DNA from: Sphingomonadaceae bacterium
Lineage (GTDB): Bacteria > Pseudomonadota > Alphaproteobacteria > Sphingomonadales > Sphingomonadaceae
Length of the DNA stretch: 64,000 nucleotides
NCBI GenBank assembly: GCA_024236195.1
Contig: JACKKZ010000002.1
Span: 10,805-74,804, forward strand
Direction of reading: 5' to 3'
In this document: in pieces, positions 1-64,000 of the stretch
Layout of the letters: each line of letters opens with the position of its first letter
Position numbering within the stretch: position 1 is the stretch's first letter
Notes under the pieces: model-generated
Told to the model about the DNA's origin: nothing
What the model saw: only the letters and a program-made list of their open reading frames with translations
The model's database searches: none
Made by a program: the position numbers and the translations under genes

Positions 1-152
1 AGCGCCATCCATCCACCCTTGATCGCGCCATGTTTTTGCAAGGCTTCGATCGCATATTGCGAGCAGGTGGGGGCATAGCGGCATGAAGGCGGCAAAATGC
101 GCGACGGGCCCCATTGCCAGGCCCGCGCGATGAAGATGAGGATATGCTTCAC
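1..152 (-). CDS. yidD: membrane protein insertion efficiency factor YidD (3' end runs off the window)
   Basis: Minus-strand translation from the GTG at 152 gives [50 protein letters not shown], which contains the conserved YidD CRxxPTCSxY core. The start forms a GTGA overlap with the rnpA stop. Gene order is the canonical rpmH-rnpA-yidD. Confidence 0.85.
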
Positions 153-580
153 CGGCCGCGCCCGAAAGGCTTGCCACCGGGCTTACCCTTGCGCGGTTTG
201 CGCGGCGGATCGCCCTTGCCCTGTGCAGCGCGTTGCAATGCCATGGAAAGTTCCTCGCGCAGCTTGCCAAAATCCCGCTCGACCCCGCCTTCGCGACCGA
301 TGAGGATATGGTCATGCCCGGCCAGCCCTTCAAGCGGCAGCGCATCCCACAGCAATTCGCGAAAGCGCCGCTTCATCCGGTTGCGGACCACCGCATTGCC
401 GATCTTCTTGGTGACAGTGATGCCATAGCGCATGGATTCGCTACCGTTGGGCCGGGTAAGCAGCACAAAACCCGGCCGCGCCACCCGCACACCGCGATTC
501 GCGGCGAGGAAGTCCGCCCGCTTGCGGATGACGGAAAGCTTAGGTGAGGATTCGGGAACCATGGGTGCTACATACGCCAA
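149..580 (-). CDS. rnpA: ribonuclease P protein component
   Basis: 143-aa ORF with [11 protein letters not shown]...[23 protein letters not shown], the RnpA RNR-type motif, and a basic C-terminal tail. It lies downstream of rpmH. The exact start (M1 or M7) is uncertain. Confidence 0.9.
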
Positions 581-687
581 CGGGCTCCCCTAAGGGAGCC
601 CGCAAGGCCGACTGGCCGCCCGCAGCCGCTCCGGCGAAGCCGGAAACTGCGGCGAGGACGCGAGCGCAGAGGCGCTCGCGCAAACAG

Positions 688-822
688 TTACGCGCTGAGG
701 TTCTTGCGACCGCGGCTGCGACGTGCGCGCAGGACCTTGCGGCCACCGACAGTGGCCTTGCGTGCGAAGAAACCGTGGCGGCGCTTGCGCACCAGGTTGG
801 AAGGCTGGAATGTCCGCTTCAT
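688..822 (-). CDS. rpmH: 50S ribosomal protein L34
   Basis: The internal Met of ORF 688..1011 gives [44 protein letters not shown] (44 aa), a near-textbook L34. The longer ORF-track start is rejected. Confidence 0.95.
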
Positions 823-904
823 GTCGTCCTCAAAATTCCAATATTTGGCTAGCGCCAATAATAAAGGGCCGCCGATGCGGCGACCGCCATAAGTGAGCGC
901 GCGA

Positions 905-1735
905 TTAGAAGCTCGCGCCCCCCAAGTCAAGATAGGCCAGCTTCGGCGTAGCGTCTTTTTCTGCGGCCGGAGCCGCTTCACCCGACAGCCAGCCCCGCAT
1001 ATCGCCTGCATCGAGCCACTTGGCCTGCGAGAAGGGCACCGAATTGGTCATGTCGTAGAAGGCGCGAGCCTCTTCCTCGGACATGCCCATTTCGCGGTAA
1101 TAGTCCACATAGGCCCGGTTTTGCGGGGCATTGGGGGCGAAATCCTTCGCCTGACGGCCATAGACATCCATCCAGCTATGCACCGCGAACTGCGCGCCAT
1201 CCTCGATCTGGCGATTCGCACCGGCGAGGAACAATTCCACTCCGCCCGAACGAACCGAACCGCCAGCCGGGACACGGGTGGCGATGCCTGCTGCGCGAAT
1301 CATCCGCCCCAGCTGCATATTCGCCCCATCATCCGAGGTGCCGGGCACTTCGACGAGGTCGAGCACTTCAAGCTCAGGATAATCACGCAGCATTGCCGCA
1401 AAATGGGCCGGGGTCCGGGCATCGGTGAAGCTGACCAGTTCGGCCCGCTTCCCGTCCACGATCCGGAACGGTCCGTAATCAGCAACAAGCTGGGGTAGCG
1501 GCTCGGGCTGTGTGGTTACGAAACGTTCGGAACCGGGCATTGCGCGGAAAGCGGTTTCGTCTGCGGGTGCGGACACAGTCCGTACCGTGGTCGTTACTGA
1601 AGTCCGCACAGGTGCCTGCCCCGGGGTCTCCACCCATTCCTCTTCCGTGATCACTTCATAGACGACCTGCCGCGCCTGCGCGGGGGCGGCGAAGAAGGCA
1701 AGAAGGGCCATGGCGAGGGCGACAATGCTGCGCAT
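905..1735 (-). CDS. secreted hypothetical protein
   Basis: The start at Met14 of the ORF gives the signal peptide [21 protein letters not shown]. Codon usage is typical of the host. I could not recognise a family. Confidence 0.6.
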
Positions 1736-1915
1736 GGACACTGTAATGCCCTGCGCGCGTAACCGCTTTGCCAAGCGATATCCTTACAAAGAGGTTACGA
1801 AGCTGTGCCGTTGAGGGACGGTTCGGGGGCGGCGGGTTAACGCCGGATACGCTTCACTCTCGACTCCGCCCTGGAATCACGGCAGAAGGCAAGAGAACAA
1901 ACAGGGGGTAAGCGC

Positions 1916-3424
1916 TTGGTCGCTCTGGTTCGCACAGTTGCCTATCTCGGGCTGGAGGCTCGCCATGTTGAGGTGCAATGCCAGGTTGCGCCCGGCATGC
2001 CACGCTTCAACATCGTCGGGCTGGCGGACAAAGCCGTGGGCGAAAGCCGCGAACGGGTGCAGGCGGCGCTGTCTGCCATGGGGCTGGCCCTGCCGCCCAA
2101 GCGGATCACCATCAATCTCTCGCCCGCTGACCTGCCCAAGGAAGGCAGCCATTACGATTTGCCGATTGCGCTCGCCCTGCTGGGTGCGATGGGGGTGACC
2201 GATGCCGAACAGCTGACCGAATTCATCGCGGTGGGCGAACTGGCGCTGGACGGGCGGATCGTCCCCTCCCCCGGCGTGTTGCTCGCCGCGCTCCATGCCA
2301 GCGAGCAGGAATGCGGCCTGCTTTGCCCTGCCGCACAAGGGGCTGAAGCGCGCTGGGCGAGCGGGGTGCCGGTGGTGGCCGCGCCCGACCTGATCAGCCT
2401 GCTCAACCATCTGAAGGGCACGCAGGTCTTGCCTGAACCGAAGCAGGGCGAGATCGAACCAGCCGCGCCGGGGCCGGACCTCAAGCGGGTGAAAGGGCAG
2501 GAAACCGCCAAGCGCGCGCTGGAGATCGCGGCAGCGGGCGGGCACAATCTGCTGATGAATGGTCCGCCGGGTGCGGGCAAGAGCCTGCTCGCGAGCTGCC
2601 TGCCGGGAATCCTGCCCGAGCTAAGCCCGGCGGAGGCGCTGGAAGTCTCCATGGTGCAATCGGTCGCGGGACTGCTGGAGGGCGGGAAGATCAGCCGCAC
2701 ACGCCCGTTCCGCGCGCCGCATCATTCCGCCAGCATGGCCGCGCTCACCGGTGGCGGGCTGAAGGTGAAACCGGGCGAAGTCAGTCTCGCCCACCTCGGC
2801 GTGTTGTTCCTCGATGAACTGCCCGAATTCCAGCGCGCGGTGCTCGATTCTCTGCGCCAGCCACTGGAAACGGGCAGCGTCGATGTCGCGCGCGCCAATG
2901 CGCATGTGACGTTCCCTGCGCGAGTGCAGCTGGTGGCAGCGATGAACCCTTGCCGTTGCGGCCATCTGGGCGATCCGGCGCTGGCCTGCTCGCGCGCGCC
3001 GCGTTGTGCGGCGGATTATCAGAGCAAGGTCTCCGGCCCGCTGCTCGACCGGATTGACCTGCATGTGGAGGTGGACCCCGTCAGCGCCGCTGATCTGGCC
3101 CTGCCTCCGCCAGCAGAGGGCAGCGCGGAAGTGGCTGCCCGCGTGGCCGCCGCCCGCGCCATCCAGACCGCGCGCGGTGAAGAAAGCGGCGCGCGCACCA
3201 ATGCCGAGCTCGACGGCGACGCGCTGGAACGCTTCGCCACGCCTGACGATGCCGGGCAGAAATTGCTGATGCAGGCAGCGGATGCGATGCGCCTTTCCGC
3301 GCGCGGCTATACCAGGATGCTAAGAGTAGCGCGCACCATTGCGGACCTTGCCGGGGCGGCGCAGGTCGGGCGTATCCATATTGCCGAAGCGCTCAGCTAT
3401 CGCAGGCAGCCTCCGCGCGCCTGA
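1916..3424 (+). CDS. comM: YifB/ComM family Mg-chelatase-like AAA+ ATPase
   Basis: 502-aa ORF. It has an N-terminal Lon-protease-like fold (LGLEARHVEVQCQV..PRFNIVGLADKAVGESRERV), a Walker A motif (MNGPPGAGKS) and LFLDELPEF. The C-terminal region matches ComM. The start is TTG. Confidence 0.9.
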   Translation: MVALVRTVAYLGLEARHVEVQCQVAPGMPRFNIVGLADKAVGESRERVQAALSAMGLALPPKRITINLSPADLPKEGSHYDLPIALALLGAMGVTDAEQLTEFIAVGELALDGRIVPSPGVLLAALHASEQECGLLCPAAQGAEARWASGVPVVAAPDLISLLNHLKGTQVLPEPKQGEIEPAAPGPDLKRVKGQETAKRALEIAAAGGHNLLMNGPPGAGKSLLASCLPGILPELSPAEALEVSMVQSVAGLLEGGKISRTRPFRAPHHSASMAALTGGGLKVKPGEVSLAHLGVLFLDELPEFQRAVLDSLRQPLETGSVDVARANAHVTFPARVQLVAAMNPCRCGHLGDPALACSRAPRCAADYQSKVSGPLLDRIDLHVEVDPVSAADLALPPPAEGSAEVAARVAAARAIQTARGEESGARTNAELDGDALERFATPDDAGQKLLMQAADAMRLSARGYTRMLRVARTIADLAGAAQVGRIHIAEALSYRRQPPRA

Positions 3425-3436
3425 TCGAAGGGGCCC

Positions 3437-5017
3437 CTACCAGTCGACGATTTCGCCTTTGACTGCCTGCTTCTTCGCGCCCGCGATCCAGCCGACAAAA
3501 TGCGTCACATCGGTATAGACACCCGGCGTGTCGCGCAGCCCGCAGCCGGGGCCGAAAGATACCAGCCCGACAAGATAGGTAATCCCGCCCTTGCGCGTGA
3601 CCAGTGGACCGCCGCTGTCGCCCTTGCAGGAATCAACCCCACCCGGTGCCCCTGCGCAAAGCTGGCCAACCCCAACCGTCAGCCCGCGTTCGCGGAAATT
3701 GGGGTTGAAATTGCACTCGCTGCTGACCCGCAAGGTCAGGTCCGCCTGTTGCAGGATTGCCGAGAAATATTGCGGCTGACCAAAGCGATCCCTTACATCG
3801 GAAGTATTGAGCGTTTCGCCCGTCAGTCCCCAGCCCGTTACCCTCGCTTCCGTGCCTGAAGGGAAGCGCATGGAAACGCTTGGCGGCAGGGTCACCTGAT
3901 TGATCCCGCGACCCGTCGGTTTCTTGGTGAGGCGCAGCAAGGCAATATCATTGCCATCGCGCGCGCGGCGATAGCGCTTGTGCCGCACCACCGCGTCAAT
4001 CTCGAAGATCTGGCCGCCGTCATTAATTGTATCAGACCCCAGCCTGATCCGGCGCCCGTCAAAAAACAGGCTTTCGCGCCCACGCCAGTCGCCAATGCAA
4101 TGCGCGGCAGTGATCGCCCACCTGCCGCCAATATAGGCCGCCCCGCAAACATGGTTGTGCTGCCAGGAAGGCACTGGCTTGCCAAAATCCCTCAGGTCAA
4201 TGCTGCGCTGGCGCGGCGTCAGGTAGCTTTGCGCACTTTGCCCCGCACGCAGGATTTGCGCCTGCCACGGGGTTGCCCCGGCCGGAGCATCAATGCCCCT
4301 GATGAGTCGCTTGTAGCGGTCTTGCCAGAGATTGTAGAACCGTTCTTGCTCATTAGTGCAGACGGGCAATTGCGGCCCTGGCGCGGGAATCCAGCGGTCA
4401 CCGGGCCGCTCAACCCGGCAGCGCCATTCTTCATTCGGCGCAAACAGGGCAAAATGCAGGGCATCCGGACCGGCTACAGCCAGATATTCGGGCACAGCCC
4501 GCCATAAGTCAGGCTTGCGGACGTTGAGCATTTGCGCGAACTGCTGCGCCTGTTGCGGGCTGAGACCGGTGAGGAAATCGACCAGCTCCATCCCGCCCCC
4601 TGGCCGATCATCGAGCAGCAAGTCGACAAATATTCCGCGTCGCCCGACTGCGAGATTATCTGTGACCCGATACACTGCTGCCCGGGTCGGTGCATCGAGC
4701 GGGGCGAGCAAGATGCGCAGCGGACGGTCCTGTTCAGGCAGGATTTCCTGCCGGATCAGGACCCATGAGACGGCCTGCTCAGCAAAGGGATTATCGGGAT
4801 CAGGCTCGGCCGTCGGAAGAGTCCGAGGGACGATAACCGGTATCTCGTCCTCTTCCTCCTCCAGTGACGGGGGGCCGGGCAGCGGTTCCGGGAGGACCAC
4901 CACCGGGATCGCTCCGCCAGCGTCCAGAACCGCGTGGGGCAGGCCCTGCTCAGCGGCAGCTACGCCGTTGGGCAACGCCCCGGCCATTGCCAGAAAAGCT
5001 AGTGCAAGACGCTTCAT
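3437..5017 (-). CDS. secreted S1-family (trypsin-like) serine protease with a ~270-aa N-terminal domain of unknown function
   Basis: Signal peptide MKRLALAFLAMAGALPNGVAAA. The catalytic triad motifs are all present: WAITAAHC (His), NDIALLRL (Asp) and CKGDSGGPL (Ser). Confidence 0.8.
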   Translation of the reverse strand: MKRLALAFLAMAGALPNGVAAAEQGLPHAVLDAGGAIPVVVLPEPLPGPPSLEEEEDEIPVIVPRTLPTAEPDPDNPFAEQAVSWVLIRQEILPEQDRPLRILLAPLDAPTRAAVYRVTDNLAVGRRGIFVDLLLDDRPGGGMELVDFLTGLSPQQAQQFAQMLNVRKPDLWRAVPEYLAVAGPDALHFALFAPNEEWRCRVERPGDRWIPAPGPQLPVCTNEQERFYNLWQDRYKRLIRGIDAPAGATPWQAQILRAGQSAQSYLTPRQRSIDLRDFGKPVPSWQHNHVCGAAYIGGRWAITAAHCIGDWRGRESLFFDGRRIRLGSDTINDGGQIFEIDAVVRHKRYRRARDGNDIALLRLTKKPTGRGINQVTLPPSVSMRFPSGTEARVTGWGLTGETLNTSDVRDRFGQPQYFSAILQQADLTLRVSSECNFNPNFRERGLTVGVGQLCAGAPGGVDSCKGDSGGPLVTRKGGITYLVGLVSFGPGCGLRDTPGVYTDVTHFVGWIAGAKKQAVKGEIVDW

Positions 5018-5101
5018 TGCCCTTGCCCCGATCAGCCTGGCGGCTTCATCGGGCCGCGATCCGGGCCTTGCCAGCAAAACGCTGGCAGGGCCCGGAAAGG
5101 A

Positions 5102-5359
5102 TTAGCGGCCGATATCGTTGCCGCGGATTTCATCCTCTTCCTCAGCGGCAGGTGCGGGCGCAGCTGCCGTGTCACCTTCGGTCATGGCATCGGCCTCAGC
5201 GGCCCCTTCTTCCATCGCGCCTTCTTCCATGGTCGCATCTTCAGCTACCGCGGTTTCATCAGCCATGGTGTCTTCCGCAGCATCTTCCGCCGGAGCGGAA
5301 CAGGCAGCCAGGCCCAGCGCAAGGGCACCAGCGAGCGATACAAAACCAATTTTCTTCAT
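5102..5359 (-). CDS. small acidic lipoprotein
   Basis: Lipobox LALGLAAC after a short signal peptide. The mature part is Glu/Asp/Ala-rich low complexity. It starts 17 bp downstream of the TIR gene on the same strand. Confidence 0.55.
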   Translation of the reverse strand: MKKIGFVSLAGALALGLAACSAPAEDAAEDTMADETAVAEDATMEEGAMEEGAAEADAMTEGDTAAAPAPAAEEEDEIRGNDIGR

Positions 5360-5376
5360 GCTTTCCCCCGTATAAT

Positions 5377-7335
5377 CTATCCCTGCAGGAAGCCGAGATC
5401 GCGCAAGACTGCATCAAAGCGGGGTTCTTGTCGAATCGGGTCCAGCAGGGGATCGTTGAGCGCAAGGACCAGCCCGGAATCGCGCAATTGCCATGCCTGC
5501 TCAATTGCGGTCAGGGCGTCCGCTGACCGCCCCCATTGCGCCAGCACAACCGCTTGTTGGTAAAGCGAATTCTCGCCATATTCAGTTACCAGCTGGGCCA
5601 GCCGCACCTCACCTGCGGCAGCCCCCGACAGCTTGGCATCGGTCAAAGCCAGCCCGCACAGGCGCGACAAATTGCTCGGTTCCTGCTCGTAATGCGCCCG
5701 CGCCGACTCGGCATCGCCTGCCAGCCAGTCAATATCGCCGAGGAGCCGGTGTGCGACATTGACCTTTTCATTGAGCGACAAGGCCGTGCGCAGGGCACTG
5801 GTTGCTGCAGCATAATCACGCGCGGCAAATTCCACTGCGCCTTCGGTGCGAAAAACCGAGCTGTTGAGCGGATCGAGCCGTTCGGCACGCGCCACTGCTT
5901 CACGGGCATCATCAAAATCGCCCATGAACCCGGCATAAAGTGCAAAGCTGCCCAATATCCCGGCATTGCCATAACCCAGCTCGAAACTGGTGCGATAGGG
6001 CTGGCGCGCAGCCTGCATGTCGAGCTTGCCATTGGTAAGGATGAAGCCCAGCGCCGAATGGCCTTCGGCCAGATCCGGGGCCAGCCTGATCGCTTCGCGC
6101 GCCGATGCCATCGCGGCATCATAGGTGGCCTGCAATTGCGCGCCGGTGGAATAAGCGCTGCCGATCACCGTCAAGGCGCGCGACCGCGCCGCATGGGCCG
6201 CGGCATAGGCCGGATCGCGCGCAATCGCCGCATCGAAGGCCGCCAGCGCCGCGCGGTCCGAGGATTCGCTTGCCGCCAGATCATACAGCGCCACGCCTCT
6301 TAGAAAGTCATCCAGCGCCTGCGCATCGCGGGTTCCGCCGATCCGTTCGGTGCGGATCGTGTCATCGGCGGAGAGCGTAGCGACCAGCGCATCAGCGACC
6401 ATGGTTGCGATCTCGCCCTGCACCGCCAGCACATCGCGCAGGGGGCGTTCAAACACCTGTGACCATTGCTCCAGCCCGGTCCCGCCATTGACCAGCCGCG
6501 CGGCCACCCGCAGCCGGTCATCCCCGCGCCGAACGCTCCCTTCGAGGATAAAGGCCACACCCAGCGCCCTGGCGATTTCTTCGGCGCCCTTGCTGCCATC
6601 GCGGAACATGTTGGAGCTGGTTTGTGCGGCCACTTCGATCTGGCGATTAAGCGCCAGCGTCGCGCGCAATTCTTCAGCCAGCCCGTCAGAGAAATACTCC
6701 TGCTCCGGATCGCCGCTGAGATTGTCGAAAGCCATCACGGCGATGCTGGCATCATCCGGTCTGCTGCCACCCAGCAAGCCGCCGCGCCACAGCGCCAGCC
6801 CGGCCCCGGCGACCAGCACAGTCGATCCGCCAGCCAGCAACATCTTGCGGCGTGACAGGCCACCCGATGCCCCTTGCGCTGGGCCTGTGAAATTGAGTTG
6901 CGTGCCCGGTTCTGCCGCTACATGGCCGACAGCGCGCAGCAATTCAGTGAATTGCGCGGCGCTGGCATCACCCTTCCAGCCAGACAGGTCGATATACTGG
7001 ATCTGGCGAAAGCCAAGTGGCGGTTCGCTGCCGTCGAGCGAAACCGAGATCATGCAGCCCCGATCCCGGCCGCGGGTGGCTTCATCGCGCACCCAGTGGG
7101 ATTCGATCGAGCGGGCGCTCCACAGGACCACCACGACCTCTGCCTGTTCCAGCGCAGCCTCAGTGGTGTGCGAGAAGCGGTCACCCCCCGCCAGCAAGCC
7201 ATCCCACCACACGCTGATGCCATGGTCTTCCAAAGCCGCGATAATCGGCATGGCCGCTTCGCGGTCCTCGCGCGAGTAGCTCAGGAACACTGTATGTGTG
7301 GCTGCCGCAGTGGCCACCCAAGCCTCCCATACCAT
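5377..7335 (-). CDS. membrane-anchored TIR-domain protein with a TolB-like/TPR C-terminal region
   Basis: The N-terminal TIR signature is VFLSYSREDREAAMPIIAALEDHGISVWWD ... VVVVLWSARSIESHWVRDE, with the conserved Glu at residue 85. There is a single TM segment at residues ~164-183. It is followed by IAVMAFDNLSGDPEQEYFSDGLAEEL and about 350 aa of TPR-like Ala-rich repeats. Confidence 0.8.
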   Translation of the reverse strand: MVWEAWVATAAATHTVFLSYSREDREAAMPIIAALEDHGISVWWDGLLAGGDRFSHTTEAALEQAEVVVVLWSARSIESHWVRDEATRGRDRGCMISVSLDGSEPPLGFRQIQYIDLSGWKGDASAAQFTELLRAVGHVAAEPGTQLNFTGPAQGASGGLSRRKMLLAGGSTVLVAGAGLALWRGGLLGGSRPDDASIAVMAFDNLSGDPEQEYFSDGLAEELRATLALNRQIEVAAQTSSNMFRDGSKGAEEIARALGVAFILEGSVRRGDDRLRVAARLVNGGTGLEQWSQVFERPLRDVLAVQGEIATMVADALVATLSADDTIRTERIGGTRDAQALDDFLRGVALYDLAASESSDRAALAAFDAAIARDPAYAAAHAARSRALTVIGSAYSTGAQLQATYDAAMASAREAIRLAPDLAEGHSALGFILTNGKLDMQAARQPYRTSFELGYGNAGILGSFALYAGFMGDFDDAREAVARAERLDPLNSSVFRTEGAVEFAARDYAAATSALRTALSLNEKVNVAHRLLGDIDWLAGDAESARAHYEQEPSNLSRLCGLALTDAKLSGAAAGEVRLAQLVTEYGENSLYQQAVVLAQWGRSADALTAIEQAWQLRDSGLVLALNDPLLDPIRQEPRFDAVLRDLGFLQG

Positions 7336-7428
7336 TACAGGGGTTTGCTTAGTTGCTTCTGCCTACTATCGCTTGAGCTGACAAGCCCGCTGGCGGGCTG
7401 CCAGCGAAGGGGAGCATAACAAGCGATC
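7336..7428. promoter_or_regulatory. 93-bp divergent intergenic region shared by the TIR gene and the SLOG/SLATT gene
   Basis: This is the only non-coding DNA between the two start codons, so it must contain both promoters. It contains the small palindrome AGCCCGC-TG-GCGGGCT. Confidence 0.5.
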
Positions 7429-9387
7429 ATGGCACATGTCCCGCCACCGCCCGTGCCCCGCCTGTGCCTGGGCGTTACCGGCCATCGCGATACCCATCCC
7501 TTGCTGGCTGGAAAGCGCCCGCAGGTAGAGCAGGTATTCAATGAAATATGCGACCGGATCACTGCCGCGATTGCGAATGAGGCCCAAACGCTGGGGGATG
7601 TCGCGCCGGTCCGCTTGCATGGTGTGCTGGCTGACGGAACGGATCGGCTGGCGGCAGAAGCTGGCGCAGCGCGCAATTGGGACCTGGTGGCACCGCTGCC
7701 TTGCGGGCGCGATTTCTACACTGCCATTGCCAGCCTGCCTGCTGACGGGGCAGACGTGCGGGCGCTGCTGGCAGGCAAGGATGCGCAAGCCCCTGATGTG
7801 CAACAGCGCGCGGCTGCGCTGCGCGCATGGCTGGGCCGGGTGCGCCTGTTCGAACTGGCCGAATGCGATGCCAAGCTGTCCCCCTTCCTGCTGGCGACCG
7901 TAGATGATCCCGACAATGCAGAAGCTGCCCGCCAGTTTGAATGGCACTTGTCCGAACGGGTAGCGATGGCCGGGCGGGTGATGATCGAGCAATCCGATTT
8001 CCTGATCGCCGTATGGGACGGTGCCCTGCGCAATTTGCCCGGCGGCACCGGCCACACCATCAATGAAGCCTTGCATCAGGGTGCCGCTGTGGTGCGGATC
8101 GACCCGGCTGATCCGGGCAATTGGCATATCCTCCATGCACCGGAAGAGCTCCATGCCAATCCATCGACCGAAGGGCGCGAAGACGCCTTGGCCGCGCTGG
8201 TGCGCACAGCCCTGCGCCCTGGCGAAGGCGGTGCGTTGCGCGCTGGCGCGACAGCACTCGGCAATGAAGCCTGGCATCCGCGCAGCCACCCGCTGGCCAA
8301 TGCCTATCGCCGGGTCGAAGTGCTGTTTGACGGCGAAGGGCGTCCCTTCCGCTCGCTGAAAGAGGAATATGAAGCGCCGGAGGCCATCGCCAATGGCAGC
8401 GCAGCCGCGACGATGCAGGCCATTCGCGACCTGCCGAGGCTGGAGGCGGATTTTGCCACTCGGGTGGACCAGGCCGCGCTGCGCCGCTTTGCCTGGGCTG
8501 ACGGGATATCGACCTGGCTTTCCGATGCCTATCGCGGCGGGATGATCGCCAATTTCGTCCTTTCTGCTCTCGCGATTACCGCCGGGTTGGCCTACCAGCC
8601 GCTGGGGCTTGGCAAATGGCCCTTCGCGCTCGCTGAATTCCTGTTGCTCTCCACCATTGTCACCATCACCGCCTTGGGTGTGAAACGCCGCTGGCACACG
8701 CGCTGGTTTGCCACGCGCCGGGTGGCCGAATATCTGCGCCATTCGCCGATCCTGCAGGCGCTGGGCGTGGCCCGCCCGGCCGGGCGCTGGCCTCAGGGGA
8801 TCAAGACCAGCTGGCCCGAATATTATGCCCGCGCCGGCTGGCGCGAAGTCGGCTTGCCCGAAGTGGCGGTAACGCCGGACTATCTGCGCAGCGCGCTGTC
8901 AGATCTGCTGGCCCGGCATGTGCAAGATCAGCGTGACTATCACCGCAACAAATCGCGGCGGCTGCACCGCATCCATCACCGGCTGGACAAGATTTCGGAA
9001 TGGCTGTTCATCCTCGCCGTGCTGTCAGTCTCCGCCTATTTGCTGGTCGAACTTGGCGCGGCGCTGGGGTGGCTGGCAGCAGACCTGCCCTATCTCATTG
9101 CCAAGCCTGCAACCTTCCTGGGCGTGGCCTTCCCGACCTTTGGCGCGGCGCTGGCCGGAATGCGCTATTTCGGCGATTTCGAACGCTTTGCCAGCATTTC
9201 GCAAATGACCGCCGAGAAGCTGGACGGGATCGACCAGCGGATCACCCTGCTGCTCTCCGCAGAAAATAACTGCCTCACCTATGGCGAAGCGAGCGAGCTC
9301 GCCCATGCAGCCGATGCCGTGGTGGTGAGCGAGATCGAAAGCTGGCAGTCCGTGTTTGGCGGCAAACACATCACTGTGCCGGTTTGA
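7429..9387 (+). CDS. LOG/SLOG-like nucleotide-binding domain fused to two 2-TM SLATT-like modules (predicted membrane effector)
   Basis: Residues ~12-230 carry LGVTGHR, LADGTDRLAAE and FLIAVWDG-x6-PGGTGHTINEA, which resembles the PGGxGT..E signature of the LOG/SLOG Rossmann fold. There are hydrophobic hairpins at residues ~370-418 and ~523-580. They are flanked by basic helices (KRRWHTRWFATRR; DYHRNKSRRLHRIHHRLDK), as in SLATT/DUF4231 domains. The CDS call is strong. The domain call is made by eye. Confidence 0.7.
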   Translation: MAHVPPPPVPRLCLGVTGHRDTHPLLAGKRPQVEQVFNEICDRITAAIANEAQTLGDVAPVRLHGVLADGTDRLAAEAGAARNWDLVAPLPCGRDFYTAIASLPADGADVRALLAGKDAQAPDVQQRAAALRAWLGRVRLFELAECDAKLSPFLLATVDDPDNAEAARQFEWHLSERVAMAGRVMIEQSDFLIAVWDGALRNLPGGTGHTINEALHQGAAVVRIDPADPGNWHILHAPEELHANPSTEGREDALAALVRTALRPGEGGALRAGATALGNEAWHPRSHPLANAYRRVEVLFDGEGRPFRSLKEEYEAPEAIANGSAAATMQAIRDLPRLEADFATRVDQAALRRFAWADGISTWLSDAYRGGMIANFVLSALAITAGLAYQPLGLGKWPFALAEFLLLSTIVTITALGVKRRWHTRWFATRRVAEYLRHSPILQALGVARPAGRWPQGIKTSWPEYYARAGWREVGLPEVAVTPDYLRSALSDLLARHVQDQRDYHRNKSRRLHRIHHRLDKISEWLFILAVLSVSAYLLVELGAALGWLAADLPYLIAKPATFLGVAFPTFGAALAGMRYFGDFERFASISQMTAEKLDGIDQRITLLLSAENNCLTYGEASELAHAADAVVVSEIESWQSVFGGKHITVPV

Positions 9388-9405
9388 CCAGGATCTGGTG
9401 GCGGC

Positions 9406-9717
9406 TCAGAACCGCTCCGGGCGGACCACGTCCACTTCCGACCGCAGCACCACCAGCCCATAGCTTTCCAGCAGCGGGGCAATGGATTCCAGGAAGCGGT
9501 CCGCGCGTTCGCTGTTGGCCACTGCGAGGAAGATGTATTTGGCAGTGGCACCGCTGATCAGGTCTTCGCTCCATTCCCCGCTCCGCCCTTTGCCGCTGGT
9601 TGTTCGGTAGAGCGTATAGCCGGTGAAGCCTGATTGATCCGCAAGCTCGCTCAACCTCGGCGCGAGGGGGGCGTCAACCAGCACTTCCAGCCGTATCCGG
9701 CGTGTCATCTCGATCAT
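9406..9717 (-). CDS. PII-like (SbtB-type) signalling protein
   Basis: 103-aa protein MIEMTRRIRLEVLVDAPL...GYTLYRTTSGKGRSGEW...VDVVRPERF. The length and the beta-alpha-beta pattern match the PII fold. The start forms an ATGA overlap with the upstream SbtA-like gene. The longer 219-aa ORF start is rejected. Confidence 0.7.
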   Translation of the reverse strand: MIEMTRRIRLEVLVDAPLAPRLSELADQSGFTGYTLYRTTSGKGRSGEWSEDLISGATAKYIFLAVANSERADRFLESIAPLLESYGLVVLRSEVDVVRPERF

Positions 9718-10679
9718 GCGACTGCTCCGATCTGTTCGGCCATCCAGCGAAACAGCGGAATGCCGAGGACTATATTGAAGGGGAAGGTGACCCCCAGCGA
9801 CATGGCAAGATACAGCCCCGCATCCGCTTGGGGCAGCGACAGGCGCATGGCCGCCGGGACCGCGATGTATGACGCACTCGCCGCCAATATGCCCAGGGCC
9901 GCGGCAGTTGGCGCGTCGAGCCCGATGGCGGTACCGGCCAGCACACCCACAGTGCCATTGACCAGCGGGAAGACCAGCGCAAGCACCACCAGCCGCGCAG
10001 TCAGCGCGCGCGTTTGCAGGATGCGGCGCATGGCAATCAGCCCCATGTCGAGCAGGAACAGGCACAGCACCCCGGTAAAGCCTGCCTTGAACAGCGGGCT
10101 GATCGGTTCGAACCCGGCCGGACCGATCAGCAGGCCGATGGCAAAGCTGCCCAGCAGCAGCACGACCGATCCGTTGAAGAACACTTCATGCAGCAAATGG
10201 CGATTGAGCAAGCCGCCGCTGCCATCGCGCCGCGCAATCAGCAGGCCAGACAGGATCGCGGGGGTTTCCATCATCGCCAGCACCGCCACCATGAAACCAG
10301 CAACCATGAACCCGTCTGCGCCATAGATCTGGCTGGCAGTGACAAAGGTCACCACGCTGACCGACCCGTAATGCGCCGCCACCGCGCCGCTATTGACCCG
10401 GTCAAGCCGTCCGAACCGGCGCAGCGCGGGGGCAATGGCAAAAGGAATCAGCGCGCTAAGCAGCAGGCCTGCCACCAGCGCCTTGGCCAGCTGCGCATTG
10501 ACGCCGGCATTGGCCACTTCCACCCCGCCCTTCAGTCCGATGGCCGCCATCAGGTAGAGCGACATGCCTTTGGCGATTGTCTCCGGCACGGCCAGGTCAG
10601 ATCGCACCGCCGCCGCGAGCACGCCCAGCAGGAAGAACAGGACTGGTGCAGAAAGCAGGGTCGCAGCAAGCTGGTCCAT
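9714..10679 (-). CDS. SbtA-like (DUF897) sodium-dependent bicarbonate transport family permease
   Basis: 321-aa polytopic membrane protein. The N-terminus LLSAPVLFFLLGVLAAAVRSDLAVPETIAKGMSLYLMAAIGLKGG is typical of the family. It is coupled to a PII-like gene. Confidence 0.8.
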   Translation of the reverse strand: MDQLAATLLSAPVLFFLLGVLAAAVRSDLAVPETIAKGMSLYLMAAIGLKGGVEVANAGVNAQLAKALVAGLLLSALIPFAIAPALRRFGRLDRVNSGAVAAHYGSVSVVTFVTASQIYGADGFMVAGFMVAVLAMMETPAILSGLLIARRDGSGGLLNRHLLHEVFFNGSVVLLLGSFAIGLLIGPAGFEPISPLFKAGFTGVLCLFLLDMGLIAMRRILQTRALTARLVVLALVFPLVNGTVGVLAGTAIGLDAPTAAALGILAASASYIAVPAAMRLSLPQADAGLYLAMSLGVTFPFNIVLGIPLFRWMAEQIGAVA

Positions 10680-10751
10680 GGGGAAACCTATCCTATGCGC
10701 ACACGGCCCCGACCTGCGCCAACAGGCCGGGGCATCAAAGTTGGCTGGTGT

Positions 10752-11498
10752 TTATTCCGGGGCGACCAGCAGCCGTCCGTTCAGCAACTGCACCGGGCGG
10801 GCATTCATGCCCATGGCCTGCTCCATCGCGGCAATCTGGGCCGGACTGGCTTCCACGGGAGTGGACAGGACATGCCAGTTGACCCCTTCGCTGCAGGGCG
10901 GCGTGGTGAGCGAGCCCATATAGCGATAGACGGCGCGATCTTCCGGTAGCAGTTTCCGAGGGTCGAAGCTGGCACCAGCCACGGTCTGCGCGGCCTGTTT
11001 CTTCATCGGTGCGGCATCGACCAGCTTCTGCAATTCGGCATTGGCATCGCCCGCTTCGAACATCACGCCCAGCACCGCCAGCGCGCCATCATCCGCCGCA
11101 TGGACGAAATGCGCGGTCAGCGGATAGGCCTTGCCATCCACCGTATGTTCGGACGGCGTATGGAAATGGACCTGCACCAGCTTGAAGCTCTTGCCGCCGC
11201 TGACCATGGTCGATCCTTCGGCGAAATTGGCTTGCACCGTGTGCCCATTATGCAGGACAGTCAGCGGCCCGGCCTGCCAGTTCACGTCAACGTCTATGTC
11301 CCCTGTTGCATTGGCTTGGCCAAGGTCAATCGGGGACTGCATGATCCCGGCTTCGCATTTCTCGAAATCCTTGTGCAACTGACCCCAGCGGTCAGCGCCA
11401 CGCGGACCTTCATAGGTCCAGTCAGCCGCAGCAAGAGCCGGAGCCGAAGCCAGACCGACACTGGCCAAAGCGACAATCAGGGATTTTTTCACAGGCAT
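10752..11498 (-). CDS. secreted alpha-class carbonic anhydrase
   Basis: Signal peptide followed by WTYEG..GADRWG...CEAGIMQSPIDL and QVHFHTPSEHTVDG...AHFVH, which supplies the zinc-ligand histidines. An alternative GTG start at 11492 has better SD spacing. Confidence 0.9.
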   Translation of the reverse strand: MPVKKSLIVALASVGLASAPALAAADWTYEGPRGADRWGQLHKDFEKCEAGIMQSPIDLGQANATGDIDVDVNWQAGPLTVLHNGHTVQANFAEGSTMVSGGKSFKLVQVHFHTPSEHTVDGKAYPLTAHFVHAADDGALAVLGVMFEAGDANAELQKLVDAAPMKKQAAQTVAGASFDPRKLLPEDRAVYRYMGSLTTPPCSEGVNWHVLSTPVEASPAQIAAMEQAMGMNARPVQLLNGRLLVAPE

Positions 11499-11503
11499 TC
11501 TCC

Positions 11504-12496
11504 TCAAAGATAGGGGGTAAGGGAATGGGCGAGATAGGCAGCATAGGCTGCCAGCAGGACGGCCCCGATCCAGCGGGACACGTGCAGTTTGAAGGCCACC
11601 ATCAACCACAGCAGCAAGGCGAGGCCAGTCAGCAGCGGCATTTCCAGCGTCGCAAAACCTGCCGGGATGGAGCTGGGCGCCGCCACCAGCACCACGCCGC
11701 CAATGGCGAGGATATTATAGATGTTGGAACCAAGGATATTGCCCAGCGCGATCCCGCCCTGCTTGCGGTATGCGGCCACGGCAGAGGTCACCAGTTCGGG
11801 CAGCGATGTGCCAATGGCAACCACGGTCAGGCCGATCACGGTTTCGCTCATCCCGGCAATGCGCGCGATTTCGACTGCGCCGCCAACCAGCAGATGCGCC
11901 CCGGCGACGAGCAACACCAGCCCCGTTATCAGCAGCAACACCGGCTTGGCATAACCATTGAGCGGCGCATGGATTTGCGTGTCCGCCATTTCCAGCGCTT
12001 CCGCACGGCTATGCGGGCCGCTGGTCGCAGATGCGGGCGAGCCGCCGCGTTCCAGCACATAACTCCAGTAAACATAGCCGATAATGCCCGCGATCAGGAC
12101 AAAGCCGACCCATGGCGCGGGCGAGGCATCGAGCGATACCAGCCACAATACCGCCGCCGCACCAACCGCGATCAACGGATCACGCCAGGCGCTGAATTCG
12201 CGCGTGGCAATCGGGAACATCAGCGCCGCCGCGCCCAGAATGAGCAGGCTATTGGCAATATTCGATCCGGCGACATTACCCCAGGCAATTCCCGGCGAAC
12301 CTGCCAGCACGGCATCAAGGCTGGCCGCCAGTTCCGGCAGCGAGGTGCCAAAACCGACGATAACTGTGCCCACCAGCGCGGCGGAAACCCCAGCGCGCTC
12401 GGCAATGCGCACGGCGCCGCGCACCAGCAATTCACCGCCCCCGATCAGCAGCACCAGCCCGCCGATCAGCGCGGCCAAAGACAGACCCATGCTCAT
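11504..12496 (-). CDS. CaCA-family cation/Ca2+ (Na+/Ca2+) antiporter, YrbG-like
   Basis: Two internal alpha-repeats, each with GTSLPEL (GFGTSLPELAASL and AIGTSLPELVTSA). The protein is 330 aa and polytopic. Confidence 0.85.
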   Translation of the reverse strand: MSMGLSLAALIGGLVLLIGGGELLVRGAVRIAERAGVSAALVGTVIVGFGTSLPELAASLDAVLAGSPGIAWGNVAGSNIANSLLILGAAALMFPIATREFSAWRDPLIAVGAAAVLWLVSLDASPAPWVGFVLIAGIIGYVYWSYVLERGGSPASATSGPHSRAEALEMADTQIHAPLNGYAKPVLLLITGLVLLVAGAHLLVGGAVEIARIAGMSETVIGLTVVAIGTSLPELVTSAVAAYRKQGGIALGNILGSNIYNILAIGGVVLVAAPSSIPAGFATLEMPLLTGLALLLWLMVAFKLHVSRWIGAVLLAAYAAYLAHSLTPYL

Positions 12497-13689
12497 GCCA
12501 CATTCTCCTGCCGGGCTTCACTTGGCGCCGTCCCCTTGCCGAACCACAGCAGGGCAACGCCCGCCAGCGCCGACACCAGCGACCCGCTCAGCACACCCAG
12601 CTTCACCGCATCCATTTGCGCCGGATCATCAAAGGCGAGCGCCCCGATAAACAGGCTCATGGTGAAGCCGATCCCGGCGACCAGCGACAATCCATGCAGT
12701 TGCCGCCAGTTCACATCGTCGGGCAGACTCGCCATGCCCGCTTTCACCGCGATCCACGACAGACCGAGGATGCCCGCCTGCTTGCCCAGCACCAACCCCA
12801 GCGCAATGCCCAGCGGCAGGGGCGCGAGCAAATCCGCAAGCTCCAGCCCGGCCAGCGAGACCCCGGCATTGGCGAGCGCAAAGACCGGCACGATGAAAAA
12901 GGCGACCCATGGATGCAGGCCATGCTCCATCCGCTCCAACGGGCGCTCATCACCTGCCACCATCGGGATTGCCATCGCCGCCGCGACCCCGGCCAGCGTG
13001 GCGTGGACGCCCGATTTGAGCACCAGGACCCACAGCAGGATACCCAGTAGGACATAGGGCCAGTTGCGGGCGACACCCATGCGGCCCAGTGCCACCATCA
13101 CCGCCAGCACTGCGCCTGCACCGATCAGCATACCCGGCTGGATATTCTCGGAATAGAAGATCGCGATAATCGCAATCGCGCCAATATCGTCAATCACGGC
13201 AATCGCCAGCAGCAACGCCTTGAGCGCCACCGGTACACGGTTGCCCATCAGCGCCAGCACACCCAGCGCAAAGGCAATGTCGGTCGCGGCCGGGATCGCC
13301 CAGCCGCTGGTATTTTCCGGCATTCCGGCATTGATCCACAGGAACACCAGCGCCGGTGCCGCCATCCCGCCAATCGCGGCAAAAAGTGGCAACGATGCCT
13401 GTTTCCAGCTCGCGAGCTGACCATCCAGCACTTCGCGCTTCACCTCCAGCCCGACAAGGAAGAAGAACAGCGCCATCAGCCCGTCATTGATCCACAGCAG
13501 CAGCGGCTTGGAAATGCCTGCTTCGCCAATCGCGGCGGTCACCTGCATGCCCAGCACACCATTATAGCTGGCGGCGAGCGGCGAATTGGCCAGCACCAGC
13601 GCAGCCAGCGCCGCCACCATCAACACGATCCCGCCAGCACTTTCCTCTGCCAGGAATTCTTTCAGCATCGGGGTCAGGCGGCGAACCAT
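12493..13689 (-). CDS. nhaA: Na+/H+ antiporter NhaA
   Basis: FLAEESAGGIVLMVAALAALVLANSP ... INDGLMALFFFLVGLEVKRE ... AVIDDIGAI are classic NhaA blocks. The chosen start has an AAGGAG 6 nt upstream. The stop overlaps the start of the CaCA gene. Confidence 0.9.
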   Translation of the reverse strand: MVRRLTPMLKEFLAEESAGGIVLMVAALAALVLANSPLAASYNGVLGMQVTAAIGEAGISKPLLLWINDGLMALFFFLVGLEVKREVLDGQLASWKQASLPLFAAIGGMAAPALVFLWINAGMPENTSGWAIPAATDIAFALGVLALMGNRVPVALKALLLAIAVIDDIGAIAIIAIFYSENIQPGMLIGAGAVLAVMVALGRMGVARNWPYVLLGILLWVLVLKSGVHATLAGVAAAMAIPMVAGDERPLERMEHGLHPWVAFFIVPVFALANAGVSLAGLELADLLAPLPLGIALGLVLGKQAGILGLSWIAVKAGMASLPDDVNWRQLHGLSLVAGIGFTMSLFIGALAFDDPAQMDAVKLGVLSGSLVSALAGVALLWFGKGTAPSEARQENVA

Positions 13690-13918
13690 GTAAGCTCCTT
13701 GGTATTCATACATGCAGGAAAGGGGGGCGCGACACGCAGGCTATCAGAGGGGGGAGGGAGATAGCTGCGTGCCGCGCACGGCCAGGACGGGATGGAGGAA
13801 CCAGGCCGTTGGGAGTGCTGGATGCCGGAGCGCCCCGACACCCGATATTTCTCTTTGTCTGGAGCCTATATGGCGCAACAGCACATCATTGACCAATTGA
13901 AAGACTTCCTGCATTTCG

Positions 13919-13933
13919 ATAGATATCATCTAT
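13919..13933. promoter_or_regulatory. candidate LysR-type (T-N11-A) operator
   Basis: ATAGAT-ATC-ATCTAT is a perfect 6-bp-arm palindrome. It sits in the AT-richer divergent region between nhaA and the LysR gene, 29 bp upstream of the LysR start. Confidence 0.35.
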
Positions 13934-13961
13934 CGCACATTGTTTTCGTTTCGGTGCTGCC

Positions 13962-14873
13962 ATGCCAACCCTTCGCCAGCTACAATATCTCGCCACCCTT
14001 GCTGACACCCAGCATTTCGGCCGCGCAGCGGCGGCAGTGCATGTTTCCCAGCCCACGCTCAGCCAGCAATTGCGGCAATTGGAGGCCAAGCTGGGCGTGA
14101 CGCTGGTCGAACGGGGTGACACGCCGGTGCAGCTGACTCCGGTCGGACGCGAAATTGCCCAGCGCGCGCGGCGGGTGCTGGTGCAGGTGGACGATATCGT
14201 TGACCTGGCCCGGCGCAGCACCAGCGGCATTGCCGGGACAATCCGCTTTGGCGTGACCCCGACGCTGGGGCCCTATCTGATGCCTGCCGTCGTAGCGCAA
14301 TTGCACCGCGCCCACCCTGACATGCGGCTCTATATGCGCGAAGGCATTCCCGATGACCAACTGGCCGAATTGCGGCGGGGCGGGCTGGACTTGCTGCTGG
14401 TCCCGCTGCCCGTGGCCGGGGCCGATCTGGAAGTGGAGCCACTGTTTCGCGAACCGCTGCACCTCGTTGCCCCGCCCGACCACGCGCTGTGCAGCAAGAC
14501 CCAGCTGACCACGCAGGACCTCGCCGGGCAAGGCGTGCTCAGCCTCGACACCCGCCACCATTTCCACCGTCAGGCGCAGGCCATCTGCGGGGAATTCGGG
14601 GCGGAGCTGCTGCGCGATTATGAAGGGACCAGCCTTGACAGCCTGCGCCAGATGGCCGGATCGGGTCTTGGCCTTGCCATCTTGCCGGAGCTCTACCTAC
14701 ACAGCGAAGTGGGCGGGGAAGACATGGTTCAGCGGCTGGAAGTCAGCGGCTGGTCAGCTACCCGCTCGATCGCCGCTGTCTGGCGCGAAGGCGCCGCCTA
14801 TTCGGATACATACCGTCTGGTGGCAGGAGCTATCGCTGCAGAAGCAAGGCGGGTCATGGCGCAATCATTATAG
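13962..14873 (+). CDS. LysR-family transcriptional regulator (OxyR-like sequence)
   Basis: The N-terminal HTH is LRQLQYLATLADTQHFGRAAAAVHVSQPTLSQQLRQLEAKLG. The C-terminal half is a typical LysR substrate-binding domain. Confidence 0.85.
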   Translation: MPTLRQLQYLATLADTQHFGRAAAAVHVSQPTLSQQLRQLEAKLGVTLVERGDTPVQLTPVGREIAQRARRVLVQVDDIVDLARRSTSGIAGTIRFGVTPTLGPYLMPAVVAQLHRAHPDMRLYMREGIPDDQLAELRRGGLDLLLVPLPVAGADLEVEPLFREPLHLVAPPDHALCSKTQLTTQDLAGQGVLSLDTRHHFHRQAQAICGEFGAELLRDYEGTSLDSLRQMAGSGLGLAILPELYLHSEVGGEDMVQRLEVSGWSATRSIAAVWREGAAYSDTYRLVAGAIAAEARRVMAQSL

Positions 14874-14933
14874 GTGCTTGCACGATCCGCGCGATCAGGC
14901 ACAAGGGGCGCAACAGGAGACAGGGTCAGAACC

Positions 14934-15959
14934 ATGGGGGCAGACAAGCGCAGCAGGGTGACGTCATTCGACGTGGCCGCGAAGGCGGGTGTGAGCCAGT
15001 CCACCGTCTCGCGCGCCCTCTCTGGCTCGCAAACCATTACCGAGGCCACCCGCAGCCGGGTGCTGGAGGCTGCGCGCGAGCTGGGCTATTTTGTCGATGA
15101 ACGCGCTGCCCGCTTGCGCCGGGGGCAGACCGGCACCCTTGTCGTGATCGTCATCACCCGCCCCGGCGAGACTCCGCAGCAGGTCAACCCTTTCAGCTAT
15201 TCGCTGCTCGGCGCAATCTGCGCAGCGGCGGCTGGGCACGGCTTTGAAACGCTGGTCTCGTTGCAGGCCGAGCCGGAAAGCTTCTTTGGCCATTATGTTG
15301 ACCGCAATCAGGCCGACGGGATGATCGTGATCGGCACCACCGCCAACCAGCCAGCATGGGACTATTTCCGCGAGATAGGCACCACCGGGCAACCGATTGT
15401 CTATTGGGGGTCCCCGCTGGGTGACCTGGACTGGGTCAGTTCCGACAACCAGCAGGGTGCGCGCATGGCCGCGCAGCATCTGGTCGACTGCGGTTATCGC
15501 AAGATCGCCTGTATCGGCGCCGGGGAAACCCGCCAGCGCCAGTTTGCGGAGCGAGTGGAAACCTATCGCGCAGTCATGGAAGAAGCCGGGCTGGAAGCCT
15601 TGCCAATCCCGGTGGAAGAGGGGTGGGAGCGAGACGAACAAGGCCGCCGCGCCATTGCCGCCATGCTCGCACAAGGTCAGGAATTCGACGCTGTCTTTGC
15701 CGTGTGTGACGCGATTGGCTTTGGCGTGCTGGAGGGGCTGCGCGCTGCCGGGATCAGCGTGCCCGCCGATGTCGGCGTGATCGGGTTTGACGGTCTGCAG
15801 GCAGGCGAGCACACCTCCCCGCCGCTCGCCACGATTGAGCCGGACTTCGCCTCCGCCGGGGCCAAGCTGGTAGAGGCCGTGCTGGACCAGTCGCCTGACC
15901 AGCCCCCCCGGCGCGTGCCGGTGCGCCTGCTGGCCCGTGGCAGCACCGCCCGGCGCTGA
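14934..15959 (+). CDS. LacI-family transcriptional regulator
   Basis: The HTH is VTSFDVAAKAGVSQSTVSRALSG, followed by a periplasmic-binding-protein-like sugar-binding fold. I take the start at the internal Met (14934). Confidence 0.85.
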   Translation: MGADKRSRVTSFDVAAKAGVSQSTVSRALSGSQTITEATRSRVLEAARELGYFVDERAARLRRGQTGTLVVIVITRPGETPQQVNPFSYSLLGAICAAAAGHGFETLVSLQAEPESFFGHYVDRNQADGMIVIGTTANQPAWDYFREIGTTGQPIVYWGSPLGDLDWVSSDNQQGARMAAQHLVDCGYRKIACIGAGETRQRQFAERVETYRAVMEEAGLEALPIPVEEGWERDEQGRRAIAAMLAQGQEFDAVFAVCDAIGFGVLEGLRAAGISVPADVGVIGFDGLQAGEHTSPPLATIEPDFASAGAKLVEAVLDQSPDQPPRRVPVRLLARGSTARR

Positions 15960-15973
15960 CGCAGGAAACTGCC

Positions 15974-16435
15974 ATGCGCGTTGCCCTGTTCGAACCAGAA
16001 ATCGCCGGAAATGTCGGTGCCGTACTGCGCCTCTGTGCCTGCCTTGGCGCACCGGTTGAATTGATCGAACCGCTGGGCTTCCTCTGGGATGACAAGCGCG
16101 TGCGCCGTGCGGCGATGGATTATATCGACCATGTCACGATCACCCGCCATGCCGGTTTCGATGCCTTTTGCGAGGCTGTGCGCCCTGCCCGGCTGGTGCT
16201 GTTCACAACCAAGGCGAGCGAGTCCGCCTATGGCTTCACCTACCAGCCAGACGATGTGCTGCTGTTTGGCAAGGAAAGTGCGGGCGTCCCGGCGGCAGTG
16301 GCAGAACGCTGCGACGCGCGGCTGCGCCTGCCGATCCGGGCAGAAGTGCGCTCCATGAACCTCGCCACCAGTGCCGCGCTCGCGCTGGGCGAAGGCTTAC
16401 GCCAGACAGCACAGTTGCCACCGCTTGCCATCTGA
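15974..16435 (+). CDS. trmL: tRNA (cytidine/uridine-2'-O)-methyltransferase TrmL (SpoU/TrmH class)
   Basis: 153 aa. Motifs are MRVALFEPEIAGNVGAVLRLCA, LLFGKESAGVP and IPIRAEVRSMNLATSAALAL, the SPOUT knot motifs. Confidence 0.85.
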   Translation: MRVALFEPEIAGNVGAVLRLCACLGAPVELIEPLGFLWDDKRVRRAAMDYIDHVTITRHAGFDAFCEAVRPARLVLFTTKASESAYGFTYQPDDVLLFGKESAGVPAAVAERCDARLRLPIRAEVRSMNLATSAALALGEGLRQTAQLPPLAI

Positions 16436-16530
16436 ACCGGTATGACGCAGTCTGTCACCAGACCGGGCAATCCCGGCAGGAGAGGGGCAAGGCTGGCCAT
16501 GCGGGTAACGCAGGATTGGGGCAATTGCAG

Positions 16531-18915
16531 ATGAGCGGGGGGGACGGATCCTCTTTGGCCACCCATGTGGCTGGCGCGCAGCAACATGCGCCTGCCACCA
16601 CCATCTATCTCGCGGCGCATCGCGGGGCGACAGAGCGGCAGTTGCTGGAAGAGTGGGTTGCCAGCCGCCATCAGAGTGGCGGCGCGCCGCACCGGCTGTT
16701 CCTGTTTGCCCGGCAGGATGCGCCCTCTTCCGAAGAAGTCGCACGGCTGGTCGCTTCGCTCGATGACGAGCAGGTGGTTCTGGCCCCGCTCCGTGTGACA
16801 TGGCGGCCGGAGCTGTTCGAAGGGCGCCGCGCAGCGCGCTGGCTCGACCTCGCCTTGCTCCGCAATCCACGCAAGCCGCGCGAGGGGGCCAAGCGGCGAC
16901 TGGTTGCTGCGGGGCAGCAGGAACGATGGGCGATTGTCCAGGGCGAACCCGCCACGCTCGGCCAGCTACGCCAACGCTGGAAACAGCGCACCGGGGGCGA
17001 AGCGGATAGCGACTTTGCCGGTTTTGTCGCGCGGCAGGCGGAACTTTCACTCGAGCGTGCAGAATATCCGATCCACGGTGTGACCTATAAATTGCCGCAA
17101 GTGGACCGGCAGGATGTGATGGCCACGCCCGGCTTCCGCGAAGGGCTGGAGAAGCTGGCCCGCGAGAGCGGTGAAGATGTAGGGAAACTGCGGCGGCAGG
17201 CAGCGGAATATCTCCACGAATTGCGCACCGAACGCAGCCCTTTCATCCTCGACCTGACCATGCGGCTGTTCCGCTGGAGCTATTCGCGCGCCTATGGCCA
17301 GATTGATATCGTGCCAGAAGAAGTGGCCGCTTTGCGCCCGCTGTTCGAGAAACACTCCGCGCTGATCCTGCCTGCGCACAAGACCAATCTTGACGGGCCG
17401 ATTGTCGAGACCGTGCTCTATGACAATGGCTTGCCACCTGCGAGCCTGTTTGGCGGGATCAACATGAGCTTTTGGCCGATGGGGCCGCTGCTGCGCAAGG
17501 GCGGCAAGATTTTCCTGCGCCGGGGGATCCAGGACGATCCGCTCTATCGTTTCGTGCTGCGCGAATATCTCGCCTATCTGGTCGAGAAGCGTTTCAACCT
17601 GTCGTGGTTCCCCGAAGGAACCCGGTCGCGCACCGGTAAATTGCTCCCGCCCAAGCTGGGGCTGATGAATTATGTCGTGCAAGGCTATCGCGAAGGGCGG
17701 ATCGAGGATTTGCTGCTGGTCCCTGTCGCGCTGGTCTATGACCAGGTCTACGAAACCGCCGATTTCATCCGCGAGGCGCAAGGCGGCAAGAAGCGCAAGG
17801 AAAGCTTCGGCTGGCTGGTGTCCTACCTGCGCGCATTGCGCCAACCCTATGGCAAGGCCTATCTGCGCGTCGGCAAGGTGATGTCGATGCGCGAAGCGCT
17901 CGGCCCGCCGGAAGACCAGCCGCCCGCCGGATCGCCCGAAGCGCGGCTGGCGATGCAGAAGCTGGCGCTCGCCGTGTCATGGCGGACCAATGAAGTGACC
18001 CCGATCACCGGCATCGGGCTGGTCAGCTTTGCCCTGCTGGGCAGCGGCGGGCGCGCCGTGCCGCGTGGGCGGCTGGCGCGCTACCTCGCCATGCTGGCGG
18101 AAAATGCACGGGTGCGCGGCCTGCCCATGGCGCAAAGCGCCGCGCTGGACGAGCCGGGCAAGCTCGATGCCGCGCTGGATGCGCTGGAGGGATCGCGCGT
18201 TATCACCCGCTTCGATGAAGGGCCGGAAACGGTCTATTCGATTGGCGAGGGGCAGCATCTCGCCGCAGCCTTCTACCGCAATTCCATGCTTCATTTCGTG
18301 CTCGAACGCGCGATTGCGGAAGTGGCGGTTACGCTGGCCGCTGCGGAGCCTGTCGAACGCCGCGAGAAGATATTCATCGATTCAGCCCTGCGGCTGCGCG
18401 AAGCCTTGAAGTTTGACTTCTTCTTCCGTGAACGGGCCGAATTCCTTGCCGCACTGGAGGAGGAATTGGCCCGGACCCATGCCAATTGGCGCGAAGAATT
18501 GCTGGGGGCGAGCGGCCCGGAGCATGCCTTCCGCCGCATCTTCGGGTTGGGCACGGCCCATGCTGCGCTGCGCAGCTTCCTGGAGGCTTACCTGGTGGTC
18601 GCCGATTGCCTGGAAGTACTGCCGGACGATGTGCCAGCAGACGAAAAGGCCTTGTCAGATGCTGCACAGGCACGCGGGCGGCAATATGTGCTGGAACAGC
18701 GCATCCGCAATCCGGAGACTGTGTCGCAGCAGCTGTTTGGCAACGCGATTGATCTGGCGCGCAACCTCAAGCTGCTGGCACCGGGGCCGGACTTGCCGGC
18801 GCGCCGGGCGGAACTGGCCATGCGGCTGCGCGGGGCGCATGAATGCCTCGATCTGATCGAACGGGAGACGGTTGCGCGGCTGGGCAAGCTGGTGGGCGGT
18901 CAGCCCGCCGGGTGA
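16531..18915 (+). CDS. PlsB-like glycerol-3-phosphate acyltransferase
   Basis: About 794 aa from the Met at 16531. The H(X)4D acyltransferase motif PAHKTNLDGP is present, along with FPEGTRSRTGKL and later blocks. The upstream 121 codons of the ORF-track ORF overlap trmL and are rejected. Confidence 0.75.
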   Translation: MSGGDGSSLATHVAGAQQHAPATTIYLAAHRGATERQLLEEWVASRHQSGGAPHRLFLFARQDAPSSEEVARLVASLDDEQVVLAPLRVTWRPELFEGRRAARWLDLALLRNPRKPREGAKRRLVAAGQQERWAIVQGEPATLGQLRQRWKQRTGGEADSDFAGFVARQAELSLERAEYPIHGVTYKLPQVDRQDVMATPGFREGLEKLARESGEDVGKLRRQAAEYLHELRTERSPFILDLTMRLFRWSYSRAYGQIDIVPEEVAALRPLFEKHSALILPAHKTNLDGPIVETVLYDNGLPPASLFGGINMSFWPMGPLLRKGGKIFLRRGIQDDPLYRFVLREYLAYLVEKRFNLSWFPEGTRSRTGKLLPPKLGLMNYVVQGYREGRIEDLLLVPVALVYDQVYETADFIREAQGGKKRKESFGWLVSYLRALRQPYGKAYLRVGKVMSMREALGPPEDQPPAGSPEARLAMQKLALAVSWRTNEVTPITGIGLVSFALLGSGGRAVPRGRLARYLAMLAENARVRGLPMAQSAALDEPGKLDAALDALEGSRVITRFDEGPETVYSIGEGQHLAAAFYRNSMLHFVLERAIAEVAVTLAAAEPVERREKIFIDSALRLREALKFDFFFRERAEFLAALEEELARTHANWREELLGASGPEHAFRRIFGLGTAHAALRSFLEAYLVVADCLEVLPDDVPADEKALSDAAQARGRQYVLEQRIRNPETVSQQLFGNAIDLARNLKLLAPGPDLPARRAELAMRLRGAHECLDLIERETVARLGKLVGGQPAG

Positions 18916-19730
18916 GCTTCCAGCCAGCCCAGCACATCCCCCAGCACGGTTTCGCGTTCGGGCTCGTTGAAGATCTCGTGATAGAGCCCCTCGTAAATGG
19001 TCTGGGTCTTGTCCGGGCTGCCCATGGCGCTGACTATCGGCTGAACCGGCGCATGGGGCACGAGGCTGTCCGCGTTTCCGTGCATGTACAGCACGGGCAC
19101 GAGCAAATGCTGCACTTCATGCGGGTAGCGGGCGATTGCCGCCATCATCTGCTGCGCCGTACGCGCAGGCACTTTGCCAAGCGTAACCAGCGGATCGGCG
19201 CGATAGGCAGCGACCACCGCCGGATCACGGCTGACCGCATCGGAATCCAGCTCCACCGTGCCCATCTTGGGCGCGAGGAAGGACAGCAGACGCAGCACCA
19301 AATTCATCGGCGCAGACACGCCGCCGCCAATTGCCGGGCCAGACAGGACCAGGCCAGACAGCTTGTCCTGCCGGCTCAGCGCGTAATAGAGCGCCAGCGA
19401 CCCGCCCATAGAATGCCCGACCAGCTTGACCCGCTCCAGCCCGCTTTCCCCGCGAACCTTATCGACCAGCCGGTCCATATCGGCGACTGCTTCGTCAAAA
19501 CTTTCGATTACCGCCCGCGCACCGTCAGACTGGCCATGGCCATGATGATCGAGTGCATGGACGGCATAGCCACGCTCGGCAAACCAGCGCCCGAAGGCTT
19601 CATAGCGGCCCGAATGTTCGGCATAGCCATGGGCGACAACGAGGTGATCCTTCGCAGCACCGTCGGGCTGCCAGCTACGGAAGAAAATGCGCCGTCCAGC
19701 GACCCCGACAAAATGGCCTTCATTCCCCAT
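18900..19730 (-). CDS. alpha/beta hydrolase (lysophospholipase / monoacylglycerol-lipase-like)
   Basis: GHGQSDG, the nucleophile elbow LVGHSMGG, and a C-terminal His block (GLYHEIFNE). There is an 11-nt overlap with the upstream HAD/PlsC gene. Confidence 0.8.
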   Translation of the reverse strand: MGNEGHFVGVAGRRIFFRSWQPDGAAKDHLVVAHGYAEHSGRYEAFGRWFAERGYAVHALDHHGHGQSDGARAVIESFDEAVADMDRLVDKVRGESGLERVKLVGHSMGGSLALYYALSRQDKLSGLVLSGPAIGGGVSAPMNLVLRLLSFLAPKMGTVELDSDAVSRDPAVVAAYRADPLVTLGKVPARTAQQMMAAIARYPHEVQHLLVPVLYMHGNADSLVPHAPVQPIVSAMGSPDKTQTIYEGLYHEIFNEPERETVLGDVLGWLEAHPAG

Positions 19731-21294
19731 CGGGCCAGCTCCTCAGCGTATCGACATAGAGCTGGCGCACTTCCGCAATCCGTTCGTCCAGTTCAGGCAC
19801 GGTCCAGTCATGCGTATGGATCGGCGGCAAGACAGCGATATCGACTGTGCCGGGCCGCATGATCTTGGCATCGCGCGCACCGACATCCAGCGCATTGCGG
19901 ATCACCACCGGGATAACCGGTACACCTGCCGCCATCGCCATGTGGAATGCGCCCTTCTTGAACGGGCCAACCTCCACCGTCATGTCGCGCACCCGCGTCC
20001 CCTCTGGCGCGATGACGATGGAATAGCCTTGCTCGATCATGTCGACCGCAGGCTGGATCGCCTTGCGCGCGGCCTCTGGCCCTTCGCCCGCGCGCTCGAC
20101 AAACACCATCGGCATAAGCTGCGTGGTAATCAGGCTGATCGGGTTGTTCTTCAGCTCTGCCTTGCCCACCCCGGCAAAATCGGTGCGCACCAGCGAGCTG
20201 ATGAAGAAGGCATCGAAATTGTTGCGATGGTTGAACAGGAACACCGCCGGACGCCGCGCCCGGACATTCTTCTTGCCCGTGATATTGAGCGAAACCCCGC
20301 AGGACAGCAGCACCGCGTCTGACCATGCAGGCATTGCCATATTGGCCCCGGCGCGCTTGTCCCGCGTGATCGTGCCCCAGGCAAAGCCGGAATAGAACAT
20401 CGGCAGCAGGCTGAACAGGCCGGTGGCGGTGCGCGCCAGCAATTCGGGCGTGGTCGATCCACGGCTGCCATGGCGCAGCACACCCCAGCCATTCGCCGCC
20501 GCCGCCGCTGCCAGCGCGCGGCCCGGATTGGTCGGCACCGGATGGCCAACGGCTTCCATCAGGCCGATTTCCTCGTCCCCGTCGGCGTAGAACCAGCAAT
20601 CCTTCATCTTGGCCTTGTTCGCCTTGACGAAGGCCTTCACGGCATTTGCCTTGCCCACGCCCCACATTTGCGGCTCCAGCACCTTGCCGGTCAGGATGCC
20701 GTCTTCATCCACTTCGCAGACGGACGTCATCACCTGGTCAACACCAAGAAACCGCGCCGCCGGTTCGACCTGATAGCGCGTGGCGGAGCTGGCAATCGCA
20801 ATCGTATGGCCTGCCCGCCGATGCGCAGCCAGAATGCGCGCCATCTCGGGATAGATGCGATCTGCGATGCTTTTCTCAAACAGCTTTTCGCCCAGCGCCA
20901 TCTGCTCTTCATCGCCGCGCCCGACCCATTTGCTGATCGCCTGTTCCAGCAGTTCCTGCATCTCGATCGCCTTGGCCACCGATTTCCATGCAGCAGTGGC
21001 AAGATCCGCCAGGTCCTGCGGTGTGACCTGACCCTTCTTGAGCTGATCCTGCAGGAAGACATTGGCGGAATAGCCCGCCATCAGCGTACCATCGAAATCG
21101 AAGATGACGACAGTCTTCGGCCCTTGCGGCCCAGCCTCAATCGCGGCGATGACATCTTCGACCGAGCGCTCGGCCGCGCTGCCCCGCACCGCTTGTGACG
21201 CCTTCAACGCCTTCTTCGCCTTGGCCTGTGCAGCCTGCTTGGCCGCACTATCCGGCGAATCGGCGACCTTTACCTTTTTGGTGTCTTTTCCCAT
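19720..21294 (-). CDS. HAD-IB hydrolase fused to a PlsC-type 1-acylglycerol-3-phosphate acyltransferase
   Basis: The N-terminal half has VVIFDFDGTL (HAD motif I) and YADGDEE (motif IV-like). The C-terminal half has FNHRNNFDAF (H(X)4D) and IAPEGTR. Confidence 0.8.
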   Translation of the reverse strand: MGKDTKKVKVADSPDSAAKQAAQAKAKKALKASQAVRGSAAERSVEDVIAAIEAGPQGPKTVVIFDFDGTLMAGYSANVFLQDQLKKGQVTPQDLADLATAAWKSVAKAIEMQELLEQAISKWVGRGDEEQMALGEKLFEKSIADRIYPEMARILAAHRRAGHTIAIASSATRYQVEPAARFLGVDQVMTSVCEVDEDGILTGKVLEPQMWGVGKANAVKAFVKANKAKMKDCWFYADGDEEIGLMEAVGHPVPTNPGRALAAAAAANGWGVLRHGSRGSTTPELLARTATGLFSLLPMFYSGFAWGTITRDKRAGANMAMPAWSDAVLLSCGVSLNITGKKNVRARRPAVFLFNHRNNFDAFFISSLVRTDFAGVGKAELKNNPISLITTQLMPMVFVERAGEGPEAARKAIQPAVDMIEQGYSIVIAPEGTRVRDMTVEVGPFKKGAFHMAMAAGVPVIPVVIRNALDVGARDAKIMRPGTVDIAVLPPIHTHDWTVPELDERIAEVRQLYVDTLRSWPDGE

Positions 21295-21389
21295 CGGGAT
21301 GCAGCTTAGGCTGCAAGGGCCATGAGGGGCAAGCAGGCTGGTATGATCGCCCTGTCCTGATCTGGTTCACCCGCCCTGGCGAACCGATC

Positions 21390-22229
21390 CTAAAGGCCGA
21401 GCAACACCTGCAGTTCGGCTACGCCGCCAATCACGAGATCGGGGCGACAAAACTCCTCGCAAGCTGCCCATGCTTCGCGGCTGGTGGTGCCGGTGGTGAC
21501 GCCAATACCGATAGCCCCGCCCGCGCGGGCCATTTCGGTTTCAACGCGCGGATCGTCTCCCACCACGGCCACTTCGCTGACCGGCACACCCAGCTGCTCC
21601 GCCACGAAACCCATCGCATGGGCAGAGGGTTTGCCAGTCACTTCCGGTTCGCGCCCGGTCACGCGGGCAATCGCACCGCTGATCGCACAGCTATACCCGA
21701 AGGCCGGGCCTTCCTGTGTAGCGAAGAAGGGCACGTCGGAGGCAGTGAAGAAATGCGCCCCCTCCATCACCCGGCCGCAGGCGGCATGGATATCATCCAT
21801 ATTGCAGTCCGGATGCCACGCGACATAGACCGCATCCGCATTCTCCGCCCCTGCCTGCCCCGGCATGACGCAAGCGATCCCGTCTTCGCTCAGCGCATCG
21901 GCAACACCTTGCGTGCCGAGCACCAGCACCTGTTCCACCCCGCGCTGCGCAAAGACACGCGCAGCCACGCTGTTGGGCGTGAACAGGTTGGCATCCGGGA
22001 TCGGCAAACCGACATCGCGCAGGCGCGGGCCTTGCTTTGCCGCCGGGTAGGCGCTGCCATTGGTAAGCGCGAGATAGGGGATACCCGCTGCCTGCAAGGC
22101 AGTGAGCAGCTCCACCGCGCCGGGGATCACCTGATAGCTGCCCAGCCGCCGGTTGGAGAGGATCAGCGTCCCGTCCAGATCGAACATGATCCCGCTCACC
22201 TTGCCGGGAAGCTTTGCGTCATCGGACAT
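21390..22229 (-). CDS. HAD-superfamily (IIA-like) phosphatase
   Basis: IMFDLDGTL (DxDGT), LTNGS and VVGDDPRVE motifs. It starts 2 bp downstream of the carboxyltransferase gene. Confidence 0.8.
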   Translation of the reverse strand: MSDDAKLPGKVSGIMFDLDGTLILSNRRLGSYQVIPGAVELLTALQAAGIPYLALTNGSAYPAAKQGPRLRDVGLPIPDANLFTPNSVAARVFAQRGVEQVLVLGTQGVADALSEDGIACVMPGQAGAENADAVYVAWHPDCNMDDIHAACGRVMEGAHFFTASDVPFFATQEGPAFGYSCAISGAIARVTGREPEVTGKPSAHAMGFVAEQLGVPVSEVAVVGDDPRVETEMARAGGAIGIGVTTGTTSREAWAACEEFCRPDLVIGGVAELQVLLGL

Positions 22230-22231
22230 GG

Positions 22232-23695
22232 TCAGTTGCTTTCCACTTCCAGCTTGAAGCCTGCCTTCTCCACCGTCAGTTCGGTCAGGTCGCGGCGGGA
22301 GAGGACATCGCGCAGCAAATTCATCACCGGCTGCGCTTCGGGCACATAGGTGCGATTGGCGGGGCCAGCGGCCTGCATCGCATCGACCAGTTCCGCAGGC
22401 ATGGTGGCGCGGAGCAGGAATTCCTCGTCCGGCAGGTCCTTGCCGATGCGTTTGCGCAGGTCGGACAGCTCCGCCATGCCCTTTTCCGCTTCCAGCTCCT
22501 TCGTGCGCGGGTTGGCCATGATCTTGTCCATGACCTCTTGGTCAACCGGAGCATTGGGCCGCCCGAACTTGCCGATGGCAAAGCGGATGACTTCATCGGG
22601 GATGACGGACCAGCGCTCCTTGCCGGTGACATTCATCACCGCCTGCGTTTGCAGCATCTGCGCGAACGGAGTCATCACGATGGGCCAGCCCAGTTCTTCG
22701 CGGATGCGGCCCAGTTCCTCGATCACCGCCCCTTCCAGATGCGGCACACGCTGGTCGGCCAAATGGCGGCGCATCGTGCCGACCATCCCGCCGGGGAGGT
22801 TGTGCTGGAAATAGGCTGCGTCGAACGGCATCGGGCTGCCAGTGGGAAGGCCTTCCGCCTCGGCAATAGCGGTGAACCATGCGTCGATCTCCGCCACTGC
22901 CTCGTCATCGACATCGACCGTATGGCCGAGCGCGCGCAAATTCTTGACCGTGCGCATCACCGGCGGGTGAGAGGTCCCGTCCGACACCCCGCCACTCGCG
23001 CATTGCAGCGCGGAGACGCCCAGCTCCGCCGCTTCGCAATAGGCGGTTTCCGCCAGGCCAATCGTGCAATGCGAGTGCAGTTCGAGCGGCTTGTCACCAA
23101 TCTCGGCCAGGATCGCCGGGATCAGCGTGTCGATCCGCTTGCTGGTGAGCAGCCCGCCGGGGTCCTTGATATAGAGCGCGTCAATATCGGGGCTGGCGGC
23201 CATGATCCGCGCGGCCTCGGCATAATGCGCATCGTCGTGGATCGGGCTGATCGTATAGACCAGCGCGCCCACCACCTGCTCACCCCCGGCGCGCTTGACC
23301 AGACGGGCGACTTCGACATTCGACGTCGCGTCATTCATCGGGTCCGCCAGCGCGAAGCGGCGGATGCCATTGCGCGCCAGCACGCCGAAAGCGAATTCCA
23401 TGAATTCAGGCGTTGCTGTTTCCCACGAGATGAAGCGGAAGCCGGTGGAGAGGAATTGCAGCGGGGTGGTCTGGCAGATCTCCGCCATGGCGCGGATGCG
23501 CTCCCACGGGTCTTCCTGCTTGAAGCGGACGGCCACGCCCATATGGGTGGAGGTGGTGAAGTCGATCGCGGAAAAGCCCGCGCGCTCCATCGCCGGGGCA
23601 ATGCCCAGCGTCTTGGCGGTATCGATCCCGGTTGCGCCCCACAGGCACTGATTGCCATCGCGCAGGGATGTTTCGACGATCTGGATATTGGCCAT
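22232..23695 (-). CDS. biotin-dependent carboxyltransferase subunit (pyruvate carboxylase subunit B / oxaloacetate decarboxylase alpha / transcarboxylase 5S type), without its own biotinyl domain
   Basis: ETSLRDGNQ, YIKDPGGLL (carbamyl-Lys position) and LELHSHCTIG (HxH metal ligands). The PYC_OADA-like C-terminal region is present. No AMKM-type biotinyl motif was found. Confidence 0.85.
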   Translation of the reverse strand: MANIQIVETSLRDGNQCLWGATGIDTAKTLGIAPAMERAGFSAIDFTTSTHMGVAVRFKQEDPWERIRAMAEICQTTPLQFLSTGFRFISWETATPEFMEFAFGVLARNGIRRFALADPMNDATSNVEVARLVKRAGGEQVVGALVYTISPIHDDAHYAEAARIMAASPDIDALYIKDPGGLLTSKRIDTLIPAILAEIGDKPLELHSHCTIGLAETAYCEAAELGVSALQCASGGVSDGTSHPPVMRTVKNLRALGHTVDVDDEAVAEIDAWFTAIAEAEGLPTGSPMPFDAAYFQHNLPGGMVGTMRRHLADQRVPHLEGAVIEELGRIREELGWPIVMTPFAQMLQTQAVMNVTGKERWSVIPDEVIRFAIGKFGRPNAPVDQEVMDKIMANPRTKELEAEKGMAELSDLRKRIGKDLPDEEFLLRATMPAELVDAMQAAGPANRTYVPEAQPVMNLLRDVLSRRDLTELTVEKAGFKLEVESN

Positions 23696-23699
23696 TGCC

Positions 23700-24179
23700 C
23701 TACCCTGCCTTCACGCGGATCAGCGGCTGGCCCTCTTCCACCGCCGTGCCGTTTTCTGCGAGCAGTGCCGTGACAATGCCCGCCACGCCTGCGCGGATCG
23801 GGTTCATCAGCTTCATCACTTCGATGATGGCGATGATCGTGTCCGGCTCCACCCGGTCACCCACGGAGACGAATGCCGGATCGCCGGGGCGCGGGGCGGC
23901 ATAGTAGTTGCCGAGCAGCGGCGCGACCACATCCTGCTCCCCGGCTGCGGGACCGCCCGAAGCGGGTGCCGCAGCCGGGGCAGCAGCCACCGGGTTGGAG
24001 GAGGGAGGTTCCGTCCCGGCAATTTCGTTATCCTCAACGGGCGCGCTCCAGCTGCCCCCCGCACCGCCACCACGGCTGATGCGCAGGCGGAAATCGCCCA
24101 TTTCCAGCTTGAGATCGGTGAACTGGCTATCGTCCAGCAGCTTCGCAATCTCGGCAATGTCTTTGGCAGTCAGGATCAC
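23700..24179 (-). CDS. biotin carboxyl carrier protein (BCCP)
   Basis: The C-terminus APRPGDPAFVSVGDRVEPDTIIAIIEVMKLMNPIRAGVAGIV has the E(A/V)MK biotinyl-lysine motif. An Ala/Pro linker is present. The GTG start at 24179 forms a GTGA overlap with the upstream stop, and there is no in-frame ATG near the N-terminus. Confidence 0.8.
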   Translation of the reverse strand: MILTAKDIAEIAKLLDDSQFTDLKLEMGDFRLRISRGGGAGGSWSAPVEDNEIAGTEPPSSNPVAAAPAAAPASGGPAAGEQDVVAPLLGNYYAAPRPGDPAFVSVGDRVEPDTIIAIIEVMKLMNPIRAGVAGIVTALLAENGTAVEEGQPLIRVKAG

Positions 24180-25213
24180 CGGCGGCCCCCGAAAATGGTC
24201 ATGACATGGTTGAGCGCATTGGCTTCCGGCTTCTTGACCGGTGCCGCCTGTGCGTCTTTCTGCGCCCAGACGGTTTCCGGGCGGCTTTGCAGCAGCAGGA
24301 TCTGGCCGTCTTTGTCGATGGCCCATTCAATGTCCTGCGGCTTGCCATAGTGCCGCTCCACCTTGCGGCCGACATCGCGCAAGGCCTGCAACTCATCGTC
24401 AGACAGGCAGGGGCCGGTGCTTTCTTCGCCTTCGAGCGGCAATTCCCTGATCCCGCCACCGTCGGCAGGGACTTGCTTGGCGTGCTTGTTGGAAATCTCG
24501 CGGTCGGAAATCTCGCCGGTGATCTTGCCCATTACCCATTTGTCCGGCGTGACTTCGCCCGAAACAACGGCCGAGCCGAGACCCGGAGCGCCTTCGATTG
24601 TAATCACGGATTTGTCCCCGGTGATCGGGCTGCGGGTGAACATCACCCCGGCACAGCGCGCATCGACCATCGCCTGCACCACCACCGCCATCGCCACGCC
24701 TTCTTCGGGCAGGCCGTGCTTCTTGCGGTAGCTCATGCTCTCGACCGAATAGAGGCTGCCCCAGCATTCGCGCACACGGTGGACCATGTCCTCCGCGCTC
24801 AGCACCCACAGGAACGTGTCCTGCAACCCGGCAAAGCTCGCATCCTCGGCATCTTCGGTGGTGGCGGAAGACCGCACGGCGACCTGCGCCGCGCCCAGCT
24901 GGGCATGGGCGCTGGTGATGGCCTGCTCGACTTCGGCAGCCATGGGCTCTTCCTCAATCCGGCGGCGGAGCACCTCGGAAAGCTTCGTCACCGCACCAAG
25001 GTCATTGCCATCCAGCGCATCGACCTGCGGCCGGATCGGCTCGCGCGCTTCGAGCGCGGCTAGGAACAGCTCGAAAGCGTGGGTGGTGACGACGAAGCCG
25101 GGCGGTACAGCAATGCCCGCCTGCGTCAGCTCACCCAGCGAGCCGCCCTTCCCGCCCACGGTCGGGCGGTCAGCAATGCCGACATCAGCGAACCATGCGA
25201 CGGACTGGCTCAT
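24176..25213 (-). CDS. PEP/pyruvate-binding (PPDK_N, ATP-grasp) protein, like the phenylphosphate synthase beta subunit
   Basis: VGGKGGSLGELTQAGIAVPPGFVVT, VAVRSSATTEDAEDASFAGLQDT and IEWAIDKDGQILLLQSRP are the N-terminal nucleotide-binding domain of the PEP synthase family, here as a stand-alone 345-aa protein. Confidence 0.8.
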   Translation of the reverse strand: MSQSVAWFADVGIADRPTVGGKGGSLGELTQAGIAVPPGFVVTTHAFELFLAALEAREPIRPQVDALDGNDLGAVTKLSEVLRRRIEEEPMAAEVEQAITSAHAQLGAAQVAVRSSATTEDAEDASFAGLQDTFLWVLSAEDMVHRVRECWGSLYSVESMSYRKKHGLPEEGVAMAVVVQAMVDARCAGVMFTRSPITGDKSVITIEGAPGLGSAVVSGEVTPDKWVMGKITGEISDREISNKHAKQVPADGGGIRELPLEGEESTGPCLSDDELQALRDVGRKVERHYGKPQDIEWAIDKDGQILLLQSRPETVWAQKDAQAAPVKKPEANALNHVMTIFGGRR

Positions 25214-25214
25214 C

Positions 25215-27059
25215 TTACGCGTCCTCCAAAACCGGCGCAGGATCGAGGATCGTCACTGTCCCCTTGCCGCCATCCACGCGGATGCGGGCGCCGTCGGGGA
25301 TGCGTTCGCTGGCCTTGCCGGTGCCAACCACGGCGGGAAGGCCATATTCGCGCGCGACAATCGCCATGTGGCTCATCGAGCCGCCAATGTCGGAGACGGC
25401 AGCGCTGATTTTCTGGAAGATCGGCGCCCAGGTCGGGTTGGTCACCTGGCAGACGAGGATGTCCCCCTCCTGCAAGCGGTCGATTTCCTTGACCGATTTG
25501 ATCACCCGCGCGGTGCCCTCCACCAGCCCGCTGCAGGCGGCAAAGCCCTTCAGCTCATTCGGATCGCCTTCGCCATCGAACAGCCAGCTGTCGAGGTTTT
25601 CACGGGTGATGCCCCACAACATGACAATCGCCGGATCGTCGATCACATCAGGCACATGGCCCAGCGCGGGCGGCACGGTCGTCTCCGCCCATTTTGCGAT
25701 CGCCGCGGCGCGTTCCTTCACGATAGCAGGCCAGCGCTTGGGACCGACCGGCGGGGAGCCGGAGGACCATGCCAGCATCAGATCCACAATCGCGCTTTCC
25801 AGCTCGTAATGCGTCAGATGGAACACGTCCTCTTCCTTCTCGAAGAAGCCGTGTTCAGCGAGCAGCGCGCCGTATTCACGGATCTTGTTGAAGAAGAGAT
25901 TGGTGTACCAATGCTCGCAATAGAATTTGTGGCCCTCGACATAGGGGAACACGCGATGCGCCAGCTCGATCAGCTGGTCATAGGTCGCCTTGTCTTCCTC
26001 CGTGTCGAGAAGCTCGCGATAATCCGCCACCAGCTGCTCGCGCTCTTCCACCAGCCGATCCAGCGGGCGTTCGATATTCTCGCCCTTCTTCACCTTGTCG
26101 ATATAGCCGGGCAGCGCGGCGAAGGGCATGGAGAGGTCATCGTTCCAGCTGCGGTGATAATGGTAGAAGCCATCACCGACATTCACGTTGAACCACGGGT
26201 TGCGGCTGGTCTCCAGCTCATCGAGCCAGACCTTGCCTTTCTCGCCCAGCTGGTCGAGCGCGCCAAGCACCTCCTCTACGCCCTTGTCATTGGTGAAGTG
26301 GCCATCAATGCCCAGCTCCACAGCGCGACGGGCAAGGCGCTTGACTTCCTCATCGGGCTTGAAGATTTCCGCTTCCATCCCTGCGACCATCCGGCTGATC
26401 GCCTGATCGGAAATCTCCGGGAAAGCGCGTTTGCAGAAATCGAAGAAGGTCAGATAGGCGCCATAGCCGAGCAGCAGGAATTCGAAGTGGTGATGCCACA
26501 TCCGGTAATAACCTTCGAGCTGCTTGCGATAAATGTCGAGCAGCGCGTGGTTGGCGGCGACCCCCTTGCCGGTGTGGGTCGTCTCCATCGGTTCCAGATC
26601 AGGCAAGATCGGCTTGGGCAAGGCCTGCGCTTCTGCGATCAGCGCCTTCATCTTGTCCTTCCACTGGTCGTAGAGGCGTTCCCAATTTTCGTAATAATAG
26701 AAACCGCGCTGCTGGAATTCCAACGCGCGCGCTTCGATCTCCGCCGGGTCCGTGACCGGCACACCGCCAATATAGACGCGGCCGTTGATGATGCGGTGGT
26801 CAATCCCCTTGGTGGTGGGCAGCACATGGACGCGAGTATTGAAACTGCCCAGCGCGCAATAGGCCGCCTCCGCCGTGATCATGTCGAAATGATACATCGG
26901 CTCCGGAAAGTGCATCGAGTTATAGAACCAGAAGCGTTCATCATCTTCCGGGGTAAACTGGGTGTAATAGGGATAGGCTGCCTGCGCGCCCTCCGTCCCC
27001 GGAACAACCTCCACCGAACTCGGCAGGGGGAAGCTCTTTTGTTCGTTGCCCATTTCCAT
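25215..27059 (-). CDS. PEP-utilising-enzyme mobile-domain protein, like the phenylphosphate synthase alpha subunit
   Basis: The C-terminus GLVEGTARVI..GDILVCQVTNPTWAPIF..AAVSDIGGSMSHMAIVAREYGLPAVVG contains the phospho-histidine swivel domain. The ~500-aa N-terminal region belongs to no family I can name. The start is ambiguous (27107, 27059 or 27053). Confidence 0.8.
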   Translation of the reverse strand: MEMGNEQKSFPLPSSVEVVPGTEGAQAAYPYYTQFTPEDDERFWFYNSMHFPEPMYHFDMITAEAAYCALGSFNTRVHVLPTTKGIDHRIINGRVYIGGVPVTDPAEIEARALEFQQRGFYYYENWERLYDQWKDKMKALIAEAQALPKPILPDLEPMETTHTGKGVAANHALLDIYRKQLEGYYRMWHHHFEFLLLGYGAYLTFFDFCKRAFPEISDQAISRMVAGMEAEIFKPDEEVKRLARRAVELGIDGHFTNDKGVEEVLGALDQLGEKGKVWLDELETSRNPWFNVNVGDGFYHYHRSWNDDLSMPFAALPGYIDKVKKGENIERPLDRLVEEREQLVADYRELLDTEEDKATYDQLIELAHRVFPYVEGHKFYCEHWYTNLFFNKIREYGALLAEHGFFEKEEDVFHLTHYELESAIVDLMLAWSSGSPPVGPKRWPAIVKERAAAIAKWAETTVPPALGHVPDVIDDPAIVMLWGITRENLDSWLFDGEGDPNELKGFAACSGLVEGTARVIKSVKEIDRLQEGDILVCQVTNPTWAPIFQKISAAVSDIGGSMSHMAIVAREYGLPAVVGTGKASERIPDGARIRVDGGKGTVTILDPAPVLEDA

Positions 27060-27195
27060 TCCTCTCCCGATGGGGGCCCGCGAGCCATTTGCTGACTTCA
27101 CCGGCATATGTCTTCGAAACTATGCCGCCCTTGCGCCAAGGCCAAAGGATTTGTGCGCAGGCCCATTGGGACAATTGCGCAGCAAGCTGTCCAAT

Positions 27196-28182
27196 TTAAC
27201 TATTGGACTGATGCCCGGCCCGATATTGGCGCGGGGCCACAGCATAGCGCTTGCGGAACAGCCGGGTGAAATAGCCCGGATCAAGGAAGCCGCACCGCCA
27301 GGCGATCTCCCCCACGGCAACATTGCGATAAGCGGGATCGGCCAGCATGTCGCCTGCGCGATCCAGCCGCGTGGCGTTCAATTCCTGGACGAAGCTGGTC
27401 CCGCTGCCCGCCAGCAGCGCCTGAAGATAGCGCTTCGAAATACCAAGGTCATCGGCAATCCGCTGGGGCGTCAGCTCCGGATCGGCGAAATCACTTTCGA
27501 TCCGCCGCAGCACCTGCCGTGCCAGTTGCGCCCCATGGCGGCCTACGGGCGGTTCGTGGAATCCGGTCGCCAGCGCCAGCAGGCTGCCCACCTGTTCCGC
27601 CACCATGCTGCGCGGGAGCGGGCTGGTATCAAGCGAATCCAGCATGGTCTCCAGCAGGGCACCGAGCGGCGCGCCCCACCCTTCGCGGACCGAGAGCGGC
27701 TGGCCCAGCAAGGCCTGCGGATCGGGCAAATAACGATCCAGCCAGCCGAGCGGCATCATCAGATCAGCCACCTCATGCGAGGTCTGCATATCCATCTGGT
27801 AGTGCTTGGTATTGTCGAGCAGCACGAAGCTGCCCGGCGCAACGTCAAAGCGGCGACCAGCCACCTGCGTATCCAGCACGCCTACCCGGGCATAGACCAG
27901 CTGGATGGACGGGGTGGCCTTGCCCGCCTGCCCTTCATCGCCTTGCCGGATCACGCGCTGGGCCGGGGCATGGAGGTGCAGCAGCCGCAGCTGGCCGATG
28001 CCATGGCTGCTCCAGCGCGCGGCAAAGGCATTGTCGTCGAACGGGATAACCACCATGGGCGCGATATTGGATGCGGCCCAATCCTGCCACTGGCGCATCG
28101 CCTCTGGCTTCGCCAGCCCGTGCGAGGTCCAGCTGGCATCGCGGGCTTCACTGGCATCACCTTTATCACGCAGGGTCACCAT
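27196..28182 (-). CDS. AraC-family transcriptional regulator
   Basis: The C-terminal double HTH is ISKRYLQALLAGSGTSFVQELNATRLDRAGDML...VGEIAWRCGFLDPGYFTRLFRKRY. The N-terminal region is a ligand-binding-like domain. Confidence 0.85.
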   Translation of the reverse strand: MVTLRDKGDASEARDASWTSHGLAKPEAMRQWQDWAASNIAPMVVIPFDDNAFAARWSSHGIGQLRLLHLHAPAQRVIRQGDEGQAGKATPSIQLVYARVGVLDTQVAGRRFDVAPGSFVLLDNTKHYQMDMQTSHEVADLMMPLGWLDRYLPDPQALLGQPLSVREGWGAPLGALLETMLDSLDTSPLPRSMVAEQVGSLLALATGFHEPPVGRHGAQLARQVLRRIESDFADPELTPQRIADDLGISKRYLQALLAGSGTSFVQELNATRLDRAGDMLADPAYRNVAVGEIAWRCGFLDPGYFTRLFRKRYAVAPRQYRAGHQSNS

Positions 28183-28184
28183 GG

Positions 28185-28826
28185 TCAGCCGCCCTTGCGC
28201 GCGAGCCCTTCCGCCAGCAGCGAACGCGCCATGGCGGTAACATCCTCGACCGAGCGCTGGTCACTCCACACAGCATAGCGCAGACCCAGGAAGACATTCA
28301 TCCCCATCAGTGCCCAGGCATGCGCCTCGTCAATATCAGGCCGCAAGTCTCCTGCTTCGGCCCCGCGCTGCAAGCGTTCGAACATGCGCGCGGCGGTGGC
28401 TTCATAGTGCTGGCGGTAGCTGTCGGGATCGACGAATTCGGACTCGTCGATGATGCGATAGATTTCCTTGTGTTCGCGAGCGAAGGTGAGAAAGCCTTGA
28501 AAAGCAGCGGATTCGATATCGAGCGCACGGACATCCACTTTCCCCGCCAGCTCGCCGACAGCCTCTGCTGCGCCTTGCTTCACGCGGGCGCTCATGTCCT
28601 GCACCAGCGCGCGGAACAGCGCCTCTTTCGAATCGAAATAGGTGTAGAAACTGCCCAGCGCCGTGCCCGCGCGGGTGGTGATCCCGCTGATCGAGGCTTC
28701 GTGGAAGCCCTTCTCGCCAAACTCCGCAGCGGCTGCATCCAGCAGCTTGCGCCGGGTGCGCCGCCCGCGTTCGGTGCGGGGGAGCTTGTCGTCCTGCTCA
28801 ACTGGTGGGGATGCCTGCGTGTCCAT
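28185..28826 (-). CDS. TetR/AcrR-family transcriptional regulator
   Basis: GRRTRRKLLDAAAAEFGEKGFHEASISGITTRAGTALGSFYTYFDSKEALF is a canonical TetR HTH. I take the start at the internal Met (28826). Confidence 0.85.
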   Translation of the reverse strand: MDTQASPPVEQDDKLPRTERGRRTRRKLLDAAAAEFGEKGFHEASISGITTRAGTALGSFYTYFDSKEALFRALVQDMSARVKQGAAEAVGELAGKVDVRALDIESAAFQGFLTFAREHKEIYRIIDESEFVDPDSYRQHYEATAARMFERLQRGAEAGDLRPDIDEAHAWALMGMNVFLGLRYAVWSDQRSVEDVTAMARSLLAEGLARKGG

Positions 28827-28933
28827 TTCGCCACAGCTACGCGCGCAATGCTGACTTGGCAAACACTAGAACTTGAAAGTCGGTTCAACTTTCAATACCA
28901 ACCACGTCAGAACCCAACTCAGGGAGAGTGAGA

Positions 28934-31282
28934 ATGACTGCCTTTACCCCGAAATTCGGTGCCCTTTTGCTGTGCGGCGCGGCTGGCGCTGCGATTGCGG
29001 CAACTCCTGCCATGGCGCAGGGCGCTGGTGGCGCTGCTGCATCGCAGGACAATGGCAATGCACCCATCGTTGTGACTGCACGCAAGCGCGAGGAAAGCTT
29101 GCTGGACGTACCAATTGCGGTCACGGCAATCGGTGACGAACAGCTGGCAGACATGGGCGCGAACGACCTTTCCGGTGTGCAGGGCGCCGTTCCCAACGTC
29201 AACATCGTTCAAGGCCGCGGCTCTGCCGCATCGGCCAATTTCTTTATCCGCGGGATCGGCCAACCGGACGCATTGCAAACTTTTGACCCGGCAGTGGGCG
29301 TCTATGTCGACGGTGTCTATATGAGCCGCATCCAGGGGGCGCTGCTGAACCTGTTCGATGTCCAGCGCGTGGAAGTGCTGCGCGGGCCGCAGGGCACGCT
29401 CTATGGCAAGAACACGATTGGCGGTGCAGTCAACATCGTGTCAAAGAAACCGGACCTGTATGACCTGACAGGTGAAGCCAGCTTCACCTATGGCAAATAT
29501 GACGAGACCACTGCCAAAGGTTATGTCTCGGCCCCGATCGCGCCGGGCAGTGTCGCACTGTCGGTGGCCGCCCTGTATGACAATCGCGACGGTATCGTGA
29601 CCGATCCGCTGACTGGCCGGGAATATAATGACCGTAACAACCTTTCCATGCGCGGCATCCTGCGCGCGCAACCGAGCGAAACGGTCGAAGTACTGTTGTC
29701 GGCGGATTACACTCGCCAGCGCAATGAATTGACCTTGGGCTGCGCCACCACGCCGCAGATCGGGTTTGACTATAATGCAACCTTCACTGGCTTGACGCCA
29801 TTTGTCATCGCGCCGGCCGGGGATTGCGACAATTTCAACTACCAGGCTTCGACCAGCTTCACCGGAGATGAAGGCCAGAAGCTGGAACATTGGGGCGTTT
29901 CCGGCACGATCAATATCGACCTGTCAGACACGCTGTCGCTGACGTCGATCAGCGCCTATCGCAAGCTGACACCTGACCTGTTTATCGATATTGACGCGAC
30001 CACCGCCCAGACCGGCGACGTGTTTGTCGGGATCAATCAGGAACAGCTGAGCCAGGAATTGCAGCTCAAGCTGGATATGGACCGGCTGGCCGGGGTGTTC
30101 GGCCTTTACTACCTGAACGAGAAGGTTTCTTCACATCAGGAAGCCTATGCTGACAGCTATTTGCGCTATGTTGGCACACCGCTGGATTTCATCCGCACCA
30201 TTGACGACGATCAGGAGCTGGACAGCTACGCCGCCTTCGGCCAGTTGACCTATGATTTCACCGACCAGTTCTCCATCACGGCGGGTCTGCGCTACACGCA
30301 TGAGAAGAAGCGCTATTTCCGCACCACCAGCGCATTGCTCTCCAGCCCGATCTTCACTGCCGTGCAGATACCCAGTGGCTTCACCTTCCCTGACGACCTG
30401 CCGGCGCCATTCAACAGCGTGGACAGTGTGTCCTTCGACGCATGGACGCCAATGGTTTCGGCCAGCTTCAAGCCGACGCCGGATACGCTGATCTACGCTT
30501 CGGCCAGCCGCGGCTTCAAGTCGGGCGGCTTCAATGGCCGCGTCAACGGGCTGGGCGATGTTACGCTGGAAGTGAACGGCCAGACTGAACTGGTCCCCTT
30601 CTTCGCCCCGGAAAAGGTGTGGACCTATGAAGTCGGCGCCAAAGGCAGCTTCCTTGATGGGCGGGTCAATCTCTCGGTCGCGGCCTTCCGCTCGGACTAC
30701 AAGGATTTCCAGGCCCGCGTGGGTGGCGGCAACACCGGCATCACCGGGGGCAGCTTCCCGGTCATCAATGCCGGTCAGCTGAAGATCCAGGGCGTGGAAT
30801 TCGAAGCCGTGGTCAAGCCCTCCACCCCGCTGACGCTGATGGCTTCGGTCGGCTATCTTGACGCGGATTACAAGGAATTCGCCGATGGCCGCCGTGCGCC
30901 TGCCTTCAGCTGCAACCCCACTGGAACCGCAGTCGTCTGCGAACCGGCCTTTGCCCCGCCAATCACGGCGCGGCTGGCGGCGGATTACACCGTTCCGGTT
31001 GGCAGCAATGCCACGCTCAGCCTTGGCGGAGACATGCGCTTTGTCGACAAGCACTTCCTGTCAGTCGATAACCGCCCCGGCCTGACGGAAAAGGGATACT
31101 GGCTCGGCAACATTTATGCGCAGGTCGATTTCGATGGTTTCTACCTGCGGGGCATGGTCAAGAATGTGACCGATACTCTCTATCGCACCGATGGGCAGGA
31201 ATTCAGCGCAGTCGCCAATATCCAGACGGTCTATTTCGGTGACCCGCGCACCTGGCAGGTAACCGCTGGCTTCCGCTTCTGA
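28934..31282 (+). CDS. TonB-dependent receptor
   Basis: It has a signal peptide, a plug domain (PIVVTARKREESLLDVPIAVTAI, EVLRGPQGTLYGKNTIGGAVNIV) and a C-terminal beta-barrel ending in TAGFRF. An AGGGAGAG SD precedes the ATG at 28934. Confidence 0.9.
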   Translation: MTAFTPKFGALLLCGAAGAAIAATPAMAQGAGGAAASQDNGNAPIVVTARKREESLLDVPIAVTAIGDEQLADMGANDLSGVQGAVPNVNIVQGRGSAASANFFIRGIGQPDALQTFDPAVGVYVDGVYMSRIQGALLNLFDVQRVEVLRGPQGTLYGKNTIGGAVNIVSKKPDLYDLTGEASFTYGKYDETTAKGYVSAPIAPGSVALSVAALYDNRDGIVTDPLTGREYNDRNNLSMRGILRAQPSETVEVLLSADYTRQRNELTLGCATTPQIGFDYNATFTGLTPFVIAPAGDCDNFNYQASTSFTGDEGQKLEHWGVSGTINIDLSDTLSLTSISAYRKLTPDLFIDIDATTAQTGDVFVGINQEQLSQELQLKLDMDRLAGVFGLYYLNEKVSSHQEAYADSYLRYVGTPLDFIRTIDDDQELDSYAAFGQLTYDFTDQFSITAGLRYTHEKKRYFRTTSALLSSPIFTAVQIPSGFTFPDDLPAPFNSVDSVSFDAWTPMVSASFKPTPDTLIYASASRGFKSGGFNGRVNGLGDVTLEVNGQTELVPFFAPEKVWTYEVGAKGSFLDGRVNLSVAAFRSDYKDFQARVGGGNTGITGGSFPVINAGQLKIQGVEFEAVVKPSTPLTLMASVGYLDADYKEFADGRRAPAFSCNPTGTAVVCEPAFAPPITARLAADYTVPVGSNATLSLGGDMRFVDKHFLSVDNRPGLTEKGYWLGNIYAQVDFDGFYLRGMVKNVTDTLYRTDGQEFSAVANIQTVYFGDPRTWQVTAGFRF

Positions 31283-31294
31283 TCGGGCGGAGCA

Positions 31295-32170
31295 ATGGCT
31301 GAACAACAGGCGTGGCGCGCGGTGCATTACCGCAGCGCTGACGACCGGCTCGACCTCTTCGCCCGGGATTACCCGGGCGGAGAGGGGGCCTCCCCCCTGC
31401 TGATGATGCACGGGCTGACCCGCAACAGCGCGGATTTCGAGCCGCTGGTGCAGCATCTGGGGGATAAATACCGCATGATCGTGCCCGACCAGCGCGGGCG
31501 CGCGCGGTCAGAATATGATCCTGACCCGGCCAATTACCGGCCCGATATCTATGTCCCGGATATGTGGGCCTTGCTCGATACGCTCGGGATTGAGCGGGTC
31601 ACGCTGGTCGGTACCTCCATGGGCGGGCTGATGTCCATGATTATGGGTGCCACCCGGCCAGACCGTATTTCCGCCATAGTGCTCAACGATATCGGCCCCG
31701 AATTAATGCAGGAAGGGCTTGACCGCATCCGCACTTATGTCGGAGGTCGTGCAATTATGAAGGATTGGGACGAGGCTGCCGATCGCTGCAAGGCGATCAA
31801 CGAGACAGCCATGGATGGATTTACGGCGGCCGACTGGCTCGCTTTCGCCCGGCGCACTTGCGAGCAAGTGCCCGAAGGCGGCATTCGCTTTGCCTATGAC
31901 CCGGCAATCGCTGCGGGCATGGCAGAGGAAGACCCGGCGACTGTTCCCGCCGATCTGTGGCCGATGTGGGACACGCTCTCTGACATTCCCGTGCTGGCGC
32001 TGCGCGGCGCGAAGAGTGATTTGCTCAGCGCGGAGACTGTGCAGCAGATGAAGGCGCGCCATTCCGGTCCCTTCGCCCATGCCGACATCGCCGGGCGCGG
32101 CCATGCGCCGATCCTTGACGAACCCGATGCGCTGGCAGCCATCGAACCGTTCCTGGCGGCATATGGCTGA
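31295..32170 (+). CDS. alpha/beta hydrolase
   Basis: HGLTRNSADF, the nucleophile elbow LVGTSMGG, and a C-terminal GHAP His block. Confidence 0.8.
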   Translation: MAEQQAWRAVHYRSADDRLDLFARDYPGGEGASPLLMMHGLTRNSADFEPLVQHLGDKYRMIVPDQRGRARSEYDPDPANYRPDIYVPDMWALLDTLGIERVTLVGTSMGGLMSMIMGATRPDRISAIVLNDIGPELMQEGLDRIRTYVGGRAIMKDWDEAADRCKAINETAMDGFTAADWLAFARRTCEQVPEGGIRFAYDPAIAAGMAEEDPATVPADLWPMWDTLSDIPVLALRGAKSDLLSAETVQQMKARHSGPFAHADIAGRGHAPILDEPDALAAIEPFLAAYG

Positions 32171-33449
32171 GGGCATGGCACCCCCTGTAGCTCAGCCGCG
32201 CACAGGCCCGAAACCCGGTGTCGTGCTGGCCATGCTGTTGCTGGTCTACACTTTCAACTTCCTCGACCGGCAGATCCTCGGCATCCTGGCCCAGCCGATC
32301 AAGGACGACCTCGGCCTGTCCGATGCGCAATTTGGCGCGCTGGGCGGAATTGCCTTTGCCCTGCTCTACTCGATCCTCGGCGTCCCGCTGTCATTGCTGG
32401 CAGACCGCACAAGGCGCAGCTGGGTGATTGCCGGTGCGCTGGCATTCTGGAGCGGGTTTACCGCGCTGTGCGGCACCGCCACGCAATTCTGGCAGATGTT
32501 CGCTTTCCGGCTTGGCGTCGGCATCGGCGAGGCTGGCGGGGTCGCCCCGTCCTATGCGCTGATCGCGGATTATTTCCCGCCGCATAAGCGCGCCCGCGCA
32601 TTGGCAATCTTTTCACTTGGCGTACCCATCGGGCTGGCAGGCGGAACCCTGCTGGGTGCCTATATTGCCGAGCTGGTCAATTGGCGCGCGGCCTTCCTGT
32701 TCATGGGCATTGCCGGGGTGATTCTTGCCCCGATTTTCCTGTTCGTGGTGAAAGACCCGCCGCGGCCCAAGAGTGCTGCCAAGCCTGCACCGCTGCTTTC
32801 GGTTTTTCCGATCATCACCAAAAAGCCCAGCTTCTGGCTGATGGCCTTTGCCGCCAGTTGCAGCTCGCTTTGCGGCTATGGCCTGGCGCTGTGGACCCCC
32901 GCCGTGCTGATGCGCAGCTTCGGCCTCGACATGATCGGCACGGGCCAGTTCCTTGGCGGCTTGCTGCTGATCGGTGGCACCGCTGGTGTGTTCGCCGGTG
33001 GCTGGCTGGCAGACAAGCTCGGCATGGCAGACAAGAGCTGGTATCCGCGCCTGCCCGCTATCGCATGGCTGATTACGCTGCCCTGCTTCGCCACGGCCCT
33101 GCTCGTGGATATGCCGCTCTGGGCCGTGTGGCTGTTGCTGCTGGTGCCGAATGGGCTCAACATCCTCTGGATCGGCCCGCTGACCACGGCTGTGCAGCAC
33201 CTCGTCCCGCAGCATATGCGCGCTACCGCTTCGGGCAGCTTCCTGATGATCAACAATCTTATCGGCATTGGCGTGGGCCCGACGCTGATGGGCTTCCTGT
33301 CGGACCGGTTCGAAGGCACATATGGCGACGATGCGTTGCTCTATGCGGCAGTCGCCTGCCTCGGCTTCTATCTGGTGGCGGCAATCCTCGCGCTTTTGGC
33401 CAGCCGCACGATCAGCAAGGATTGGGTGGACGATCACGCCCCAGCCTGA
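32163..33449 (+). CDS. MFS transporter (Spinster-like)
   Basis: The signature is FNFLDRQILGILAQPIKDDLGLSDAQFG, with 12 predicted TM segments. The ATG at 32163 overlaps the stop of the upstream hydrolase. Confidence 0.85.
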   Translation: MAEGMAPPVAQPRTGPKPGVVLAMLLLVYTFNFLDRQILGILAQPIKDDLGLSDAQFGALGGIAFALLYSILGVPLSLLADRTRRSWVIAGALAFWSGFTALCGTATQFWQMFAFRLGVGIGEAGGVAPSYALIADYFPPHKRARALAIFSLGVPIGLAGGTLLGAYIAELVNWRAAFLFMGIAGVILAPIFLFVVKDPPRPKSAAKPAPLLSVFPIITKKPSFWLMAFAASCSSLCGYGLALWTPAVLMRSFGLDMIGTGQFLGGLLLIGGTAGVFAGGWLADKLGMADKSWYPRLPAIAWLITLPCFATALLVDMPLWAVWLLLLVPNGLNILWIGPLTTAVQHLVPQHMRATASGSFLMINNLIGIGVGPTLMGFLSDRFEGTYGDDALLYAAVACLGFYLVAAILALLASRTISKDWVDDHAPA

Positions 33450-33537
33450 GCTGCAAACACCTCCTGCCAGCACTTGATTAACGTCTGGACCGGGTGCAAG
33501 CGGGGAATTGAAACGCCGCCATCTCAAGAGTTGTCCA

Positions 33538-36500
33538 ATGCCTGCTTTTGCTCCGCTTGATCGCGCTACCTTGCGTGCGCCCTATCGCATGGACGAGGCG
33601 GCCTGCATTGCCGAACGCCTCAGGCAGGCAGCCCCTGCCAGCGCTACCCATCCGCAAGCCAGCGCGCTGGCCGCCACGCTGATCGAAGGCGCGCGGGCGC
33701 ATAAGGCGAGCGGGCTCGACGCCTTCCTTCACGCCTATGGGCTTGCGACGGAAGAAGGCATCGCGCTGATGTGCCTTGCCGAAGCGCTGTTGCGTGTGCC
33801 CGACCATGCCACCGCCGATGCACTGATCCGTGACAAGCTGGCCGATGTAGAATGGGGCGACCATCTGGGCGAAAGCCCCTCCACCTTCGTCAACGCCGCC
33901 ACTTTCTCGCTGATGCTCACCGGCGAAGTGCTCGACAAGCCCGAAGAGCACCAGCGCGGAATGGGTGCAACTTTGCGCCGCGCCATCGGGCGGCTGGGTG
34001 AGCCAGTGATCCGCAAGGCGGTGACGCAGGCGATGCGCATCCTCGGCGGGCAATTCGTTTTCGGCGCACGATTGACGAAGCGCTGGAGCGTGCCGCGCCG
34101 GAACGCAAGCGCGGCCTGACCCATAGTTTCGACATGCTGGGCGAAGCGGCGATGACCTTTGCCGATGCCGAGCGCTACCGCGCATCCTACGCTGCCGCCA
34201 TCGCCCGGCTGACGAGTGAGTCCGATGGCGATGTGGGCACGTCCCCCGGCATTTCAGTGAAGCTTTCTGCGCTCTATCCGAAATATGATTTCTACCATGG
34301 CGAGGCGGCGGTGGCGGCGCTGGTGCCGATTGTGCGCGACCTCGCCCTGCAGGCCCGCGATGCCGGGATCCATTTCACCGTCGATGCCGAAGAGGCCGAG
34401 CGGCTGGAACTGTCGCTCGACATTATCGAAGCACTGATGGCTGACAGCGATTTGTTCGCAGGTGGCTGGGACGGCTTCGGCCTCGCCATCCAGCTTACCA
34501 GAAGCGCGCCCTGCCCCTGTGCGACTGGATCGCGCAACTGGCGCGCCGACACGGGCGGCAGCTATTCGTGCGGCTGGTCAAAGGCGCCTATTGGGATAGC
34601 GAAATCAAGCTGGCGCAGGTCGGCGGGCTGGCCGACTATCCGGTGTTCACCCGCAAGCTGGCCACCGATGTTTCCTACCTCGCCTGCGCGGGCCGGTTGC
34701 TGGCGGCGGGCGATGTGGTCTTTCCGGCCTTTGCCACGCATAACGCCTATACAATCAGGGGCCATCAAGGCGCTGGCTGCTGAAAGCCGTTCTTCCTTCG
34801 AATTTCAACGGCTGCATGGCATGGGCGAAGACGTTTACGCCGCGCTGGGGAGCGGAAGAGAAACGCCTCGGCCAACCACAAACACGGGTGCGCATCTATG
34901 CACCGGTGGGCGGGCATAAGGAATTGCTCGCCTATCTCGTGCGCCGCCTGCTGGAAAACGGCGCGAACAGCTCCTTCGTCAACCGCATGGCCGACGCGCA
35001 AGTGCCGGTGGCAGAACTGGTCACCGATCCGGTTGCGGAGCTGGCCGCGCTGGAGCCGAAGCGGAACGAGGCGATCCCCCTTCCCGCTGACATCTTCCCT
35101 GGACGGGTCAACAGCGCGGGCACGGATCTGTCCGACCCGCTGGTGCGCGAACCATTGCTGGCGCGGCTGGAGGCGATGGAAGACCGCCTCTGGCAAGCCG
35201 CTCCCACGCTGATCGCTGACGGTGAAGGCTCCACCTGCGAAGTACGCAGCCCGCAGGATCGCCGCCAACTGGTCGGCACGGTGCAGGAAGCGAGCGCCGC
35301 CGATATTGACGCTGCGATGGACGCCGCCCGCGCGATCCAGCCGGGCTGGGATGCGTTGGGGGGCGAGAAGCGCGCGCTCTTGCTCGAAGAAGCGGCTCGC
35401 CTGTTTGAAGAGCATACCGAAGAGTTCCTCTCGCTCTGTCGCCGCGAGGCGGGCAAGACCGTGCTCGACGGGGTGCTGGAAGTGCGCGAGGCGGTTGATT
35501 TCCTGCGCTATTACGCCACCGAGGCGCGCCGCCAGTTCACCACGCCCGAAATCCTCCCCGGCCCCACGGGGGAAGAGAATAGCATCCGCCTGCACGGGCG
35601 CGGCGTGTTCGTTGCGATCAGCCCGTGGAACTTCCCGCTGGCGATCTTCACCGGGCTGGTCGCCGGACCGCTGGCGGCGGGCAACACGGTGCTGGCCAAG
35701 CCGGCCGAGCAGACCCCCCTGATCGCGGGCCATGCGATCGACCTGTTCCACAAGGCCGGGGTGCCGCTGGAGGTGGTGCAATTCGTCCCCGGCGACGGTA
35801 CGGTCGGCGCGATGCTGACCGGCGATCCGCGCATTGCCGGGGTGGCCTTTACCGGATCGACCGATACCGCCCGCGCGATCAACCGCAGCCTCGCCGCGCG
35901 CGATGGCCCGCTCGCCCAGCTGGTCGCCGAAACCGGCGGGCAGAACGCGATGATCGTCGACAGTTCGGCCTTGCCCGAACAGGTCACGCGCGATGTGGTG
36001 GCAAGCGCCTTCCAAAGCGCAGGCCAGCGCTGCTCCGCTTTGCGGGTACTCTACCTGCAGGACGATGTTGCCGATACCATGCTCGAGATGATCCTGGGCG
36101 CCTTTGAGGCGCTGGTGATCGGCGATCCCGAGGATCTTGCCACCGATGTCGGCCCGGTGATCGATGGCGAGGCCAAGGCCGGTCTCGACGCGCATATCGC
36201 CGCCATGGCGTCAGCCGGGAAAGCCATCTGGCAAGGCGAGTCTGGCAGCGAGCATGGCTGTTTCGTCCCGCCGACGATTATCGAAATCACCTCCATCGCT
36301 GAGCTGGAACGCGAGAATTTCGGCCCCGTCCTGCATGTCGTGCGGTTCAGGGCGGGCGAGCTGGAGCAAGTGATCGCGGATATCAACGCCACCGGATACG
36401 GCCTCACCCTCGGCCTCCACAGCCGCATCGAAGCGACGCACCGGCTGGTTCAGGCGAAAGCACGCGTGGGCAATCTCTATATCAACCGCAACCAGATCGG

Positions 36501-36660
36501 CGCGGTGGTGGGCAGCCAGCCCTTTGGCGGAGAGGGCCTGTCGGGCACCGGCCCCAAGGCTGGCGGCCCGCATTATCTCGCCCGCTTCGCCACCGAACGC
36601 GTGACCTGCACCGACACGACCGCCGCCGGAGGCAATGCCAGCCTGCTGGCCAGCGGATAG
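33538..36660 (+). pseudogene. putA: bifunctional proline dehydrogenase / P5C dehydrogenase PutA, interrupted by four 1-nt indels
   Basis: PutA blocks are spread over frames 1, 0, 2, 0 and 1. The blocks are LMCLAEALLRVPD..., FDMLGEAAMTFADAERY..., VRLVKGAYWDSEIKLAQVGG..., FEFQRLHGMGEDVY... and RIYAPVGGHKELLAYLVRRLLENGANSSFV, followed by an intact aldehyde dehydrogenase domain. The frame changes occur near 34065, 34493, 34757-34761 and 34847-34851. Confidence 0.8.
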
Positions 36661-36708
36661 GGGCTGTTCATTAACCGCTTCTTGGCGCGGATATGCTAAG
36701 GGCCGCGC

Positions 36709-37710
36709 ATGACCAGGACCACTATCGTCACCGGCGCGGCAGGCTTTATTGGCGCTGCCTTGTCCGAAGCCCTGCTGGCGCGCGGAGAGCGCGTGATCGG
36801 GATCGACAATTGCAATGATTATTACGCTGTCTCGCTGAAAGAGGCACGGCTGCGCCGCCTGTCTGACCGGCACGGTGATAGCTTCACCTTCCACCGGCTC
36901 GACTTTGCCGACAATGCCGCGCTGCTGGCCGCGCTGGAGGGGACGGAGTTCAGCCACATCGTCCATCTCGGCGCGCAGGCGGGCGTGCGCTATTCGATCG
37001 ACAACCCCCATGCCTATGTCCAGTCGAACCTCGTCGGCCATGTGAACATGCTGGAATTGGCGCGACACCGGGGGGTGGCGCATATGGTCTATGCCAGCTC
37101 CAGCTCGGTCTATGGCGGGAATGACAAAGTGCCTTTCTCGGTCGAGGATCGCTGCGATCACCCCGTGTCGCTCTATGCCGCGACCAAGAAGGCGGACGAG
37201 CTGATGAGTGAGACCTACGCGCATCTGTTCCGCCTGCCGCTCACAGGCCTCAGGTTCTTCACCGTCTATGGCCCGTGGGGCCGGCCCGACATGGCACTGT
37301 GGAAGTTCACCGCGAACATCATCAATGGCAAGCCGATCCCGGTGTTCAACCATGGCGATATGTACCGCGACTTCACCTATATTGACGACATTATCGCGGG
37401 CGTTATCGCCTGCCTCGACCATCCGCCCGCTGACGATGGCGCGCAAAAACCCGGCGGCAGCGTGAAGCCGCATGCGGTCTACAATATCGGCAACAACCAG
37501 TCCGAACCGCTGATGAAGCTCATCAACGTGCTTGAGGATGCACTGGGCCGCAAGGCTCAGATGGAAATGCTCCCGATGCAGCCGGGCGACGTGCACAAGA
37601 CCTTCGCCGATATCGAAGCGATCCGCAACGATCTGGGTTACGAACCGACCACCAGCATCGAAGTGGGCGTGCCGAAATTCGTCGAATGGTATCGCGGGTA
37701 TAACGGGTAA
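36709..37710 (+). CDS. NAD-dependent epimerase/dehydratase (UDP-glucuronate 4-epimerase-like)
   Basis: VTGAAGFIGAAL Rossmann motif, SSSSVYG, and the YAATKKADE (YxxxK) catalytic motif. Confidence 0.85.
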   Translation: MTRTTIVTGAAGFIGAALSEALLARGERVIGIDNCNDYYAVSLKEARLRRLSDRHGDSFTFHRLDFADNAALLAALEGTEFSHIVHLGAQAGVRYSIDNPHAYVQSNLVGHVNMLELARHRGVAHMVYASSSSVYGGNDKVPFSVEDRCDHPVSLYAATKKADELMSETYAHLFRLPLTGLRFFTVYGPWGRPDMALWKFTANIINGKPIPVFNHGDMYRDFTYIDDIIAGVIACLDHPPADDGAQKPGGSVKPHAVYNIGNNQSEPLMKLINVLEDALGRKAQMEMLPMQPGDVHKTFADIEAIRNDLGYEPTTSIEVGVPKFVEWYRGYNG

Positions 37711-37721
37711 AAGGCGGATCG

Positions 37722-37857
37722 AAGCCCCTCCTCTTCAGGGGAGGGGCAACGAGACTTGGCAGCTTGCTGCCTAGTCGCAGTGGGGTGGGGGTTGGCCGCC
37801 AGCCCATCGCATGCTGACAGCCCCCACCCCAACCCCTCCCCTGAAGGGGAGGGGCTT
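37722..37857. repeat. GC-rich palindromic repeat, family A, copy 1 (MITE/REP-like, 136 bp)
   Basis: The ends are the hairpins GCCCCTCC-TCTTCA-GGGGAGGGGC and CCCCTCCCC-TGAA-GGGGAGGGGC. Its reverse complement aligns along its length with 54914..55053. Confidence 0.8.
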
Positions 37858-37883
37858 GAGTAACCGCGAACGTCCCCCTGCTC

Positions 37884-39695
37884 CTACCGCTTCGGTTTCC
37901 CGCCCGGCTTCTTGCCGAATTTTCGGCCGACGGGCTTGCCGCCACCCCCTTTGCGGTCATCACCCTTGCGATCCGGACCCTTGCGATCCGGGCCTCTCCC
38001 GCGGTGGAAGGGCTTGGCGCGCACACGCGGGCCGCCGGCATTGTCGCTGCGGCCTTCGCGGCGGTTGCGGCGCGCGACATCGCGCGGGGGTTCGGCGGAA
38101 GCTTCGATGTGGATCGTGTCGTTCTCGTCCTCATCCTGCGCGGTGCGCTCGACGGCATCGGCAAAGCGGTCCGCAATAGTGCGCGGTATCTGGAAGTGAG
38201 TTTCGTTCGGCCCCACCCGGATCGCGCCGATTTCATTGCGGGTGATATGCCCGCGGCGGCAGATCAGCGGCAGGATCCAGCGCGGCTCGGCATTGTGGCG
38301 GCGGCCGACCGCCATGCGGAACCAGACCGTGTCTTCAAAACCGGGGCGATGGCGTTCCTCGCGCGCTTTTTCGCGAGCAGCGGGCGTGTTCGCGGCCAGC
38401 TCTTCCGGCTCCGGCATGGAGCTGCGAGCCGCGCGCACCAGCATGGCGGCTATTTCCTGCGGGCTGCGTTCAGCCAGCAGGCGCTCGGCCAGTTCGCGGT
38501 CATCATCCTCCACCTCGACCGGCTGGAGCAAATCGGCGAGCAGCCGCTCGCGGTCCTGCGCGCGGATCGCTTCGCGGCTGGGCGCGTCGATCCACTCGGC
38601 CTCCACCCGCGCATGGCGCAGCATGGATTCCACCCGGCGGCGGCGCGGATAGGGGACGACGAGCACGGCCGTGCCCTTCTTCCCCGCGCGCCCGGTGCGG
38701 CCTGAGCGATGCTGCAACGTCTCTGCATCGCGCGGTATCTCGACATGAACCACCAGGCTGAGCGAAGGCAGGTCGATCCCGCGCGCGGCCACGTCAGTCG
38801 CAACGCAGACCCGCGCGCGCCGGTCACGCAGCGCCTGCAGCGCATGGTTGCGCTCCGACTGCGAATGCTCGCCCGACAGCGCCACCACGGCAAAGCCGCG
38901 CTCCTGCAAGGTCGCATGGAGGTGCCGCACATTGTCGCGCGTGGCGCAGAACAAGATCGCGGTCTCCGCCTCGTGGAAGCGCAGCAGATTGACCACCGCA
39001 TGTTCGATCTCGGACGGGGCAACCGTCACCGCCTGATAGGCAATATCGCCATGGCCGCGATCATCGCCGCGCGTGCTGATGCGCAGTGCATCGCGCTGAT
39101 ACCGGCGGGCGAGCGCTTCGATCGGGCGCGGCATGGTGGCGGAGAAGAGCAGCGTGCGGCGGTCCTCCGGCGTGCCGTCGAGGATTTCCTCCAGCTCTTC
39201 GCGGAAGCCCATGTCGAGCATTTCGTCCGCTTCATCGAGCACCACGGCGGCCAGCCCTGACAGGTCCAGCGCGCCGCGCTCCAGATGGTCACGCAAACGG
39301 CCCGGCGTGCCGACCACGATGGTTGCGCCTGCCTGCAGCGCGCGGCGTTCCTGGCTGGGGTTCATGCCCCCCACGCAAGTCGCAATCCGCGCCCCCGCCC
39401 CGGCATAGAGCCAGCCCAGCTCGCGGCTGACCTGCAAGGCAAGTTCACGCGTGGGCGCAACCACCAGCGCCAGCGGCCCGCGGCTGCGGCGCAGCGCGCC
39501 CTCTTCGCTGAGCAATTGCGGCGCCATGGCGAGGCCGAAAGCGACGGTCTTGCCCGAACCGGTCTGCGCCGAGACAACAAGGTCGCGCCCCTCCGCCTCC
39601 GGCTCGATCACGGCGGACTGGACAGCGGTCAGCTCGGCATAGCCGCGCTGCGACAGGGCTTCGCCCAGGACGGGCGGCAGGAAGGAAAAACTCAT
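37884..39695 (-). CDS. DEAD-box ATP-dependent RNA helicase with a DbpA-type RNA-binding domain and a basic repeat tail
   Basis: Q motif (YAELTAVQ), AQTGSGKT, VLDEADEMLD, SAT and HRSGRTGRAG. The C-terminal tail is GPDRKGPDRKGDDRKGGGGKP. I take the start at the internal Met (39695). Confidence 0.9.
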   Translation of the reverse strand: MSFSFLPPVLGEALSQRGYAELTAVQSAVIEPEAEGRDLVVSAQTGSGKTVAFGLAMAPQLLSEEGALRRSRGPLALVVAPTRELALQVSRELGWLYAGAGARIATCVGGMNPSQERRALQAGATIVVGTPGRLRDHLERGALDLSGLAAVVLDEADEMLDMGFREELEEILDGTPEDRRTLLFSATMPRPIEALARRYQRDALRISTRGDDRGHGDIAYQAVTVAPSEIEHAVVNLLRFHEAETAILFCATRDNVRHLHATLQERGFAVVALSGEHSQSERNHALQALRDRRARVCVATDVAARGIDLPSLSLVVHVEIPRDAETLQHRSGRTGRAGKKGTAVLVVPYPRRRRVESMLRHARVEAEWIDAPSREAIRAQDRERLLADLLQPVEVEDDDRELAERLLAERSPQEIAAMLVRAARSSMPEPEELAANTPAAREKAREERHRPGFEDTVWFRMAVGRRHNAEPRWILPLICRRGHITRNEIGAIRVGPNETHFQIPRTIADRFADAVERTAQDEDENDTIHIEASAEPPRDVARRNRREGRSDNAGGPRVRAKPFHRGRGPDRKGPDRKGDDRKGGGGKPVGRKFGKKPGGKPKR

Positions 39696-39879
39696 CACAC
39701 TCACAATCACTTCGCGGCCCGTGCTGCTGGGCACGGGCGACATTGGGTCACGCAAACTGGCGGGACAGGTCAGCGATACGGCGCGCTTCTGGCGGCGCAG
39801 GGCATCGGAATGGCGCGCCTATAGCGGGATTGTTCGGGTTTGGCTTGGGAAAATTTGGTGCTGCGAAATGCCGCCTCAC

Positions 39880-41223
39880 CTAGCTCACATCGCCATCTGC
39901 ACCTGCGCTTACGTCCTGTGGCTGCACCTCGTCGCGCTTCAATTGAGGCGCAGGGGGCTGCCAAGCCCTAAGCTGGCTCAAAACCAAGCCATAGAATTCC
40001 AGAGTTAGGGCCTCGAGTTCTGCAATGAATGTATTGCGCCCACCAAACTTCCGACCGTCTTCCATTCGCATGGCAACAGTAAAGGAATGAGGCAGCATGG
40101 TCTTAGATGGGTGGGAATGCACCTCTGGATCATTCCTCGCGTCTGAAAGTGAGCTTTCGATGACCGGTGCAGCTCCCGGCCAATGAGACTGGATACGAAT
40201 TGCCTCACCTTCACTGCCTTCTAGCTGTTTCAGCAGCCAATTAACGCGTGAAGCTTGCCTCACTTTGTCCAACGGAGCCGATAGCCTTGAAAAGATTCGC
40301 AAGGTACGGCTCGAAAGGTCCGCTTCAATCTCTAGTTCGGTTGCAGCGTTTGGTATTTGCAGCGCGGCTTTCAGCAGCCTTTTTTCAGCTACCAAACTAC
40401 AATCATTGCTCTCCCAGACAGAAGCATCATTTCGAAATTTTGGTGGTAGCTTCAAACCGACAGTTGCACCTGTTTCTCGGCTCAACAGTAGGCAAAGATC
40501 ATTCAATTCTGAATGCCAACTCGATACAACCTCCGAGACCTCGATACTTGTTTTCGGAGTAGACAGGCCGCCGCGTATCCGATCCAGAATCTCGGTCCAA
40601 GAAGGCGACATTTGTGTGAAACGCTGCAGTCCTGCACTGGGATGTAGGAGGAAACGCTCCAATTCATGAAGGACAAAACGATGATCGCTGTCCTCGACTG
40701 TCTCCTTGCTATCCAGAAGTTTGATAGCAGTCAGAAATGAAAACCAAGACAAGTGAAAAAGCTCGGTCTTCTTCAATAGTCGCTTGTCAACCGCGATTGG
40801 ATGCTTGCCAGGCGAAGATGTGAAATCATTGGAGATCGTGATCAGAGCTTCCACGCCCACGTCGCGCGCGATACCTAGATACCTCTCAACTTGATCTTTG
40901 CTGAGCTTCCCATTTCCGATCTTGGCCTCAATGAGCGCTCTCCAAACAGTCTTACCTGTTTTGACAACAAGAATCCCATCAGGACGGCTATTTGGGTCGC
41001 TACATTTCTCAAAACTGACTTCAGTGAAAGCTTCGACCTTGGTACGCGCACCGACAGGTCGACCGAGAGGCCGCAAAATCGCATCGGCGAACTCTGTGAC
41101 ATGCGACATTGTCGCTAAAAGGATGGACAGAGTGCGGCCTTCCTTCGAACTCTCCGCAAGCACCGGAAACAACCGAGCCTGCTCACCCTTGCCCTTAATT
41201 TCAGCCAGACTTTCGAGATTCAT
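39880..41223 (-). CDS. orphan protein with an N-terminal PD-(D/E)xK nuclease-fold motif, in a low-GC islet
   Basis: 447-aa ORF in DNA that is visibly AT-richer than its flanks. The motif RPDGILVVKTGKTVWRALIEAKIG (D82 ... E99-x-K101), followed by ITISNDF, fits the restriction-endonuclease-like core. I cannot assign the remaining ~330 aa to any family. Confidence 0.6.
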   Translation of the reverse strand: MNLESLAEIKGKGEQARLFPVLAESSKEGRTLSILLATMSHVTEFADAILRPLGRPVGARTKVEAFTEVSFEKCSDPNSRPDGILVVKTGKTVWRALIEAKIGNGKLSKDQVERYLGIARDVGVEALITISNDFTSSPGKHPIAVDKRLLKKTELFHLSWFSFLTAIKLLDSKETVEDSDHRFVLHELERFLLHPSAGLQRFTQMSPSWTEILDRIRGGLSTPKTSIEVSEVVSSWHSELNDLCLLLSRETGATVGLKLPPKFRNDASVWESNDCSLVAEKRLLKAALQIPNAATELEIEADLSSRTLRIFSRLSAPLDKVRQASRVNWLLKQLEGSEGEAIRIQSHWPGAAPVIESSLSDARNDPEVHSHPSKTMLPHSFTVAMRMEDGRKFGGRNTFIAELEALTLEFYGLVLSQLRAWQPPAPQLKRDEVQPQDVSAGADGDVS

Positions 41224-41336
41224 TTTGGCCCTCCCCCGATAAAGCGGGCATGCGCTAACCTAATGTGAAGCGCCAATCAGCCTCAAGTAAAAAAATCCTG
41301 ACCTTCAATGTTCTATTACAATGGCTCCACGCTGTC

Positions 41337-41399
41337 CTACATCCCGCCACGATGACGGTTCGCCATAATGTAGACGCAGCCGCCCTTTTCCATGCGCAC
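41337..41399 (-). pseudogene. 5' remnant of a GIY-YIG family gene, truncated at the low-GC islet boundary
   Basis: The minus strand reads VRMEKGGCVYIMANRHRGGM-stop. This is collinear with MRMERGGWVYIMANRYRGGMYVGV of the intact paralog at 41592..41921. Similarity ends at 41338. Confidence 0.55.
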
Positions 41400-41428
41400 T
41401 TCATGCCGCATCGCGGTTCGCGAGGAAA

Positions 41429-41592
41429 GCCAAGCCCCGTGTCAAGCACGGGGCGACGGGGAGGGGTTAGGGGTGGCCATGCGATTGGCCTGTTTGCGCG
41501 CAATGTTGCGATGCGGCCCTCCCCAGTCGTTCAGCCCGCAAATCCCTCAATAAAAACCAAATCGTCGCCCCGTGCTTGACACGGGGCTTGGC
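41429..41592. repeat. pair of perfect 29-bp inverted repeats (41429..41457 and 41564..41592)
   Basis: GCCAAGCCCCGTGTCAAGCACGGGGCGAC and its exact reverse complement GTCGCCCCGTGCTTGACACGGGGCTTGGC. Each arm also contains its own CCCCGTG/CACGGGG hairpin. The segment between them contains a fragment similar to repeat family A. Confidence 0.8.
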
Positions 41593-41921
41593 TAATCTTG
41601 ATCCGGGTGCAAGGCCTGCTCGGATGGATACCATTGGTCCCACAGATCGAGCCAGTCCGGGTTGTCTGCCTCGACAAGCGCGAACTTCCATTCCCTGCGC
41701 CATTTCTTGACGAGTTTTTCGCGGGCGATGGCCTGCTCAATCTCCTCGTGCCGCTCGGCATAGACCAGCAGCTTCTTGTTGAAGTCTGCGACGTGGATTG
41801 AGCCCTTGCCTTCGCGGTGCTGCCAGACGCGCCGGATCAGATCGGAGGTGACGCCAACATACATCCCGCCGCGATAGCGGTTTGCCATGATATAGACCCA
41901 GCCGCCCCTTTCCATGCGCAC
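41592..41921 (-). CDS. GIY-YIG nuclease family protein (small, stand-alone)
   Basis: The 109-aa sequence GWVYIMANRYRGGMYVGVTSDLIRRVWQHREG...ERHEEIEQAIAREKLVKKWRREWK is the GIY...YIG/R/E core of the widespread small alphaproteobacterial family. Confidence 0.85.
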   Translation of the reverse strand: MRMERGGWVYIMANRYRGGMYVGVTSDLIRRVWQHREGKGSIHVADFNKKLLVYAERHEEIEQAIAREKLVKKWRREWKFALVEADNPDWLDLWDQWYPSEQALHPDQD

Positions 41922-42192
41922 CTCATGGCGGATCGTGGGTCGCAGGGGAAGCCTAGCCCCGTGTCATCCTGAGCCTGTCGAAGGGACGGGGCGACGAGAG
42001 GTTTTTGGTCGAGCCTTCCCCCTGTCCTACAGCCCCCCATCTGTGCTCTACCCTGCGCGATGGAATGTGCGCTTTTCTCTCCTCTCCACTATGCCGAGGT
42101 CAGCCACCAAGGGGTGTTTTCTCCCTATAGGGTGTCACCCTGTCCGTCACCTCGCAAGGTATTGGAAAAGCTGGATTTCGACACTGGTTTAT

Positions 42193-42220
42193 GGGTTACA
42201 CATTGTCACATGTGTAACCC
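42193..42220. promoter_or_regulatory. perfect 11-bp-arm palindrome (candidate operator or element end)
   Basis: GGGTTACACAT-TGTCAC-ATGTGTAACCC lies in the repeat-dense region upstream of dcd. Its function is unknown. Confidence 0.25.
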
Positions 42221-42247
42221 TGTTGGTGCGATCCGGGAGGTCGAAAA

Positions 42248-42320
42248 CCCTCATCCAGGCTACGCTAGCTCCATACGGAGCAAGCTGCGCCATCCTTCTC
42301 CCACCGGGAGAAGAAGTTGG
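42248..42320. repeat. repeat family B, partial or degenerate copy
   Basis: It shares CCCTCATCCAGGCTACGCTAGC and the CATCCTTCTCCC-N4-GGGAGAAGA hairpin with 48704..48817. The right terminal repeat is missing. Confidence 0.55.
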
Positions 42321-42560
42321 ACGCGCCTTGCTCACCCAGGTCCTCCTCATTTTGCGTCAGCCAAATGGGGAGGGGGACCGCGAGGCCGCAGGCCTCGGGG
42401 TGGAGGGGTATGGGGCGCTGCCACCCCTCCGTCACAGCGCCTTACGGCGCTGCGCCACCTCCCCAAATGGCTGTCGCAATTTAGGGAGGATCGGCATGAC
42501 AAGGGGGATAATCCACGCCCTCCCCTTGCCCCGGCCCGCCCCTTGCGGAATCACTCCGGC

Positions 42561-43115
42561 ATGGCGATTCTTTCAGACAAGTGGATCCGCGCGCAGGCGC
42601 AAGAGCATGGCATGATCGAGCCTTTCGTGGAGGCGCAGCGGCGTGAGGGGTGCATTTCCTATGGCCTCTCTTCCTATGGCTATGACGCGCGCGTGGCGGA
42701 TGAGTTCAAGATCTTCACCAATGTCGATAGCGCGGTGGTCGATCCGAAGGATTTCGCCTCCAACAGCTTTGTTGATCGCAAGACTGATGTCTGCGTGATC
42801 CCGCCCAACAGCTTTGCGCTGGCCCGGACGGTGGAATATTTTCGCGTGCCGGAAGATGTGCTGGTGATCTGCCTCGGCAAGAGCACCTATGCGCGCTGCG
42901 GGATCATCGTGAATGTCACGCCGCTGGAGCCGGGCTGGGAAGGCCATGTGACGCTGGAGTTTTCCAACACCACGCCGCTGCCGGCGAAGATCTATGCCAA
43001 CGAAGGAGCGTGCCAGTTCCTGTTCCTGCAAGGCAATGAACGCTGCGAGACGAGTTACAAGGACCGCGCGGGCAAATATATGGGCCAGCGCGGGGTAACT
43101 TTGCCGCGGCTCTGA
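42561..43115 (+). CDS. dcd: dCTP deaminase
   Basis: The 184-aa protein [24 protein letters not shown]...SYGYDARV...[37 protein letters not shown] is highly conserved Dcd. The long N-terminal extension in the ORF track runs through repeats and is rejected. Confidence 0.95.
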
Positions 43116-43206
43116 GCCGGGAACCGTTGCTGCCGTAACGGCTTTGACTCAGGTGACTGGCAGGCGCATCCCTTGCGCAAGATAAAGACCCTGGGGAGAT
43201 GGCCCG

Positions 43207-44376
43207 ATGACGACCCGCGAATTCGATATTGTGATCTATGGCGCGACCGGTTTCACCGGGCGGCTCGTGGCGGAATATCTCGCCACGCATTATGCCGGGC
43301 GGGCAGATGCGCCGAACTGGGCAATGGCCGGGCGCAGCGCCGCGAAGCTGGCGGAGGTGCGCGACGAAATCGGCGCGCCGGACACCACGCCGCTGGTGGT
43401 CGCCAATGCCGATGATCCGGCGAGCCTGGCGGAGCTGGCCGGGCGGACGAAGGTGGTGTTGACCACGGTCGGGCCTTACCAGCTCTATGGCAGCGATCTC
43501 GTCGCCGCCTGTGTCGCTGCCGGGACCGCCTATGCCGACCTCAGCGGCGAGCCACTGTGGATGCGGGAAATGATCGACCAGCATGGCGAGGCCGCCAGGG
43601 CGAGCGGGGCGCGGATCTGCTTTTCCTGCGGGTTTGATTCCATCCCCTTCGACCTTGGCGTGGCGTTCCTCCAGCGCGAGGCGATCGCGCGCCATGGCAA
43701 GCCCGCTCCGCGCGTCAAAGGCCGGGTCCGCAAGATGCAGGGCGGTGCCTCGGGCGGGACGATGGCAAGCATGACGGAGACCTTCAAGGCGATTGCCAAG
43801 AAACCCTCGCTCGCGCTGTTGCTGAAATCGAGCTTTGCGCTGACGCCGGGTTTCGAAGGGCCGTCGCAGCCCTCCGGCATGATCCCGGAATATGACAAGG
43901 CGACCGGGACATGGACCGCGCCCTTCGTGATGGCGCCGATCAACACCAAGAATGTCCACCGCACCAATTTCCTGCTCGGCCACCCGTGGGGCGAGGATTT
44001 CACCTATGACGAGATGGTGATGACCACCCCCGGCGAAGCAGGCAAGGCGATGGCGGAGATGATGGCCAAGGCGAACCCGCTTGGCGACAAGAAGCTGAAA
44101 CCCGGTGACGGGCCGAGCAAGGAAGAGCGCGAAAACGGCTTCTACGACATCCTCTATATCGGCGAATATCCCGATGGCACCACGATCCGCGCCAGTGTGA
44201 AGGGGGATCGCGATCCCGGCTATGGCTCGACCTGCAAGATGCTGAGCGAGACGGGCATGGCGCTGCTCCACAGCACCGGAGAAGGCGGCATCTGGACGCC
44301 GGGCGCGCTGCTGGGCGAGGCGCTGCAAGCCCGGCTGGAGGACCATGCCGGGCTTACATTTGCGGTGGAGGAATAA
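43207..44376 (+). CDS. saccharopine dehydrogenase-family NAD(P)-binding protein
   Basis: The N-terminus FDIVIYGATGFTGRLVAEYL and the overall 389-aa architecture are typical of the Sacchrp_dh_NADP family. Confidence 0.85.
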   Translation: MTTREFDIVIYGATGFTGRLVAEYLATHYAGRADAPNWAMAGRSAAKLAEVRDEIGAPDTTPLVVANADDPASLAELAGRTKVVLTTVGPYQLYGSDLVAACVAAGTAYADLSGEPLWMREMIDQHGEAARASGARICFSCGFDSIPFDLGVAFLQREAIARHGKPAPRVKGRVRKMQGGASGGTMASMTETFKAIAKKPSLALLLKSSFALTPGFEGPSQPSGMIPEYDKATGTWTAPFVMAPINTKNVHRTNFLLGHPWGEDFTYDEMVMTTPGEAGKAMAEMMAKANPLGDKKLKPGDGPSKEERENGFYDILYIGEYPDGTTIRASVKGDRDPGYGSTCKMLSETGMALLHSTGEGGIWTPGALLGEALQARLEDHAGLTFAVEE

Positions 44377-44379
44377 GGC

Positions 44380-46566
44380 CTAGAGGCTTACCCGCGCGCT
44401 GAGTTTGAAATTGCGGCCCGCCAGCGGGACAAAGTCCTTGGTAAAGCTGGCATGGCGGCGCCCTTCGGCGTTGAAGATATTGTCGACCTGGAACAGGATG
44501 GTCAGATTATTACCGCCCCGCAGTGGTTTCCACGCCAGCGAGGCATTGACGAAGGCGAAGCTGTCCGTCGCGGTTTCAAACGGGGCGGTGCTGGTCTGGC
44601 TGTCAAACCATTGCACTTCCACGCGGCCATCGAAATGCTCGGTCTTGCCTTCCAGCGCGCCAAGCAGGCTGAGCGGCGGGATGCGCGGCAGCGGGGTGCC
44701 ATCGGATAGCCGCGCGCGGACATAGTCGCCGCGCAGGTCAGCCACGAGCCGGAACGGGCCACTGTCGATAATCGGGAGAGTGACTTCGCCCTCCACCCCG
44801 AAATAGCTGGCATCGCCCTGGAGGTAGGCAAACACCGGCAGCGCATCTTCTTCCAGTCCGGTTTCGGACAGGTAGATGTAATCGCTGAACCAGTTCTTGA
44901 ACACAGCGAAACTGATATCGGCGAGGCCCAGCCGCCCGCGGACATAGCCCTCCAGCCCCCAAGCGCTTTCCTTCGAGAGGCCGGGGTCACCAACTTCATA
45001 GGCTTGCGTGGCGATATGCGGACCGTCGGAAAACAGCTCTTCCCCGCTCGGTGCGCGCTGGGCGCGGGAGCCGGTCACGCCGAAGCGCAGCCCACCCTCT
45101 GTTTCATGGGCGATGCCGATAGCACCGGACAGAGTCGAGAAATCCCGCTCCACACCCAGCGGGTTGGAATTGACGGCAGTCGATTCATAGCGTCCGGCGA
45201 ATTCCAGCTGCACCGGCCCCACGCCCACTTCCTGCAAGGCAAAGACAGCGAACTGGTCGGTCCGGTTGGGTGCGACAAAGGCCTCGGCCCCGATCGCTTC
45301 GAAATCGCGGAAGTAATATTGCGTGCCAATGGACCCGCGCCAGCTGCCCTGCTGCTTCTGGATCAGCTCCGCCCGCGCCTCAATGCCTGCCACCTTGAAT
45401 ACGGTGCCCACTTCGTCGCCTTCAAACTCGGTGTGGGTATAGTCGCTATAGCCAACACGCGTACGTAACTGGGAGAAGAAGCCGCCGCCGAGCGCCAGCT
45501 CGCCGCGCATGTCGGCGCGATATTGGCGCATGCCAATGGTCACATCGCCTTCGCCATGGCCATCCTCACCCTCGGCGGCGACAAGGCCCTTAAGCGAGGC
45601 TGCACCTTCTTCGTGAAGATGGCCCATGCCGGGGCGGCCGGGCACCCCATAGCTGGTGTCGTAAATGCCGAAGGAGAAACCAAGATTGCTCTCCCCCGCG
45701 AACAAGGCAAGCCCGGCATTGGCGGACCATGTTTCCGTCGCACTGTTCGGGAGCTTGCCGCGCTGCAATGCCGCCTCGCGCAGCTCTTCGGCTTCGTCCG
45801 GCTCGCCATCCAGCTCGTGTTCTGCCGCATCGGCGAGCAAATCGGTACGCAGGCCTGGTGCGATCACGTAGCCCGGTACCGACAGATCATCGGTCTTGCG
45901 ATAGGCACCATCGGCATGGAAGACGAACATCTGGCCCAGCGGCAGGTCAAGCGAAGCGCCTCCCTCGCGCAAGTCAGCGGCCGTGTTGAAACCCGCCAGC
46001 GCGTCGATGTGGAACGGTTCTTTCATCCGCCGCAGCGGAATGCGCTTGTCGATCACGTTGACCGCCCCGCCAATCGCTTGGCTGCCGAACAGCAACACCG
46101 CGGGGCCGCGAAGGACTTCGATCCGCTCTGCTGTAAGCGGGTCAATCGACACGGCATGATCGGCAGAAGTGTTGGACGCATCCAGCGCGCCCAGTCCATC
46201 CACCAACACCTTCACCCGCTCCCCGGAAAAGCCGCGCAAAACCGGGCGGGACGCACCGGGAGAGAAACCGGTCGCCGAAACACCGGGCAGCTTGGCAAGA
46301 ACTTCGCCCACCTGCCCGTCGAGGTTGCTCTGCAGCTCCGTCCCCTCCATCACGGATGTGCCAGCCAGCACGTCCAGCTGGGTCACACCCACAGCGCTGA
46401 CCACGATCTCGCCAAAATCATCAACCCGGCGATCATGAAAATCGTCCGACGGGGCATCCTGGGCAGCAGTGTTGCTCTCGCGCTGCTCTTCCGCATGCGC
46501 AGGCACAGCGAGGCCAAGAGTGAGGACGAGAAGGGAAGTACAGGCAAGCGAAGGTGGGAAGCGCAT
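44380..46566 (-). CDS. TonB-dependent receptor, ZnuD-like (with a His/acidic loop)
   Basis: It has a signal peptide, a plug (IEVLRGPAVLLFGSQAIGGAVNVIDKR) and a barrel ending in KLSARVSL. The loop GMGHLHEEGAASLKGLVAAEGEDGHGEGD is His/Asp/Glu-rich, as in zinc-regulated receptors. Confidence 0.85.
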   Translation of the reverse strand: MRFPPSLACTSLLVLTLGLAVPAHAEEQRESNTAAQDAPSDDFHDRRVDDFGEIVVSAVGVTQLDVLAGTSVMEGTELQSNLDGQVGEVLAKLPGVSATGFSPGASRPVLRGFSGERVKVLVDGLGALDASNTSADHAVSIDPLTAERIEVLRGPAVLLFGSQAIGGAVNVIDKRIPLRRMKEPFHIDALAGFNTAADLREGGASLDLPLGQMFVFHADGAYRKTDDLSVPGYVIAPGLRTDLLADAAEHELDGEPDEAEELREAALQRGKLPNSATETWSANAGLALFAGESNLGFSFGIYDTSYGVPGRPGMGHLHEEGAASLKGLVAAEGEDGHGEGDVTIGMRQYRADMRGELALGGGFFSQLRTRVGYSDYTHTEFEGDEVGTVFKVAGIEARAELIQKQQGSWRGSIGTQYYFRDFEAIGAEAFVAPNRTDQFAVFALQEVGVGPVQLEFAGRYESTAVNSNPLGVERDFSTLSGAIGIAHETEGGLRFGVTGSRAQRAPSGEELFSDGPHIATQAYEVGDPGLSKESAWGLEGYVRGRLGLADISFAVFKNWFSDYIYLSETGLEEDALPVFAYLQGDASYFGVEGEVTLPIIDSGPFRLVADLRGDYVRARLSDGTPLPRIPPLSLLGALEGKTEHFDGRVEVQWFDSQTSTAPFETATDSFAFVNASLAWKPLRGGNNLTILFQVDNIFNAEGRRHASFTKDFVPLAGRNFKLSARVSL

Positions 46567-46608
46567 GGAAAATCCTGTCAGCAGGCCGGGAAATCAAAAT
46601 TATATGAT

Positions 46609-46620
46609 ATGTAATTACAT
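46609..46620. promoter_or_regulatory. AT-rich perfect palindrome, candidate Zur/Fur-family box
   Basis: ATGTAATTACAT lies within TATATGATATGTAATTACATTAC, 43 bp upstream of the receptor start codon. It is the only AT-rich stretch in that leader. Confidence 0.3.
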
Positions 46621-46752
46621 TACGGCAGCTAGGTGTGCGAGCAGCCCGGCGCAAGGGGCATTGCCCCCCCAGACGAAGAAATGTGCAATAGCTGCGATGA
46701 ACGCAGCATTTCCCCGCATGCAGGCGACGGACGACCACGGAGGGAGAGAAAA

Positions 46753-46827
46753 TGGAGCGGGCGAAGAGATTCGAACTCTCGACCCCAACCTTGGCAAGGT
46801 TGTGCTCTACCCCTGAGCTACGCCCGC
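46753..46827 (-). tRNA. tRNA-Gly (anticodon GCC)
   Basis: The minus strand reads GCGGGCGTAGCTCAGGGGTAGAGCACAACCTTGCCAAGGTTGGGGTCGAGAGTTCGAATCTCTTCGCCCGCTCCA. This gives a 7-bp acceptor stem, D arm GCTC/GAGC, anticodon loop CTTGCCAAG, T loop TTCGAAT and an encoded CCA. Confidence 0.95.
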
Positions 46828-47036
46828 TCACTGGCGCTACCGGAAGCAGTTGTTCCGGTGGGGAGGCGCGCGGTTAGCACCGGGTTTTGTGACTCGCAAG
46901 AGGGAAATCGCACTCTCGGCTAACTCTTTTGCTCAAAGGGGACAAACCCGGCCAAATAGCCGCTTTGCCCTTCACAAATCCGCGCAAAGCCCCATGTTGC
47001 AGCTTCGGAATTTTTCGCGTTCAGGGGAATAGTGCC

Positions 47037-47948
47037 ATGGCCAGCATGGGTCTCAACATCGACGAGCAGAAGGCAGTCGACCGTTTCAAGCAGAATATCG
47101 TCGAGCCTTCGATGACCAATCTCGTCATCCTCGACTTCTGGGCGGAATGGTGCGGCCCGTGCAAGGCGCTGACCCCGGTGCTGGAAAAGGTCGCAGCGGA
47201 TTATGCGGACAAGGGTGTTGTTCTGGCCAAGGTCAATGTGGACGAAGAACAATTCATCGCGGCGCAATTCCAGGTGCGGTCCATCCCGACCGTCTATGCC
47301 ATGTTCCAGGGCCAGCCAGTGGCAGACCTGACCAATGCGCGCAGCGAATCCCAACTAAAGCAGATGCTCGACCAGCTGCTGGAAAAGCTGCCAATCCAGC
47401 CTGGCGGCGGCCAGCCGCAGCAGGATGTGTCGCAATTCCTCGTCATGGGTGAGCAGGCATTGGAAGAAGGCGATGGCGAACGGGCGGCGGGGATCTTTTC
47501 CCAGATCGTGGAAATCGCGCCGGATAGTGCGCCCGCCCATGCCGGATTGATTCGTGCACTGGTCGCTGCGGGCCATGCCGAACAGGCACAGGCTGTATAT
47601 GACGCACTCCCTGAGGGAATGGCAGGCGATGCCGCGATCCAGCAAGCCAAGAGCGCGCTCGACCTTGCCGGGACACAAGTAGACGAAGGCGAGCTGGCCA
47701 CGCTGAAAACCAAGGCTGAGGCCGACCCCACCGACATGGGTGCCCAGCTTGCCTATGCCGAGGCCGCCTATGCGGCTGGTCAGCGCGATGCAGCGGCAGA
47801 TGTGCTGCTCGCCATGGTGCAGGCGGATCGAGAATGGAATGACGGCGCCGCGCGGACCAAGCTGTTGCAGATCTTCGAGGCGGTAGGGCTGGAAGACGAT
47901 TGGGTCGTCACCACCCGCCGCCGCCTGTCCAAGATTCTGTTCGGATAA
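47037..47948 (+). CDS. thioredoxin-domain / TPR co-chaperone (YbbN/CnoX-like)
   Basis: LILDFWAEWCGPCKALTP thioredoxin motif (WCGPC), followed by a TPR-like Ala-rich C-terminal half. I take the start at the internal Met (47037). Confidence 0.85.
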   Translation: MASMGLNIDEQKAVDRFKQNIVEPSMTNLVILDFWAEWCGPCKALTPVLEKVAADYADKGVVLAKVNVDEEQFIAAQFQVRSIPTVYAMFQGQPVADLTNARSESQLKQMLDQLLEKLPIQPGGGQPQQDVSQFLVMGEQALEEGDGERAAGIFSQIVEIAPDSAPAHAGLIRALVAAGHAEQAQAVYDALPEGMAGDAAIQQAKSALDLAGTQVDEGELATLKTKAEADPTDMGAQLAYAEAAYAAGQRDAAADVLLAMVQADREWNDGAARTKLLQIFEAVGLEDDWVVTTRRRLSKILFG

Positions 47949-47955
47949 GGCATCT

Positions 47956-48561
47956 ATGCGGCTCACCATCTTCCCCCTGAGCGGCGCAGTGCTGTTTCCG
48001 GGCCTGCAATTGCCGCTGCATATCTTTGAGCCGCGCTATCGCGCGATGGTCAGCGACGCGCTGGTGAAAGACCGGTTGATTGGCATGATCCAGCCACAGC
48101 GGGCAGAAGAAGGCGCGCCGCTGTTCACCATAGGCTGCATCGGGCGCATCGGTGATGTCGAAGCGCTCGAAGATGGCCGCTATAACATCATCCTCGATGG
48201 CGAGGCGCGCTTCCGGCTGGTGCAGGAGCTCGATGTTTCCACCCCCTATCGGCAGGTGGAGGCCGAGCAGATCACCGAAGCCGAAGACGCGGTGCTGGCC
48301 AGCATCGAACGCGCCAGCCTAGAGCGGGAAGCAAAACGCTTTGCCGACGCGCAGGGTTACAGCGTCGATTGGGATTCTGTTGCCCGGCTGGACGATGAAT
48401 CGCTGGTCAACGGGGTCAGCCAGATCGCGCCTTTCGATCCGGCGGCAAAGCAAGCCCTGCTCGAAGCCCATACTCTGGGCGAACGCTGCGAATTGCTGGT
48501 GCAGTTGATGCAGTTCTTCGGGCGGCGCGACGGGGATGACGACCGGGTGACGTTGCAGTAA
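47956..48561 (+). CDS. LON N-terminal substrate-binding domain protein
   Basis: MRLTIFPLSGAVLFPGLQLPLHIFEPRYRAMV is the signature start of stand-alone LON-domain proteins. Confidence 0.85.
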   Translation: MRLTIFPLSGAVLFPGLQLPLHIFEPRYRAMVSDALVKDRLIGMIQPQRAEEGAPLFTIGCIGRIGDVEALEDGRYNIILDGEARFRLVQELDVSTPYRQVEAEQITEAEDAVLASIERASLEREAKRFADAQGYSVDWDSVARLDDESLVNGVSQIAPFDPAAKQALLEAHTLGERCELLVQLMQFFGRRDGDDDRVTLQ

Positions 48562-48703
48562 TCTTTCCGCAGGCCCACGCTCTCCGGCGTGCGAAATCCT
48601 TGTGTATGGGGCCTTTCGCACCAATTGCAGAGTTTACACTGAGTGGTTGCTTTCCAGCCGTGCAGCGCTGCGCACTGGTTTGGTGCGACAAGCGAAGCCG
48701 AAA

Positions 48704-48817
48704 CCCCTCATCCAACTGCGGCTAGCGAACAAGTTCGCAAGCCTTCATATCCTTCTCCCCTTGGGAGAAGGATGCTGGAGCTTGGCGCGCAGCGCCTAGC
48801 GAAAGCTGGATGAGGGG
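48704..48817. repeat. repeat family B, complete copy (MITE-like, ~114 bp)
   Basis: The imperfect terminal inverted repeats are CCCCTCATCCAACTGCGGCTAGCG and CGCCTAGCGAAAGCTGGATGAGGGG. The central hairpin is ATCCTTCTCCCC-TTG-GGAGAAGGAT. Confidence 0.7.
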
Positions 48818-48840
48818 CTACGCGAGAGCATTCAAAGGCG

Positions 48841-49491
48841 CTACGCAGCCGCCTCGACCAACCCAAAACCCCCGCTGATCCCGTCAATCACATATTGGAT
48901 CGCCAGCGCCGCCAGCAACACACCGAGCAAACGGGTAATCACCGCTTCCACCCGGTCACCCAGCAGGCGGATCAGCGGGGCGGCGGCGACAAGGGCAATA
49001 GCTGTCAGAAGCAACACGGCACCCAGCGCAGCGAGGACAACGAGGCTTTCCTCCGTCCCGTTTGCTTCGTTCTGCAACAGCATGACTGCCGCAATCGCGC
49101 CCGGCCCGGCAAGCATGGGCATCGCCATGGGGAATACTGACACATCCTCCACCTCTGGTGTCAGATCATTTTGCGCGTTAATCTTCTCGGCACGCTCTTC
49201 GCGCCGCTGGGTCCGTTTCTCGAACACCATTTCCAGCGCGATCAGGAACAGCATGATCCCGCCGGCAATGCGGAAGCTGTCCAGCTCGATATGCAGCGCA
49301 TTCAGCAAGTCCTGCCCGAACAGCGCAAAGATCACGAGGATGACGGCGGCAATGATCGTCGCGCGAATTGCCATCACCCGGCTCTGTTGCGGGCTCGCCC
49401 CGTGGGTCAACCCCGCATAGATCGGGGCGCAACCGGGCGGGTCAATCACCACGAACAGCGTGACAAAGGCGGAGAGGAACAGTTCGACCAT
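48841..49491 (-). CDS. MarC-family (UPF0056) integral membrane protein
   Basis: The N-terminus LFLSAFVTLFVVIDPPGCAPIY is diagnostic of the family. The protein has 6 TM segments. Confidence 0.85.
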   Translation of the reverse strand: MVELFLSAFVTLFVVIDPPGCAPIYAGLTHGASPQQSRVMAIRATIIAAVILVIFALFGQDLLNALHIELDSFRIAGGIMLFLIALEMVFEKRTQRREERAEKINAQNDLTPEVEDVSVFPMAMPMLAGPGAIAAVMLLQNEANGTEESLVVLAALGAVLLLTAIALVAAAPLIRLLGDRVEAVITRLLGVLLAALAIQYVIDGISGGFGLVEAAA

Positions 49492-49494
49492 GGC

Positions 49495-50301
49495 CTATTT
49501 CCCTGCCGCTGGGACAGTGTGGGACAAGGCCTGTGCCCATTGGCCGTCTTGGAGGTAGATCGCCGAGAATTTGCGCGTTCCGTCCGGCAACTGGCCCCAG
49601 CGCCATTGAAGGGTGCCGTCTTTGGAGCTGGTATATTTGAACTGCATGTCGGGTGAGCTGATAGTCAGTCCCCCGGCAGAACCCGGTACTTCGGGAATGG
49701 TTTCGCCCTTCGCGCATTGGGCGACATTGCCTTCGATGAAATTATAGGCCTCGACGAGGATGGCATTGTCCTCGCCTTGCGCCGTTTGCTCTGCCAGTCG
49801 CTTCTGCTCGGCCCGGGTCAACTCCGCATCGGGCCAGCCGAAATCATAGACATATTTATACTCGCCATCGCCTTGCCGTTCCCAGACAGTGACGAAATAG
49901 CCGAATTGTCCCTCCGGCTCGGCAAAGCGACCAAAGGATACAACCGTGCCACCGTCACAGCTGGACCATACGGCGCGCGGTGCCCATTGCACGGATTTGG
50001 GCGGGTCCAGCTTCCCTTCCAGCCACGGCAAGGCCTCTATCGGGCCGCCCTGCCCATGCAGAACCGCGCCGGGCGCGGCGAAAGCACGAAAGGCGGTCCA
50101 TTGCCCTTCTTCCCGCGCCATGCGCGCAAAAGCGAGCTCGCGCGCTACGACAGCACTGGGATTGGCCGTTTCCGGAAGCTTCATCGCAGGCGCACCGCGC
50201 GCGCTGCGCTGGCCACCCTGCCCGCCCCCCGCAGTGCTGCAGCCAGCAAGGAGGAGAAGCGGGATCAAGGCCGGGATCAGGGCATGGGATAGGCGGGTCA
50301 T
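49495..50301 (-). CDS. lipoprotein of unknown function
   Basis: Lipobox LLLLAGC. Host-like codon usage. No family recognised. Confidence 0.6.
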   Translation of the reverse strand: MTRLSHALIPALIPLLLLAGCSTAGGGQGGQRSARGAPAMKLPETANPSAVVARELAFARMAREEGQWTAFRAFAAPGAVLHGQGGPIEALPWLEGKLDPPKSVQWAPRAVWSSCDGGTVVSFGRFAEPEGQFGYFVTVWERQGDGEYKYVYDFGWPDAELTRAEQKRLAEQTAQGEDNAILVEAYNFIEGNVAQCAKGETIPEVPGSAGGLTISSPDMQFKYTSSKDGTLQWRWGQLPDGTRKFSAIYLQDGQWAQALSHTVPAAGK

Positions 50302-50364
50302 GCGCCGCTTCTAGCTGCGCACTCACCCGCTGCCAATCCTGGTTTCAGCGGCAACCGCCTGCGA

Positions 50365-51258
50365 TCAGAGATCAGCCGGAACGGCCAGCCCTTCATTGCG
50401 ATGTGCAGCGACCAGCGCGTTGCGCAGCAGCACGGCGATAGTCATCGGGCCTACACCACCGGGGACCGGGGTGATTGCGCCTGCCACTTCGCGGGCGCTG
50501 GTAAAATCGACATCACCCACCAGTCGGCCCTTGTCCTTGCCCGGTTCCGGATCAAGGCGGTTGATGCCGACGTCGATCACGGTCGCACCGGGCTTGATCC
50601 AGTCACCCTTGACCATTTCCGGGCGGCCGACAGCGGCCACGACAATGTCGGCCCGACGGACGACATCGGGCAGGTCCTTGGTGCGACTATGCGCGATAGT
50701 GACAGTGGCGTTGGCATCGGTGAGGAGCTGCGCCATCGGCTTGCCGACAATGTTGGAGCGACCGACCACGACAGCTTCAAGGCCGGAAAGATCGCCCAGC
50801 CGGTCCTTCAGCAGCATCAGGCAGCCGAGCGGAGTGCACGGCACGAAGCCTTCCTGTCCAACCGACAAGCGCCCGGCGTTGATGATGTGGAAGCCGTCCA
50901 CATCCTTGTCCGGGCTGATCGCGCTGATCACGGTCTGCTCGTCAAGATGGCCGGGGAGCGGCAACTGGCAGAGGATACCGTCGACGGCGGGGTCATTGTT
51001 GAGCTGGTCCACCAGCGCGAGCAGCGTTGCTTCGTCCGTATCGGCGGGCAGGCGGTGCTCGAAGCTTTTCATCCCGGAGTCCACGGTCGCCTTGTGCTTG
51101 GACCGCACATAGACCTGGCTGGCCGGATCTTCGCCGACCAGCACCACCGCAAGCCCTGCCTTGCGGCCTGCTGCAACTTCAAACGATGCGGCAATCGTGC
51201 CGACTTTCTTCCGCAAGCCTTCTGCGAAGGCCTTACCGTCAATCAATTGTGCGCTCAT
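50365..51258 (-). CDS. folD: bifunctional methylenetetrahydrofolate dehydrogenase/cyclohydrolase
   Basis: [12 protein letters not shown]..., [26 protein letters not shown] and [17 protein letters not shown] are canonical FolD blocks. Confidence 0.95.
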
Positions 51259-51548
51259 GAATAGGTAATCGCCAAATTTGTAACCACGATCTGCAGGATG
51301 GTCAGGCCAATAATCAGGACCAGCGGCGAGAAATCAATCGCACCAGTGCTGGGCATGATCCGCCGGATCGGGTTGAGCACGGGTGCTAATACCGCGTCAA
51401 TCGAGCGATAGACCTGCATAATGAAGTCGTTGCTGGAATTGATCACGTTGAAGGCAAACAGCAGCCCGATCACGAACTGCACAATGATCAGCATGACAAG
51501 GACGTTGATGAGCACGTCCAGTATCTGCGCGATGGTTATGAGGACCAA
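51255..51548 (-). CDS. YggT-family membrane protein
   Basis: 97-aa protein with 2-3 TM segments, containing ...[24 protein letters not shown]. There is a 4-nt overlap with the folD start. Confidence 0.8.
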
Positions 51549-51650
51549 GGTTCTTCCTTTCGTCGGCTGCGTTTGCCGCCACCCTGTTTATACAAGCCCT
51601 AGCCGAGCAAGCAGCGGTGTATCAACCACCCAATACGGATCGCGCCGCTT

Positions 51651-52556
51651 TCAAGCATCCCCTGCGCGGATCAGCGTACCAGCGCCGCGTGCGGTGAAGA
51701 ATTCCAGCAGCATCGCATGCGGCACGCGACCGTCGAGAACAACGGCTGCTTCACAACCTGCCTCCACCGCGTGGACGCAGGTTTCCAGCTTCGGGATCAT
51801 CCCGCCGCTGATCGTGCCATCTTCCCGCAGCCCGGCGATATCCGCCGGGGTCAGGTCCGTCAGCAAATTGCCCTCTTTATCCAGCACGCCCTTCACATCG
51901 GTCAGCAGGAATAGCCGCGCTGCACCCAATGCCGCAGCAATCGCACCCGCCATCGTGTCTGCATTGATGTTATAGGTATGCCCGTCCTCACCCGCACCAA
52001 TCGGCGCGACAATCGGGATCATCCCGGCTGCCACAGCCGTATCGAGGATGGTCGTGTCCACCTTGCTCGGCTCGCCTACAAAACCCAGGTCAATCGCCTG
52101 TTCGATATTGCTTTCCGGGTCCTTGGTCGAGCGTTGGACCTTGGTCGCGGTGACGAGGCCTGCATCCTTGCCCGAGATCCCCAGCGCCTTGCCTCCGGCA
52201 TTGGCGATCCAGCTGACCAGCTGCTTGTTTATCGCGCCCGACAGGACCATTTCCGCGACTTCGGCGGTCGCCTTGTCCGTCACCCGCAGCCCGTCAACAA
52301 AGGTGCTTTCCACGCCCAGCTTCTTGAGCATCGCGCCGATCTGCGGGCCGCCGCCATGGACCACCACCGGGTTGATCCCGACAGCTTTGAGCAGCACGAT
52401 ATCTTCGGCAAAATCCTCTGCCGCCTCGGGGTCGCCCATCGCATGGCCGCCATATTTGACCACGAAAGTGCGCCCGGCATAGCGCTGGAAATAGGGCAGC
52501 GCCTCGATCAGCACTTCTGCCTTGGCCAGCATCTTCGAATCCTGCGTATTGCCCAT
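51651..52556 (-). CDS. argB: acetylglutamate kinase
   Basis: [21 protein letters not shown] and [16 protein letters not shown] are canonical ArgB blocks. Confidence 0.95.
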
Positions 52557-52689
52557 AATTGTATCCTTGCGCGCCGGGATGGCTGCGGCGCTTAGCGATT
52601 CGTTCGCGATTGGGGAAGCGCTAGGGGAGATTCCCTAGGGGCGAAACCGGAATAGGGGAAAATCACTCGGCCAGCGACAGTACTGAGCG

Positions 52690-53124
52690 ATGCGCGCCAC
52701 CCTCGCCTTGCTGCTTGCCCTGTTCCTGCTGCTTCCTCCATCGGCACATGCGCAGCAAGCAGGAGGAGCCCGCTTTGTCCCCTGCAATAGCGGGCCGCGC
52801 ATCACTTGCGTTGTCGATGGCGATACATTCTGGCTGGACGGCACCAAGATCCGCATTGCCGATATCAACACACCCGAAACCAGCCGCCCGGCCTGCCCCC
52901 ATGAAGCAGAGTTGGGCCGCCGCGCCACATGGCGGCTGCTGGACCTGCTCAATGATGGTCCTTTCACCCTCGCCCGTCAGGGGCGTGATGAAGACCGTTA
53001 CGGGCGCAAACTGCGCGTGGTCATGCGCGATGGCCAATCGCTGGGCCAAGTGCTGGTCGCAGAGGGGCTGGCGGAACTGTGGCAGGGCCAGCGTGGAGAT
53101 TGGTGCGTGGCAAATCGCTCCTGA
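52690..53124 (+). CDS. secreted thermonuclease (SNase-like) family protein
   Basis: Signal peptide, then CVVDGDTFWLDGTKIRIADINTPE ... GRDEDRYGRKLRVV. Confidence 0.8.
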   Translation: MRATLALLLALFLLLPPSAHAQQAGGARFVPCNSGPRITCVVDGDTFWLDGTKIRIADINTPETSRPACPHEAELGRRATWRLLDLLNDGPFTLARQGRDEDRYGRKLRVVMRDGQSLGQVLVAEGLAELWQGQRGDWCVANRS

Positions 53125-53218
53125 GCTACGCATTTCACAGATTCTGCTCACAAAATTTCTTCGGATTCGCAACTATTGGAAGAATATGCTATGATCTCCT
53201 CCTAGATTGGAATGAAAC

Positions 53219-53659
53219 GTGGCCAGTGAGATCCGCAGCAAGCTCGCAGCCGCCTATGCGGCTTGGCATGAAAGCCGGGGCACCACCCCGCAGCACTTCT
53301 TTGCCTTGATGGCTGACGATATACTGGTTCATTCGATCCTCGAAAATTCTTTTGCGGGCGAGCCGCTGGGGCGGAGCTTTTCGGGCCGGTCAGAGGTGCT
53401 GACCTATTATGCTGTCCTTGCGGAGGGGTGGGAAATGGTCAGTGCGACCACTGATTCCATCCTGGCCGAGGGCAATCGCGCGGTCTGGATCGGCCGTGCC
53501 TGCTGGCGCAGCCGCAAGACGCTGAAGCAGATGGACAGCCCCAAGGTCGACCTCTGGACCTTCAATAGCGAGGGCAAGGCGACCGAGCTGTTCGAGATGT
53601 ATGACAGCTATCCCTATGCCGTGCTGTCGGGACGTATTCCTGCGCCAGAGCAGAGTTAA
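53219..53659 (+). CDS. NTF2/SnoaL-like fold protein
   Basis: 146 aa with a GTG start. The size and the alternating hydrophobic pattern fit the SnoaL-like fold. This is a weak assignment made by eye. Confidence 0.5.
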   Translation: MASEIRSKLAAAYAAWHESRGTTPQHFFALMADDILVHSILENSFAGEPLGRSFSGRSEVLTYYAVLAEGWEMVSATTDSILAEGNRAVWIGRACWRSRKTLKQMDSPKVDLWTFNSEGKATELFEMYDSYPYAVLSGRIPAPEQS

Positions 53660-53745
53660 CCTGCTGGCAAGATCTCGCTGCGATTATGCGCGATGGCCCT
53701 GAGTAGCATGTCCACCGGACATCGCCGGGCCAGTGGAGACGCACC

Positions 53746-53901
53746 ATGGCCCAGTTGGACGGGCAGGCAGGCGGCAAACGCAGCGGCAGTGATCGGCGCG
53801 CAAGCGACCGGCGCGTGGCCGATATGCCGTTTGAAGGGCCGGATCGCCGCAAGGGTGACCGCCGTTCAGGCAAGGACCGCCGCGAACAAGCCGGCCACTA
53901 A
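53746..53901 (+). CDS. small Arg/Asp-rich protein (51 aa)
   Basis: It falls below the ORF-track length cutoff. A GGAGA SD lies 6 nt upstream of the ATG. The sequence is MAQLDGQAGGKRSGSDRRASDRRVADMPFEGPDRRKGDRRSGKDRREQAGH, with repeated DRR motifs. Whether it is coding is unproven. Confidence 0.3.
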   Translation: MAQLDGQAGGKRSGSDRRASDRRVADMPFEGPDRRKGDRRSGKDRREQAGH

Positions 53902-53991
53902 GGCACTTTTGCCCTTTACCGGAATTTTACCCCCTCGACCCATTGGCGAGGGGCCGCTAGCTTGCGGGCAATTCATGGACGGGGCCAAGAC

Positions 53992-54378
53992 ATGACTGAA
54001 CAACCACAGGAATCCACACCGACGCCGCAGCCGCCGGCACCCGGTAGTTTCGACCTGAACCAGCCGACCGTGGTTGCGCTGCTCTATATCGCGTCGTTCT
54101 TTTCGGGCGGCCTGACCAACCTTGTCGGGGTGGTTCTGGCCTATATCTGGAAAGGCCAGCCCAAGGCAGAGTGGGAAGCCAGCCATTACGAATATTCCAT
54201 CCGCACTTTCTGGCTCGGCTTTGGCCTTTCGATCATCGGCATTTTCCTGTCGATCATCGGGATCGGCATCCTGATCATCTTCGGCGCGCTGGTGCTGGTG
54301 ATCGTCCGCGCCGTGCTGTCCATGCTCAAGGCGCAGAAGCATGAGCCGATGCCCAATCCCGGCAGCTGGACCATCTGA
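53992..54378 (+). CDS. small membrane protein (DUF4870-like)
   Basis: A Pro/Gln-rich N-terminus is followed by TM segments VVALLYIASFFSGGLTNLVGVVLAYIW and FWLGFGLSIIGIFLSIIGIGILIIFGALVLVIV. Confidence 0.7.
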   Translation: MTEQPQESTPTPQPPAPGSFDLNQPTVVALLYIASFFSGGLTNLVGVVLAYIWKGQPKAEWEASHYEYSIRTFWLGFGLSIIGIFLSIIGIGILIIFGALVLVIVRAVLSMLKAQKHEPMPNPGSWTI

Positions 54379-54500
54379 ACAAGCTTCCCAAACCCGCCCG
54401 TTTTGATCGCAAGTGGCAGCGTCAGAGAAGGCTGAAGCGCGCCTGGCGTCGGCTGGCGCCATTCCTCGCCCTCGCGCTGTTCGGGGCGCTGGGCTGGTGT

Positions 54501-54914
54501 GTGTGGCAGCTGCCCTCCAGCGGCGGTGACTGGCAGGAAAGCAGCACGCGTTTCACGCTGTGCGGGGAGAAAGGCTCTGGTCAATGCGTGATTGATGGCG
54601 ACACGCTCGCCATCGGTCGGCGCAAGGTCAGGCTGGCTGGCTATGACGCACCGGAGCTGGACGGGGCCTGCGAGGCCGAGCGCAAGCTGGCCCAGCGTGC
54701 AAAGGCCGAACTGCGCGACTGGCTCAATGCTGCGCCCTATGCACTGGATGGCGGGGATGACCCGCCGCGCGACAAATATGGCCGGGAGCTGCGCAGTGCG
54801 CGCAGGATGGTGGACGGCAAGGAAGAATGGCTGGCCGACCACATGATCGGCGCAGGGCTGGCGCGCGACAATGGCTGGGGCGCAGGCCCCGCGCGCTGGT
54901 GTGAACAACAATGA
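54501..54914 (+). CDS. thermonuclease (SNase-like) family protein, start uncertain
   Basis: CVIDGDTLAIGRRKVRLAGYDAPE ... RDKYGRELRS. The in-frame upstream codons (54378..54500) encode a basic stretch plus TM anchor (RRLAPFLALALFGALGWCVW), but there is no ATG, GTG or TTG. Confidence 0.7.
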   Translation: MWQLPSSGGDWQESSTRFTLCGEKGSGQCVIDGDTLAIGRRKVRLAGYDAPELDGACEAERKLAQRAKAELRDWLNAAPYALDGGDDPPRDKYGRELRSARRMVDGKEEWLADHMIGAGLARDNGWGAGPARWCEQQ

Positions 54915-55053
54915 AGCCCCTCCTCTTTAGGGGAGGGGTTGGGGTGGGGGCTGTCAGGGTGCTGCCTGCCAACCACACGCCCCACCCCACTGCGACCAGG
55001 CCCTGCTATGCAGGACCAAGTCTCATTGCCTCCCCTAAAGGCGGAGGGGCCTT
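54914..55053. repeat. GC-rich palindromic repeat, family A, copy 2 (inverted relative to copy 1)
   Basis: AAGCCCCTCCTCTTTAGGGGAGGGGTTGGGGTGGGGGCTGTC... aligns with the reverse complement of 37722..37857 through to its far end. Confidence 0.8.
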
Positions 55054-55061
55054 AAACCGAG

Positions 55062-55217
55062 CTAGCCTTGCGCAGCTTTCGCTTCGGATGCCAGCTGGCG
55101 TTGCAGCACGGCAATCCGCTCACGCTCGCGCGTCCAGGCCTTTTCCGGATGGGCAGACACCTGATCGAGCAGCATGCGCAATTCCTGCTCGCGATCGGCA
55201 TGGGTTACGGGTTGCAT
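55062..55217 (-). CDS. small hypothetical protein (51 aa)
   Basis: MQPVTHADREQELRMLLDQVSAHPEKAWTRERERIAVLQRQLASEAKAAQG is preceded by a strong GAGAGGAGAG SD. The longer 119-aa ORF start is rejected. Confidence 0.45.
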   Translation of the reverse strand: MQPVTHADREQELRMLLDQVSAHPEKAWTRERERIAVLQRQLASEAKAAQG

Positions 55218-55306
55218 GGCGACTCTCCTCTCAATCACTCGATAGGGCGAGTATAGCACAAGCGGATGTGCGCCATTTGACTGGGCGCAAGGTAGATTCG
55301 ACGGGC

Positions 55307-55798
55307 CTATTCTTCCCAGCCGAAGCCGCGGCGCAATTGCTCTGCCTGCGCGGGCGGCATGCGCTGCATCAGCACCGCGACGGTGCGATAGCCATGGGCC
55401 TTGCCATCGGCATCCCACCATGCCCAGTCGCTGACTTCGGAGAGCGGCACCTCCACCCGGTCACCTTGCTGCCAGCCTTCCAGCATGGGGACATTGGCGA
55501 GCCGACCGCTCAGTACATCCCCATTGCGGGTTACCCCGCCGACCCAGATATGTTCAAAACCCTCCAGCGGGAATTTGAAGGCAAAGCCGCCCGATCCTTC
55601 CGGCGGGTCTGCCAGCAGGGCGAGCCATTCGGGCAAGGTCGCCTGCGCTTGTGCAATCGCCGCGTTCATTTCCGGGTCTTGCGCCTCGACCATGGTGATC
55701 GGGTCATGCTCGCGGCCGGGCGTGTTGTTATTGTCTTGCGCGGCGAGCTGCAGGGCAGGCCATGCGAGCAGCAGTGCGGCAAGGAGGGCGCGACGCAT
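55307..55798 (-). CDS. secreted DUF2314-like protein
   Basis: Signal peptide MRRALLAALLLAWPALQLAA, then FAFKFPLEGFEHIWVGGVTRNGDVLSGRLANVP. Confidence 0.7.
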   Translation of the reverse strand: MRRALLAALLLAWPALQLAAQDNNNTPGREHDPITMVEAQDPEMNAAIAQAQATLPEWLALLADPPEGSGGFAFKFPLEGFEHIWVGGVTRNGDVLSGRLANVPMLEGWQQGDRVEVPLSEVSDWAWWDADGKAHGYRTVAVLMQRMPPAQAEQLRRGFGWEE

Positions 55799-56247
55799 CA
55801 CGGTGCCTCGATGGTAAAGCCGGGCACGGGCCGGGTTTCGACAAAGCCGCGATGATACATGTCCATCACCACATTCACGGTCTTTTCCTGCCCGTCTGCG
55901 CCCACGCAGGTCACGCGGTAATTGTCGACGATATTGCCATAGACGCCGGGACCGAGATTGCCGGAGCGAGTGAAGGCGGGCGCGCTGCCATCCGCGCATT
56001 TGAGCCGTCCGAGATAGGCGCGCTGGCCCTGCGGCATGGCGGCGCGCACGGGGTTTTCGCGGCTGCCCAGCGGATAGGCAGAGGCCGCCACCATCGCCTC
56101 TTCCAGCTCCTTGCCCTGCAGCACGGACTGGCCGGATAGCATCCGGTTGAGGATCAAATCATCGCTGGCATTCCCGGCCGGAGCGGTCGTGGCACAGCCC
56201 GCCAATGCCGCGCCGAGCGCTGCCGCCAGTATCATTCGAAGTCGCAT
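55798..56247 (-). CDS. lipoprotein of unknown function
   Basis: Lipobox GAALAGC. The stop overlaps the start of the downstream gene. Confidence 0.65.
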   Translation of the reverse strand: MRLRMILAAALGAALAGCATTAPAGNASDDLILNRMLSGQSVLQGKELEEAMVAASAYPLGSRENPVRAAMPQGQRAYLGRLKCADGSAPAFTRSGNLGPGVYGNIVDNYRVTCVGADGQEKTVNVVMDMYHRGFVETRPVPGFTIEAP

Positions 56248-56340
56248 GGGTAATCCTCCCTCCCGTCAGGCAGGGAAGAGTGCACGAAGCGAGCGGGAAG
56301 ACAAGCGCTTTCCGGGCGTTACACCGAAAGTCGCCAGCCC

Positions 56341-56571
56341 CTATTCAGCGGGGGCTTCCTCGCCTTCGGGTGCGACCGGTGTCATTTCCGTTTCCGGCAC
56401 ATCCACCGGCACGGCTGCCGGATCAACATCCGACACAATCAGCTCGCCGCCGCTTTCATCGGTGGCGTCAGCTTCATAGGTCGGCTCTTCCGCCTGCTGC
56501 GAACAGGCAGTAAGCGCGAGCGCCCCGGCAAGCGGCAGCGCGACAAGGGCGGTTTTGCGGAAAGCGGACAT
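56341..56571 (-). CDS. small acidic lipoprotein
   Basis: Internal Met start, lipobox LALTAC, and a Glu/Asp/Pro-rich mature part. Confidence 0.55.
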   Translation of the reverse strand: MSAFRKTALVALPLAGALALTACSQQAEEPTYEADATDESGGELIVSDVDPAAVPVDVPETEMTPVAPEGEEAPAE

Positions 56572-56865
56572 GGGCAAGTCTCCTGAGTGATGGGAGTCGG
56601 TTCCGCAGGGGAGTGTCTCACTCACGGCGGCGTGACGCAAGCGGGCTTGTTTTTGATTTCATTTGCGACTAGTGGCGCCATTTCCTGCCCCGGCCAATCC
56701 TCTGCAAGGATGGTCCGGGGGCGAACTGCGCGAGAAGGAGGCAGATCATGTTTGCATTGCTGATACCTCCAGGCACGCAGCCCCGCGTGAAAGCACGCGC
56801 ACTCGCCTGATCCGTCCCTCGCGTGAGGGGCGGCTTCGTGCAGCCCCCGCTGGAGGGACAATCCC

Positions 56866-57255
56866 ATGTATTTACGTTTCACGGTGCCCGGCACCGTCAC
56901 GCGTGCGCGCGTGGCGCCGGGGCCGTTCCGCATCGCCTCTGACACCTATTGGGAAGGCGATTACGACAATCACCCGGTGCTGATCGCAATCCGTCGCGAG
57001 CTGGACTGGTTCAATGAATGGCTGCCCGTCCCGCGCCGCTTCGGCGTGGTGGCGAAGGGCCGCGTCTGGAGCGACGGCGTCTGCTGGTTCCGCGAAGATG
57101 CGCATGACGCGATCGAGCATGCCTCGATCATGGTGGCGCTGCTGCGGGAATGCGGTGTGCCGATCGAACGGAACTGGACCCGCGACCCGGGCCAGATCCT
57201 CTATCGCGACCGCTGGCAAGTGGTCGCCAAGCCGGAGCGAGCGATGCTCCATTGA
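56866..57255 (+). CDS. hypothetical protein
   Basis: 129-aa ORF with host-like codon usage. No family recognised. Confidence 0.5.
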   Translation: MYLRFTVPGTVTRARVAPGPFRIASDTYWEGDYDNHPVLIAIRRELDWFNEWLPVPRRFGVVAKGRVWSDGVCWFREDAHDAIEHASIMVALLRECGVPIERNWTRDPGQILYRDRWQVVAKPERAMLH

Positions 57256-57318
57256 ACCTTGTGCCCGCCCCTTCGCCCATGCGCCGGAGGGGCGGGTGCT
57301 CACCCACAGGAGGTTACC

Positions 57319-57560
57319 ATGACCAAGGAGTACGACGACGCACCCTGCTTTCGAGCGGACCAGCAAACGCCGCAAGGGCTTCCCCAGCGAGACCCGCGTG
57401 AAGCGCAGCCTGCGCAGCGTCAGGGGCGGTAAAGTAGAACTGCTCGATAAGCTCGGCCGCAAGGGTCCCTGCCCCTGCGGCTCCGGACGCCGGTTTCAGC
57501 AAATGCTGCCTGCAGAGCGGGAAGTATGACGGGGCGGAACGGCGGGATTATTGGCGGTAG
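57319..57560 (+). pseudogene. SEC-C metal-binding motif protein, apparently with two +1 frameshifts
   Basis: An AGGAGG SD precedes the ATG at 57319. The body, in the next frame, reads [57 protein letters not shown]. The expected [18 protein letters not shown]-stop follows in the third frame, after an extra A in the CAAA at 57500-57503. Confidence 0.5.
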
Positions 57561-58025
57561 GGGGGCGTAAGCGGCGAAGCGGATTGCTTCGCCGTGTGGC
57601 GGGTGGAAGAGCGGGTTCGCGCTTAATTAGCGAAGCAGCCGGACGGACAGGAGCGCGGACAAAGGTTCTGCTCGAATCACGGATTGGCGCCGTGGGGGAT
57701 CCGGACTGGCGTTTTATACTGCAAACGCATTTGCTGTATTCGCGGGTGTTGTTGGAGGGGGTAGAGGGCTAGCAGCACTCTTGGTGTGCGCTACCAAAAT
57801 GGTACTCTTTCACAGATGCTCTATACCGGAAGCATGATACCCCCAATCTACACAAAGCAAGAATCTAGTTACAGGTGAGGTCACCTGCACTTCGGCGACC
57901 GCGACGGACGTGGTTGGAGAGATTTTTGGCTGAAAGTGTGCTCAAAGATGAGACGCGTTTTTGCCCCCCGTTTCTGCAAACCCCCGTTGTACGCAATTAG
58001 GCATCGGTTCATGCCTCAAAAACAA

Positions 58026-58139
58026 TCACGAATCACACAAAAAGTGACCACTCATTTGGGGGTGTATCCCCTTGAATTCATCGATTTCGGCGATGAGTCT
58101 GACAAGGTCAGAGCCAATCAAGATGGTCGGCTCTTTCAT
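58026..58139 (-). pseudogene. N-terminal remnant of a Fic-family gene
   Basis: The minus strand reads MKEPTILIGSDLVRLIAEIDEFKG, then nonsense and a stop. The L(I/L)xEIDEFKG motif is typical of the N-terminal helix of many Fic proteins. There is no Fic core downstream. Confidence 0.3.
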
Positions 58140-58313
58140 CTTTGTGATGTTCCGATATCCAATTCCATACCCAATAATACCCGATTAGACCCGATCTCGC
58201 ACGGGCTTTCTTGGAGGCAGTCAGGGCAGGTGAAAACCGGGTCCTGCTTCTTGGGTAGCGCGTGACGCGCTGCAATTCTACAAGCTGTTCTTCACGGGAA
58301 TGGGTCTTGAAGA

Positions 58314-58556
58314 TCAGCCGGAGCGAGCGGACGACACGGCTTCATCGATCAGTGCGTCCAGATCGGTGGCACCAATATCGACAAATGCTGTCCGGGCTTC
58401 TTCAATGGTCAGATCGAACAGGCGCCATTTGACGGCCTCCTCGATAGATTTCGACAGATCGCCTTTTTTCATGCCGCGCTGAGCCAGATATGTGCGCAGG
58501 TCGATGTCGGTCTTGCTATCGACATTGACGGTCCAGCGTGTGACTTCATCACCCAT
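58314..58556 (-). CDS. ribbon-helix-helix (antitoxin-like) protein, no intact partner
   Basis: The 80-aa sequence MGDEVTRWTVNVDSKTDIDLRTYLAQRGMKKGDLSKSIEEAVKWRLF has the beta-strand then helix-helix pattern of CopG/Arc-type RHH proteins. It lies in a low-GC islet. Confidence 0.55.
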   Translation of the reverse strand: MGDEVTRWTVNVDSKTDIDLRTYLAQRGMKKGDLSKSIEEAVKWRLFDLTIEEARTAFVDIGATDLDALIDEAVSSARSG

Positions 58557-58745
58557 GGTAATATCCTTGCGACATGACAGGCGTCCATCATGATAAGCGC
58601 TTATATGCAATTTGCGTTGGACTGAGCAAGGAAGGCCGGAGATGTTCGTAGCGAGGCGGCGTCGGAGTGATCGCTTGAGTAGCGATGCACTATTCCTCGC
58701 TAATTTAACATAAGAAATATTATCAATTCGGGCGATTGTAAGGCG

Positions 58746-59822
58746 GTGGATTCTATCTGGAAGTGCGAATTTCGAGGATTTGCGGGGCTATGCCGCCCCA
58801 CTCGAAAGGATGTGCAATGCCCAGCAACTTACCGTCATTTCAGCCTCGCGGAACGCGATCGGATCATGTTGCTGCGCGAAGCGCGCGTGTCGGTAAACCG
58901 AATTGCAGCTGAGCTTGGACGGCATCCGTCGTCGATCTATCGCGAACTGAAGCGCAACTTCTTTTATGACGAGGACGCCTGGTACCGCGGGTACTTTGGT
59001 CGAATTGCGCATGACAAGGCTGCCAGTCGGCGCCAGCGCGGCGGCAAGGTGGTGCGGGATGGAGCCCTGACATCGCATATTGTTGACCGGCTGGAACTAA
59101 GTTGGTCTCCGGAATAGATCTCGGGTCATCTTCGGCTACATTCTGGCACGGGGAAGACGGTGTGCCATGAGACGATTTACCAGTTCGTCTATGGTCTGCA
59201 GGGGCGTCAGCGAGGTCTCTGACGGCATTTGCCGCGGCAGCGCAAGTCTCGCCGTCGTCGCTATTCGCGCAGGCCCCGAGGTCTGAACATCCCCACCGAA
59301 AACACCATCGCGCAGCGACCAGCGGTCATCGCCGAGCGATGCCAGTTTGGCCATTGGGAAGGCGATCTTATTGCGTTCAAACAGGAATTTGGCAAAGCGA
59401 ACGTGACTACGCTGGTTGAGCGTCGTAGCCGGTATGTCGCGCTTGCGCGCAACCCAAGTCGGCACCCAAAGGGGGTAATGGCAGGGATCGAACGCCAACT
59501 AGCTCCCCTTCCCTCAGGCCTACGCAGGAGCATCACATTTGATCGCGGCACGGAGTTTGCCGCCTTCCCTGTGCTTCACGAAGGACTCGGCATGACGAGC
59601 TACTTCTGCAAGCCATCAGCGCCATGGCAAAAGGGCAGCGTTGAAAACAGCAATGGTCGGATCCGCCGCTTTCTTCCCCTCGACACTGACATCAACCAGC
59701 TGTCAGACGCTGACCTCACCGCCCTCGCCTATCGGCTCAACCATACACCTCGCAAGTGCCTTGGATACCGGACACCTGCTGAAGTTCTGGGGGAGCAAAT
59801 TGCGGACCATGGGTATTCTTGA
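58746..59822 (+). pseudogene. IS30-family DDE transposase with two in-frame premature stops
   Basis: One reading frame carries TYRHFSLAERDRIMLL..IAAELGRHPSSIYRELKRN (HTH), SWSPE-TAG-ISGHL..., a TGA at 59220, then HWEGDL, TFDRGTEFA and PWQKGSVENSNGRIRRFLP (the DDE triad). The TAG is at 59115..59117. Confidence 0.8.
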
Positions 59823-59906
59823 ATTTTGTTGCCAAGGGTGGGGCTCGCCCCTCCCTTGGCAAGCTGCTAACCGTTCAACAGAAGTTCGCACTTCAAATGG
59901 AAATCG
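58749..59906 (+). mobile_element. IS30-family insertion sequence (boundaries approximate), transposase inactivated
   Basis: The imperfect terminal inverted repeats have the core GAAGTGCGAATTTC (58760..58773) against GAAGTTCGCACTTC (59881..59894). The length of ~1.15 kb and the single transposase frame are typical of IS30. Confidence 0.7.
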
Positions 59907-60043
59907 CAGGGATCCCACCTGTGCGCCGCCAACCATTGCCAGCGCTATCGCCCTGCTGCCCGACATCCGGAAATGGTCGATACCTCGACCAGCCATATCG
60001 GCTTTCGCTGCGTAATCCGAGGCTGAGCCAGACCAAAGGCCTG

Positions 60044-61024
60044 TCAGGCAAAGATTGCGTCCCTGATCCAGTCGATCGAGCAACGATCCGCCTCCAGTCG
60101 TGCTGCGCCGAGAATGCGATTCCAATATGTCTCCGCGCCATGCGCGAGCCGCCACTCATGCAGGCGGCGGGTGTAGAGTTGCAGGTCGAATTCCTCGCTG
60201 ATCCCGATGGCGCCATGCACCGCATGTGCGGTTGCCGCGATGCGCGGAGCAGCGGTGCTGGCGATGGACTTGGCGGTAGCGACTGCGGCAAGGTTGAGGG
60301 GCCAGCCACCGGCGCAGGCAAGTTGCGCCGCCATCCGCATGGCCACCACATCCTCGGCCATGACTGCCAGCTGCTGCTGCAGCGCCTGTTGCCGTCCGAT
60401 TGGCTTGCCGAACTGCACGCGTTCATTGGCATAGGCGGTGGTCATTTCAAGCAGGTGATCGGCTGCACCAGCCATCGAAATGGCCCGCAGCACTGCGGCG
60501 ATGGGAAGCAGGCCATTGTCCGGTCGTTCAATATGGCGACCGCCCCCGGAGCCGGTCAAAGTCAGCATCGCGTCGACACTCCCCCGAACCCCGGTGGTTA
60601 CCAGCCCGGCGGCATCTGCACTGACCAGTTCGCACACATCTCCAAAATCGACCAGCGCATGGGCACAGGTTTTGCCAAACGGAACCGGCATGCCCGCACC
60701 ATGCAGGGCAACGGCGAGCGTGATCGGGCCAGGAGGCAGGTCAAGACCAGCATTCGCCAGCATCGCGCGCGCCACCATTGTCTCACCCACTGGCAGGGGC
60801 ACGGCATGACGGCCCAGCGCGCGCAGCAGCGGTTGGATTTCCGCAAGTGTCAGGCCAAAGCCACCTGCGTTTTCGCTCACCAGCGCGTCGAGGAAGCCGG
60901 ATTGGGCTATTGGCTCCCACATGGAGTCAAAGCTGCCACCTTCTTCCACCTCCCTGATTGCCGCAGGTGTGCAGGCAGACCGGAGCATGCGGTCAAAATG
61001 TTCGAGCAGTTCGTTGTTTTCCAT
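60044..61024 (-). CDS. acyl-CoA dehydrogenase-family protein, short (beta-type) subunit
   Basis: 326 aa with the ACAD middle and C-terminal pattern (YANERVQFGKPIGRQQALQQQLA). It lies 11 bp downstream of a full-length ACAD, as in heteromeric ACAD pairs. Confidence 0.75.
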   Translation of the reverse strand: MENNELLEHFDRMLRSACTPAAIREVEEGGSFDSMWEPIAQSGFLDALVSENAGGFGLTLAEIQPLLRALGRHAVPLPVGETMVARAMLANAGLDLPPGPITLAVALHGAGMPVPFGKTCAHALVDFGDVCELVSADAAGLVTTGVRGSVDAMLTLTGSGGGRHIERPDNGLLPIAAVLRAISMAGAADHLLEMTTAYANERVQFGKPIGRQQALQQQLAVMAEDVVAMRMAAQLACAGGWPLNLAAVATAKSIASTAAPRIAATAHAVHGAIGISEEFDLQLYTRRLHEWRLAHGAETYWNRILGAARLEADRCSIDWIRDAIFA

Positions 61025-61035
61025 GGCGCAGCTCC

Positions 61036-62187
61036 TCAGCGGAGGCCCAGCCCGCGGGCGATGATGCCGCGCAGGATTTCCCGAGTTCCGCCGCGCAGGG
61101 AGAAACTGGGGGCAATTTGAGCCACGAAGGCCAGCGCCCGATAAAGCTCCGCCGCAATCGCTTCTCCGGGATGGCTGGCAAGATCATCGCCGATCGCATT
61201 GGGCAACTCCTGCTCGAAGCTGGTGCCCAGATCCTTGGTGATCGACGCTTCGACCACCGGGCTTTCACCAGCTGCAAGCCGCGCAGTACAGGCAATCGAC
61301 ATGGCGCGCAGCGTAGCCAGCCGCGCGGTGAAATCGCCGACAAGTGCCCTTGTCGCATCGTCGATCCGCCCATGTTTGCGGAGATGCGCGATCCAGCCAT
61401 CGAGCAATACGACGCTGGAATAGATCCGTTCCGGCCCGCTCCGCTCAAAGGCGAGTTCGGCTGTCACCTGCTTCCACCCTTCCCCCTCGGTCCCGATCAG
61501 CGCATCGGGGGGGAGATCCACATCCTCCAGAAAAACCTCGGAAAAATACGCGTCTCCGGCAAGATCCGTAATCGGGCGGATTGTTATGCCCGGCACTTTG
61601 AGGTCAATGATCAGCTGCGACAGGCCCTTGTGCCGGTCTTGCGGGTTACCCGAAGTGCGCAGCAGCGCGATCATGTAGTCCGAATGAAGCGAATTGGTGG
61701 TCCAGATCTTCTGCCCATTTACCCGCCAGCCGCTTTCGGTCCGCTCCGCACGGGTGCGCACGCTGGCAAGGTCCGAACCGGAACCCGGCTCGCTCATCCC
61801 GATGCAGAACAGCGCTTCACCCTTGCATATGCGGGGGAGATAGAACTGGCGCTGTTCTTCTGTGCCGAAATTGAGGATGAGTGGCGCGCTTTGGCGATCA
61901 GCGATCCAGTGTGCGGCCGGCGGCGCACCGGCATTGAGCAGCTCTTCCACCACCACGAACCGCGCGAAGGGGCCACGTCCGCCGCCGCCATATTCCTTCG
62001 GCAAGGTCAGGCCGAGCAGCCCCTCCTGCCCCAGCTTGCGGCTGAAAGCAGCATCGAACCCGCTCCATGAGCGCGCCCGCGCATCCATCGGCATCTGCGC
62101 AACCGCATCCTGTGCAAGCTGGCGCACCAGTGGACGCAGGGCTTCATCTTCTTCAGGCAAACGGGCAAGGGTGAGAGTGTCGAACAA
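61036..62187 (-). CDS. acyl-CoA dehydrogenase
   Basis: 383 aa with FCIGMSEPGSGSD, WTTNS and the C-terminal GGTREILRGIIAR motif. Confidence 0.9.
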   Translation of the reverse strand: MFDTLTLARLPEEDEALRPLVRQLAQDAVAQMPMDARARSWSGFDAAFSRKLGQEGLLGLTLPKEYGGGGRGPFARFVVVEELLNAGAPPAAHWIADRQSAPLILNFGTEEQRQFYLPRICKGEALFCIGMSEPGSGSDLASVRTRAERTESGWRVNGQKIWTTNSLHSDYMIALLRTSGNPQDRHKGLSQLIIDLKVPGITIRPITDLAGDAYFSEVFLEDVDLPPDALIGTEGEGWKQVTAELAFERSGPERIYSSVVLLDGWIAHLRKHGRIDDATRALVGDFTARLATLRAMSIACTARLAAGESPVVEASITKDLGTSFEQELPNAIGDDLASHPGEAIAAELYRALAFVAQIAPSFSLRGGTREILRGIIARGLGLR

Positions 62188-62271
62188 ATGATGCGTCCTG
62201 TGGCAGGTGGAGGAAGCATCCCTGCCCTTTCGCCCCCAAGGTTCAAATATTTAATTGACCCGCTCTGATAG

Positions 62272-63150
62272 TCATTCGATATCACTAGCTTCGAGCGCAA
62301 CATTCACGAAGTTCCTCGCCACCGGCCCTGCATCCTGCCTTGTGGCAATGCCCATTTCGATCTCGACCGGCTCGCGCAGGGGGCGAAGGGCGACGCTTTC
62401 CGGCGCAAAGCGCGCCATGCGGGCCGGGACCAGCGAGACGCCCAGCCCCGCCTGAACGAGGCTGAGCACGGTCTGCACCTGCGTGACCTCTTGCGCGATA
62501 TTGGGGCTGAACCCCGCGTGCTGGCAGGCGAGCAGGATGATCGAATGGAACACGCTCACCGGCCCGTGGATCACGAATGGCTGCGCAGCAAGGTCGGCGA
62601 GCGCAAGAACCTTGCGCCTTGCGAGCGGATTTCCCGCCGGGATCGCCGCAACCATGCGGTCCCGCTCGATCACGCTGATCTCGCCCTCAAAACGCTTCAT
62701 CACCGGGAGACGCACCAGCCCGACATCCAGCTCATGCTGCTCCAGCGCGGTGGCGATGCCGATGCTGGTCATTTCCTCCAGCACCAGTTCCACACCGGGA
62801 TAGCGGGTGCGGAAAGCCGGGATGATGCTGGGTAGCAACTGGCTGACTGCCGAGCCGACAAAACCGATCACCAGCCGCCCCGTTTCCCCCTTCACCCCCA
62901 ACCGCACAGACTCGTGCACCAGCTCTGCCTGCGCAAGGGTTTCACGCGCTGGCCCCAGCGCTGCTTCCCCGGCTGCAGTCAGCCGTACCCCGCGGCTGCC
63001 ACGCTCAAACAGTTGCGCGCCCAGGTCTTCCTCCAGCTTGCGGATCGCCACGGTCAATGGCGGCTGCGAGATGTTCAGTCGTTCTGCCGCGCGATGAAAA
63101 TTGAGCGCCTCGGCGAGCGCGGAAAAATAGCGAAGCTGGCGCAGGTCCAT
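62272..63150 (-). CDS. LysR-family transcriptional regulator
   Basis: MDLRQLRYFSALAEALNFHRAAERLNISQPPLTVAIRKLEEDLG. It is divergent from the enoyl-CoA hydratase gene. Confidence 0.9.
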   Translation of the reverse strand: MDLRQLRYFSALAEALNFHRAAERLNISQPPLTVAIRKLEEDLGAQLFERGSRGVRLTAAGEAALGPARETLAQAELVHESVRLGVKGETGRLVIGFVGSAVSQLLPSIIPAFRTRYPGVELVLEEMTSIGIATALEQHELDVGLVRLPVMKRFEGEISVIERDRMVAAIPAGNPLARRKVLALADLAAQPFVIHGPVSVFHSIILLACQHAGFSPNIAQEVTQVQTVLSLVQAGLGVSLVPARMARFAPESVALRPLREPVEIEMGIATRQDAGPVARNFVNVALEASDIE

Positions 63151-63249
63151 GATACACAATGCCTATCGAATGAAGTCGATTTAATATTAGCAACACCTGC
63201 GTTTCGGGCATAGCCCGCTATTGTTCGCGCAACACGGCAGAAAGAGGAA

Positions 63250-64000
63250 ATGCAGTCCATGGAACCCTTCCTGAAGGTCGAACGTCACGGCCCGGTGGTG
63301 GTGGCGAAACTCAACCGCCCGGAGCAGCGCAACGCGATCTCCGAAACCGCGCATAGCGAAGAAATCCGCGACTTCTGCGGCGAACTGACCCGCGATACCA
63401 GCGTGCGCGCGCTGGTGCTGACCGGCGAAGGCAAGGCTTTCTGCGCGGGCGGCAATGTGAAGGACATGGGCAACAAGGCGGGCATGTTTGCCGGCGCCCC
63501 CTACGCGCTGCGCAATGCCTATCGCACCGGTATCCAGCTGATCCCGACCGCGCTGTATGATCTTGAAGTGCCGGTCATCGCCGCGGTCAATGGCCCTGCC
63601 ATCGGCGCCGGGCTGGACCTTGCCTGCATGAGCGACATCCGCATCGCATCCGACAAGGCGCTGTTTGCCGAAAGCTTCGTCAAACTGGGCATCGTGCCCG
63701 GCGATGGCGGTGCCTGGCTGCTGCCACGCGTGGTCGGCATGGCGCGGGCCAGCCAGATGACGCTGACGGGCGAAATGATTGACGCGGCCAAGGCGCTTGA
63801 ATTCGGTTTGGTCAGCGAGGTGACAACATCCGAAGCCCTGATGGATCGTGCAATGGAACTGGCAGGCAGCATCGCCGCCAATCCGGGCCACGCCACCCGC
63901 ATGGCCAAGCGGTTGCTGCGCGAAGGACAGGATATGAAGCTCGCTCCGCTGCTTGAATTGTCCGCCGCTTATCAGGCGCTGGCGCATCATACAGAGGACC
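63250..64000 (+). CDS. enoyl-CoA hydratase/isomerase (crotonase) family protein, 3' end outside the window
   Basis: It is absent from the ORF track because no stop occurs before the window end. An AAGAGGA SD precedes the ATG at 63250. The translation is MQSMEPFLKVERHGPVVVAKLNRPEQRNAI...LVLTGEGKAFCAGGNVKDM...AVNGPAIGAGLDLACMSDIRIA. Confidence 0.85.
   Translation, partial: MQSMEPFLKVERHGPVVVAKLNRPEQRNAISETAHSEEIRDFCGELTRDTSVRALVLTGEGKAFCAGGNVKDMGNKAGMFAGAPYALRNAYRTGIQLIPTALYDLEVPVIAAVNGPAIGAGLDLACMSDIRIASDKALFAESFVKLGIVPGDGGAWLLPRVVGMARASQMTLTGEMIDAAKALEFGLVSEVTTSEALMDRAMELAGSIAANPGHATRMAKRLLREGQDMKLAPLLELSAAYQALAHHTED

Follow-up and report, generated by a model that had tools for sequence, protein, structure and literature searches.

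A candidate Thoeris-like module in a sphingomonad chromosome with a receptor-type TIR protein and a SLOG-SLATT membrane protein

SLATT domains have been predicted to act as membrane effectors gated by nucleotides or ADPr derivatives (PMC7159879, PMC9503650). A December 2025 preprint (bioRxiv 10.64898/2025.12.03.692087) validated TIR plus SLATT as Thoeris type VII, made up of ThsB (TIR) and ThsH (SLATT), with canonical cADPR as the signal. Its Tables S1-S2 also list, as an unverified Thoeris candidate, the pairing of TIR with "SLOG and 4TM", in which the TIR gene adjoins that of a SLOG plus four-TM protein, proposed there to be a membrane effector switched on by the TIR signal. In E. coli, no defence was obtained from the "SLOG and 4TM" systems of Streptomyces sp. 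GKU 895 and Ca. Nitrospira nitrosa, and the authors caution that the TIRs of unverified configurations may be NAD+-depleting effectors (10.64898/2025.12.03.692087). In Thoeris type I, ThsB is combined with ThsA (SIR2/TM-SLOG) and the signal is 3'cADPR.

The locus considered here belongs to a Sphingomonadaceae bacterium (contig JACKKZ010000002.1), and all coordinates refer to the stretch of 64,000 nucleotides that was analysed, hereafter the window. An initial annotation had recognised a divergent TIR/SLOG-SLATT gene pair at 5377-9387 and had regarded its wiring as not described. In view of Thoeris type VII and the listed "SLOG and 4TM" candidate this is out of date: the wiring of TIR with SLOG-SLATT is already described in kind, and the unusual part of the present locus is the receptor-like TIR protein.

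Gene content of the locus

The ORF list of the window contains two divergent ORFs of 652 aa each, A (5377..7335, minus strand) and B (7429..9387, plus strand), exactly as annotated. The 93 bp between them (7336..7428), which presumably hold the promoters of both genes, include the palindrome GCCCGC-TG-GCGGGC at 7385-7398; a consensus scan of this region gave no sigma-70-like site. The unit is larger than the annotated pair, because a lipoprotein gene and a protease gene lie downstream of A, the first after 17 bp and the second after a further 24 bp. The initial annotation had missed both, as well as the membrane receptor character of A with its periplasmic sensor. The whole looks like a conserved chromosomal module of four genes, with predicted products consisting of a TIR receptor, a lipoprotein, a trypsin-like protease and a SLOG-SLATT protein.

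The lipoprotein (5102..5359, minus strand) is small and acidic, with 85 aa, a lipobox of LAAC and the C-terminal sequence ...DEIRGNDIGR. At least 12 related loci have, at the equivalent position, a gene for a lipoprotein with G/N/D/Q/R-rich repeats at its C-terminus. The secreted trypsin-like serine protease (3437..5077, minus strand; Pfam Trypsin, E=1.7e-40) comprises 546 aa from a TTG start, with a likely ATG start at 5017, ahead of the signal peptide. Its H/D/S triad is represented by the motifs AAHC, DIAL and GDSGGP. Neither component is described for the "SLOG and 4TM" candidates.

The chromosomal context of the module differs between different sphingomonads. Housekeeping genes surround the module in the window and at the related loci, which are not parts of defence islands, and the flanking DNA shows no GC anomaly, in agreement with the initial annotation. 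PADLOC returned no match for B, and those for A were generic TIR matches.

Protein A, a predicted TIR receptor

ORF, Pfam, NCBIfam and topology data agree on an order that begins with the cytoplasmic TIR, passes through one TM helix and continues in the periplasm with an alpha/beta domain followed by TPR repeats. As previously annotated, A starts with a TIR domain (TIR_2, residues 16-132; 6940..7290, minus strand; Pfam E=7.1e-23 and 81.8 bits, the cut-off being 28). The motifs VFLSYSREDRE and LWSARSIESHWVRDE are present in the translation, and so is the catalytic-type Glu85, located in S-x-W-V-x-x-E85 and conserved in 100% of 43 B-linked TIRs. The domain gives a weak PDB match to the NAD+ hydrolase AbTIR. 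The single TM helix spans residues 165-183 (6787..6843, minus strand; hydropathy 1.71 over 19 residues), and beyond it lies a periplasmic sensor module (5383..6753, minus strand), identified by TPR matches and consisting of a domain without assigned family at residues 195-340, which carries IAVMAFDNLSGDPEQEYFSDG, and TPR repeats with a TPR end-cap at residues 341-651.

Metagenomic relatives carry this periplasmic module after a Pkinase or Trans_reg_C domain as well. Like A, the receptor Ser/Thr kinases and CadC-like wHTH regulators are single-pass proteins, and they possess a homologous periplasmic "NLSGDPEQEYF" domain and TPR module. Since the module is common to these proteins, the TIR of A, which stands in place of their kinase or DNA-binding domain, occupies a signalling-output position. 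Judged from its sequence, A is a receptor-type TIR protein, single-pass and membrane-anchored with a periplasmic sensor; this is the unusual aspect of the module, and in it A is unlike the TIR of Thoeris type VII. Toll/TLR receptors likewise cross the membrane once, with a repeat domain outside the cell and a TIR in the cytoplasm, and the ligand of Drosophila Toll is processed by a serine protease. We regard this as a possible analogy of function only, and claim no homology of the ectodomains. No BLAST similarity was detectable between the TIR of A and the two type VII TIRs compared; among the "SLOG and 4TM" candidates, the Streptomyces TIR gave a weak match to that of A and the Nitrospira TIR none.

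Protein B, a SLOG-like domain fused to SLATT-like hairpins

In protein B a cytoplasmic SLOG-like domain is followed by a helical linker and then by two 2TM hairpins of SLATT-like type, giving four TM helices in total. It has 1620 homologs, the best 120 of which are full-length at 54-62% identity, and it is strongly conserved, with a mean column identity of 67% and many invariant residues across orders. The full-length AF2 model has a pLDDT of 90.8. The positive-inside pattern places the N-terminal domain of B and the TIR of A both in the cytoplasm; TIR and SLOG share one compartment.

The N-terminal domain (residues 1-245; 7429..8163, plus strand; AF2 pLDDT 95.8) is modelled as a Rossmann-like domain of the SLOG clan, into which a helical segment of about 95 residues (approximately residues 94-188) is inserted. 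The annotated motifs LGVTGHR, LADGTDR and LIAVWDG...PGGTGHTINE occur in the translation, with a spacer between WDG and PGG of five residues rather than the six reported. The LOG/SLOG signature "PGGxGT..E" that had been read from them does not hold for the family, P204 being present in 5 and E213 in 2 of 51 close homologs. What is conserved is the core W196-D197-G198-x6-G205-G206-T207, and the conserved loops comprise GVTGHR, AxGxD(R/Q), LPF, D190 and WDG-x6-GGT, the glycine-rich ones being situated at strand ends.

Foldseek returned high-probability PDB matches to ShosA (8zva, E=1.2e-3), DprA (3uqz), the LOG-like TM1055 (1rcu) and HpDprA. In BFVD, DprA-like, cpYpsA-SLOG and DUF2493 proteins were matched with E values down to 3e-8; ten matches reached E<=1e-3, the named ones being DprA-like or cpYpsA-SLOG. 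The model matches SLOG-clan folds only (DprA, ShosA, LOG-like, cpYpsA, DUF2493), and the domain belongs to the SLOG clan, as previously annotated, by fold comparison alone: no profile HMM places it in SLOG/LOG. The further proposal of a sensor resembling that of type I was not borne out. ThsA is not among the top 50 PDB fold matches of the domain, ThsA models gave no match to B, and the fold points to the DprA/YpsA branch and LOG proteins rather than to the SLOG of ThsA. B shares with Thoeris type I a SLOG-clan domain that presumably receives a nucleotide made by the TIR, but the SIR2 domain is absent from B. With the DprA/Smf, ShosA and cpYpsA/DUF2493 branch it has the Rossmann-like core and glycine-rich loops in common, and it differs in having no sequence-profile similarity, in the helical insert and in its fusion to membrane hairpins, DprA being an ssDNA-binding protein and ShosA an antitoxin.

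Hydropathy and AlphaFold helices confirm the two 2-TM hairpins, each flanked by long helices. The first SLATT-like unit (residues ~346-445; 8464..8763, plus strand) contains an amphipathic helix, TM helices at about 370-389 and 397-419, and a basic helix. NCBIfam SLATT_1 matches B with E=4.3e-8 and 33.2 bits (cut-off 41), best over residues 353-438, and Pfam DUF4231 matches the first unit with E=0.011. The second unit (residues ~483-645; 8875..9363, plus strand), supported by a second SLATT_1 stretch, has a long helix, TM helices at about 521-549 and 553-582, C-terminal helices and an invariant RYFGDFERF. The second unit of relatives also matches SLATT_1, with residues 468-591 of P0219 scoring 55.9 bits against the cut-off of 41. 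The annotated SLATT/DUF4231-like layout stands in that the TM region is SLATT-like by sequence, B itself scoring under the curated cut-off and one relative above it.

By description, the architecture of B is that of the "SLOG and 4TM" effector. Type VII likewise links a TIR gene to a SLATT-type membrane effector, and B would share its logic of a nucleotide-activated membrane assembly. ThsH, however, is annotated as a SLATT protein with ligand pockets between SLATT protomers, whereas in B the SLOG-like sensor is a domain of its own at the N-terminus and there are two SLATT units. In eukaryotic TRPM2, ADPR gates a cation channel through the SLOG-like MHR1/2 domain. This coupling of a SLOG domain to membrane conductance may serve as a functional analogy only, and we claim no homology of the membrane parts; TRPM channels appear with low probability among the whole-protein fold matches of B.

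Linkage of TIR and B genes, and possible function

The genes neighbouring B relatives were clustered without bias in 81 loci, 39 of which were fully flanked (>=6 kb on both sides). A TIR family was the most frequent neighbour by a wide margin (43/81 loci; 24/39, or 62%, of the fully flanked ones), followed by a trypsin family (21/81 and 15/39); each remaining family, generic and housekeeping in nature, was found in at most 9/81 loci (11%). No TIR gene lay within 8 kb in 15 of the 39 fully flanked loci (~38%), and no B gene was present at 26 distant TIR-receptor loci of metagenomes, many on short contigs. At least seven gene orders keep the linkage, among them divergent, B then A (150-bp gap), A-T-T-B, B-T-A, and one in which tandem TIR paralogs precede B. 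These comparisons answer the caveat that the genes are divergent rather than operonic, TIR being the top neighbour of B relatives and the two genes being next to each other and in one direction in many genomes. The linked TIRs have the architectures TIR-TM-TPR, TIR-FGE-sulfatase, TIR-AAA_16-TPR and TIR-nSTAND1-TPR, and a compact B relative of a distant subfamily is adjoined by a 382-aa TIR. Since the linkage is kept across different architectures, the partner of B would seem to be the TIR domain itself. The linkage is conserved and the pairing real. B is patchily distributed (385 species genomes out of 185,579, with scattered Gamma- and Betaproteobacteria and one acidobacterial MAG among them); CHAT, patatin or nSTAND genes are present at some loci, and some linked TIRs are STAND NTPase fusions.

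An even chance seems to us a reasonable estimate for a Thoeris-like signalling module of four genes whose sensor faces the envelope, with a SLOG-SLATT membrane effector and a probable defence role. A would perceive an extracytoplasmic cue via its periplasmic domain and TPR repeats, the co-transcribed lipoprotein and secreted protease probably helping to produce, process or present it. The cue would activate the cytoplasmic TIR, presumably by clustering, and the TIR, with Glu85, would convert NAD+ to an ADP-ribose-derived nucleotide, e.g. a cADPR isomer. Binding of this nucleotide to the SLOG-like domain of B may cause the two SLATT hairpins to open or oligomerise in the inner membrane, and the cell would be depolarised or permeabilised, leading to growth arrest or death. 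Against this proposal stand the null result for "SLOG and 4TM" in E. coli, the lack of a PADLOC match for B, the housekeeping surroundings, the absence of a GC anomaly, the 15/39 loci without TIR, the 26 distant TIR-receptor loci without B (many on short contigs), the assignment to SLOG by fold comparison alone, the SLATT score of B under the curated cut-off, and a TIR in A that is not specifically similar to those of type VII or "SLOG and 4TM".

The same wiring might be physiological and not suicidal, an outside-in second-messenger pathway with B as a regulated ion channel in the manner of ADPR-gated TRPM2, the receptor reporting a cue from the envelope or the environment, for example damage to the cell wall, contact with kin or a lipoprotein processed by the protease. 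We consider this rather unlikely. It would fit the build of A, which is that of one-component transmembrane receptors whose relatives bear kinase or DNA-binding outputs, the periplasmic partners, the strong conservation of B across orders and the low-probability TRPM matches, as well as the housekeeping context, PADLOC result and lack of phage defence already mentioned; the patchy spread, however, is typical of accessory conflict systems, STAND NTPase-TIR fusions and CHAT, patatin or nSTAND genes near B are hallmarks of such systems, and the known SLATT-containing systems are defence effectors.

It is improbable that the TIR is itself a toxic effector depleting NAD+, with B a modulator or parallel arm and not its downstream target. 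B could then use its SLOG-like domain to bind, sequester or hydrolyse either the TIR product or a nucleotide, conferring immunity like the DprA-like antitoxin ShosA, or be an independent membrane effector. In Avs-type proteins, which the TIR-STAND fusions adjoining B resemble, the TIR serves as the effector; ShosA is the best PDB match of the N-terminal domain, B is often without a TIR neighbour, and the preprint's caution on NAD+-depleting TIRs (10.64898/2025.12.03.692087) points the same way. But a protein in which a sensor-type domain is fused to two SLATT hairpins is built like an effector and not like a soluble antitoxin, and the invariant residues of the domain are loop glycines and H19/R20/D72/D190, with no obvious LOG-type catalytic Glu. 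The divergence of A and B in the window, the lack of B at distant TIR-receptor loci and the ~38% of fully flanked B loci without TIR would agree with chance adjacency of B to an unrelated envelope module of A, lipoprotein and protease. This is very improbable because of the neighbour analysis, in which TIR reaches 62% of fully flanked loci and other specific families at most 11% of all loci, and the linkage outlasts many rearrangements and TIR architectures and recurs in the distant compact subfamily.

For the sphingomonad, the most likely role of the proposed Thoeris-like module would be defence against phage or another envelope-attacking agent.

The TIR protein and its periplasmic partners

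Genes A (5377..7335, minus strand) and B (7429..9387, plus strand) were both confirmed as open reading frames, each specifying 652 amino acids. Their start codons are 93 bp apart, as originally described, and the motifs quoted for the two proteins in the initial annotation are all found in the translations. The TIR_2 family that had been expected for A occupies residues 16-132 and with 81.8 bits exceeds the Pfam gathering threshold of 28 by a wide margin (E=7.1e-23). The catalytic-type glutamate that had been pointed out, E85, is present and is 100% conserved in the 43 B-linked TIR domains; its context in A is S-x-W-V-x-x-E (conserved motif S-x-W-x-x-x-E). The closest solved TIR by sequence is the AbTIR NAD+ hydrolase, with a weak match (E=0.006).

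Protein A contains a single hydrophobic segment (165-183) and has no signal peptide, which places the TIR domain in the cytoplasm and residues from about 190 to 652 in the periplasm. The periplasmic part opens with a domain bearing IAVMAFDNLSGDPEQEYFSDG, for which there is no Pfam family, and TPR families plus the NCBIfam TPR end-cap cover residues from about 367 to 644 (Pfam, NCBIfam). In a metagenome scan at least 595 stretches were found to encode relatives of this periplasmic module. The TIR-less relatives have, on the cytoplasmic side, either a Ser/Thr kinase (Pkinase, best E 1e-55) or a winged helix of the CadC/OmpR type (Trans_reg_C, best E 8e-18). This makes A a receptor-type protein, its TIR domain standing in for a signalling output domain. 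The combination of an IAVLP(L/F)xNLSGDPEQEYFxDG domain with TPRs is a widespread receptor ectodomain, as seen at metagenome loci L104, L107, L110, L117, L127 and L162.

The gene 17 bp 3′ of A (5102-5359, minus strand) encodes an 85-aa lipoprotein, which has the lipobox LAAC, is very acidic and carries a C-terminal DEIRGNDIGR. A lipoprotein gene is found at the equivalent position in at least 12 related loci, including L001 (5551-5763), L003 (5528-5797), L017 (4789-5055), L030 (5535-5858), L083 (5538-5867), L034 (1678-1911), L037 (5512-5757), L060 (12062-12325), L062 (12063-12419), L070 (4764-5027), L026 (3293-3529) and L020 (8149-8427). The lipoproteins encoded beside TIR-receptor genes are 75-118 aa long and possess a lipobox, an acidic Ala-rich body and short C-terminal tandem repeats rich in G, N, D, Q and R; the repeat types in their tails are DRGNN, GNPGDR, DDRGNP, GSNDQ and QTGGD, and RGNDIGR in the window. 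Their position just 3′ of the TIR-receptor gene and their composition are conserved, but their sequences are not and cannot be aligned.

A trypsin-like protease gene (3437..5077, minus strand) lies 24 bp beyond the lipoprotein gene. Its product of 546 aa has a signal peptide, a trypsin domain (E=1.7e-40) and intact His/Asp/Ser motifs. About 280 N-terminal residues of the protease have no family match, the protease domain itself corresponding to residues 298-531; 20 codons into the gene from its annotated TTG start there is an ATG (5017), immediately followed by the signal peptide. The TPR ectodomain, the lipoprotein and the protease would meet in the periplasm, and the Arg-containing lipoprotein repeats could be substrates of the adjacent trypsin-like protease.

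The SLOG-like domain and membrane hairpins of B

Residues 1-345 of B have no match in the Pfam, NCBIfam or PADLOC HMM libraries, and two family profiles gave nothing significant against PDB sequences. The only profile-level hint of SLOG is a YpsA match that reached E=0.077 in a single distant relative. A marginal match of the N-terminal domain to nucleoside 2-deoxyribosyltransferase (E=0.38) was not reproduced with a broader profile, and an hhalign comparison with E. coli Smf yielded a probability of only 1.5%.

The family of this domain numbers 1193 cluster representatives at E<=1e-3, and nearly all of the listed proteins of 550-800 aa are alike in overall length class; compact members do without an insert located at about residues 120-178. 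The conserved loops are hGVTGHR, LAEGxDR, PLPF, D190 and WDG-x6-GGT, with W196-D197-G198 and G205-G206-T207 invariant or nearly so. Of the PGGxGT..E signature previously assigned to B, the GGT is conserved, but among close homologs P204 and E213 are a peculiarity of this protein, shared by 5/51 and 2/51, respectively; in a diverse homolog set 14/31 members have E213. The spacer between WDG and PGG, given earlier as six residues, is actually five. One homolog, P0141 (806 aa), joins a B-type N-domain to a long, unrelated soluble C-terminal region in place of SLATT hairpins, which may reflect a chimera, a mis-assembly or another kind of effector fusion.

The AlphaFold model of B has a pLDDT of 90.8 over the full length and of 95.8 for residues 1-245. 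A fold search with the whole protein was swamped by helical membrane proteins and was set aside, and since its signal was diluted in this way the N-domain was modelled alone. In the PDB all Foldseek matches of this domain with a probability of >=0.9 are to SLOG-clan structures (E 1e-3 to 0.17; TM 0.36-0.51), namely ShosA (8zva, E=1.2e-3), the DprA proteins of S. pneumoniae and H. pylori, and the LOG-like TM1055. Another member of the clan, the Moco carrier protein 2iz7, was matched with low probability (0.35). The proposed likeness to the SLOG domain of ThsA was not borne out by Foldseek, ThsA being missing from the top 50 PDB fold matches. Among the predicted viral structures of BFVD 10 matches reached E<=1e-3 (3e-8 for the best one, TM values as high as 0.73), those with names being DprA-like, "cpYpsA-related SLOG" and DUF2493 proteins. 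Given these SLOG-clan matches in both collections, we accept by structure comparison that the modelled N-domain has a predicted SLOG-clan fold of the DprA/YpsA branch. The SLOG/LOG placement made initially is hence retained by fold, but no sequence profile of a SLOG-clan family matches.

SLATT proteins are 2TM effectors associated with SMODS and SLOG (PMC7159879, PMC9503650). Hydropathy and the AlphaFold model place two hairpins in B, at residues 370-389/397-419 and 521-549/553-582, with long helices before and after each and the basic stretches on the cytoplasmic side. The SLATT layout, a 2TM hairpin with flanking helices in association with a nucleotide-related domain, is seen here as two such hairpins fused to the SLOG-like domain. 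NCBIfam SLATT_1 matched two stretches of B (E=4.3e-8, 33.2 bits, cut-off 41) and Pfam DUF4231 matched weakly. With E<1e-5, SLATT_1 matched one half or both of eight of 10 distant homologs, among them P0219, which passes both cut-offs (SLATT_1, 55.9 vs 41; DUF4231, 26.1 vs 24.7); several relatives have precomputed PF14015, PF18181 or PF18184 matches. The SLATT/DUF4231 character foreseen for B is upheld by the hairpin layout, with the SLATT_1 score below the cut-off in B itself but above it in P0219. The TIR domain of A and the SLOG-like domain of B share the cytoplasm.

Linkage of B with TIR genes and genomic surroundings

Relatives of B were found in 385 of 185,579 species genomes, the carriers being mostly Sphingomonadales, Caulobacterales and Hyphomonadaceae, with a few Gamma- or Betaproteobacteria or other MAGs. 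For the neighbour analysis the ORFs in 80 loci plus the window (n=81) were clustered all-against-all and the families ranked by number of loci; the top cluster, consisting of shadow ORFs overlapping B, was discounted, and a locus was regarded as fully flanked (n=39) when 6 kb or more lay on each side. The commonest neighbour of B is the TIR family (43/81 loci; 24/39 fully flanked), followed by the trypsin family (21/81 and 15/39, respectively), while other families occur in at most nine loci each and are generic. No alternative signal generator emerged for TIR-less B loci, the remaining recurrent neighbours being of generic kinds, for example SDR, ABC ATPase, enoyl-CoA hydratase, RNase II, TonB receptor, acyl-CoA dehydrogenase and AMP-binding enzymes.

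Many TIR/B pairs are co-directional and adjacent, and the gene order varies. A and B are divergent and adjacent in the window, L017, L030 and L083; in L028 and L032 B is followed by A on the same strand, 150 bp apart. The order is A-trypsin-trypsin-B in L045, L048-50 and L057, and B-trypsin-A in L060, L062, L065, L066 and L070. In L040, L061, L071 and L079 two to four tandem TIR paralogs lie just upstream of B. The B-linked TIR proteins are mostly TIR-TM-TPR, with TIR-FGE-sulfatase, TIR-AAA_16-TPR and TIR-nSTAND1-TPR also represented, and in an unrelated lineage the gene for a 382-aa TIR protein lies 100 bp downstream of a compact B relative. The TIR domain is the constant element across these loci, which argues for a functional link with B that runs through the TIR domain rather than through the receptor part. 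In a metagenome scan with A, matches came mainly through the generic periplasmic motif GDPEQEYF; they were distant relatives (25-38% identity), of which 26 had a TIR domain and none had B nearby, on contigs that were mostly short. The scan tells something about the receptor family but is a weak test of association.

Several individual loci deserve mention. In L059 (about 9900-11900), from a Sphingopyxis MAG, B is followed by two trypsin-like genes with no TIR gene within 8 kb, so that a protease link to B is possible without an adjacent TIR gene. In L078, from a Steroidobacteraceae MAG, B has as many as seven TIR-family ORFs or fragments around it, including a 925-aa TIR-FGE-sulfatase fusion. 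On the Sphingobium lactosutens-like contig of L003 a CHAT (caspase-like) protease gene (9920-11464) lies 33 bp downstream of B on the same strand and might act as a further effector. The compact B relative P0277 is encoded beside a patatin gene, an unassigned gene of 253 aa, a DUF4062 gene and a giant nSTAND1-WD40 gene (L167/L168, 7839-13842), a neighbourhood that looks like a conflict system.

The genes around the module differ from genome to genome. In the window the GC content is flat across the A/B region, in agreement with the initial annotation. A mobile element was considered and rejected: no flanking repeats, nearby tRNA gene or Rfam match was found around the module, the only tRNA gene being at 46753. 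Promoter and terminator consensus scans gave chance-level results. The 93-bp divergent region includes the palindrome GCCCGC-TG-GCGGGC (7385-7398), which could be an operator or a mere product of GC-rich sequence. Directly downstream of B, at 9406-11609 on the minus strand, are genes for a P-II-like protein, an SbtA-type Na+/bicarbonate transporter (Sbt_1, E=4e-106) and an alpha-carbonic anhydrase; this cluster of carbon-concentrating type appears unrelated to the A/B module.

Relation to Thoeris and a proposed pathway

The combination of a TIR with a SLOG/SLATT protein had been thought undescribed; it is in fact already catalogued, though unvalidated. A December 2025 preprint validated TIR+SLATT as Thoeris type VII, with canonical cADPR as the signal, and lists "4TM SLOG" or "SLOG and 4TM" effectors beside TIRs among 29 putative types; when tested in E. 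coli, neither the Streptomyces sp. GKU 895 nor the Ca. Nitrospira nitrosa system of the "SLOG and 4TM" type conferred defence (bioRxiv 10.64898/2025.12.03.692087). Gating of SLATT proteins by nucleotides, including TIR-made ADPr derivatives, was predicted before (PMC7159879, PMC9503650). In our literature search a receptor-type TIR, a lipoprotein or a protease was not found described as part of such a system. PADLOC-DB v2.0.0, which is older than Thoeris types V-XI, did not recognise the locus, giving only partial TIR matches for A (ThsB1, E=1.9e-5) and none for B.

The A/B family shares with Thoeris in general the conserved linkage of TIR and effector genes. In type I, ThsA has SIR2 (or TM) and a ThsA-type SLOG domain, whereas B has neither SIR2 nor a match to the ThsA model. 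The type VII effector ThsH is a SLATT protein; B is SLATT-like but bears a SLOG-like domain on top of this and has a second SLATT unit, and the TIR of A showed no BLAST similarity to the two type VII TIRs compared. Its BLAST matches to the Thoeris TIRs of the preprint are only weak and non-specific. Compared by description, the architecture of B beside a TIR fits the "SLOG and 4TM" label of Table S2. Tracing "4TM SLOG" effectors through the Nitrospira TIR was unsuccessful, its homologs being at most 64% identical and the contig of the nearest one lacking such an effector.

Of the readings considered, the one with most support, to which we give an even chance, is a Thoeris-like relay that leads from a periplasmic cue through the TIR domain to a SLOG-SLATT membrane effect. 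Domain identities, topology and linkage are as documented here, and from them we infer the biochemical steps. The cue would act on the ectodomain of A, probably together with the lipoprotein and the protease, and would switch on the cytoplasmic TIR domain, which would make an ADPR-derived nucleotide from NAD+. This nucleotide would be bound by the SLOG-like domain of B, and the SLATT hairpins would then permeabilise or depolarise the membrane.

In the main rival the wiring is the same but would serve physiological signalling at the envelope, B being a regulated channel. The receptor architecture of A, the housekeeping genomic context and the strong conservation speak for it, but the distribution is patchy and some loci have conflict-system neighbours (TIR-STAND fusions, CHAT, patatin, nSTAND); we consider it rather unlikely. 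A TIR domain acting as an NAD-depleting effector, with B as modulator or parallel arm, seems to us quite unlikely. Co-conservation of the pair in other genomes had been named as a check; a TIR gene is present at 24/39 fully flanked B loci, and none lies within 8 kb of B at the other 15/39. Adjacency of A and B by chance is disfavoured as highly improbable.

Alongside the relay from periplasmic cue to membrane effect we tentatively put forward, as an unlikely possibility, an outside-in TIR receptor pathway in which A, as a single-pass receptor with a periplasmic repeat ectodomain, would be fed by a small repeat-tailed lipoprotein processed by the secreted trypsin-like protease, and an NAD-derived product would gate a SLOG-SLATT channel. 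To our knowledge, the Thoeris TIR proteins characterised so far have been described as sensing phage infection and making their signal inside the cell. If the outside-in pathway were true, it would be the first bacterial TIR system sensing events outside the cytoplasm, with formal counterparts in Toll/Spaetzle/protease signalling and in ADPR-gated TRPM2.

The TIR-to-SLOG/SLATT logic is already known or predicted, and the pairing of TIR with SLOG-4TM is listed. What is new is that the TIR protein takes the form of a transmembrane receptor and has periplasmic partners, and that there is a SLOG-clan family which today's HMM libraries do not see. Should the wiring fail, the locus would still document this new family, missed by current profile libraries. 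Should it hold, bacterial TIR/NAD-derived signalling would extend to envelope sensing, the widespread, unvalidated "SLOG and 4TM" class would gain a clearly defined and conserved test case in about 385 species genomes, and there would be a prokaryotic counterpart of SLOG-gated membrane conductance.
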